Assembly: GCF_003334315.1 (NCBI RefSeq)
Contig: NZ_QOWR01000006.1
Length of the DNA stretch: 64,000 bases
Reading direction: 5' to 3' (one strand)
From: Escherichia coli
GTDB lineage: Bacteria; Pseudomonadota; Gammaproteobacteria; Enterobacterales; Enterobacteriaceae
The stretch's first letter is position 1. The number at the start of each line of letters is the position of its first letter. The position numbers and the translations under genes are program-made. The notes under the pieces are model-generated. The model made no database searches. It saw only the letters and a list, made by a program, of their open reading frames with translations, and had not been told where the DNA came from. Shown piece by piece: positions 1 to 64,000 of this stretch.

Positions 1-9
1 CTCAACTCC

Positions 10-561
10 TCAGGGCAACTCCGGCGGCAGCCACTCTTCGACTTCAATCAACACCAACAACGCCGCATCACCGCCATACTCTTTTGGTGCCTGATGAAAG
101 GCCATCACATGCGGATGTTGTGCCAGCCACAGCGGTGTTTGTTGCTTCAAAATATGCTTCCCGTGCCCATGCATCACGCAGGCGCAAAACACATGTTCAC
201 GGCGGCAGGCGGCAATCAACGCCCCCAGTTCCTGCTTGGCCTGCAGCTGCGTCAGACCGTGTAAATCCAAAAACAACTCCGGCGAATAATCGCCACGGCG
301 CAGTTTCTTCGCCTCAAAATGGCTGACATCCGGGCGAACATATTTCACCGGACCTTCGGTATTTAATAACGGCTGAAACTCATCGGAGAAATAATGGCTG
401 GCATCAGCCTGCTCCTGGATCAAGCGTTTCACCGGCACTTCGCTGATTTTTTTACGCTGCGGTCGGTGGACAATCGTGTCCTGCTTAATCTTGCGAGTCC
501 CCGCCATCAACTGGCGAAACAGAGCCTGGTCCTCCTCGCTAAGTGTTGTTTTCTTTTTCAT
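10..561 (-). CDS. smrB: Smr-domain endonuclease SmrB (YfcN), 183 aa
   Basis: Full-length ORF; translation recognised as SmrB with C-terminal Smr domain; lies beside prmB as in K-12. Confidence 0.9.
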
Positions 562-726
562 TTATCTGTCTCTATTTCTAATTTTCCTACAGTTTACCCG
601 ACTCGTAGCGCAATCGATCGTTTTAAACGTATTTTTCCTCACTCACCGCGCGTGAATGCTGATTTATCGTCATCTTCATGGCAAACTAGCCGCCGAAATT
701 ATTGCGATCATGCCCTGGAGGAATAC

Positions 727-1659
727 GTGGATAAAATTTTCGTTGATGAAGCAGTAAATGAGCTGCAAACCATTCAGGACATGTTGCGCTGGTCGGTGAG
801 CCGCTTCAGCGCGGCAAATATCTGGTACGGTCACGGTACCGATAACCCGTGGGATGAAGCCGTACAGCTGGTGTTGCCTTCGCTCTACCTGCCGCTGGAT
901 ATTCCGGAAGATATGCGCACCGCGCGTCTGACCTCCAGCGAAAAACACCGTATTGTTGAACGCGTGATCCGCCGCGTCAATGAACGCATTCCGGTGGCTT
1001 ACCTGACCAACAAAGCGTGGTTCTGCGGCCATGAATTTTACGTCGATGAACGCGTGCTGGTGCCGCGCTCGCCGATTGGTGAACTGATCAACAATAAATT
1101 TGCCGGACTTATCAGCAAGCAACCGCAGCATATTTTAGATATGTGTACTGGTAGCGGCTGCATCGCCATTGCCTGTGCTTATGCCTTCCCGGATGCAGAA
1201 GTCGACGCGGTGGATATCTCTCCAGACGCGCTGGCGGTTGCTGAACAGAACATCGAAGAACACGGTCTGATCCACAACGTCATTCCGATTCGTTCCGATC
1301 TGTTCCGCGACTTGCCGAAAGTGCAGTACGACCTGATTGTCACTAACCCGCCGTATGTCGATGCGGAAGATATGTCCGACCTGCCAAACGAATACCGCCA
1401 CGAGCCGGAACTGGGCCTGGCATCTGGCACTGACGGCCTGAAACTGACGCGTCGCATTCTCGGTAACGCGGCAGATTACCTTGCTGATGATGGCGTGTTG
1501 ATTTGTGAAGTCGGCAACAGCATGGTACATCTTATGGAACAATATCCGGATGTTCCGTTCACCTGGCTGGAGTTTGATAACGGCGGCGATGGTGTGTTTA
1601 TGCTCACCAAAGAGCAGCTTATTGCCGCACGAGAACATTTCGCGATTTATAAAGATTAA
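727..1659 (+). CDS. prmB: Ribosomal protein uL3 glutamine N5-methyltransferase PrmB, 310 aa
   Basis: Six-frame ORF 394..1659 is over-extended; likely GTG start at 727 preceded by GGAGG at 716-720; NPPY methyltransferase motif (VTNPPYV). Confidence 0.9.
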
Positions 1660-1693
1660 GTAAACACGCAAACACAACAATAACGGAGCCGTG

Positions 1694-2779
1694 ATGGCTG
1701 GAAACACAATTGGACAACTCTTTCGCGTAACCACCTTCGGCGAATCGCACGGGCTGGCGCTCGGCTGCATCGTCGATGGTGTTCCGCCAGGCATTCCGCT
1801 GACGGAAGCGGACCTGCAACATGACCTCGACCGTCGTCGCCCTGGGACATCGCGCTATACCACCCAGCGCCGCGAGCCGGATCAGGTCAAAATTCTCTCC
1901 GGTGTTTTTGAAGGCGTTACTACCGGCACCAGCATTGGCTTGTTGATCGAAAACACTGACCAGCGCTCTCAGGATTACAGTGCGATTAAGGACGTTTTCC
2001 GTCCAGGCCATGCCGATTACACCTACGAACAAAAATACGGTCTGCGCGATTATCGCGGCGGTGGACGTTCTTCCGCCCGCGAAACCGCCATGCGCGTGGC
2101 GGCAGGAGCTATTGCCAAAAAATATCTCGCCGAGAAATTTGGTATTGAAATCCGTGGCTGCCTGACCCAGATGGGCGACATTCCGCTGGATATCAAAGAC
2201 TGGTCGCAGGTCGAGCAAAATCCGTTTTTTTGCCCGGACCCCGACAAAATCGACGCGTTAGACGAGTTGATGCGTGCGCTGAAAAAAGAGGGCGACTCCA
2301 TCGGCGCTAAAGTCACCGTTGTTGCCAGTGGCGTTCCTGCCGGACTTGGCGAGCCGGTCTTTGACCGCCTGGATGCTGACATCGCCCATGCGCTGATGAG
2401 CATCAACGCGGTGAAAGGCGTGGAAATTGGCGACGGCTTTGACGTGGTGGCGCTGCGCGGCAGCCAGAACCGCGATGAAATCACCAAAGACGGTTTCCAG
2501 AGCAACCATGCGGGCGGCATTCTCGGCGGTATCAGCAGCGGGCAGCAAATCATTGCCCATATGGCGCTGAAACCGACCTCCAGCATTACCGTGCCGGGTC
2601 GTACCATTAACCGCTTTGGCGAAGAAGTTGAGATGATCACCAAAGGCCGTCACGATCCCTGTGTCGGGATCCGCGCAGCGCCGATCGCAGAAGCGATGCT
2701 GGCGATCGTTTTAATGGATCACCTGTTACGGCAACGGGCGCAAAATGCCGATGTGAAGACTGATATTCCACGCTGGTAA
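1694..2779 (+). CDS. aroC: Chorismate synthase AroC, 361 aa
   Basis: Translation [20 protein letters not shown]... recognised as chorismate synthase; ATG at 1694 with GGAG upstream. Confidence 0.95.
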
Positions 2780-2782
2780 AAA

Positions 2783-3607
2783 ATGAATAAAACCGCGATT
2801 GCGCTGCTGGCTCTGCTTGCCAGTAGCGCCAGCCTGGCAGCGACGCCGTGGCAAAAAATAACCCAACCTGTGCCGGGTAGCGCACAATCGATAGGCAGTT
2901 TTTCTAATGGCTGTATTGTCGGCGCTGACACGCTGCCGATACAGTCCGAACATTATCAGGTCATGCGTACCGATCAGCGTCGCTATTTCGGTCACCCGGA
3001 TCTGGTGATGTTTATCCAGCGTCTGAGTAGCCAGGTGAGCAATCTGGGCATGGGTACGGTGCTGATTGGCGATATGGGGATGCCCGCTGGTGGGCGTTTC
3101 AACGGCGGTCATGCCAGCCACCAGACCGGACTGGATGTCGATATCTTTCTGCAACTGCCGAAAACTCGCTGGACCTCCGCGCAGCTCTTGCGCCCGCAAG
3201 CACTGGACTTAGTTTCCCGCGACGGTAAACACGTTGTCTCCACGCTGTGGAAGCCAGAAATTTTCAGCTTGATCAAACTCGCCGCCCAGGACAAAGACGT
3301 CACGCGCATTTTTGTTAATCCGGCGATTAAACAACAACTTTGCCTTGATGCGGGCACCGATCGCGACTGGTTGCGCAAAGTGCGACCCTGGTTCCAGCAT
3401 CGCGCGCATATGCATGTACGATTACGTTGCCCTGCCGATAGTCTGGAGTGTGAAGATCAACCTTTACCGCCATCAGGCGATGGTTGCGGGGCAGAACTGC
3501 AAAGCTGGTTTGAACCTCCAAAACCGGGAACAACAAAGCCTGAGAAGAAGACACCGCCTCCGTTGCCGCCTTCCTGCCAGGCGCTACTGGATGAGCACGT
3601 GATCTAA
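2783..3607 (+). CDS. mepA: Penicillin-insensitive murein DD-endopeptidase MepA, 274 aa
   Basis: Signal peptide [19 protein letters not shown]; recognised sequence; 3 bp after aroC stop. Confidence 0.93.
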
Positions 3608-4416
3608 TGGAAACGTTTAATAGCCTGTTTATGGTTTCCCCGCTGTTGCTGGGAGTTCTCTTTTTTGTCGCCATGCTGGCGGGATTTATCGACTCGATTG
3701 CCGGTGGCGGTGGGTTACTCACCATTCCGGCATTGATGGCAGCGGGGATGTCTCCCGCTAATGCGCTGGCAACCAATAAACTGCAAGCCTGCGGCGGCTC
3801 TATTTCCGCTACTATCTACTTTATTCGCCGCAAAGTGGTTAGTTTAAGCGATCAGAAACTCAATATCGCCATGACCTTTGTCGGCTCAATGAGCGGCGCA
3901 CTGCTGGTGCAATACGTTCAGGCTGATGTCTTACGGCAGATTTTGCCCATTCTGGTAATTTGTATCGGCCTCTATTTCTTGCTGATGCCAAAGCTAGGTG
4001 AAGAAGACCGCCAGCGCCGGATGTACGGTTTACCCTTCGCGTTAATAGCCGGTGGCTGCGTCGGTTTTTATGATGGATTCTTTGGCCCGGCTGCCGGGTC
4101 GTTTTACGCGCTGGCCTTCGTTACGCTGTGCGGATTTAACCTCGCCAAAGCCACGGCTCACGCCAAATTACTCAACGCAACGTCAAACATTGGCGGTCTG
4201 CTGCTGTTTATTCTCGGCGGCAAAGTGATTTGGGCGACGGGCTTTGTCATGCTGGTGGGGCAGTTCCTCGGCGCGCGCATGGGTTCACGGCTGGTGTTGA
4301 GCAAAGGACAAAAGCTGATCCGCCCGATGATTGTTATCGTCTCGGCGGTGATGAGTGCCAAATTACTTTACGATAGCCACGGACAGGAGATCCTCCACTG
4401 GTTGGGGATGAACTAA
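3607..4416 (+). CDS. yfcA: TauE/SafE-family inner membrane protein YfcA, 269 aa
   Basis: Polytopic hydrophobic ORF; TAATG overlap with mepA stop; recognised sequence. Confidence 0.9.
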   Translation: METFNSLFMVSPLLLGVLFFVAMLAGFIDSIAGGGGLLTIPALMAAGMSPANALATNKLQACGGSISATIYFIRRKVVSLSDQKLNIAMTFVGSMSGALLVQYVQADVLRQILPILVICIGLYFLLMPKLGEEDRQRRMYGLPFALIAGGCVGFYDGFFGPAAGSFYALAFVTLCGFNLAKATAHAKLLNATSNIGGLLLFILGGKVIWATGFVMLVGQFLGARMGSRLVLSKGQKLIRPMIVIVSAVMSAKLLYDSHGQEILHWLGMN

Positions 4417-4964
4417 TGAACAGTACACACCACTATGAGCAGTTGATTGAAATTTTTAATAGCTGCTTTGCCGATGAATTTAATACCCGTCTGATTAAAG
4501 GCGACGACGAACCGATCTATCTTCCTGCTGATGCGGAAGTACCGTATAACCGAATTGTCTTTGCCCACGGCTTTTATGCCAGCGCAATTCATGAGATTTC
4601 GCACTGGTGTATTGCCGGAAAAGCGCGCCGTGAGCTGGTTGATTTCGGCTACTGGTATTGCCCGGATGGGCGTGATGCCCAAACGCAAAGCCAGTTTGAA
4701 GATGTTGAAGTGAAGCCGCAGGCACTCGACTGGTTGTTCTGTGTGGCGGCGGGATATCCGTTTAACGTCAGTTGCGACAATCTGGAAGGCGACTTCGAAC
4801 CGGATCGTGTGGTGTTTCAACGGCGGGTACATGCGCAGGTGATGGAGTATCTGACAAATGGCATTCCCGAGCGTCCGGCACGCTTCATTAAAGCACTACA
4901 AAATTATTATCACACGCCGGAACTTACGGCGGAACAGTTCCCGTGGCCGGAAGCGCTCAACTGA
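4416..4964 (+). CDS. epmC: Elongation factor P hydroxylase EpmC (YfcM), 182 aa
   Basis: Recognised sequence; TAATG overlap with yfcA. Confidence 0.9.
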   Translation: MNSTHHYEQLIEIFNSCFADEFNTRLIKGDDEPIYLPADAEVPYNRIVFAHGFYASAIHEISHWCIAGKARRELVDFGYWYCPDGRDAQTQSQFEDVEVKPQALDWLFCVAAGYPFNVSCDNLEGDFEPDRVVFQRRVHAQVMEYLTNGIPERPARFIKALQNYYHTPELTAEQFPWPEALN

Positions 4965-4997
4965 AGCCGGTGCCACGTTTTACAATGAGGAAAGAAG

Positions 4998-5276
4998 ATG
5001 ATCGCGGAGTTTGAATCACGCATTCTGGCATTAATCGACGGTATGGTTGACCATGCCAGTGATGATGAGTTGTTTGCCAGTGGGTATTTGCGTGGCCACC
5101 TGACATTAGCCATCGCAGAACTGGAAAGTGGTGATGACCACTCCGCTCAGGCGGTGCATACGACCGTTAGCCAGAGTCTGGAAAAAGCCATTGGTGCCGG
5201 TGAATTGTCGCCGCGTGACCAGGCGCTGGTGACCGATATGTGGGAAAACCTGTTTCAGCAGGCGTCACAGCAGTAA
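4998..5276 (+). CDS. yfcL: Small conserved protein YfcL, 92 aa
   Basis: Recognised sequence; last gene of the co-directional cluster before a REP/BIME element. Confidence 0.85.
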
Positions 5277-5282
5277 GTTGCG

Positions 5283-5380
<98 letters not shown>

Positions 5381-5396
5381 ACACTGCGAGAGCAGA

Positions 5397-7469
<2,073 letters not shown>

Positions 7470-7478
7470 CTATTAAAT

Positions 7479-7514
7479 GGCTGATCGGACTTGTTCGGCG
7501 TACAAGTGTACGCT
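7479..7514 (+). promoter_or_regulatory. fabB control region: FadR-like site ggctgatcggacttgtt followed by FabR-like palindrome ggcgtacaagtgtacgct
   Basis: Resembles the fabA/fabB FadR activator site and the AGCGTACA-containing FabR operator as I recall them; lies ~50-80 bp upstream of the fabB ATG. Confidence 0.6.
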
Positions 7515-7561
7515 ATTGTGCATTCGAAACTTACTCTATGTGCGACTTACAGAGGTATTGA

Positions 7562-8782
7562 ATGAAACGTGCAGTGATTACTGGCCTGGGCATTGTTTCC
7601 AGCATCGGTAATAACCAGCAGGAAGTCCTGGCATCTCTGCGTGAAGGACGTTCAGGGATCACTTTCTCTCAGGAGCTGAAGGATTCCGGCATGCGTAGCC
7701 ACGTCTGGGGCAACGTAAAACTGGATACCACTGGCCTCATTGACCGCAAAGTTGTGCGCTTTATGAGCGACGCATCCATTTATGCATTCCTTTCTATGGA
7801 GCAGGCAATCGCTGATGCGGGCCTCTCTCCGGAAGCTTACCAGAATAACCCGCGCGTTGGCCTGATTGCAGGTTCCGGCGGCGGCTCCCCGCGTTTCCAG
7901 GTGTTCGGCGCTGACGCAATGCGCGGCCCGCGCGGCCTGAAAGCGGTTGGCCCGTATGTGGTCACCAAAGCGATGGCATCCGGCGTTTCTGCCTGCCTCG
8001 CCACCCCGTTTAAAATTCATGGCGTTAACTACTCCATCAGCTCCGCGTGTGCGACTTCCGCACACTGTATCGGTAACGCAGTAGAGCAGATCCAACTGGG
8101 CAAACAGGACATCGTGTTTGCTGGCGGCGGCGAAGAGCTGTGCTGGGAAATGGCTTGCGAATTCGACGCAATGGGTGCGCTGTCTACTAAATACAACGAC
8201 ACCCCGGAAAAAGCCTCCCGTACTTACGACGCTCACCGTGACGGTTTCGTTATCGCTGGCGGCGGCGGTATGGTAGTGGTTGAAGAGCTGGAACACGCGC
8301 TGGCGCGTGGTGCTCACATCTATGCTGAAATCGTTGGCTACGGCGCAACCTCTGATGGTGCAGACATGGTTGCTCCGTCTGGCGAAGGCGCAGTACGCTG
8401 CATGAAGATGGCGATGCATGGCGTTGATACCCCAATCGATTACCTGAACTCCCACGGTACTTCGACTCCGGTTGGCGACGTGAAAGAGCTGGCAGCTATC
8501 CGTGAAGTGTTCGGCGATAAGAGCCCGGCGATTTCTGCAACCAAAGCCATGACCGGTCACTCTCTGGGCGCTGCTGGCGTACAGGAAGCTATCTACTCTC
8601 TGCTGATGCTGGAACACGGCTTTATCGCCCCGAGCATCAACATTGAAGAGCTGGACGAGCAGGCTGCGGGTCTGAACATCGTGACCGAAACGACCGATCG
8701 CGAACTGACCACCGTTATGTCTAACAGCTTCGGCTTCGGCGGCACCAACGCCACGCTGGTAATGCGCAAGCTGAAAGATTAA
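7562..8782 (+). CDS. fabB: 3-oxoacyl-ACP synthase I (KAS I) FabB, 406 aa
   Basis: Recognised sequence; active-site Cys in [12 protein letters not shown] and His in [19 protein letters not shown] at 7551-7555. Confidence 0.97.
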
Positions 8783-8788
8783 TTCGCA

Positions 8789-8824
8789 GTAGGTCGGAGT
8801 AGACGCGCCAGCGTCGCATCCGAC
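8789..8824. repeat. REP element
   Basis: gtaggtcggagtagacgcgccagcgtcgcatccgac, REP-family palindrome just after fabB. Confidence 0.7.
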
Positions 8825-8860
8825 GTTACGCGCCAATGCGGCCTCCGGCACTAACGCAAA

Positions 8861-8886
8861 AGGGAACCTGATGGTTCCCTTTTTCA
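8861..8886 (+). terminator. Intrinsic terminator downstream of fabB
   Basis: Hairpin gggaacc-tgat-ggttccc followed by a T-run. Confidence 0.7.
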
Positions 8887-9043
8887 CATCATTGACAATC
8901 GCCGCCAGTTCCAGGCAAACTTCCCGCTTTGTCGATTTCCTTCTGAAAAGACGTACGCGTTAAATCCTGCCAACGCACCGTAACCCTGAAACCAGAGAGA
9001 TGAGACGGGGATACTCCTCGCCTTGCGCTGCATTCTGGAGTAA

Positions 9044-11217
<2,174 letters not shown>

Positions 11218-11315
11218 TACGTATCCTTATACCTGAAATCTTCGCAAGTATGCCTGGCCGCGAGATTATGGCACACTTGTCCGGTTAACTCTCGTCTCAT
11301 ACAGGTAACACAAAC

Positions 11316-12452
11316 GTGAAAATCCTTGTTGATGAAAATATGCCTTATGCCCGCGACTTATTTAGCCGTTTGGGTGAGGTGACCGCGGTTCCCGGGCGTC
11401 CAATCCCCGTCGCTCAACTGGCAGACGCGGATGCGCTGATGGTGCGTTCGGTCACGAAAGTGAATGAATCTTTGCTGGCAGGAAAACCCATTAAATTTGT
11501 TGGCACTGCCACTGCGGGGACCGACCATGTCGATGAAGCATGGTTGAAGCAGGCGGGAATTGGTTTTTCCGCTGCACCTGGCTGTAATGCGATTGCGGTG
11601 GTGGAATATGTTTTCTCCTCCCTGCTGATGCTTGCCGAACGCGATGGATTTTCACTGTACGACCGTACGGTGGGGATCGTGGGCGTTGGTAACGTTGGAC
11701 GTCGATTGCAGGCGCGACTGGAAGCGTTAGGGATTAAAACCTTACTTTGCGATCCGCCTCGCGCCGACCGTGGGGATGAGGGTGATTTCCGCTCGCTGGA
11801 TGAGTTAGTCCAGCGCGCGGATATTCTGACTTTCCATACGCCACTCTTTAAAGATGGTCCGTACAAAACGCTACATCTGGCGGATGAAAAACTGATCCGT
11901 AGCCTGAAGCCCGGAGCGATTCTGATTAACGCCTGCCGTGGCGCAGTCGTCGATAATACTGCGTTGCTGACCTGCCTGAATGAAGGCCAGAAGTTAAGCG
12001 TAGTGCTGGATGTCTGGGAAGGCGAACCGGAACTCAACGTCGAGCTGCTGAAAAAAGTGGATATCGGCACGCCGCATATCGCAGGCTATACCCTGGAAGG
12101 TAAAGCACGCGGTACTACGCAAGTGTTTGAAGCTTATAGCAAGTTTATTGGGCATGAACAGCACGTTGCGCTGGATACATTACTGCCTGCGCCAGAGTTT
12201 GGTCGCATTACGCTGCATGGCCCGCTCGATCAACCGACGCTGAAAAGGCTGGTGCATTTGGTGTATGATGTGCGCCGCGATGACGCACCGCTGCGTAAAG
12301 TCGCCGGGATACCGGGTGAGTTCGATAAACTGCGCAAAAACTATCTTGAGCGCCGTGAATGGTCATCTCTGTATGTAATTTGTGATGACGCCAGTGCGGC
12401 ATCATTGCTGTGTAAACTGGGTTTTAACGCCGTTCATCATCCGGCACGTTAA
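11316..12452 (+). CDS. pdxB: Erythronate-4-phosphate dehydrogenase PdxB, 378 aa
   Basis: GTG start; NAD-binding [11 protein letters not shown]; recognised sequence. Confidence 0.93.
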
Positions 12453-12517
12453 TCTCTTCTTCATGCTCTCTGCTGTAACATTGGCAGGGAGCTTTGCTAT
12501 TTCTGGAGTAAACCACC

Positions 12518-13531
12518 ATGTCTGAAGGCTGGAACATTGCCGTCCTGGGCGCAACTGGCGCTGTGGGCGAAGCCCTGCTTGAAACGCTGGCTGAACGTCA
12601 GTTCCCGGTTGGGGAAATTTATGCACTGGCACGTAACGAAAGCGCAGGCGAACAACTGCGCTTTGGTGGTAAGACAATCACCGTGCAGGATGCCGCTGAA
12701 TTCGACTGGACGCAGGCGCAGCTGGCATTTTTTGTCGCAGGCAAAGAAGCTACCGCTGCCTGGGTTGAAGAAGCGACCAACTCAGGTTGCCTGGTGATCG
12801 ACAGCAGTGGATTGTTTGCTCTCGAACCCGACGTACCGCTGGTGGTGCCGGAAGTAAACCCGTTTGTACTGACAGATTACCGGAACCGGAATGTCATCGC
12901 CGTACCAGACAGTCTGACCAGCCAGCTGCTGGCGGCACTGAAACCGTTAATCGATCAGGGCGGTTTATCACGTATCAGCGTTACCAGCCTGATTTCAGCC
13001 TCCGCCCAGGGCAAAAAAGCGGTCGATGCGTTAGCGGGGCAGAGTGCGAAATTGCTCAACGGCATTCCGATTGACGAAGAAGATTTCTTCGGGCGTCAGC
13101 TGGCGTTCAACATGCTGCCGTTACTGCCGGATAGCGAAGGTAGCGTGCGTGAAGAACGTCGTATCGTTGACGAAGTACGCAAAATCCTGCAGGACGAAGG
13201 GCTGATGATTTCGGCTAGCGTCGTCCAGGCACCGGTATTCTACGGTCATGCCCAGATGGTCAACTTTGAAGCTCTGCGTCCACTGGCAGCAGAAGAAGCG
13301 CGTGATGCGTTTGTTCAAGGCGAAGATATTGTGCTCTCTGAAGAGAACGAATTCCCAACTCAGGTAGGTGATGCTTCGGGTACGCCGCATCTTTCTGTTG
13401 GCTGCGTGCGTAATGACTACGGTATGCCGGAGCAAGTCCAGTTCTGGTCGGTGGCCGATAACGTTCGCTTTGGCGGCGCGCTGATGGCAGTAAAAATCGC
13501 CGAGAAACTGGTGCAGGAGTATCTGTACTAA
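12518..13531 (+). CDS. usg: Usg-1, aspartate-semialdehyde dehydrogenase paralogue, 337 aa
   Basis: N-terminal Rossmann motif [14 protein letters not shown]; recognised sequence; upstream of truA. Confidence 0.9.
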
Positions 13532-14343
13532 TGTCCGACCAGCAACAACCGCCAGTTTATAAAATTGCGCTGGGCATTGAGTACGACGGCAGTAAGTATT
13601 ACGGCTGGCAACGGCAGAACGAAGTCCGCAGTGTGCAGGAGAAGCTGGAAAAGGCGCTCTCCCAGGTGGCGAACGAACCCATCACCGTCTTCTGCGCCGG
13701 GCGTACTGACGCAGGGGTACACGGTACCGGGCAGGTTGTGCATTTCGAAACAACCGCGCTGCGCAAAGACGCGGCGTGGACCTTGGGCGTAAATGCGAAT
13801 TTACCTGGTGACATCGCTGTGCGTTGGGTTAAAGCTGTACCTGATGATTTTCATGCCCGATTTAGCGCCACGGCTCGCCGTTATCGCTACATCATCTACA
13901 ATCATCGGCTGCGCCCGGCGGTACTGAGTAAAGGGGTAACCCATTTTTACGAACCGCTGGACGCTGAACGGATGCATCGGGCTGCGCAATGCTTGCTGGG
14001 CGAGAATGATTTCACCTCGTTCCGTGCGGTGCAGTGCCAGTCCCGAACCCCGTGGCGCAACGTTATGCATATTAATGTCACGCGTCACGGTCCTTATGTG
14101 GTGGTAGATATTAAAGCGAATGCTTTTGTACATCATATGGTCAGGAATATTGTCGGCAGCCTGATGGAAGTCGGTGCCCACAACCAGCCGGAGAGCTGGA
14201 TAGCAGAGTTGCTGGCGGCAAAGGACAGAACGCTGGCGGCAGCAACGGCAAAAGCGGAAGGGCTGTATCTGGTCGCGGTGGATTACCCTGACCGGTATGA
14301 TCTTCCAAAACCGCCAATGGGCCCGCTATTTCTGGCGGACTAA
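13531..14343 (+). CDS. truA: tRNA pseudouridine(38-40) synthase TruA, 270 aa
   Basis: Recognised sequence; TAATG overlap with usg stop. Confidence 0.95.
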
Positions 14344-14425
14344 CGAGAATAATGCTCGGAACATTTCAGGCTGTAGCCAACGTAGTTACAGCCTGAAAGA
14401 TGACGAGTACAAGGCATAGGCAAAT

Positions 14426-15085
14426 ATGGACCTGATTTATTTCCTCATCGATTTTATCCTGCACATTGACGTGCATCTGGCAGAGCTGGTCGCGGAGTAC
14501 GGCGTCTGGGTTTATGCCATTTTGTTCTTAATTTTGTTCTGTGAAACCGGTCTGGTGGTAACGCCGTTTTTACCGGGTGATTCATTGCTGTTTGTTGCCG
14601 GAGCGTTGGCATCACTGGAAACCAACGATCTCAACGTCCATATGATGGTGGTGCTGATGCTGATCGCCGCGATTGTGGGTGACGCGGTCAATTACACTAT
14701 CGGGCGGTTGTTCGGTGAAAAGTTGTTCAGTAATCCCAATTCGAAAATTTTCCGTCGCAGTTATCTCGACAAAACCCATCAGTTTTATGAGAAACATGGC
14801 GGCAAAACGATTATTCTCGCCCGTTTTGTGCCGATCGTCAGAACGTTCGCCCCGTTTGTTGCGGGAATGGGCCACATGTCGTACCGTCATTTCGCCGCTT
14901 ATAACGTGATCGGCGCACTGTTGTGGGTACTGCTTTTTACCTACGCAGGCTATTTCTTCGGTACAATCCCGATGGTTCAGGATAACCTTAAGCTGCTGAT
15001 CGTCGGGATTATTGTGGTTTCTATTTTGCCGGGCGTCATCGAAATAATCCGTCACAAACGCGCTGCGGCACGCGCCGCAAAATAA
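14426..15085 (+). CDS. dedA: DedA-family inner membrane protein, 219 aa
   Basis: Recognised sequence; hydrophobic with DedA/SNARE-associated core. Confidence 0.92.
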
Positions 15086-15240
15086 AAAGTAACTCCGCGG
15101 TTCGACCACTTTTTTATCCAAAGTTTCGGGCTGTTATGTTTTAATGTGCAACATTCATGGTCTGTTGGGGGCAAAAATGGCATTATGCGTCCCCAAAGAT
15201 AAAACTGGCATCGAACCAGGTTCAGACAGAAAGGTCCCTA

Positions 15241-16155
15241 ATGAGCTGGATTGAACGAATTAAAAGCAACATTACTCCCACCCGCAAGGCGAGCATTCCT
15301 GAAGGGGTGTGGACTAAGTGTGATAGCTGCGGTCAGGTTTTATACCGCGCTGAGCTGGAACGTAATCTTGAGGTCTGTCCGAAGTGTGACCATCACATGC
15401 GTATGACAGCGCGTAATCGCCTGCATAGCCTGTTAGATGAAGGAAGCCTTGTGGAGCTGGGTAGCGAGCTTGAGCCGAAAGATGTGCTGAAGTTTCGTGA
15501 CTCCAAGAAGTATAAAGACCGTCTGGCATCTGCGCAGAAAGAAACCGGCGAAAAAGATGCGCTGGTGGTGATGAAAGGCACTCTGTATGGAATGCCGGTT
15601 GTCGCTGCGGCATTCGAGTTCGCCTTTATGGGCGGTTCAATGGGGTCTGTTGTGGGTGCACGTTTCGTGCGTGCCGTTGAGCAGGCGCTGGAAGATAACT
15701 GCCCGCTGATCTGCTTCTCCGCCTCTGGTGGCGCACGTATGCAGGAAGCACTGATGTCGCTGATGCAGATGGCGAAAACCTCTGCGGCACTGGCAAAAAT
15801 GCAGGAGCGCGGCTTGCCGTACATCTCCGTGCTGACCGACCCGACGATGGGCGGTGTTTCTGCAAGTTTCGCCATGTTGGGCGATCTCAACATCGCTGAA
15901 CCGAAAGCGTTAATCGGCTTTGCCGGTCCGCGTGTTATCGAACAGACCGTTCGCGAAAAACTGCCGCCTGGATTCCAGCGCAGTGAATTCCTGATCGAGA
16001 AAGGCGCGATCGACATGATCGTCCGTCGTCCGGAAATGCGCCTGAAACTGGCGAGCATTCTGGCGAAGTTGATGAATCTGCCAGCGCCGAATCCTGAAGC
16101 GCCGCGTGAAGGCGTAGTGGTACCCCCGGTACCGGATCAGGAACCTGAGGCCTGA
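15241..16155 (+). CDS. accD: Acetyl-CoA carboxylase carboxyltransferase beta subunit AccD, 304 aa
   Basis: ORF 15157..16155 trimmed to ATG at 15241 (MSWIERIK...); N-terminal Cys4 zinc finger CDSCGQ...CPKCDHH. Confidence 0.95.
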
Positions 16156-16224
16156 TAACTGATAAGGGCAGGGCCACTGGCTCTGCCCTTTTGCTATTCT
16201 CACCGTAACGAATCAGCGGATACC

Positions 16225-17493
16225 ATGATTATCAAACGCACTCCTCAAGCCGCGTCGCCTCTGGCTTCGTGGCTTTCTTATCTGGAAAACCTGCACAGTA
16301 AAACTATCGATCTCGGCCTTGAGCGCGTGAGCCTGGTCGCGGCGCGTCTTGGCGTCCTGAAACCAGCGCCATTTGTGTTTACCGTTGCGGGTACGAATGG
16401 CAAAGGTACCACCTGCCGTACGCTGGAGTCGATTCTGATGGCGGCAGGGTACAAAGTGGGCGTCTACAGTTCGCCTCATCTGGTGCGTTATACCGAGCGC
16501 GTACGTGTGCAGGGCCAGGAATTGCCGGAATCGGCCCACACCGCCTCTTTTGCGGAGATTGAATCGGCACGCGGTGATATTTCCCTGACCTATTTCGAGT
16601 ACGGTACGCTGTCGGCGTTGTGGCTGTTCAAGCAGGCACAACTTGACGTGGTGATTCTGGAAGTAGGGCTGGGCGGTCGTCTGGACGCAACCAATATTGT
16701 CGACGCCGATGTCGCGGTAGTAACCAGTATTGCGCTGGATCATACCGACTGGCTGGGTCCAGATCGCGAAAGTATTGGTCGCGAGAAAGCAGGCATCTTC
16801 CGCAGCGAAAAACCGGCAATTGTCGGTGAGCCGGAAATGCCTTCTACCATTGCTGATGTGGCGCAGGAAAAAGGTGCACTGTTACAACGTCGGGGCGTTG
16901 AGTGGAACTATTCCGTCACCGATCATGACTGGGCGTTTAGCGATGCTCACGGCACGCTGGAAAATCTGCCGTTGCCGCTTGTCCCGCAACCGAATGCCGC
17001 AACAGCGCTGGCGGCACTGCGTGCCAGCGGGCTGGAAGTCAGTGAAAATGCCATTCGCGACGGGATTGCCAGCGCAATTTTGCCGGGACGTTTCCAGATT
17101 GTGAGCGAGTCGCCACGCGTTATTTTTGATGTCGCGCATAATCCACATGCGGCGGAATATCTCACCGGGCGTATGAAAGCGCTACCGAAAAACGGGCGCG
17201 TGCTGGCGGTTATCGGTATGCTACATGATAAAGATATTGCCGGAACTCTGGCCTGGTTGAAAAGCGTGGTTGATGACTGGTATTGTGCGCCACTGGAAGG
17301 GCCGCGCGGTGCCACGGCAGAACAACTGCTTGAGCATTTGGGTAACGGCAAATCATTTGATAGCGTTGCGCAGGCATGGGATGCCGCAATGGCGGACGCT
17401 AAAGCGGAAGACACCGTGCTGGTGTGTGGTTCTTTCCACACGGTCGCACATGTCATGGAAGTGATTGACGCGAGGAGAAGCGGTGGCAAGTAA
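16225..17493 (+). CDS. folC: Dihydrofolate synthase / folylpolyglutamate synthase FolC, 422 aa
   Basis: P-loop VAGTNGKGTT; recognised sequence. Confidence 0.95.
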   Translation: MIIKRTPQAASPLASWLSYLENLHSKTIDLGLERVSLVAARLGVLKPAPFVFTVAGTNGKGTTCRTLESILMAAGYKVGVYSSPHLVRYTERVRVQGQELPESAHTASFAEIESARGDISLTYFEYGTLSALWLFKQAQLDVVILEVGLGGRLDATNIVDADVAVVTSIALDHTDWLGPDRESIGREKAGIFRSEKPAIVGEPEMPSTIADVAQEKGALLQRRGVEWNYSVTDHDWAFSDAHGTLENLPLPLVPQPNAATALAALRASGLEVSENAIRDGIASAILPGRFQIVSESPRVIFDVAHNPHAAEYLTGRMKALPKNGRVLAVIGMLHDKDIAGTLAWLKSVVDDWYCAPLEGPRGATAEQLLEHLGNGKSFDSVAQAWDAAMADAKAEDTVLVCGSFHTVAHVMEVIDARRSGGK

Positions 17494-18145
17494 GTTTCAG
17501 AATCGGTTAGTGGGCACGATCGTGCTGGTGGCGCTGGGGGTGATTGTACTTCCAGGGCTGCTGGACGGGCAGAAAAAACATTATCAGGATGAGTTCGCGG
17601 CTATCCCGCTGGTGCCGAAAGCGGGCGATCGTGATGAGCCTGATATGATGCCAGCCGCCACCCAGGCGTTACCGACGCAGCCGCCGGAAGGCGCAGCGGA
17701 AGAGGTGCGGGCAGGTGATGCCGCAGCACCGTCGCTCGATCCGGCCACTATTGCAGCCAATAACACCGAGTTTGAACCGGAACCTGCACCGGTCGCCCCA
17801 CCGAAGCCGAAACCGGTGGAGCCGCCTAAACCAAAGGTTGAAGCACCACCTGCGCCGAAGCCAGAACCGAAGCCGGTCGTGGAAGAAAAAGCTGCACCGA
17901 CGGGTAAAGCCTATGTTGTGCAACTGGGTGCGCTGAAAAATGCCGATAAAGTGAATGAGATTGTCGGTAAGCTGCGCGGTGCCGGTTATCGGGTTTATAC
18001 GTCGCCATCCACGCCAGTGCAGGGTAAAATTACCCGTATTCTGGTTGGGCCGGATGCCTCGAAAGATAAGCTGAAAGGTTCGCTGGGTGAGTTGAAGCAA
18101 CTTTCTGGCTTAAGTGGCGTGGTAATGGGCTATACGCCGAATTAA
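17483..18145 (+). CDS. dedD: Cell division protein DedD (SPOR domain), 220 aa
   Basis: ORF 17465..18145 trimmed to GTG at 17483 after GAGGAG; Pro/Lys-rich linker and C-terminal SPOR-like domain; overlaps folC 3' end. Confidence 0.85.
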   Translation: MASKFQNRLVGTIVLVALGVIVLPGLLDGQKKHYQDEFAAIPLVPKAGDRDEPDMMPAATQALPTQPPEGAAEEVRAGDAAAPSLDPATIAANNTEFEPEPAPVAPPKPKPVEPPKPKVEAPPAPKPEPKPVVEEKAAPTGKAYVVQLGALKNADKVNEIVGKLRGAGYRVYTSPSTPVQGKITRILVGPDASKDKLKGSLGELKQLSGLSGVVMGYTPN

Positions 18146-18154
18146 TACGGTCTT

Positions 18155-18238
18155 GCCTGATGCGACGCTGGCGCGTCTTATCAGGCCTACGCAGGGGTAG
18201 AACCGTAGGTCGGATAAGGCGTTTACGCCGCATCCGAC
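18155..18238. repeat. BIME: two inverted REP elements
   Basis: gcctgatgcgacgctggcgcgtcttatcaggcctac and gtaggtcggataaggcgtttacgccgcatccgac. Confidence 0.85.
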
Positions 18239-18331
18239 ACGCATTGCCCGATGCCGCAAAGGCATAAAAAGTCGATGGCGTTGAATATTTTTTCAGCGCC
18301 ATTTTTATTGATGCGCGGGAAGGAAATCCCT

Positions 18332-18347
18332 ACGCAAACGTTTTCTT
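18332..18347 (+). promoter_or_regulatory. PurR operator (PUR box) of the cvpA-purF operon
   Basis: acgcaaacgttttctt matches the PUR box core ACGCAAACGTTTNCNT; a -10-like tagaat follows at 18355-18360. Confidence 0.75.
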
Positions 18348-18403
18348 TTTCTGTTAGAATGCGCCCCGAACAGGATGACAGGGCGTAAAATCGTGGGACA
18401 CAT

Positions 18404-18892
18404 ATGGTCTGGATTGATTACGCCATAATCGCGGTGATTGCTTTTTCCTCTCTGGTTAGCCTGATCCGCGGCTTTGTTCGTGAAGCGTTATCGCTGGTGA
18501 CATGGGGTTGTGCTTTCTTTGTTGCCAGTCATTACTACACTTACCTGTCAGTCTGGTTTACGGGCTTTGAAGACGAACTGGTTCGAAATGGGATTGCCAT
18601 CGCGGTACTGTTTATCGCTACCCTGATCGTTGGTGCTATCGTGAACTTCGTGATAGGCCAGTTGGTGGAGAAAACGGGGTTGTCAGGCACCGATCGGGTG
18701 CTGGGCGTCTGTTTCGGTGCGTTGCGCGGTGTGTTGATTGTTGCTGCCATTCTCTTCTTTCTCGACTCCTTTACCGGGGTGTCGAAAAGCGAAGACTGGA
18801 GCAAATCACAGCTGATCCCGCAATTCAGTTTTATCATCAGATGGTTTTTTGATTATCTGCAAAGCTCGTCAAGTTTCTTGCCCAGAGCGTAA
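18404..18892 (+). CDS. cvpA: Colicin V production membrane protein CvpA, 162 aa
   Basis: Recognised sequence; multi-TM; immediately upstream of purF. Confidence 0.92.
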   Translation: MVWIDYAIIAVIAFSSLVSLIRGFVREALSLVTWGCAFFVASHYYTYLSVWFTGFEDELVRNGIAIAVLFIATLIVGAIVNFVIGQLVEKTGLSGTDRVLGVCFGALRGVLIVAAILFFLDSFTGVSKSEDWSKSQLIPQFSFIIRWFFDYLQSSSSFLPRA

Positions 18893-18928
18893 GTGCTCTG
18901 AGATGTGGCTTAACGAGGAAAAAGACGT

Positions 18929-20446
18929 ATGTGCGGTATTGTCGGTATCGCCGGTGTTATGCCGGTTAACCAGTCGATTTATGATGCCTTAACGGTGCTT
19001 CAGCATCGCGGTCAGGATGCCGCCGGCATCATCACCATAGATGCCAATAACTGCTTCCGTTTGCGTAAAGCGAACGGGCTGGTGAGCGATGTATTTGAAG
19101 CTCGCCATATGCAGCGTTTGCAGGGCAATATGGGCATTGGTCATGTGCGTTACCCCACGGCTGGCAGCTCCAGCGCCTCTGAAGCGCAGCCGTTTTACGT
19201 TAACTCCCCGTATGGCATTACGCTTGCCCACAACGGCAATCTGACCAACGCTCACGAGTTGCGTAAAAAACTGTTTGAAGAAAAACGCCGCCACATCAAC
19301 ACCACTTCCGACTCGGAAATTCTGCTTAATATCTTCGCCAGCGAGCTGGACAATTTCCGCCACTACCCGCTGGAAGCCGACAATATTTTCGCTGCCATTG
19401 CTGCCACAAACCGCTTAATCCGCGGCGCGTATGCCTGTGTGGCGATGATTATCGGCCACGGTATGGTTGCTTTCCGCGATCCAAACGGGATTCGTCCGCT
19501 GGTACTGGGAAAACGTGATATTGACGAGAACCGTACAGAATATATGGTCGCTTCCGAAAGCGTAGCGCTCGATACGCTGGGCTTTGATTTCCTGCGTGAC
19601 GTCGCGCCGGGCGAAGCGATTTACATCACTGAAGAAGGGCAGTTGTTTACCCGTCAATGTGCTGACAATCCGGTCAGCAATCCGTGCCTGTTTGAGTATG
19701 TATACTTTGCTCGCCCGGACTCGTTCATCGACAAAATTTCCGTTTACAGCGCGCGTGTGAATATGGGCACGAAACTGGGCGAGAAAATTGCCCGCGAATG
19801 GGAAGATCTGGATATCGACGTGGTGATCCCGATCCCAGAAACCTCGTGTGATATCGCGCTGGAAATTGCTCGTATTCTGGGCAAACCGTACCGCCAGGGC
19901 TTCGTTAAAAACCGCTATGTTGGCCGCACCTTTATCATGCCGGGCCAGCAGCTGCGTCGTAAGTCCGTGCGCCGTAAACTGAATGCCAACCGCGCCGAGT
20001 TCCGCGATAAAAACGTCCTGCTGGTCGACGACTCCATCGTCCGTGGCACCACTTCTGAGCAGATTATCGAGATGGCACGCGAAGCCGGAGCGAAGAAAGT
20101 GTACCTCGCTTCTGCGGCACCGGAAATTCGCTTCCCGAACGTTTATGGTATTGATATGCCGAGCGCCACGGAGCTAATCGCTCACGGTCGTGAAGTGGAT
20201 GAAATTCGCCAGATCATCGGTGCTGACGGGTTGATTTTCCAGGATCTGAACGATCTGATCGAAGCCGTCCGCGCGGAAAACCCGGATATTCAGCAGTTTG
20301 AATGCTCGGTATTCAACGGCGTCTACGTCACCAAAGACGTTGATCAGGGCTACCTCGATTTCCTCGATACGTTACGTAATGATGACGCCAAAGCAGTGCA
20401 ACGTCAGAACGAAGTGGAAAATCTCGAAATGCATAACGAAGGATGA
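18929..20446 (+). CDS. purF: Amidophosphoribosyltransferase PurF, 505 aa
   Basis: N-terminal nucleophile Cys (MCGIVGI); PRPP-binding [13 protein letters not shown]. Confidence 0.97.
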
Positions 20447-20540
20447 TGCCTTCGCTGAGGGTGCCGGTCTGGCACCCTGACTTGCAACTCCCGCCGAAAT
20501 CCTGCAAAGTCTGCCTGCAAGTCTGACAGGGCAACTATTT

Positions 20541-21110
20541 ATGAAACGACTCATTGTAGGCATCAGCGGTGCCAGCGGCGCGATTTATGGCGTGCGCTTA
20601 TTACAGGTTCTGCGCGATGTCACAGATATCGAAACGCATCTGGTGATGAGCCAGGCAGCGCGCCAGACCTTATCCCTCGAAACGGATTTTTCTCTGCGCG
20701 AAGTGCAGGCATTAGCCGATGTCACGCACGATGCGCGCGATATTGCCGCCAGCATCTCTTCCGGTTCTTTCCAGACGCTGGGGATGGTGATTTTACCCTG
20801 TTCAATCAAAACCCTTTCCGGCATTGTCCATAGCTATACTGATGGCTTACTGACCCGTGCGGCAGATGTGGTGCTGAAAGAGCGTCGCCCGTTGGTGCTC
20901 TGCGTGCGTGAAACACCATTGCACTTAGGCCATCTGCGTTTAATGACTCAGGCGGCAGAAATCGGTGCGGTGATTATGCCTCCCGTTCCGGCGTTTTATC
21001 ATCGCCCGCAATCCCTTGATGATGTGATAAATCAGACGGTTAATCGTGTTCTTGACCAGTTTGCGATAACCCTTCCTGAAGATCTCTTTGCCCGCTGGCA
21101 GGGCGCATAA
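20541..21110 (+). CDS. ubiX: Flavin prenyltransferase UbiX, 189 aa
   Basis: GISGASGAIYG flavoprotein motif; recognised sequence. Confidence 0.95.
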   Translation: MKRLIVGISGASGAIYGVRLLQVLRDVTDIETHLVMSQAARQTLSLETDFSLREVQALADVTHDARDIAASISSGSFQTLGMVILPCSIKTLSGIVHSYTDGLLTRAADVVLKERRPLVLCVRETPLHLGHLRLMTQAAEIGAVIMPPVPAFYHRPQSLDDVINQTVNRVLDQFAITLPEDLFARWQGA

Positions 21111-21118
21111 CTCCGCTG

Positions 21119-21141
21119 TTGCCCTGTTTCAGGGCAATTTT
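21119..21141 (+). terminator. Intrinsic terminator downstream of ubiX
   Basis: Hairpin ttgccct-gtttc-agggcaa followed by tttt. Confidence 0.65.
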
Positions 21142-21291
21142 GCAACCGCGATCAAATCCTCGACATTTTGTTTCTGCCATTCAATCGAAACGCTGCGATT
21201 CAACCGCTATACCTGCTATCTTCAACTTCAGGACAATAATGCAACGTCTTATTAACATATTTAACGTTGAATGTTACTGTTGTCGTCAAGA

Positions 21292-21307
21292 TGGCATAAG
21301 ACCTGCA
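21292..21307 (+). promoter_or_regulatory. sigma54 (-24/-12) promoter candidate for argT
   Basis: tGGcat-aagac-ctGCa: GG and GC are spaced exactly as in the TGGCAC-N5-TTGCA consensus, ~70 bp upstream of the argT ATG; argT is a known Ntr-regulon gene. Confidence 0.65.
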
Positions 21308-21375
21308 TGAAAGAGCCTGCAAACACACAACACAATACACAACATAAAAAAGCCATTTTCACTTGAGGGTTATGT

Positions 21376-22158
21376 ATGAAGAAGTCGATTCTCGCTCTGT
21401 CTTTGTTAGTCGGTCTCTCCACAGCGGCTTCCAGCTATGCGGCGCTACCGGAGACGGTACGTATCGGAACCGATACCACCTACGCACCGTTCTCATCGAA
21501 AGATGCTAAAGGTGATTTTGTTGGCTTTGATATCGATCTCGGTAACGAGATGTGCAAACGGATGCAGGTGAAATGTACCTGGGTTGCCAGTGACTTTGAC
21601 GCGCTGATCCCCTCACTGAAAGCGAAAAAAATCGACGCTATTATTTCGTCGCTTTCCATTACCGATAAACGTCAGCAGGAGATTGCCTTCTCCGACAAGC
21701 TGTACGCCGCAGATTCTCGTTTGATTGCGGCCAAAGGTTCACCGATTCAGCCAACGCTGGATTCACTGAAAGGTAAACATGTTGGTGTGCTGCAGGGATC
21801 AACCCAGGAAGCTTACGCTAACGAGACCTGGCGTAGTAAAGGCGTGGATGTGGTGGCCTATGCCAACCAGGATTTGGTCTATTCCGATCTGGCTGCAGGA
21901 CGTCTGGATGCTGCGTTACAAGATGAAGTTGCTGCCAGCGAAGGATTCCTCAAGCAACCTGCTGGTAAAGATTTCGCCTTTGCTGGCTCATCAGTAAAAG
22001 ACAAAAAATACTTCGGTGATGGCACCGGTGTAGGGCTACGTAAAGATGATGCTGAACTGACGGCTGCCTTCAATAAGGCGCTTGGCGAGCTGCGTCAGGA
22101 CGGCACCTACGACAAGATGGCGAAAAAGTATTTCGACTTTAATGTCTACGGTGACTGA
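21376..22158 (+). CDS. argT: Lysine/arginine/ornithine-binding periplasmic protein ArgT, 260 aa
   Basis: Signal peptide plus recognised sequence; paralogue of the adjacent hisJ. Confidence 0.95.
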
Positions 22159-22216
22159 TACGTCGCTGGGAAGCTGTACCTGATGGAATGATCATCATGG
22201 TGCACGCCAGGTTTGT

Positions 22217-22233
22217 TGCACTATCGTGGTGCA
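22217..22233 (+). promoter_or_regulatory. NtrC-like enhancer palindrome upstream of hisJ
   Basis: tgcactatcgtggtgca resembles the NtrC consensus TGCACCA-N3-TGGTGCA; lies ~100 bp upstream of a weak -24-like TGGCAC at 22315. Confidence 0.4.
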
Positions 22234-22378
22234 TTGAAATGCATACTTAAGCATTTTTAATGAAAAATAATACGTCTAACGGGGCGGGATATTTTGCCTT
22301 GATGGTCAATTTTATGGCACGATAAGTGTAACAAACCTGTAAATATTCCCTATAAAAAGACTGTCAGTTGAGGACATT

Positions 22379-23161
22379 ATGAAAAAACTGGTGCTATCGC
22401 TCTCTCTGGTTCTGGCCTTCTCCAGCGCAACTGCGGCATTTGCTGCGATTCCGCAAAACATCCGCATCGGTACCGACCCGACCTATGCGCCATTTGAATC
22501 AAAAAATTCACAAGGCGAACTGGTTGGCTTCGATATCGATCTGGCAAAGGAATTATGCAAACGCATCAATACGCAATGTACGTTTGTCGAAAATCCGCTG
22601 GATGCGTTAATCCCGTCCTTAAAAGCGAAGAAGATTGACGCCATCATGTCATCGCTTTCCATTACGGAAAAACGTCAGCAAGAAATAGCCTTCACCGACA
22701 AACTGTACGCTGCCGATTCTCGTTTGGTGGTGGCGAAAAATTCTGACATTCAGCCGACAGTCGAGTCGCTGAAAGGCAAACGGGTAGGCGTATTGCAGGG
22801 CACCACCCAGGAGACGTTCGGTAATGAACATTGGGCACCAAAAGGCATTGAAATCGTCTCGTATCAGGGGCAGGACAACATTTATTCTGACCTGACTGCC
22901 GGACGTATTGATGCCGCGTTCCAGGATGAGGTCGCCGCCAGCGAAGGTTTCCTCAAACAACCTGTCGGTAAAGATTACAAATTCGGTGGCCCGTCTGTTA
23001 AAGATGAAAAACTGTTTGGCGTAGGGACCGGCATGGGCCTGCGTAAAGAAGATAACGAACTGCGCGAAGCACTGAACAAAGCCTTTGCCGAAATGCGCGC
23101 TGACGGTACTTACGAGAAATTAGCGAAAAAGTACTTCGATTTTGATGTTTATGGTGGCTAA
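22379..23161 (+). CDS. hisJ: Histidine-binding periplasmic protein HisJ, 260 aa
   Basis: Signal peptide plus recognised sequence. Confidence 0.95.
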
Positions 23162-23185
23162 TCGCCATCGGTGAAAGAAAGCCCG

Positions 23186-23209
23186 CTCCCTTCGGGTAAC
23201 CGGAGGGAG
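23186..23209 (+). other. Stable stem-loop in the hisJ-hisQ spacer
   Basis: ctcccttcgg-gtaa-ccggagggag: 10-bp stem with one G-U pair and no following U-tract, so not a classic terminator. Confidence 0.55.
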
Positions 23210-23250
23210 ACAAGAGGCGGTAATTCACCACACACGACAGGACAGGCAGC

Positions 23251-23937
23251 ATGTTGTATGGGTTTTCAGGTGTTATTTTACAGGGTGCGCTCGTCACGCT
23301 GGAGCTGGCTATCAGCTCTGTAGTGCTCGCTGTAATCATCGGTTTAATTGGCGCTGGCGGTAAGCTCTCGCAAAATCGGCTTTCGGGGCTGATTTTCGAA
23401 GGGTACACCACGCTGATTCGTGGCGTGCCGGACTTAGTGTTGATGCTGCTGATTTTCTACGGTTTGCAGATTGCGCTAAACACGGTGACGGAGGCGATGG
23501 GCGTCGGGCAGATTGATATCGATCCGATGGTCGCTGGTATTATCACTCTCGGTTTTATCTACGGTGCTTATTTTACCGAAACGTTCCGTGGTGCTTTTAT
23601 GGCAGTGCCGAAAGGACATATAGAGGCGGCGACGGCGTTCGGTTTTACTCGTGGGCAAGTGTTTCGGCGGATCATGTTTCCGGCGATGATGCGTTACGCC
23701 CTGCCAGGCATTGGCAACAACTGGCAGGTGATCCTCAAATCTACCGCACTGGTTTCGTTACTCGGCCTGGAAGATGTGGTCAAAGCCACCCAACTGGCAG
23801 GCAAAAGTACCTGGGAACCGTTCTATTTCGCCATCGTCTGTGGCGTGATTTACCTGGTTTTCACCACTGTTTCCAATGGTGTGCTGCTGTTCCTTGAGCG
23901 CCGCTACTCCGTGGGTGTGAAGAGGGCTGACCTGTGA
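23251..23937 (+). CDS. hisQ: Histidine/Lys/Arg/Orn ABC transporter permease HisQ, 228 aa
   Basis: Recognised sequence; multi-TM permease. Confidence 0.95.
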   Translation: MLYGFSGVILQGALVTLELAISSVVLAVIIGLIGAGGKLSQNRLSGLIFEGYTTLIRGVPDLVLMLLIFYGLQIALNTVTEAMGVGQIDIDPMVAGIITLGFIYGAYFTETFRGAFMAVPKGHIEAATAFGFTRGQVFRRIMFPAMMRYALPGIGNNWQVILKSTALVSLLGLEDVVKATQLAGKSTWEPFYFAIVCGVIYLVFTTVSNGVLLFLERRYSVGVKRADL

Positions 23938-24650
23938 TCGAAATCTTACATGAATACTGGAAACCGCTGCTGTGGACCGACGGTTATCGCTTTACTGGTG
24001 TGGCGATCACTCTGTGGCTGCTTATTTTGTCGGTAGTGATAGGCGGAGTCCTGGCGCTGTTTCTGGCGATTGGTCGTGTCTCCAGTAATAAATACATCCA
24101 GTTTCCAATCTGGTTATTTACCTATATTTTTCGCGGTACGCCGCTGTATGTTCAGTTGCTGGTGTTCTATTCCGGCATGTACACGCTTGAGATTGTTAAG
24201 GGAACCGAATTCCTTAACGCTTTCTTCCGCAGTGGCCTGAACTGTACCGTGCTGGCGCTGACGCTTAACACCTGCGCTTACACTACCGAGATTTTTGCTG
24301 GGGCAATCCGTTCGGTTCCGCATGGGGAAATTGAAGCCGCCAGAGCCTATGGCTTCTCGACTTTTAAAATGTATCGTTGCATTATTTTGCCTTCTGCGCT
24401 GCGTATTGCGTTACCGGCATACAGCAACGAAGTGATCCTGATGCTGCACTCTACTGCGCTGGCGTTTACGGCCACTGTGCCGGATCTGCTGAAAATAGCC
24501 CGCGATATTAACGCCGCCACGTATCAACCTTTTACCGCCTTCGGCATTGCCGCGGTGCTCTATTTAATCATCTCTTATGTCCTGATCAGCCTCTTTCGCA
24601 GAGCGGAAAAACGCTGGTTGCAGCATGTGAAACCTTCTTCAACGCACTGA
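23934..24650 (+). CDS. hisM: Histidine/Lys/Arg/Orn ABC transporter permease HisM, 238 aa
   Basis: GTG start overlapping the hisQ stop; recognised sequence. Confidence 0.95.
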
Positions 24651-24657
24651 GAATACG

Positions 24658-25431
24658 ATGTCCGAGAATAAATTAAACGTTATCGATTTGCACAAACGCT
24701 ACGGCAAACATGAAGTGCTGAAAGGGGTCTCACTGCAAGCGAATGCCGGAGATGTAATAAGCATCATCGGATCGTCGGGATCGGGGAAAAGTACCTTTCT
24801 GCGCTGCATTAACTTCCTCGAAAAACCGAGTGAAGGGTCGATCGTGGTCAATGGCCAGACGATCAATCTGGTGCGCGACAAAGACGGTCAACTCAAAGTC
24901 GCCGATAAAAATCAACTGCGCTTACTGCGCACACGCCTGACGATGGTATTCCAGCACTTCAATCTCTGGAGCCATATGACGGTGCTGGAAAACGTCATGG
25001 AAGCGCCGATTCAGGTGTTGGGCCTGAGCAAGCAGGAAGCGCGCGAGCGGGCGGTGAAGTATCTGGCAAATGTCGGGATAGACGAACGTGCGCAGGGGAA
25101 ATATCCGGTGCATCTTTCCGGCGGTCAGCAACAGCGTGTTTCTATCGCGCGGGCGCTGGCGATGGAACCGGAAGTTTTACTGTTTGATGAACCTACCTCG
25201 GCGCTCGATCCTGAACTGGTAGGCGAAGTGTTGCGTATTATGCAGCAACTGGCAGAAGAGGGGAAAACCATGGTGGTAGTGACTCACGAAATGGGCTTTG
25301 CTCGCCATGTTTCTACTCATGTCATTTTCCTCCATCAGGGGAAAATAGAAGAAGAGGGCGCGCCGGAGCAGTTATTTGGCAACCCGCAAAGCCCTCGTCT
25401 GCAACGGTTCCTTAAGGGATCGCTGAAATAA
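24658..25431 (+). CDS. hisP: Histidine/Lys/Arg/Orn ABC transporter ATPase HisP, 257 aa
   Basis: Walker [13 protein letters not shown] signature LSGGQQQRV, Walker [12 protein letters not shown]. Confidence 0.97.
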
Positions 25432-25437
25432 TTTCCT

Positions 25438-25467
25438 CTCCGGTGGCTAACGCTGCCGGAGTATTTT
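25438..25467 (+). terminator. Probable terminator downstream of hisP
   Basis: ctccgg...ccggag stem with a long loop, followed by tatttt; the structure is not ideal. Confidence 0.45.
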
Positions 25468-25627
25468 CATGGGGAATTTGCGAGTCAGCTTCCGCTGAAA
25501 TGTAAAAGTTACAGTCCGCTAAAAATACTTCTGAATTCGCTGTCCAAAGATAAAAACTGCCTGCTGCATTGGGTGTTAATCGTGGTTATTGTCGCGTCAT
25601 CTTAAATTTGAGGGGTGACGGAACGCC

Positions 25628-26518
25628 ATGACAATATCGACAACTTCCACGCCGCATGATGCGGTATTTAAATCTTTTTTACGCCATCCAGACACCGCGC
25701 GGGATTTTATTGATATTCATCTTCCCGCGCCGCTGCGCAAACTGTGTGATTTAACGACGCTTAAACTGGAACCAAACAGTTTTATTGATGAAGACCTGCG
25801 GCAATATTATTCCGACCTCTTGTGGTCTGTGAAAACGCAGGAGGGAGTGGGTTATATTTATGTAGTGATAGAGCACCAAAGTAAGCCGGAAGAATTAATG
25901 GCTTTTCGCATGATGCGTTATTCCATTGCGGCAATGCAAAACCATCTTGATGCGGGCTATAAAGAGCTTCCATTGGTGATCCCGATGCTGTTTTATCATG
26001 GTTGCAGAAGTCCTTATCCTTATTCACTCTGCTGGCTTGATGAATTTGCCGAGCCTGCTATAGCCCGCAAAATATATTCATCGGCTTTTCCGTTGGTGGA
26101 TATTACCGTGGTGCCGGATGACGAGATTATGCAACACCGCAAAATGGCGCTGTTGGAGTTAATTCAGAAACATATTCGTCAGCGCGATCTGTTGGGATTA
26201 GTCGACCAAATTGTTTCGCTGCTAGTTACAGGGAACACTAATGACAGACAGCTAAAAGCCCTGTTTAATTACGTATTACAAACAGGGGATGCCCAGCGTT
26301 TTCGTGCATTTATTGGTGAGATAGCGGAACGCGCACCACAAGAAAAGGAGAAACTGATGACCATTGCTGACAGATTACGTGAAGAAGGCGCAATGCAGGG
26401 CAAACACGAAGAAGCCCTGCGTATTGCTCAGGAGATGCTGGATAGAGGTTTAGACAGAGAGTTAGTTATGATGGTGACCCGACTTTCACCAGACGATCTT
26501 ATCGCGCAAAGCCACTAA
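25628..26518 (+). CDS. rpnB: Rpn-family recombination-promoting nuclease RpnB (YfcI), 296 aa
   Basis: Recognised sequence of the YhgA/transposase_31-like PD-(D/E)XK family. Confidence 0.85.
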
Positions 26519-26565
26519 TCCTGTAACACCGGGAGTTAACTGGCGGATGTTTGCTGTAAACCACA

Positions 26566-27459
26566 TCAGCGAACGACATCCGCCAGCGCCTCTTCTAAAT
26601 CGTACCAGCGAAACGCAAAACCCGCTTCTTCCAGCCGTTTAGGCAGCGCGCGTTGTCCACCTAATACCAGTACTGAAGATTCGCCCATTAACAGTCGAAT
26701 GGCGGTCGCGGGGACGCGCAAAATGGCCGGGCGATGCAGCGCATGACCGAGCGCATGGGCAAATTGTTCATTGCGTACCGGGTAGGGCGAAACCATATTA
26801 AATGGCCCGCGCAGCTCGTTATCCAGCAGCCAGAGAATACCGTTGACCATATCATCAATATGAATCCAGGCCAGATACTGCCGACCAGAGCCAATCGGCC
26901 CGCCCAGGCCAAGACGAAACGGCGGCAGCATTTTACCGAGAATACCGCCATCCGGTGCCAGCACTACACCGGTACGCAGCAGGCACACTCGCGTTTTGTC
27001 ACTTTGCGCCCGGCAGGCAATTTCTTCCCAGCGAGCGCAGAGTTTATGGGTAAATTCGTTATGCGGCGGTTCCTCTTCGGTAACCACCACTTCACCTAAG
27101 TCACCATAATAGCCCGTTGCCGAGCCGGAAATGAGTACCGACGGTGGCGTGTCGCTGGCATTAATCAAATCGACCAGTTTTTGCGTGATATTCCAGCGGC
27201 TTTGGCAGAGACGCTCTTTTTGCTCGTGAGTCCAGCGTTTATCAGCAATCGGTTCTCCGGCCAGGTTGATTACCGCATCAACGCCGTTGAGGTTGCTTTG
27301 ATCGGCAAGCCCTTGCCATAGTGTCACCCGAGGGCCGAGAACGGAACTGGCTTTCTGCGGGTTACGCGTCACTACCGTAATTTGATGGCCCAGCTCCAGC
27401 AAACGCGGAATCAAATGGCGACCAATTAATCCTGTCCCTCCGGTGATCACTATGTTCAT
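26566..27459 (-). CDS. yfcH: NAD-dependent epimerase-family protein YfcH, 297 aa
   Basis: N-terminal Rossmann motif [12 protein letters not shown]; recognised sequence. Confidence 0.9.
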
Positions 27460-27479
27460 GCAGCCTCCCGATATGGCGA

Positions 27480-27842
27480 TTAACGCTGCCAGCTTAAGGT
27501 CATGGATACCGAATCGGCGTAGCGCAGCGCGTGCAGTTTATCGATCTCCACTTCAGCATACGTCACCCAGTGATGTTCACGTGCGATATCGAGCACATCC
27601 TGAGTTAATTTTTCCAGCAAAGAGAAACGGTTATTCTCTACATGCTGAATAATGTTTTTCGTTACGGTGCGATAATTCAGCGCATCGTTGATATCTTCGC
27701 TAGTGCGCGCTTTATCGGCGGGGTAGTGGATCGTCACATTGATAACAATATCCTGACGGTTGTTAATTTCTTCTTCCTTAATTCCGATAAACGTACGCAA
27801 ACGAAGGTTCTTTATACGAATAATAGCGGCAGGTTGTGCCAT
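27480..27842 (-). CDS. folX: Dihydroneopterin triphosphate 2'-epimerase FolX, 120 aa
   Basis: Recognised sequence; 20 bp upstream of yfcH on the same strand. Confidence 0.93.
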
Positions 27843-27898
27843 TGCAGGTTCTCCGTTGTTTTACTTAGGATGAAATAATACACGAGAACCTGTTTCTG

Positions 27899-29375
<1,477 letters not shown>

Positions 29376-29378
29376 TGA

Positions 29379-29933
29379 GTGATGAAACTGATGTTTGCAT
29401 CGGACATTCATGGGTCGTTACCGGCGACGGAACGTGTTCTGGAGTTGTTTGCCCAAAGCGGTGCCCAGTGGCTGGTGATCCTTGGCGACGTGTTGAATCA
29501 CGGCCCGCGTAATGCTTTACCGGAGGGTTACGCGCCAGCCAAAGTCGCTGAACGGCTTAATGAAGTGGCACATAAGGTTATCGCTGTGCGCGGCAACTGC
29601 GACAGCGAAGTGGATCAAATGCTGCTGCATTTCCCGATAACCGCGCCGTGGCAACAGGTATTACTGGAAAAACAACGTCTGTTTTTGACGCATGGTCATC
29701 TTTTTGGCCCGGAAAATCTGCCTGCTTTAAACCAGAACGATGTGCTGGTGTACGGTCATACCCATCTGCCAGTGGCAGAACAGCGGGGGGAGATTTTCCA
29801 CTTCAACCCCGGCTCGGTGAGTATTCCGAAAGGCGGTAATCCGGCGAGTTATGGCATGCTGGATAATGACGTACTTAGTGTAATCGCACTCAATGATCAA
29901 AGTATCATTGCGCAGGTCGCGATTAATCCGTAA
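29379..29933 (+). CDS. yfcE: Mn-dependent phosphodiesterase YfcE, 184 aa
   Basis: Calcineurin-like metallophosphoesterase motifs (DIHG, GDVLNHG, GHTH). Confidence 0.9.
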   Translation: MMKLMFASDIHGSLPATERVLELFAQSGAQWLVILGDVLNHGPRNALPEGYAPAKVAERLNEVAHKVIAVRGNCDSEVDQMLLHFPITAPWQQVLLEKQRLFLTHGHLFGPENLPALNQNDVLVYGHTHLPVAEQRGEIFHFNPGSVSIPKGGNPASYGMLDNDVLSVIALNDQSIIAQVAINP

Positions 29934-29990
29934 TTTACCCACAACTCAAAATGCGCCGTAAGAGCGCCAGAAAAAGAAGGTTTCCTGATA

Positions 29991-30533
29991 ATGGAACAGC
30001 GTCGTTTGGCAAGTACTGAATGGGTGGATATTGTCAATGAAGAGAACGAAGTCATTGCACAAGCCAGCCGGGAACAAATGCGGGCACAGTGTCTGCGTCA
30101 TCGTGCAACTTACATCGTCGTGCATGATGGCATGGGCAAAATTCTGGTCCAGCGTCGTACCGAGACAAAAGACTTTTTACCCGGCATGTTAGATGCGACC
30201 GCAGGCGGTGTAGTCCAGGCCGATGAGCAACTGCTGGAATCCGCGCGTCGCGAAGCGGAAGAAGAGTTGGGCATTGCCGGTGTCCCCTTTGCCGAGCACG
30301 GGCAGTTCTATTTCGAAGATAAAAATTGCCGTGTCTGGGGCGCATTGTTCAGCTGCGTCTCTCACGGTCCCTTCGCACTACAGGAAGATGAAGTCAGTGA
30401 AGTTTGCTGGCTGACGCCGGAAGAAATCACCGCACGCTGCGATGAGTTCACTCCAGACTCGCTGAAAGCGCTAGCGTTGTGGATGAAGCGCAATGCCAAA
30501 AATGAAGCCGTAGAGACTGAAACGGCAGAATGA
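29991..30533 (+). CDS. yfcD: Nudix hydrolase YfcD, 180 aa
   Basis: Nudix box-like segment ([24 protein letters not shown]); recognised sequence. Confidence 0.9.
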
Positions 30534-30537
30534 AAAA

Positions 30538-30557
30538 AGAGCCGCAATTGCGGCTCT
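30538..30557. terminator. Bidirectional intrinsic terminator between convergent yfcD and yfcC
   Basis: agagccgc-aatt-gcggctct hairpin flanked by an A-run upstream and a T-run downstream. Confidence 0.7.
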
Positions 30558-30565
30558 TAACATTT

Positions 30566-32086
30566 TTAGTGGTAGCCCATCAACTGAGCGCCGATCACTA
30601 CGACGCTGGACATAATAAACAGCAGTCCAAGTAGGGTCGCGCCCACCTTCAGCCAGTTACGGAAGTCCACCCTGCACACACCGAGCGTTGCCATTAACGA
30701 CGCTGAGGTTGGGTAAATGATGTGACTGAAGCCATCACCAAACTGGAACGCCAGCACGGTAACCTGACGGTTAACACCGACCAGATCGCCAAGCGGTGCC
30801 AGTAACGGCATGGTTAACGCCGCCTGACCAGAACCGGACGTCACGAAGAAATTAAATACCGCCTGGAAGAGCAACATAAACCAGGCCGCGACCGCGTTGT
30901 CCAGACCGCTAATGGCATTGGCAATGCTGTTGAGGATGGTATTTAACACGCTGGCATCACCCGCTTCACCATTACCGACCAGCAGCAAAATCCCTTTGGC
31001 GAAACCCACCAGCAGGGCAGGGGCGATCATCATTCGCGCCCCTTCGGTAAAGGATGAAGCCATGGTATTAACCGTCATGCCGTTAAGGCGGAAAACAACG
31101 CCGATGATGCCAATCACCAGACCCATGGTGAAGAACTGGCTGGCAATTTCTGGAATAAACCAGGCATTAACGATCACGCCCCAAATCACCCAGACCATTA
31201 CGGCGGTCAGGACAATCAATACCAGCCAGTCACCAAAGGTAAACGGACGTTGTTCAACATCAGCCTGCTTTTCACGAAAGAAGCGGTCGGACTCATGCAC
31301 GCGTGACAGAAGAGGATTCTTTTTCACTCGTGAGGCGTACACCATGGTAAAGATCAGGCCAATCAGAGTGGCGATAACCCACACCACGATGCGCAACCCG
31401 GAGCCAGAAAGCACCGGAACGCCGGCAATCCCCTGAGCAACGACCACACAAAACGGGTTCATCCACGAACTGGCAAAACCGATTTGCGTGGCAATATAGG
31501 TCACCAGGACGGTGGTAATACTGTCATAGCCCAGCCGGACCATTAGCGGTGCGATGATAATGGCAAAGGCGACGGCCTCTTCTCCCATACCAAATACCGC
31601 GCCGCCAAGTGAAAACAGAATAAACAGCGCAGGAATAAAGAGAATTTCATTCCCGCGGGTATGGCGAATAAGCGCCAGGATACCGTTATCAATGGTTCCT
31701 GTACGCATCACAATGCCAAACGCGCCGCCAATCACCAGCATAAACATGATGATGCCAACGGCTGTCCCGTATTTCGATCCTGAGGTTAATCCTTCAAACG
31801 GGAAGTTCATCAGGCCCGGGCGTTCATCGCCCGTCGTGAACAGCTGTACGCGGTGATACTCAGGTTCGCCTGCTTCGTTAGTCAGAATGCGAAATGAGTG
31901 TGGATCTACGACTTTGCGTGTTTTTGTTTGACCATCAACCTGATACTGCACTTCCTGACTGTCAAACATCCCCACCGGAACTACCCAGGTGGCAAGGCTG
32001 GTTAAAATAGCAACAAAAAAGATAATCACCAACGTATCGGGCATTGCCCATCTTCTTGTTGGTTTGGATTCAGTGATTGCGGACAT
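30566..32086 (-). CDS. yfcC: Inner membrane transporter YfcC (DcuC-like C4-dicarboxylate anaerobic carrier family), 506 aa
   Basis: ORF 30566..32107 trimmed to ATG at 32086 (MSAITESKPTRRW...); polytopic membrane protein. Confidence 0.85.
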   Translation of the reverse strand: MSAITESKPTRRWAMPDTLVIIFFVAILTSLATWVVPVGMFDSQEVQYQVDGQTKTRKVVDPHSFRILTNEAGEPEYHRVQLFTTGDERPGLMNFPFEGLTSGSKYGTAVGIIMFMLVIGGAFGIVMRTGTIDNGILALIRHTRGNEILFIPALFILFSLGGAVFGMGEEAVAFAIIIAPLMVRLGYDSITTVLVTYIATQIGFASSWMNPFCVVVAQGIAGVPVLSGSGLRIVVWVIATLIGLIFTMVYASRVKKNPLLSRVHESDRFFREKQADVEQRPFTFGDWLVLIVLTAVMVWVIWGVIVNAWFIPEIASQFFTMGLVIGIIGVVFRLNGMTVNTMASSFTEGARMMIAPALLVGFAKGILLLVGNGEAGDASVLNTILNSIANAISGLDNAVAAWFMLLFQAVFNFFVTSGSGQAALTMPLLAPLGDLVGVNRQVTVLAFQFGDGFSHIIYPTSASLMATLGVCRVDFRNWLKVGATLLGLLFIMSSVVVIGAQLMGYH

Positions 32087-32275
32087 AGCGCAAATATTCC
32101 CTTGCACAAAACAAAGTGGTAAGTATGCAAAGTGGGATGGCGCAATTCATTGATGCAGCGCAGTTAAGCAAGATAATCAGAAAGGATTAATGCAAATTAA
32201 GAGAATAAAAAACCGGAAATAGTGATTATTTCCGGTTCAGATATCCGCAGCGCAAAGCTGCGGATGATGACGAGA

Positions 32276-34420
32276 TTACTGCTGCTGTGCAGACTGAATC
32301 GCAGTCAGCGCGATGGTGTAGACGATATCGTCAACCAGTGCGCCACGGGACAGGTCGTTAACCGGCTTGCGCATACCCTGCAGCATCGGCCCGATGGAGA
32401 TCAGGTCGGCAGAACGCTGTACCGCTTTGTAGGTGGTGTTACCGGTGTTCAGATCCGGGAAGATGAACACGGTAGCGCGACCTGCAACCGGAGAGTTCGG
32501 CGCTTTGGATTTCGCAACGTCAGCCATTACCGCAGCGTCGTACTGCAGCGGACCGTCGATCATCAGGTCAGGACGTTTTTCCTGCGCCAGACGAGTTGCT
32601 TCGCGAACTTTTTCTACGTCGCTACCTGCACCAGAAGTACCGGTGGAGTAGGAGAGCATAGCAACGCGCGGTTCGATACCGAAGGCCGCAGCGGAATCAG
32701 CGGACTGAATCGCGATTTCTGCCAGCTGTTCAGCGGTCGGATCCGGGTTGATCGCACAGTCACCGTAAACGTAAACCTGTTCCGGCAGCAGCATGAAGAA
32801 CACGGAAGATACCAGGGAGCTGCCCGGTGCAGTTTTGATCAGCTGCAGCGGCGGACGGATGGTGTTTGCGGTAGTGTGAACAGCACCGGAAACCAGACCA
32901 TCAACTTCATCCTGTTCCAGCATCAGCGTACCGAGCACCACGTTGTCTTCCAGCTGTTCGCGGGCAACGGTTTCGGTCATGCCTTTGTTCTTACGCAGTT
33001 CGACCAGACGACCAACATAGCTTTCGCGAACCACTTCTGGATCAACGATTTCAATCCCTGCACCCAGTTCTACACCCTGAGACGCTGCAACACGGTTGAT
33101 CTCTGCCGGATTACCCAGCAGTACGCAAGTTGCGATACCACGTTCAGCACAGATAGCGGCTGCTTTAACGGTACGCGGTTCGTCACCTTCCGGCAGTACG
33201 ATACGTTTGCCCGCTTTGCGCGCAAGTTCAGTCAGCTGATAACGGAACGCAGGCGGAGACAGACGACGGCTGCGCTCAGAAGTGGCAGTCAGAGATTCGA
33301 TCCAGTCAGCGTTGATGTAGTTAGCAACGTATTCCTGAACTTTCTCGATACGTTCGTGATCGTCAACCGGAACTTCCAGGTTGAAGCTCTGCAGGCTCAG
33401 AGAGGTCTGCCAGGTGTTGGTGTTCACCATAAATACCGGCAGGCCGGTAGCGAAAGCACGTTCGCACAGTTTAGAAATGCGCGCGTCCATTTCGTAACCG
33501 CCAGTCAGCAGCAGGGCACCGATTTCTACGCCGTTCATGGCTGCCAGGCAAGCGGCCACCAGCACGTCAGGACGGTCTGCGGAAGTCACCAGCAGAGAAC
33601 CGGCACGGAAGTGCTCCAGCATGTGCGGAATGCTGCGTGCGCAGAAAGTGACGGATTTAACGCGGCGAGTATTGATGTCGCCTTCGTTGATGATGGTCGC
33701 ATTCAGGTGGCGAGCCATATCGATCGCACGAGTCGCGATCAGGTCAAAGCTCCACGGCACAGCGCCGAGAACCGGCAGCGGGCTGGATTCTTGCAGCTTC
33801 GCCGGATCAACATTGTTTACTTTAGCTTTGGAAGAGTCGTCGAAAATCTCGGACAGATCCGGGCGAGTACGACCCTGTTCATCAACCGGTGCGTTCAGTT
33901 TGTTAACGATAACGCCGGTGATGTTGGTGTTTTTGGCACCGCCGAAGCTGTTGCGGGTCAGTTCGATACGCTCTTTCAGCTGTTCCGGGGTGTCAGTGCC
34001 CTGAGACATAACGAAGACGATTTCCGCATTCAGCGTTTTAGCGATTTCGTAGTTCAGAGACTGGGCAAACTGGTGCTTACGTGTCGGGACCAGACCTTCA
34101 ACCAGAACGACTTCAGCGTCTTTGGTGTTAGCGTGGTAGTTTGCGACGATCTCTTCCATCAGCACATCTTTCTGATTGCTGGAAAGCAGACCTTCAACGT
34201 AGCTCATTTTCAGCGGTTCAGCGGCCGTCGTGGTGGAAGAGTTCGCACGCACGATAGTCGTAGTCTGATCGGGCGCATCGCCACCGGTACGCGGCTGAGC
34301 GATAGGTTTGAAAACGCTCAGACGAACGCCTTTGCGTTCCATTGCACGGATCACGCCAAGGCTGACGCTGGTCAGACCGACGCTGGTTCCGGTAGGGATC
34401 AGCATAATAATACGGGACAC
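32276..34420 (-). CDS. pta: Phosphate acetyltransferase Pta, 714 aa
   Basis: Recognised sequence; three-domain Pta architecture; downstream of ackA on the same strand. Confidence 0.97.
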
Positions 34421-34494
34421 GGTTTATCCTCTTTCGTTACCGCCGATTTGGCGGGTTACAAAACAGCACCGCCAGCTGAGCTGGCGGTGTGAAA

Positions 34495-35697
34495 TCAGGC
34501 AGTCAGGCGGCTCGCGTCTTGCGCGATAACCAGTTCTTCGTTGGTTGGGATAACCACCGCAGGACGGGTACCTTCTTTGTTGATGAAACCAGATTTGCCG
34601 AAACGTGCAGCCAGGTTGCGTTCATGATCAACTTCAAAGCCCAGCACGCCCAGTTTGCCCAGAGACAGTTCACGAACCATTGCGGCATTTTCACCGATAC
34701 CACCAGTGAATACAACAGCGTCCAGACGACCATCCATCAGCGCAGTGTAGGCACCGATGTATTTCGCCAGGCGGTGGCAGTAAACGTCCATTGCGCGCTT
34801 CGCGTCTTCTTTCGTCGCGTAGTTGTCTTCAACATAGCGGCAGTCGCTGGTCACTTCGGTCAGACCCAGCAGGCCAGACTCTTTGGTCAGCAGTTTGTTG
34901 ATTGCGTCAACGCTCATGCCCAGGGTGTCGTGCAGGTGGAAGATGATCGCCGGATCGATATCACCAGAACGGGTACCCATGACCAGACCTTCCAGCGGGG
35001 TCAGGCCCATAGAGGTGTCAACGCATTTACCGTTGCGGATAGCAGAAACGGAACCACCGTTGCCCAGGTGGCAGGTGATGATGTTCAGTTCTTCTACCGG
35101 TTTGTTCAGCATTTTTGCCGCTTCCTGGGTTACATAGAAGTGGCTGGTGCCGTGCGCGCCGTAACGACGGATGCCGTGCTCTTTGTACAGGTTGTAAGGC
35201 AGGGCGTAGAGGTAAGACTCTTCCGGCATAGTCTGGTGGAACGCGGTGTCAAATACAGCAACGTTTTTGTCTTTCAGCTGTGGGAAAGATTTCAGAGCTT
35301 CTTCGATACCGATCAGGTGAGCCGGGTTGTGCAGCGGTGCAAAAGAAGCTGCATCTTTGATACCCTGAATAACAGACTCATCGATCACTACGGAGCTGGT
35401 ATACTTTTCGCCGCCGTGTACGATACGGTGACCGATAGCAGTCAGCTGCGCAGACAGTTCTGGTTTTTGTGCCAGAATAGTATTAACGATAAAGTTGAGC
35501 GCTTCGCTGTGAGCGGCGCCTGCACCTAAAGCCGCTTCCTGTTTATTGCCGTCCATTTTCCATTTGATACGTGCTTCGGGCAGGTGGAAACATTCGGCTA
35601 AACCAGAAAGGTACTCTTCACCATTTACTGCATCGATGATGGCAAATTTCAGTGAAGAACTACCGCAGTTCAGAACCAGTACTAACTTACTCGACAT
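34495..35697 (-). CDS. ackA: Acetate kinase AckA, 400 aa
   Basis: Recognised sequence ([20 protein letters not shown]...). Confidence 0.97.
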
Positions 35698-36034
35698 GGA
35701 AGTACCTATAATTGATACGTGGCTAAAAAAACGTCAGGGAGCCATAGAGCGTAGCGCATGATGACACCGACATTTATGATTAACATCATGCACTGCAAAT
35801 TTTTTTTGCATGATGGAAGAAATATCTTGAGTCTATGCCATTTTGCGTAATTTTCAGCCAATGGCATAATGTATATGAATTTGACGACTCAATGAATATG
35901 TACTACTTAGGCCTTCAGGCTGCTAAAGGATACCTGATAGTGGGTATGGAAGACAAAATGTTTTGAACGTTGTCCCGCTGAGTTGTGAATTTGCACAAAT
36001 TTTTGAATCTTTGTATGTGAAGTTGAGGTGAGGC

Positions 36035-36490
36035 ATGTCAACGCCGGATAATCGTTCTGTTAATTTTTTTAGCTTGTTTCGCCGGGGACAGCATTACTCA
36101 AAGACGTGGCCGCTGGAAAAACGCCTTGCCCCGGTCTTTGTCGAAAATCGCGTTATCAAGATGACGCGTTATGCGATCCGTTTTATGCCGCCGATCGCCG
36201 TATTTACTCTCTGCTGGCAGATTGCCCTGGGCGGTCAGCTTGGGCCGGCAGTTGCCACTGCCCTGTTCGCCTTAAGTTTACCCATGCAGGGATTGTGGTG
36301 GCTGGGCAAGCGTTCTGTCACGCCATTACCCCCTGCAATCCTTAACTGGTTTTATGAAGTTCGCGGTAAATTGCAGGAGTCTGGACAGGTGTTGGCACCC
36401 GTTGAAGGCAAGCCTGATTACCAGGCATTAGCTGACACGCTTAAGCGCGCCTTCAAACAACTGGATAAAACTTTCCTTGATGATTTGTAA
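36035..36490 (+). CDS. yfbV: UPF0208 inner membrane protein YfbV, 151 aa
   Basis: Recognised sequence; divergent from ackA. Confidence 0.88.
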
Positions 36491-36494
36491 TTGA

Positions 36495-37067
<573 letters not shown>

Positions 37068-37077
37068 GGAGGCCCGC

Positions 37078-37728
37078 GTGCGGTGCAAAGGTTTTCTGTT
37101 TGATCTTGATGGAACGCTGGTGGATTCCCTGCCTGCGGTAGAACGGGCGTGGAGCAACTGGTCCAGACGTCATGGGTTAGCGCCGGAAGAGGTGCTGGCT
37201 TTCATTCACGGTAAACAGGCGATCACCTCTCTGCGCCATTTTATGGCGGGCAAATCCGAGGCTGATATTGCCGCCGAGTTTACGCGTCTGGAGCACATTG
37301 AGGCCACGGAAACCGAAGGTATTACCGCGCTTCCGGGGGCAATCGCCTTACTCAGTCATTTGAATAAAGCAGGTATTCCGTGGGCCATTGTGACTTCTGG
37401 CTCCATGCCGGTAGCGCGAGCGCGCCATAAAATAGCTGGGCTTCCCGCACCAGAGGTGTTTGTAACCGCTGAGCGAGTGAAGCGCGGAAAACCAGAACCT
37501 GATGCGTATCTGTTAGGCGCGCAGCTGCTGGGGCTTGCGCCGCAGGAGTGTGTGGTGGTGGAAGATGCTCCCGCTGGCGTGCTTTCTGGCCTGGCGGCGG
37601 GTTGTCATGTCATTGCGGTTAACGCTCCGGCAGATACCCCGCGCCTGAATGAGGTCGATTTGGTCCTCCACAGTCTGGAGCAAATTACTGTGACCAAACA
37701 GCCAAATGGCGATGTTATTATTCAGTGA
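37078..37728 (+). CDS. hxpA: HAD-family sugar/hexitol phosphatase YfbT (HxpA), 216 aa
   Basis: ORF 37060..37728 trimmed to GTG at 37078 after GAGGAGG; HAD motif I FLFDLDGTLVDS. Confidence 0.88.
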   Translation: MRCKGFLFDLDGTLVDSLPAVERAWSNWSRRHGLAPEEVLAFIHGKQAITSLRHFMAGKSEADIAAEFTRLEHIEATETEGITALPGAIALLSHLNKAGIPWAIVTSGSMPVARARHKIAGLPAPEVFVTAERVKRGKPEPDAYLLGAQLLGLAPQECVVVEDAPAGVLSGLAAGCHVIAVNAPADTPRLNEVDLVLHSLEQITVTKQPNGDVIIQ

Positions 37729-37746
37729 AACACCTGATCATGATTT

Positions 37747-37771
37747 AGCCCCGTCTCGTCGGGGCTTTTTT
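37747..37771 (+). terminator. Intrinsic terminator downstream of yfbT
   Basis: agccccg-tctcgt-cggggct hairpin followed by ttttt. Confidence 0.75.
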
Positions 37772-37814
37772 ATGGCAGAATCAAGTCATCCCCCTCAATT
37801 AACAAGGATAAGTT

Positions 37815-39647
37815 GTGAACGGTGAATTGATTTGGGTTCTTTCATTACTGGCCGTTGCCATCGTCTTGTTTGCGACGGGCAGAGTGCGTATGGATGCGGT
37901 CGCTTTGTTTGTTATTGTCGCGTTTGCATTAAGCGGAACGCTGACAGTCCCAGAAGTATTTTCCGGCTTTTCTGATCCTAACGTTGTCCTGATTGCCGCC
38001 TTGTTTATTATTGGCGATGGTTTGGTCCGTACCGGTGTTGCCACCGTAATGGGAACATGGCTGGTCAAAGTTGCGGGCAATAGTGAAATCAAAATGTTGG
38101 TTTTGTTGATGCTGACCGTCGCGGGGCTTGGCGCGTTTATGAGTTCAACCGGCGTTGTCGCTATCTTTATTCCCGTGGTGTTAAGCGTTGCCATGCGTAT
38201 GCAAACGTCGCCGTCACGTCTGATGATGCCGTTAAGTTTTGCCGGGCTGATTAGCGGCATGATGACGCTGGTGGCGACGCCGCCGAACCTGGTAGTCAAC
38301 AGTGAATTGCTGCGTGAAGGCTATCACGGCTTCAGTTTCTTTAGCGTAACACCTATTGGCCTGGTCGTGCTGGTGCTGGGTATTTTGTATATGTTAGTGA
38401 TGCGTTTCATGCTGAAAGGGGATACCCAGACCCCGCAGCGCGAAGGCTGGACGCGTCGAACCTTTCGCGATCTTATCCGTGAATATCGACTGACCGGGCG
38501 TGCGCGACGTCTGGCTATTCGCCCCGGATCGCCAATGATTGGTCAACGGCTGGATGATCTCAAATTACGTGAGCGTTATGGCGCTAACGTCATCGGTGTT
38601 GAACGCTGGCGGCGTTTTCGTCGCGTTATCGTGAACGTTAATGGGGTTTCTGAATTTCGCGCGCGTGACGTTTTGCTTATTGATATGTCTGCGGCTGATG
38701 TCGATCTCCGGCAATTTTGTAGTGAGCAATTGCTGGAGCCGATGGTACTGCGCGGCGAGTATTTTTCTGACCAGGCCCTTGATGTGGGCATGGCAGAGAT
38801 TTCATTAATTCCTGAGTCAGAACTGATTGGTAAATCGGTGCGCGAAATTGGTTTTCGTACCCGCTACGGACTGAATGTGGTGGGGCTAAAGCGCAATGGC
38901 GTGGCGCTGGAAGGTTCGCTGGCGGATGAGCCTCTGCTGCTGGGCGATATCATCCTGGTTGTGGGTAACTGGAAACTGATCGGTATGCTGGCCAAACAGG
39001 GCCGCGACTTCGTAGCGCTGAACTTACCGGAAGAGGTGAGTGAAGCATCACCCGCGCACAGCCAGGCACCCCATGCCATTTTCTGTCTGGTGCTAATGGT
39101 GGCGTTAATGCTGACAGATGAAATTCCTAATCCTGTTGCCGCTATCATCGCCTGCCTGCTGATGGGGAAATTCCGCTGTATAGATGCTGAAAGCGCCTAT
39201 AAATCCATTCACTGGCCGAGCATTATTTTGATCGTTGGGATGATGCCGTTTGCTGTGGCATTACAGAAAACGGGAGGTGTCGCGCTGGCGGTGAAAGGGC
39301 TGATGGACATTGGCGGTGGTTACGGGCCACATATGATGCTGGGGTGTTTGTTTGTCTTGTCGGCGGTTATTGGGCTATTTATCTCTAATACCGCGACGGC
39401 GGTGTTGATGGCTCCGATTGCGCTGGCTGCTGCCAAAACGATGGGGGTGTCGCCTTATCCATTCGCGATGGTCGTGGCGATGGCAGCATCCGCCGCCTTT
39501 ATGACACCGGTTTCTTCACCTGTTAACACACTGGTTTTAGGTCCGGGAAATTACAGCTTCAGTGACTTTGTGAAGTTGGGGGTACCGTTCACCATTATCG
39601 TGATGGCGGTTTGTGTGGTGATGATCCCGATGCTGTTTCCGTTTTGA
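37815..39647 (+). CDS. yfbS: Putative DASS/SLC13-type transporter with central TrkA-C domains, YfbS, 610 aa
   Basis: GTG start; two hydrophobic halves separated by a soluble region; recognised sequence. Confidence 0.88.
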
Positions 39648-39679
39648 CAAGAGCCTGATGCGACGCAGACTCCGGCTGC

Positions 39680-40279
39680 TTACAGCGGTGAATCCTGGCT
39701 AATCTCATCGAGCGAAAGATGGAAGCTGGGAACAAATATTTCCATGAAGTAGTCCATCTCCTGGCTGCGACGCGCTTCAAGCGTCGCTTCCAGTCGCGTT
39801 TTTGCCAGCAAGAATTCATTATTTCCGGCCGCGAGTTCTTCCAGACATTTCAGATATGCACACAGTGCATCTGCCTGTTTCACCAGCGATTTTTCTTCAT
39901 CGCTATATGCATGCTCGTCAATTAACGGCGCAAAGATATCCCGCAGCTCTTCCGGAACCATATCGACCAGTTTTTGCTGAGCGATTTTTTCAATAGCCTT
40001 GTACTCCTGAGCGATTTGCGAATTGAAGTATTTCACCGGAGTAGGGAGATCGCCGGTGAGCACTTCTGAGGCATCGTGGTACATCGCCAGTAAAGCGATA
40101 CGTTCGGCGTTGACATTACCGCCAAATTTTCGATTTTTGATAGCTGCCAGCGCATGGGCGACCATCGCTACCTGCAAACTGTGTTCGGACACATTTTCCG
40201 TCAGCACGTTGCGCATTAGCGGCCAGCGGTTAATGAGTTTCAGGCGGGAGAGATGGGCAAAAAAATGGCTCTGTTTCAT
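39680..40279 (-). CDS. yfbR: 5'-deoxynucleotidase YfbR (HD domain), 199 aa
   Basis: HD-domain residues ([29 protein letters not shown]); recognised sequence. Confidence 0.93.
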
Positions 40280-40362
40280 AGTGACCTTACGTATGATGAC
40301 ATCATCAGGTCATTGTGGCGGGATAACGCTGCCGGATGCAATCTCCGGCAGTGAAATTAAGA

Positions 40363-41580
40363 TTACAGCTGATGATAACCAGAAAGGAAACGCGCGAACT
40401 TGCTCAAAGACAGCTCGATATCATCGACACGCGGTAGCGTGACAATGCGGAAGTGATCCGGCCACGGCCAGTTGAATGCCGTCCCTTGCACCAACAGAAC
40501 TTTTTCCTGCAACAGGAAATCCAGCACCATTTTCTGATCGTCGTGAATGTTAAAGCGTTTGGCGTCGATTTTCGGGAACATATACAGCGCACCACGAGGT
40601 TTCACGCAGGAAACGCCCGGAATATCGTTGATCAGTTCCCACGCGCGGTTACGCTGCTCATAAAGACGACCGCCAGGGGTAATAAATTCACTGATGCTCT
40701 GATAACCACCCAGCGCGGTCTGAATTGCGTGTTGCGCAGGAACGTTAGCACACAGGCGCATTGAAGCCAGCATTTCCAGACCTTCGATGTAGCCTTTGGC
40801 GTGTTTTTTCGGCCCGTTCAACACCATCCACCCCTGACGGAAGCCTGCAACGCGGTACGTTTTCGACAGTCCGTTAAAGGTAATGGTCAGCAGGTCAGGT
40901 GCCAGCGGCGCAATTGAGTGATGCTCAGCGTCGTCGTAAAGAATTTTGTCATAAATTTCATCGGCGAAGATAATGAGATTATGCTGACGTGCAATCTCCA
41001 CAATCTCCATTAAAAGCTCTTTGGAATATACCGCGCCGGTTGGGTTATTTGGGTTGATAATAACGATCCCACGCGTACGAGGCGTAATTTTAGCGCGAAT
41101 ATCATCGAGGTCCGGGAACCAGTCAGAGGATTCATCGCAAAGATAATGCACCGCTTTACCGCTGGAAAGCGAAACCGCCGCGGTCCATAGTGGGTAATCT
41201 GGTGCAGGAACCAACATTTCGTCCCCGCTGTTCAGCAATGCCTGCATTGCCTGAACGATAAGCTCCGATACACCATTGCCGATGTAAATATCTTCCACGG
41301 TAACATCACGCATGCCACGAGCCTGGTAGTGCTGCATGATGGCTTTACGCGCGGAGTAAAGACCTTTGGAATCGCAATACCCTTGAGCGGTAGGCAGGTT
41401 GCGTATCACGTCAACGAGGATTTCATCTGGCGCGTCAAAACCGAACGGGGCTGGGTTGCCGATGTTCAGTTTCAGTACCTTGTTACCTTCTTCTTCCAGG
41501 CGTTTTGCTTCTTTCAGCACCGGACCACGGATGTCATAACAGACATTCTCTAATTTGCTGGATTTTTCAATGGGGGACAT
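40363..41580 (-). CDS. alaA: Glutamate-pyruvate aminotransferase AlaA (YfbQ), 405 aa
   Basis: Class I PLP aminotransferase; Lys in NGLSKTYRVAGFRQGW; recognised sequence. Confidence 0.95.
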   Translation of the reverse strand: MSPIEKSSKLENVCYDIRGPVLKEAKRLEEEGNKVLKLNIGNPAPFGFDAPDEILVDVIRNLPTAQGYCDSKGLYSARKAIMQHYQARGMRDVTVEDIYIGNGVSELIVQAMQALLNSGDEMLVPAPDYPLWTAAVSLSSGKAVHYLCDESSDWFPDLDDIRAKITPRTRGIVIINPNNPTGAVYSKELLMEIVEIARQHNLIIFADEIYDKILYDDAEHHSIAPLAPDLLTITFNGLSKTYRVAGFRQGWMVLNGPKKHAKGYIEGLEMLASMRLCANVPAQHAIQTALGGYQSISEFITPGGRLYEQRNRAWELINDIPGVSCVKPRGALYMFPKIDAKRFNIHDDQKMVLDFLLQEKVLLVQGTAFNWPWPDHFRIVTLPRVDDIELSLSKFARFLSGYHQL

Positions 41581-42496
41581 GAATCTTGACCTTTTTTGCT
41601 GTTATCGCCACTCCCTGCCGTGGAAGTCAGCTTAGAACAATGTACTCCCCCAGGACGGTGTTTTGAAGGTCTGCAGAATAAGATTTTGCCAGAGGGGAAG
41701 GCTCGATTGTGCTGTTAATAACTTAATAATGACAAAATAATGAGGTGTATATGCTTTACATGCAATGTTATATAGTGAATTGTTCTGATTCTTAATTGTA
41801 AGTCTGGTTTTTTTATCTGTAAGATAATTGTGTGAAAATGCCTCATTTAAGAATTCACTAATGAAACGCGATGATGATATTTCCGCATTACGGAGAGTTT
41901 AACAGCGTGATGATTTCCGAGGTGTCGTAATGGGGGCAAGGTGTGAAACTATTGTTAAGCGGAATTAATGAATGAGGATGATGCTAATTAATTATTATTT
42001 AATATTCAAAAAGGTTTTGATGTGCTTATTAATAATAGAAGATTACTTTGCCTAACATAACATAACTTTGCATCAGATAATTCGCAATGACCCTTATAAA
42101 TAAAAGGTTTTTGGGGTAAAATGCTCGCATAAATGACGGATCCCTGCTCTTGATGCCGCCTCACCATTGCTGTTTGTACGTGTTCGCGTATGACCAGCGA
42201 TGCTGCACGAGAGTGGAACAAGGACTCACATTTACATTTATACAAACACGCGCATGTCATAAATAGAAAAGAGTGAGTAACTTAATAGATATGCGATCCC
42301 TGAAGATATATTCTGTGATCTACTTCAGGCATTATAACGGAACAATGTGAGTCGCTTTTTTAGTGCAACTCATATGCATTTTTACTTTCGTCCGGGTTCC
42401 GGATGAAACTGCCAGGGAGGCACATTACAAATGGAATTGCTTGTTTGTGTGTGCACAGCATTAACCAGCTCAGTATGAGTCGCCAGTAAGTGATAA

Positions 42497-43438
<942 letters not shown>

Positions 43439-43484
43439 TCGACGGACGATAGATAATTCCTGAGACAATAGTGTAAAAAACGAG

Positions 43485-43522
43485 CCGCTGGGGGTGTTTT
43501 AAACCCCAGCGGCTTTTTTTTA
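43485..43522 (+). terminator. Intrinsic terminator downstream of lrhA
   Basis: gccgctgggg...ccccagcggc stem followed by a T8 run. Confidence 0.8.
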
Positions 43523-44068
43523 GTAAAAATCCTTCCTCGCATAGTGCAGAACGTACAAAACTGTTCATTTTTCAATCACCAGAGATTCACGTCCCGAACG
43601 CACAAATAATCGCCTGAAAAAAATCACCTGCTACAATGATGTTAAAAAATACGTAAATTTGTTGCTGCGTTTTTGTTATGGAATGACAAAAGCGTGTCAC
43701 AGATCAAGAAAATACTCTCTTTTGGGGGGAGGAATCGACACAAATTCCTGTCAAAATAGACCCGTATTTTTTCCATTGCTTCACAACGGACACGATTCAA
43801 CAACATCTAATTATCCTGGAGTCGTCAAGGATCTGGGGTGAAAGGGCATTAAATGCTAATGGTGTTGATATTATGTAAACTAATGTGAAGAAACTTTTGT
43901 TAAAGTTGACAAAAGGTTATAGAAAGGAGTAAAAGACCACATCAATTAGCTGTATAAAAGAATTTCTACAGTGATTGTAAGGTTTTTTTTATTCCTCCCC
44001 ATGAATCGATGTGGCGTCCATCTGCCGTGAAGAGCAGTGAATCTGGCGCTACTTTTGATGAGTAAGCA

Positions 44069-44512
44069 ATGAGTATGTCAACATCCACTGAAGTCATCGC
44101 TCATCACTGGGCATTCGCTATCTTTCTTATCGTTGCCATTGGCCTGTGTTGCCTGATGCTGGTAGGCGGTTGGTTTTTAGGCGGTCGCGCACGCGCGAGG
44201 TCGAAAAACGTGCCGTTTGAATCCGGTATCGACTCGGTCGGCTCCGCCCGCTTACGCCTGTCCGCCAAGTTTTATCTGGTGGCCATGTTCTTCGTTATCT
44301 TCGACGTTGAAGCGCTGTATCTGTTCGCATGGTCAACCTCTATCCGCGAAAGCGGCTGGGTAGGCTTTGTGGAAGCTGCAATTTTTATTTTTGTGTTACT
44401 GGCAGGTCTGGTTTATCTGGTGCGTATTGGCGCGCTGGACTGGACGCCCGCGCGTTCACGCCGCGAGCGTATGAACCCGGAAACGAACAGTATCGCTAAT
44501 CGTCAACGCTAA
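44069..44512 (+). CDS. nuoA: NADH:quinone oxidoreductase subunit A, 147 aa
   Basis: Recognised sequence; first gene of a 13-gene co-directional nuo operon. Confidence 0.95.
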
Positions 44513-44527
44513 CCGCGAGGCATTAAG

Positions 44528-45190
44528 ATGGATTATACGCTCACCCGCATAGATCCCAACGGTGAGAACGACCGTTACCCCCTGCAAAAGCAGGAGATCG
44601 TAACCGACCCTCTGGAGCAAGAAGTTAACAAAAACGTGTTTATGGGCAAGCTCAATGACATGGTTAACTGGGGTCGTAAAAACTCAATTTGGCCGTATAA
44701 CTTCGGTCTTTCCTGCTGTTACGTTGAGATGGTGACTTCGTTTACCGCGGTGCATGACGTAGCGCGTTTTGGCGCAGAAGTATTGCGTGCTTCGCCGCGT
44801 CAGGCTGACCTGATGGTGGTTGCAGGAACCTGCTTTACCAAAATGGCACCGGTTATTCAGCGTCTGTATGACCAGATGCTGGAACCAAAATGGGTTATCT
44901 CAATGGGTGCCTGTGCCAACTCCGGCGGTATGTACGATATTTATTCCGTTGTGCAGGGCGTCGATAAATTCATCCCGGTTGATGTGTATATCCCGGGCTG
45001 CCCGCCGCGTCCTGAAGCGTACATGCAGGCACTGATGCTGTTGCAGGAATCTATCGGCAAAGAACGTCGTCCGCTCTCCTGGGTGGTTGGCGATCAGGGC
45101 GTTTATCGCGCCAATATGCAATCAGAGCGCGAACGCAAGCGCGGTGAACGCATTGCCGTAACCAACCTGCGTACACCTGACGAGATTTAA
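44528..45190 (+). CDS. nuoB: NADH:quinone oxidoreductase subunit B, 220 aa
   Basis: Cluster N2 cysteines ([22 protein letters not shown]). Confidence 0.97.
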
Positions 45191-45283
45191 TTTGCGCCTG
45201 TCGGCAAAGGGATTTTTCTTCGCTTATTCCTAAATCTATTTCGCGAAGCTTACTGCGCCGACAGTCACCACGGACCATTTGCA

Positions 45284-47086
45284 ATGGTGAACAATATGAC
45301 CGACTTAACCGCGCAAGAACCCGCCTGGCAGACCCGCGATCATCTTGATGATCCGGTGATTGGCGAACTGCGCAACCGTTTTGGGCCGGATGCCTTTACT
45401 GTTCAGGCGACTCGCACCGGGGTTCCCGTTGTGTGGATCAAGCGTGAACAATTACTGGAAGTTGGCGATTTCTTAAAGAAACTGCCGAAACCTTACGTCA
45501 TGCTGTTTGACTTACACGGCATGGACGAACGTCTGCGCACACACCGCGAAGGGTTACCTGCCGCGGATTTTTCCGTTTTCTACCATCTGATTTCTATCGA
45601 TCGTAACCGCGACATCATGCTGAAGGTGGCGCTGGCAGAAAACGACCTGCACGTACCGACCTTCACCAAACTGTTCCCGAACGCTAACTGGTATGAGCGT
45701 GAAACCTGGGATCTGTTTGGCATTACTTTCGACGGTCACCCGAACCTGCGCCGCATCATGATGCCGCAAACCTGGAAAGGTCACCCGCTGCGTAAAGATT
45801 ACCCGGCGCGCGCTACCGAATTCTCGCCGTTTGAGCTGACCAAAGCCAAACAGGATCTGGAGATGGAAGCCCTGACCTTCAAACCGGAAGAGTGGGGGAT
45901 GAAGCGCGGCACCGAAAACGAGGACTTCATGTTCCTCAACCTCGGTCCGAACCACCCGTCGGCGCACGGGGCTTTCCGTATCGTTTTACAACTCGACGGC
46001 GAAGAGATTGTCGACTGCGTACCAGACATCGGCTACCACCACCGTGGTGCGGAGAAAATGGGCGAGCGCCAGTCCTGGCACAGCTACATTCCGTATACCG
46101 ACCGTATTGAATACCTCGGCGGCTGCGTTAACGAAATGCCTTACGTGCTGGCGGTAGAGAAACTGGCCGGGATCACCGTGCCGGATCGCGTTAACGTCAT
46201 TCGCGTTATGCTCTCCGAACTGTTCCGCATCAACAGTCACCTGCTGTATATCTCGACCTTTATTCAGGACGTCGGCGCAATGACGCCAGTGTTCTTCGCC
46301 TTTACCGATCGTCAGAAAATTTACGATCTGGTGGAAGCAATCACTGGTTTCCGTATGCACCCGGCGTGGTTCCGTATTGGCGGCGTAGCGCACGACCTGC
46401 CGCGCGGCTGGGATCGCCTGCTGCGTGAGTTCCTCGACTGGATGCCGAAACGTCTGGCGTCTTACGAGAAAGCGGCGCTGCAAAACACCATTCTGAAAGG
46501 TCGTTCCCAGGGCGTTGCCGCCTATGGCGCGAAAGAGGCGCTGGAGTGGGGCACCACTGGCGCGGGCCTGCGTGCTACCGGGATCGACTTCGACGTGCGT
46601 AAGGCGCGTCCTTATTCTGGCTATGAAAACTTCGACTTTGAAATCCCGGTGGGTGGTGGCGTTTCTGACTGCTACACCCGCGTAATGCTTAAAGTGGAAG
46701 AGCTGCGCCAGAGTCTGCGCATTCTTGAGCAGTGCCTCAACAACATGCCGGAAGGCCCGTTCAAAGCGGATCACCCGCTGACCACGCCGCCGCCGAAAGA
46801 GCGCACGCTGCAACATATCGAAACCCTGATCACCCACTTCCTGCAAGTGTCGTGGGGTCCGGTGATGCCTGCCAATGAATCTTTCCAGATGATTGAGGCG
46901 ACCAAAGGGATCAACAGTTACTACCTGACCAGCGACGGCAGCACCATGAGTTACCGCACCCGTGTTCGTACCCCGAGCTTTGCGCATTTGCAGCAAATTC
47001 CGGCGGCGATCCGCGGCAGCCTGGTGTCTGACCTGATTGTTTATCTGGGCAGTATCGATTTTGTTATGTCAGATGTGGACCGCTAA
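45284..47086 (+). CDS. nuoC: NADH:quinone oxidoreductase fused subunit C/D, 600 aa as drawn
   Basis: Recognised fused NuoCD; start could instead be the in-frame ATG at 45296 (MTDLT...), since no clear SD marks either. Confidence 0.93.
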
Positions 47087-47088
47087 TT

Positions 47089-47589
47089 ATGCACGAGAAT
47101 CAACAACCACAAACCGAGGCTTTTGAGCTGAGTGCGGCAGAGCGTGAAGCGATCGAGCACGAGATGCACCACTACGAAGACCCGCGTGCGGCGTCCATTG
47201 AAGCGCTGAAAATCGTTCAGAAGCAGCGTGGCTGGGTGCCGGATGGTGCGATCCACGCGATCGCCGATGTGCTGGGTATTCCGGCAAGCGACGTCGAAGG
47301 TGTGGCAACGTTCTACAGTCAGATCTTCCGCCAGCCGGTTGGTCGCCATGTGATCCGTTATTGTGACAGCGTGGTCTGTCATATCAACGGTTATCAGGGT
47401 ATTCAGGCGGCGCTCGAGAAAAAGCTGAACATCAAACCAGGGCAAACGACATTTGATGGCCGCTTTACGCTGCTGCCAACTTGCTGCCTGGGGAACTGTG
47501 ATAAAGGGCCAAACATGATGATCGATGAGGACACTCACGCGCATCTGACCCCGGAAGCGATCCCTGAACTGCTGGAGCGGTATAAATGA
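47089..47589 (+). CDS. nuoE: NADH:quinone oxidoreductase subunit E (2Fe-2S), 166 aa
   Basis: Cys ligands (CDSVVCH...CCLGNC); recognised sequence. Confidence 0.96.
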
Positions 47590-48923
47590 AAAACATTATC
47601 CGTACTCCCGAAACGCATCCGCTGACCTGGCGTCTGCGCGATGACAAACAGCCAGTGTGGCTGGACGAATACTGCAGCAAAAACGGTTACGAAGGCGCGC
47701 GTAAGGCGCTGACCGGGCTGTCTCCGGACGAAATCGTTAATCAGGTAAAAGACGCTGGTCTGAAAGGGCGCGGCGGCGCGGGCTTCTCGACTGGCCTGAA
47801 ATGGAGCCTGATGCCGAAAGACGAATCCATGAACATCCGTTACCTGCTGTGTAATGCCGATGAAATGGAGCCGGGCACCTATAAAGACCGCCTGTTGATG
47901 GAGCAACTGCCGCACCTGCTGGTGGAAGGTATGCTCATCTCCGCGTTTGCGCTGAAAGCTTACCGTGGCTACATCTTCCTGCGTGGCGAATATATCGAAG
48001 CGGCAGTTAATCTGCGCCGTGCCATTGCCGAAGCCACCGAAGCGGGTCTGCTTGGCAAAAACATTATGGGAACAGGTTTCGATTTCGAACTGTTCGTCCA
48101 TACCGGGGCAGGGCGCTACATCTGCGGGGAAGAAACAGCGTTAATCAACTCCCTGGAAGGACGTCGTGCTAACCCACGCTCGAAGCCACCCTTCCCGGCA
48201 ACCTCCGGCGCATGGGGTAAACCGACCTGTGTCAACAACGTCGAAACCCTGTGTAACGTTCCGGCGATCCTCGCTAACGGCGTGGAGTGGTATCAGAACA
48301 TCTCGAAAAGTAAAGATGCTGGCACCAAGCTGATGGGCTTCTCCGGTCGGGTGAAAAATCCGGGACTGTGGGAACTGCCGTTCGGCACCACCGCACGCGA
48401 GATCCTCGAAGATTACGCCGGTGGTATGCGTGATGGTCTGAAATTTAAAGCCTGGCAGCCAGGCGGCGCGGGGACTGACTTCCTGACCGAAGCGCACCTT
48501 GACCTGCCGATGGAATTCGAAAGTATCGGTAAAGCGGGAAGCCGTCTGGGTACGGCGCTGGCGATGGCGGTTGACCATGAGATCAACATGGTGTCGCTGG
48601 TGCGTAACCTGGAAGAGTTTTTCGCCCGTGAGTCCTGCGGCTGGTGTACGCCGTGCCGCGACGGTCTGCCGTGGAGCGTGAAAATTCTGCGTGCGCTGGA
48701 GCGTGGTGAAGGTCAGCCGGGCGATATCGAAACACTTGAGCAACTGTGTCGATTCTTAGGCCCGGGTAAAACTTTCTGTGCCCACGCACCTGGTGCAGTG
48801 GAGCCGTTACAGAGCGCCATCAAATATTTCCGCGAAGAATTTGAGGCGGGAATCAAACAGCCGTTCAGCAATACCCATTTGATTAATGGGATTCAGCCGA
48901 ACCTGCTGAAAGAGCGCTGGTAA
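47586..48923 (+). CDS. nuoF: NADH:quinone oxidoreductase subunit F (NADH/FMN-binding), 445 aa
   Basis: [19 protein letters not shown] motif and C-terminal 4Fe-4S cysteines; ATGA overlap with nuoE. Confidence 0.97.
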
Positions 48924-48975
48924 CCGAATTTCGATTAACGCTCGGTCCCTGACCGAGAAAACTGGAAGCATGCTA

Positions 48976-51702
48976 ATGGCTACAATTCATGTAGACGGCA
49001 AAGAATACGAGGTCAACGGAGCGGACAACCTGCTGGAAGCTTGTCTGTCTCTGGGCCTTGATATTCCTTACTTTTGCTGGCATCCGGCGCTGGGAAGCGT
49101 CGGTGCTTGCCGCCAGTGTGCGGTGAAGCAATACCAAAACGCGGAAGACACGCGTGGTCGCCTGGTGATGTCCTGTATGACACCGGCTTCCGATGGCACC
49201 TTTATTTCCATTGACGACGAAGAAGCGAAACAGTTCCGTGAAAGTGTGGTCGAGTGGTTAATGACCAACCACCCGCACGACTGTCCGGTATGTGAAGAAG
49301 GCGGTAACTGCCATCTTCAGGATATGACCGTGATGACCGGACACAGCTTCCGTCGCTACCGTTTCACCAAACGTACCCACCGTAATCAGGATTTGGGGCC
49401 ATTCATCTCTCACGAAATGAACCGCTGCATCGCCTGCTACCGCTGCGTGCGTTACTACAAAGATTACGCTGACGGTACGGATCTGGGCGTTTACGGTGCG
49501 CACGACAACGTCTACTTCGGTCGCCCGGAAGACGGCACGCTGGAAAGCGAATTTTCCGGTAACCTGGTCGAAATTTGCCCGACCGGCGTATTTACCGACA
49601 AAACGCACTCCGAGCGTTACAACCGTAAATGGGATATGCAGTTTGCGCCGAGCATCTGCCAGCAATGTTCCATCGGCTGTAACATCAGCCCCGGTGAACG
49701 TTACGGCGAACTGCGTCGTATCGAAAACCGTTACAACGGTACGGTAAACCACTACTTCCTCTGCGACCGTGGTCGTTTCGGTTACGGTTACGTCAACCTG
49801 AAGGATCGTCCGCGTCAGCCAGTACAGCGTCGTGGCGATGATTTCATTACCCTCAACGCCGAACAGGCAATGCAGGGCGCGGCAGATATTCTGCGTCAGT
49901 CGAAGAAAGTGATCGGTATTGGTTCTCCGCGTGCCAGCGTGGAAAGCAACTTTGCGCTGCGTGAACTGGTGGGCGAAGAAAACTTCTACACCGGTATCGC
50001 TCACGGTGAGCAGGAACGTCTGCAACTGGCGCTGAAAGTGCTGCGTGAAGGCGGCATTTATACTCCGGCTCTGCGCGAAATCGAATCTTACGATGCGGTA
50101 CTGGTGCTGGGCGAAGACGTTACCCAGACCGGCGCGCGCGTCGCGCTGGCAGTGCGTCAGGCTGTGAAAGGTAAAGCGCGCGAAATGGCGGCAGCACAGA
50201 AAGTGGCTGACTGGCAGATTGCGGCAATCCTCAACATCGGTCAACGTGCGAAGCATCCGCTGTTTGTTACCAACGTTGATGACACCCGTCTGGATGATAT
50301 CGCGGCGTGGACTTACCGCGCACCGGTTGAAGATCAGGCGCGTTTAGGTTTTGCCATCGCCCATGCGCTGGATAACTCTGCACCAGCGGTTGACGGTATC
50401 GAACCTGAGCTGCAAAGCAAAATCGACGTCATCGTGCAGGCACTGGCAGGTGCGAAGAAACCGTTGATTATCTCCGGGACGAACGCCGGTAGCTTAGAGG
50501 TGATTCAGGCGGCGGCTAACGTCGCGAAAGCCCTGAAAGGTCGCGGCGCTGACGTCGGTATCACCATGATTGCCCGTTCCGTCAACAGCATGGGGCTGGG
50601 CATTATGGGTGGCGGTTCGCTTGAAGAAGCGTTAACCGAACTGGAAACCGGACGCGCCGACGCGGTGGTGGTGTTGGAAAACGATCTGCATCGTCACGCT
50701 TCTGCTATCCGCGTGAATGCTGCGCTGGCTAAAGCACCGCTGGTGATGGTGGTTGATCATCAACGCACAGCGATTATGGAAAACGCCCATCTGGTACTTT
50801 CTGCTGCCAGCTTTGCTGAAAGCGACGGTACGGTGATCAACAACGAAGGCCGCGCCCAACGTTTCTTCCAGGTTTACGATCCTGCTTATTACGACAGCAA
50901 AACTGTCATGCTGGAAAGCTGGCGCTGGTTACACTCGCTGCACAGCACCCTGCTGAGCCGTGAAGTGGACTGGACGCAGCTCGACCATGTGATTGACGCT
51001 GTTGTGGCGAAAATCCCGGAACTGGCAGGTATCAAAGATGCTGCGCCGGATGCGACATTCCGTATTCGTGGGCAGAAACTGGCCCGTGAACCGCACCGTT
51101 ACAGCGGTCGTACCGCCATGCGCGCCAATATCAGCGTTCATGAGCCGCGTCAGCCGCAGGATATTGACACCATGTTCACCTTCTCGATGGAAGGTAACAA
51201 CCAGCCGACTGCGCACCGTTCGCAAGTGCCGTTTGCCTGGGCGCCGGGCTGGAACTCCCCGCAGGCGTGGAACAAATTCCAGGACGAAGTGGGCGGCAAA
51301 CTGCGCTTTGGCGATCCGGGCGTGCGTCTGTTTGAAACCAGCGAAAATGGTCTGGATTACTTCACCAGCGTACCGGCACGCTTCCAGCCGCAGGACGGGA
51401 AATGGCGTATCGCGCCGTATTACCACCTGTTTGGCAGCGATGAATTGTCACAGCGTGCTCCGGTCTTCCAGAGCCGTATGCCGCAGCCGTACATCAAACT
51501 CAACCCAGCGGATGCCGCGAAGTTGGGTGTGAACGCAGGTACACGCGTCTCCTTTAGTTACGATGGCAACACGGTCACGCTGCCGGTTGAAATCGCCGAA
51601 GGACTGACGGCAGGGCAGGTGGGCTTGCCGATGGGTATGTCCGGCATTGCTCCGGTGCTGGCTGGCGCGCATCTTGAGGATCTCAAGGAGGCACAACAAT
51701 GA
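48976..51702 (+). CDS. nuoG: NADH:quinone oxidoreductase subunit G, 908 aa
   Basis: ORF begins at 48970 (MLMATIHV...); second ATG at 48976 chosen to match the remembered [12 protein letters not shown]-terminus; N-terminal Fe-S cysteine clusters. Confidence 0.95.
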
Positions 51703-52676
51703 GTTGGATATCACCGGAACTGATTGAGATCCTGCTGACCATCCTCAAAGCGGTGGTGATCCTGCTGGTGGTTGTCACCTGCGGGGCATTCATGAGCTTT
51801 GGCGAACGTCGCCTGCTGGGTCTGTTCCAGAACCGTTACGGACCTAACCGTGTTGGCTGGGGCGGTTCGCTCCAGCTGGTTGCGGACATGATCAAAATGT
51901 TCTTTAAAGAAGACTGGATCCCGAAATTCTCGGATCGCGTCATCTTTACCCTGGCACCGATGATTGCCTTTACCTCGCTGCTGCTGGCCTTTGCGATTGT
52001 GCCAGTCAGTCCGGGTTGGGTGGTTGCCGACCTGAACATCGGGATTTTGTTCTTCCTGATGATGGCAGGTCTGGCGGTTTACGCGGTGCTGTTTGCGGGC
52101 TGGTCAAGTAACAACAAATACTCGTTGCTGGGTGCGATGCGTGCTTCTGCGCAGACCCTGAGCTACGAAGTGTTCCTCGGGCTTTCCTTGATGGGCGTGG
52201 TGGCGCAGGCCGGTTCATTCAACATGACCGACATCGTCAACAGCCAGGCGCATGTGTGGAACGTTATCCCGCAATTCTTTGGTTTTATTACCTTTGCCAT
52301 CGCGGGCGTGGCGGTATGTCACCGTCACCCGTTTGACCAGCCGGAAGCCGAGCAGGAACTGGCGGATGGTTACCACATTGAATATTCCGGTATGAAGTTC
52401 GGTCTGTTCTTCGTGGGTGAGTACATCGGGATTGTGACCATCTCTGCATTGATGGTGACGCTGTTCTTCGGTGGCTGGCAAGGCCCGTTGTTACCGCCAT
52501 TCATCTGGTTCGCGCTGAAAACCGCGTTCTTTATGATGATGTTCATTTTGATTCGTGCGTCGTTACCGCGTCCGCGTTATGACCAGGTAATGTCCTTCGG
52601 CTGGAAAATCTGCCTGCCGCTGACGCTGATCAACTTGCTGGTAACGGCGGCTGTCATTCTCTGGCAGGCGCAATAA
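51699..52676 (+). CDS. nuoH: NADH:quinone oxidoreductase subunit H, 325 aa
   Basis: Polytopic membrane subunit; ATGA overlap with nuoG. Confidence 0.96.
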
Positions 52677-52690
52677 GGGGCAATAAGACC

Positions 52691-53233
52691 ATGACCTTAA
52701 AAGAATTGTTAGTAGGTTTCGGCACCCAGGTTCGTAGTATCTGGATGATCGGCCTGCACGCGTTCGCCAAACGCGAAACGCGAATGTACCCGGAAGAGCC
52801 GGTCTATCTGCCGCCCCGTTATCGTGGTCGTATCGTTCTGACCCGAGACCCGGACGGCGAAGAGCGTTGCGTAGCCTGTAACCTCTGCGCGGTAGCCTGC
52901 CCGGTCGGCTGTATCTCGCTGCAAAAAGCAGAAACCAAAGACGGTCGCTGGTACCCGGAATTTTTCCGCATCAACTTCTCACGCTGCATTTTCTGTGGTC
53001 TGTGCGAAGAAGCCTGTCCGACCACGGCGATTCAGTTAACCCCGGATTTCGAAATGGGGGAATACAAGCGCCAGGATCTGGTTTACGAGAAAGAGGATCT
53101 GCTGATCTCCGGTCCGGGCAAATACCCGGAATATAACTTCTACCGGATGGCAGGTATGGCAATCGACGGCAAAGATAAGGGCGAAGCAGAGAACGAAGCC
53201 AAGCCTATCGACGTCAAGAGCCTGTTACCGTAA
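52691..53233 (+). CDS. nuoI: NADH:quinone oxidoreductase subunit I (2x 4Fe-4S ferredoxin), 180 aa
   Basis: [12 protein letters not shown] and [12 protein letters not shown] motifs. Confidence 0.97.
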
Positions 53234-53244
53234 GGAGAGGGGCA

Positions 53245-53799
53245 ATGGAGTTCGCTTTTTATATCTGTGGCCTGATAGCCATACTTGCGACCTTGCGAGT
53301 GATCACCCATACCAATCCGGTACACGCACTGCTGTACCTGATTATTTCGCTGCTGGCGATTTCCGGGGTGTTCTTCTCACTGGGCGCTTACTTCGCCGGT
53401 GCGCTGGAAATTATCGTCTACGCGGGTGCCATTATGGTGCTGTTCGTGTTCGTGGTGATGATGCTCAACCTGGGCGGTTCAGAAATCGAACAGGAACGCC
53501 AGTGGCTGAAACCGCAGGTGTGGATTGGTCCGGCAATTTTGTCGGCCATCATGCTGGTGGTGATTGTTTACGCCATCCTCGGTGTTAACGATCAGGGTAT
53601 CGACGGTACGCCAATCAGTGCTAAAGCAGTGGGTATTACGCTGTTCGGGCCTTACGTACTGGCGGTGGAACTGGCTTCTATGCTGCTGCTCGCAGGTCTG
53701 GTTGTGGCCTTCCACGTCGGTCGTGAAGAGCGTGCGGGTGAAGTGCTGAGCAATCGTAAAGACGACAGCGCGAAAAGAAAAACGGAGGAGCACGCATGA
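53245..53799 (+). CDS. nuoJ: NADH:quinone oxidoreductase subunit J, 184 aa
   Basis: Membrane subunit; recognised sequence. Confidence 0.95.
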
Positions 53800-54098
53800 T
53801 CCCCTTACAACATGGACTGATCCTCGCGGCAATCTTATTCGTTCTTGGCTTAACCGGTCTGGTTATCCGTCGCAATCTGCTGTTTATGTTGATTGGTCTG
53901 GAAATCATGATTAACGCCTCCGCGCTGGCCTTCGTGGTCGCCGGAAGCTACTGGGGCCAGACCGACGGTCAGGTGATGTACATTCTCGCCATCAGCCTCG
54001 CGGCGGCAGAAGCGAGTATCGGCCTTGCGCTGCTGCTGCAACTTCACCGTCGTCGCCAGAACCTGAACATCGATTCAGTAAGTGAGATGCGCGGATGA
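53796..54098 (+). CDS. nuoK: NADH:quinone oxidoreductase subunit K, 100 aa
   Basis: Three-TM small subunit; ATGA overlap with nuoJ. Confidence 0.95.

Positions 54099-64000: not shown

Follow-up and report, generated by a model that had tools for sequence, protein, structure and literature searches.

How much regulatory information is carried by the long non-coding DNA that precedes the nuoA-N operon, and how much of that DNA acts upstream of transcription rather than within the transcript itself? We addressed this question in a 64,000-nt stretch of Escherichia coli DNA (the window), in which the lrhA-nuoA spacer occupies 630 bp (43439-44068, with lrhA ending at 43438 and the nuoA ATG at 44069). 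Compared with K-12 MG1655 (2405073-2405702, reverse strand), 627/630 bases of this spacer are the same; one of the 3 differences falls on the last base of the -10 hexamer (43935, G for A) and the two others lie in the variable part. A sequence-only reading of this DNA had described about 550 bp of AT-rich non-coding sequence between the lrhA terminator and nuoA, and our analysis confirmed this: the stretch 43523-44068 measures 546 bp, has a G+C content of 37.9% (vs. 52.0% in the whole window and 50-53% in the flanking genes), and has no annotated feature under it among 5,424 complete E. coli genomes. Its left boundary is set by the lrhA terminator, a 12-bp G+C-rich hairpin (43482-43519) with a T8 run ending at 43522, whose predicted fold of -26.1 kcal/mol (z = -4.87) was matched in stability by 0/200 shuffles. 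Across relatives the T-run of this terminator is conserved and the stem moderately so; a simple terminator scan missed the hairpin because of its 10-nt loop.

We interpret 43523-44068 as cis-regulatory DNA followed by the transcribed leader of an operon, nuoA-N, which encodes NADH dehydrogenase I (complex I), and place the probability of this reading at roughly 90%. The earlier view that the whole stretch is upstream regulatory DNA needs to be narrowed: it holds for only ~300 bp (43638-43940), as the last 128 bp are transcribed leader and the first ~115 bp (43523-43637) are unconstrained in sequence. Taken overall, the nuo control region, at which regulators of oxygen, nitrate and carbon responses converge, is ordinary, already known biology, with one modest uncharacterised lead, the leader hairpin. 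The features discussed below are collected in the following table.

Table 1. Features of the lrhA-nuoA spacer and the start of nuoA, in window coordinates
Feature	Position	Strand	Description
lrhA intrinsic terminator	43482-43522	+	Hairpin GAGCCGCUGGGG/CCCCAGCGGCUU, then U8; left boundary of the stretch
Variable A+T-rich spacer	43523-43637		Length conserved (about 119 +/- 1 bp), sequence not
Distal ArcA site (nuoA2)	43640-43682	+	Three direct repeats TGTTAAAAAATACGTAAATTTGTTGCTGCGTTTTTGTTATGGA; -259 to -301
Block B	43683-43716		Inverted repeat TGACA-N6-TGTCA, then CAGATCAAGAAAATAC; conservation 0.94
Block C	43726-43758		GGGGGGAGGAAT, variable 8-nt spacer, ATTCCTGTCAAAATAG; arms near-invariant
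Block D	43786-43803	-	ACGGACACGATTCAACAAC; conservation 1.00; reverse strand TGAATCG, a Cra-like half-site
Older annotated upstream start	43806	+	263-nt leader
Block E	43843-43861		AAAGGGCATTAAATGCTAA (GCAT-N3-ATGC); conservation about 0.8-0.9
Proximal ArcA site (nuoA1)	43862-43892	+	Three direct repeats GTGTTGATATTATGTAAACTAATGTGAAGAA; -79 to -49
Core sigma-70 promoter	43906-43935	+	-35 TTGACA (43906-43911), 18-bp spacer, -10 TAAAAG (43930-43935)
Main transcription start sites	43941, 43944	+	Leaders of 128 nt and 125 nt to the nuoA ATG
5'-terminal leader hairpin and U8	43943-43990	+	Hairpin 43943-43978, U8 43983-43990
C-rich segment	43991-44010	+	AUUCCUCCCCAUGAAUCGAU; predicted single-stranded; conservation about 0.9
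Terminator-like element	44011-44059	+	Outer helix 44011-44018/44045-44052, inner hairpin 44021-44026/44032-44038, U-tract UUUUGAU 44053-44059
nuoA translation initiation and RyhB pairing site	44062-44080	+	UAAGCAAUGAGUAUGUC

The division between upstream DNA and leader is drawn by the main promoter, whose sequence is near-invariant, with the same -35/-10 spacing in 81/81 sequences and a -10 hexamer that reads TAAAAA in K-12 and in 78/81 sequences. A strict consensus promoter scan was silent at this position, as the -10 lacks its final T. Mapping of 5' ends, which had been suggested as a check, bears the promoter out: the available part of the Kim 2012 TSS-seq list gives 4,218 reads for a start at 43941 and 1,744 reads for a start at 43944, respectively 6 and 9 nt downstream of the promoter, and the upstream 51-mers listed there match the window; the same part of the list contains no Klebsiella start for nuoA. 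An RpoD holoenzyme SELEX peak has also been found in the nuoA/lrhA spacer, where this same promoter was predicted (Shimada 2014), and the Myers 2013 supplement places a sigma-70 ChIP peak at 43932 that is much stronger aerobically than anaerobically (2886 vs. 373).

The same supplement contains a second sigma-70 peak at 43774 (near -167), with values of 1576 aerobically vs. 2485 anaerobically. In the older annotation used by Park 2013 and Chareyre 2019 there are starts at 43806 and at ~43980, the latter possibly a processing site, and neither appears in the available part of the Kim 2012 list. The former also follows from the site offsets tabulated in Park 2013, and it coincides with the nuo part of the PBAD-nuoA-F primer, which begins TCTAATTATCC. 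Together, the 43774 peak and the older 43806 start suggest that a second, weaker promoter lies upstream and is used preferentially without oxygen.

Downstream of the main starts, the 128-nt leader opens with a 5' hairpin and a U-run, continues with a C-rich stretch that is conserved, and closes with a stem-loop that covaries and is followed by a U-tract. That the leader has an RNA structure of its own was not foreseen in the sequence-only reading. Folding predicts the 5' hairpin in every one of the 59 distinct orthologous sequences (mean z = -1.76), with 75-76% of cells paired and 6 pairs changed on both sides, although these counts come from a ragged alignment built from sequence alone and represent weaker covariation than that of the downstream stem-loop. 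In transcripts starting further upstream, the base of the stem could be extended by pairing of 43936-43938 with 43981-43983. We rejected the 5' hairpin and its U8 as a terminator, with no Term-seq 3' end reported there in the listed conditions. The C-rich segment is unpaired in both the minimum-energy and the centroid folds of the leader. A long-range RNA pairing between GGGGAGGAAT (43728-43737) and ATTCCTCCCC (43991-44000), which are exact reverse complements, was likewise rejected, as the two arms vary independently across genera and without compensation.

The stem-loop adjacent to nuoA was recovered by RNAalifold, with 97.5% of cells paired, compared with 23-52% when the partners were slid, and with 46 cells changed on both sides, compared with 10.7 +/- 6.6 in shuffles; 4 pairs show changes on both sides. 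Exceeding both of these controls, and with a predicted fold of -19.5 kcal/mol (z = -2.66), it has the stable, conserved stem-loop expected of an intrinsic terminator. The U-tract that follows reads UUUUGAU in E. coli and UUUUGAG, UUAUUUGG or CUUUUUUGG in other genera, being always U-rich and either short or interrupted, and the element ends 10-14 nt before the nuoA AUG. Published Term-seq data (Adams et al. 2021) include 3' ends at K-12 positions 2405086 and 2405082, which when mapped onto the window fall at 44055 and 44059, within the U-tract; their Rho score of 0.82 is not significant and their intrinsic terminator score is 11.56 (authors' threshold 3), as would be seen for Rho-independent 3' ends.

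These observations suggest that the stem-loop may be a leaky intrinsic terminator, at which some transcripts would end as an RNA of ~115 nt while the rest would read into nuoA, giving a post-initiation control step beside the RyhB site. Any termination must be partial, given that the E. coli U-tract is both short and interrupted and that nuo is well expressed. A search of the leader for means of regulating read-through found no conserved uORF, Rfam riboswitch or conserved antiterminator pairing, and the sole alternative pairing noticed (GAUG/CAUC) is not conserved in Klebsiella. We hold only tentatively, and with the odds leaning clearly against it, that the nuoA leader contains a conserved functional premature terminator that sets the fraction of transcription entering the operon, releases a functional ~115-nt RNA, or does both. 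If true, this would add to complex I control an uncharacterised layer that is shared by Enterobacteriaceae; in the first case the terminator would be a regulated attenuator near the RyhB site, gating the 15-kb complex I operon. The lead bears on post-initiation tuning of the respiratory complex that is largest and costliest in iron.

The element does not correspond to a known RNA family, a possibility we rejected because Rfam is empty for the spacer and leader: searches of 41400-44300 and 43900-44100 returned no match at E < 0.2, with the weak ones being eukaryotic miRNA/snoRNA models. We found no published characterisation of the nuoA leader hairpin in the literature. In metagenomes, ~96 of the 120 exact matches listed for the loop motif sit upstream of nuoA.

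Immediately downstream of the element, the nuoA initiation region contains the near-invariant UAAGCAAUG. RyhB pairing at the nuoA start codon has been validated through compensatory mutations, with a mutagenic primer altering 44072-44074 (Chareyre 2019). Our whole-molecule RyhB duplex prediction was uninformative (-46.8 vs. -44.1 +/- 4.9 kcal/mol for shuffled targets), and the seed-restricted prediction was borderline (p about 0.05).

A competing explanation, which we consider plausible if still short of an even chance, is that the stem-loop (44011-44052) is not a terminator and is instead a structural element of the full-length mRNA, such as a stabiliser, an insulator holding the RBS open, or an Hfq/RyhB platform. 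The 3' ends at 44055 and 44059 would then be decay intermediates trimmed to the stable hairpin, and their position 3-7 nt past the stem is also compatible with exonuclease stalling. The hairpin adjoins the validated RyhB site, such that RyhB-triggered cleavage would yield a fragment of this kind; the shortness and interruption of the U-tract fit a structural element as well, as does direct RNA-seq coverage that is higher downstream than upstream (259 upstream vs. 609 downstream). However, the terminator score far above threshold and the non-significant Rho score both argue for intrinsic termination, and strong 3' ends were recorded under each of the three growth conditions of the data set, including iron-replete LB, in which RyhB is expected to be low. 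Moreover, every genus has a U-rich tract after the stem even as the sequence of that tract varies.

In an improbable alternative, the leader would encode a 5' UTR-derived trans-acting sRNA running from 43941 to ~44057, with the conserved C-rich single strand (UUCCUCCCCAUGAAUCGAUG) as its seed and the terminator hairpin as its Hfq module. A promoter, a single-stranded seed and a terminator make up the usual layout of Hfq-dependent sRNAs, and the leader shows a comparable arrangement: transcription begins at start sites of its own under a strong promoter, the Rho-independent 3' end is well defined, carries a U-tail and has high read counts, and a near-invariant predicted single strand, the candidate seed, precedes the terminator. 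Nevertheless, such an RNA has no known target, phenotype or association with Hfq, it has no Rfam match, and we found no paper mentioning a nuoA leader sRNA or linking it to targets. The C-rich segment also overlaps a Cra-like half-site (TGAAWCG), so that its conservation could operate at the DNA level.

It is very improbable that the spacer encodes an unannotated small protein or a regulatory leader peptide (uORF), such as the 18-codon ORF at 44010-44066, whose stop lies 2 nt before the nuoA ATG. An ATG-initiated ORF does end at -3 from the nuoA ATG in E. coli, Citrobacter and some other genera, but it is missing or frameshifted in Klebsiella, Raoultella, Kluyvera, Kosakonia, Pseudescherichia and others, is preceded by no Shine-Dalgarno sequence, and shows no codon periodicity in its conservation, which tracks the RNA helix instead. 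A leader peptide was rejected, as neither the ORF at 44002 nor the one at 44010 is conserved. Hidden protein genes elsewhere in the spacer were also rejected: its four larger ORFs (37-60 aa) keep a frame open without stops in just 0-7/80 related genomes.

We made a phylogenetic footprint of 80 Enterobacteriaceae spacers, taking nuoA third-codon positions as the neutral baseline. This footprint contains about eight near-invariant blocks distributed from 43638 to 44068, extending upstream as far as -303 and rigidly spaced, with block-to-block distances fixed to ~1 bp across genera; the distance between blocks B and C, for instance, is exactly 44 bp in 81/81 sequences. Such fixed spacing may reflect a phased nucleoprotein assembly that would set promoter activity. 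In the variable spacer that precedes the blocks, identity to the window averages 0.317, near the value for unrelated sequence, but length is 118-121 bp in 77/81 sequences. Two Fis-consensus matches within it (43563-43577 and 43600-43614) are not conserved.

The reading of the spacer as a neutral A+T-rich gap, uninformative in length and composition beyond the presence of a promoter, has a negligible probability and is refuted for 43638-44068, for although the variable spacer is unconstrained and most consensus-motif matches occur at chance level, identity across the 80 genomes reaches 90% or more at half of the positions of that interval (217/431), compared with a quarter of nuoA third-codon positions (32/130), block spacing is invariant across genera, and ChIP places ArcA, FNR and sigma-70 in the region. 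The cross-genus footprint is also of practical use, marking which ~300 bp carry information along with the fixed spacing of the blocks.

The expectation that this long upstream region integrates several regulators is supported by the ArcA sites, the FNR peak, and reports of Cra and CRP binding, together with the conserved blocks described above, and the opposing picture of a single promoter beside nuoA with no upstream factor sites is not what is seen. Within the distal ArcA site, 43638-43650 and 43659-43674 are near-invariant, as is 43874-43892 at the proximal site, which also fits a CpxR-type GTAAA-N5-GTGAA box. Both site sequences in the Park 2013 ArcA ChIP supplement are identical to the window, with a score of 15.8 bits for the proximal box, and the same study reports a 2.7-fold change in nuo expression, with nuo de-repressed anaerobically in an arcA mutant. 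For FNR, the Myers 2013 supplement includes a ChIP peak at U00096.2 position 2403450, which corresponds to window ~43713 (near -228); the known nuo regulators it lists are IHF, ArcA, NarL and Fis. Binding of Cra upstream of nuo has been detected by ChIP-exo, with nuo expression lower in a cra mutant on acetate, and binding of CRP upstream of nuoA by SELEX, with nuoA promoter activity lower in a crp mutant.

Some of these inputs can be tentatively matched with conserved blocks. Block B holds an FNR-like half-site (43694-43707), and block D, which sits directly before the older 43806 start, has 2 mismatches to RSTGAAWCSNTHHW; block B may thus be an FNR site and block D a Cra site. Block E also matches the Fis consensus, with one mismatch. 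Scans and published binding data together assigned no factor firmly to blocks B, C and E, all three strongly conserved, and placed no individual NarL, IHF or Fis site. The motif scans that had been suggested as a check were not discriminating here: consensus matches for FNR, CRP, IHF, Cra, Fis and PdhR occurred at or near the shuffled-sequence rate. Matches exceeded shuffle expectation only for ArcA-like repeats (11 vs. 3.7), CpxR-like boxes and NarL heptamers (3 vs. 0.43, with two of them within ATGAGTA repeats at the nuoA start). For the CpxR-like boxes the excess was 5 vs. 1.4 expected from shuffles, the best of them overlapping the ArcA site.

The promoters of sdhC, cydA, ndh and nir/nrf are sigma-70 promoters modulated by ArcA repeats, FNR, nucleoid-associated proteins and carbon regulators, and nuo resembles them in receiving multiple inputs within a few hundred bp of A+T-rich DNA. 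It differs from these in that its blocks reach about -300 with base-pair-fixed spacing across genera, and in that its main promoter combines a perfect -35 with a poor -10. As a regulatory region, nuo is a classic multi-regulator respiratory promoter, with nothing new in kind. The K-12 nuoA-N promoter and regulatory region is reportedly the subject of work by Bongaerts et al. 1995, Wackwitz et al. 1999 and Zhang et al. 2004. It is the same locus as the one analyzed here: the promoter, the ArcA sites, the FNR peak and the RyhB site are shared, as are the inputs reported for IHF, NarL, Fis, Cra and CRP; the cross-genus footprint, the rigidity of block spacing and the leader RNA structure were not found described in the K-12 nuo papers.

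The nuoA leader is also comparable to the 5' UTR terminators of Adams et al. 2021, with which it shares a stem-loop, a U-tract and a strong non-Rho 3' end, although its 3' ends appear there as data rows that the authors neither flagged nor discussed. Unlike catalogued attenuators and 5' UTR sRNAs, it has no known ligand, leader peptide, sRNA or protein modulator. Finally, the same operon contains the nuoG RNA (Rfam RF01748, at 48926-48968), the one Rfam family anywhere in the window to attain its gathering score, which like the leader element is a conserved enterobacterial RNA structure but lies ~4.9 kb downstream inside the operon and differs from it in both sequence and structure.

The upstream region of nuoA is real, was correctly interpreted in the sequence-only reading and is already known; the one item we find beyond the literature reached is a conserved terminator-like element in the nuoA leader (the RNA transcribed from the main start sites to the nuoA ATG), which covaries across genera and carries mapped 3' ends. 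The lrhA-nuoA spacer, located from the ORF list and the sequence, is present as a single copy in 5,424 of 5,426 complete E. coli genomes, overlaps no annotated feature in those 5,424, and corresponds to K-12 MG1655 2405073-2405702 (reverse strand), from which it differs at just 43536, 43576 and 43935. Spacer identity to the window is split within the species, suggesting two diverged allele classes, since 1,043 of the 5,424 genomes are just 90-95% identical and 3,219 are at ≥99%. The stretch upstream of nuoA, described from sequence as AT-rich and non-coding, has a G+C content well below that of the window (52.0%) and contains ORFs that are not kept in related genomes, and the lrhA terminator named in the same reading was likewise confirmed. 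We also observed that lrhA's "primary" 3' end in Term-seq (K-12 2405672/2405673, window 43468-43469) lies ~13 nt upstream of the hairpin and its U tract (43482-43522), with no end listed at the hairpin itself (after U8) in the conditions covered; this offset could reflect processing or a detection problem.

Coordinates of features in and around the lrhA-nuoA spacer
Feature	Position	Details
alaA-lrhA spacer (divergent)	41581-42499	919 bp, 38.2% G+C
lrhA	42500-43438	
lrhA-nuoA spacer	43439-44068	630 bp
lrhA terminator	43482-43519	12-bp hairpin + U8; -26.1 kcal/mol, z = -4.87
Terminator-to-nuoA stretch	43523-44068	546 bp, 37.9% G+C
Unconstrained part	43523-43637	identity to window 0.317
Near-invariant block	43638-43674	
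Distal ArcA sequence	43640-43682	three repeats, -301 to -259
Near-invariant block B	43683-43716	
ATCAA half-site in block B	43694-43707	
Near-invariant block C	43726-43758	
Inverted repeat arms	43728-43737; 43991-44000	GGGGAGGAAT; ATTCCTCCCC; 255 nt apart
Near-invariant block D	43786-43803	best Cra-like half-site (consensus scan)
Near-invariant block E	43843-43861	
Proximal ArcA sequence	43862-43892	three direct repeats, -79 to -49
Near-invariant block	43874-43936	
-35 element	43906-43911	TTGACA
-10 element	43930-43935	TAAAAG; 18 bp from -35
Main starts	43941; 43944	leaders of 128 and 125 nt
5' hairpin	43943-43978	followed by U8
C-rich segment	43991-44010	near-invariant, predicted unpaired
Near-invariant block	43991-44034	
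Stem-loop, outer helix	44011-44018/44045-44052	
Stem-loop, inner hairpin	44021-44026/44032-44038	
Term-seq 3' ends	44055; 44059	K-12 2405086; 2405082; 14 and 10 nt upstream of ATG
nuoA	44069-44512	followed by nuoB
nuoG RNA (RF01748)	48926-48968	48 bits

Using NuoA as query, we compared 80 Enterobacteriaceae loci, one per species, from genera including Escherichia, Citrobacter, Salmonella, Enterobacter, Klebsiella, Kluyvera and Kosakonia. lrhA lies upstream of nuoA in all 80, and the spacer measures 623-634 bp in 60; in the few loci where it is much longer, the extra length comes from insertions immediately behind the lrhA stop codon, away from the regulatory part. Three such length outliers (loci L016, L062 from Kosakonia and L076 from Buttiauxella) have ~120 to 310 bp inserted between the stop codon and the terminator (equivalent to 43438-43485), with terminal inverted repeats in the L062 and L076 inserts, the latter of which may be an ERIC/IRU element; the nuo regulatory part is intact in all three.

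MAFFT alignment separated an essentially unconstrained upstream part from a series of near-invariant blocks, with the final bases ahead of the nuoA ATG conserved too. Measured against nuoA third-codon positions as a neutral yardstick (mean identity 0.686), 217 of 431 positions in 43638-44068 are at ≥90% identity, vs. 32 of 130 third-codon positions. Spacing is also held: blocks B and C are 44 bp apart and the -35 to -10 distance is the same in 81/81 sequences, and the distal ArcA site lies 264-266 bp from the -35 in 76/81. Such invariant spacing of the upstream blocks would reflect a phased nucleoprotein complex, whose candidate members are ArcA oligomers, Fis and IHF (by bending), NarL, Cra and CRP. 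The unconstrained part is itself held at 118-121 bp in 77/81 genomes despite its essentially unconserved sequence, and exact Fis-consensus matches in and around it are not conserved. A perfect 10-nt inverted repeat has both arms within conserved blocks, the upstream arm lying in a purine-rich one; it probably forms no RNA helix, as a comparison between genera shows no covariation of the two arms.

The main nuo promoter is fully conserved as an element, and with its strong -35 and weak -10 it fires mainly aerobically. Kim et al. 2012 (PMC3415461, supplement) list nuoA starts at U00096.2 2403222 (4,218 reads) and 2403219 (1,744 reads), whose upstream 51-mers end at the two main starts; a minor start (2403076, 40 reads; window 44087), assigned there to nuoB, lies 18 nt inside nuoA. 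Shimada et al. 2014 report RpoD holoenzyme binding in the spacer and predict the same promoter, and Myers et al. 2013 report sigma-70 ChIP peaks at 43932, much stronger aerobically, and at 43774, stronger anaerobically. The -10 reads TAAAAA in K-12 and 78/81 sequences; within the comparison set, TAAAAG is limited to this strain, a second E. coli and E. albertii, although further complete E. coli genomes have a spacer identical to that of the window, including G as the last -10 base (43935). Older starts at 43806 and ~43980, implied by the site offsets of Park et al. 2013 and a PBAD-nuoA primer of Chareyre et al. 2019, are absent from the Kim et al. list; the former may mark a second promoter, weaker and favoured under anaerobic conditions, and the latter a processing site.

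ArcA has a proximal and a distal binding site and represses nuo anaerobically: the two ChIP regions of Park et al. 2013 (PMC3798270, supplement) have sequences identical to the window, and nuo expression changed 2.7-fold. FNR occupies the distal part, with a ChIP peak at 43713 (Myers et al. 2013) adjoining the conserved ATCAA block; the same authors cite Bongaerts 1995, Wackwitz 1999 and Zhang 2004 for the known regulation by IHF, ArcA, NarL and Fis. Cra ChIP-exo shows binding upstream of nuo, whose expression on acetate is lower after cra deletion, and Cra may be the factor for block D, judging by its half-site. For CRP, SELEX binding and the effect of a crp mutation point to activation. RyhB blocks nuoA translation initiation under iron limitation; compensatory mutations validated its pairing with the start codon and the ribosome-binding site (the mutagenic primer alters 44072-44074). 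These published regulator and start-site data (ArcA, FNR, Cra, CRP and sigma-70) therefore support the view that several regulators act on this long region, which restates known biology. Consensus scans, which the sequence-only reading had proposed for FNR, ArcA, NarL, IHF and Fis, proved uninformative in DNA so rich in A+T: only NarL heptamers (two of three in ATGAGTA repeats at the nuoA start), ArcA-like repeats and a CpxR-like box overlapping an ArcA site exceeded shuffle expectation.

Within the leader, RNAalifold predicted a terminator-like stem-loop, followed by a U-rich tract in every genus. Paired cells make up 97.5% over 63 distinct sequences, vs. 23-52% with partners slid, and four pairs changed on both sides (46 double-change cells vs. 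10.7 ± 6.6 in shuffles); the E. coli stem-loop folds at -19.5 kcal/mol (z = -2.66). A metagenome contig scan, with the loop motif fixed and helix positions free, returned at least 120 exact matches; among those listed, about 96 sit ahead of nuoA and add more compensatory variants of the helix, and the rest look like chance in unrelated G+C-rich DNA. In the Term-seq tables from Adams et al. 2021 (PMC7815308), strong "orphan" 3' ends fall just downstream, with a Rho score of 0.82 (not significant) and an intrinsic terminator score of 11.56 (threshold 3); the tables link them to no characterised element, and the main text does not mention nuo. We infer that the stem-loop would act as a leaky intrinsic terminator, at which some transcripts would end as a ~115-nt RNA while the others would continue into full-length nuo mRNA. 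The chief alternative takes the same ends as decay intermediates shielded by a structural hairpin, an explanation we consider possible if somewhat improbable, and it is quite unlikely that the leader RNA would serve as a trans-acting sRNA. The terminator-like element is a modest, directly testable lead; we found no Rfam family for it and no literature description in connection with RIL-seq, UTRs or intrinsic terminators.

A second hairpin, right at the leader 5' end, is predicted in 59/59 distinct orthologous sequences (mean z = -1.76), with 75-76% of cells paired in a sequence-only alignment and six pairs changed on both sides; no Term-seq 3' end is reported at this hairpin and its U8. A conserved uORF was rejected, as many genera lack the 9- and 18-codon ORFs of E. 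coli or have them frameshifted. The nuoG RNA is the sole Rfam family to reach its gathering score (33) in the 64-kb window. Finally, the neighbouring alaA-lrhA spacer is longer still and equally A+T-rich, with a sigma-70 ChIP peak and an lrhA/yfbQ row among FNR peaks (Myers et al. 2013), and Term-seq orphan 3' ends at K-12 2406933 (window 42208) and 2406691 (window 42450), the latter 50 nt upstream of the lrhA ATG.
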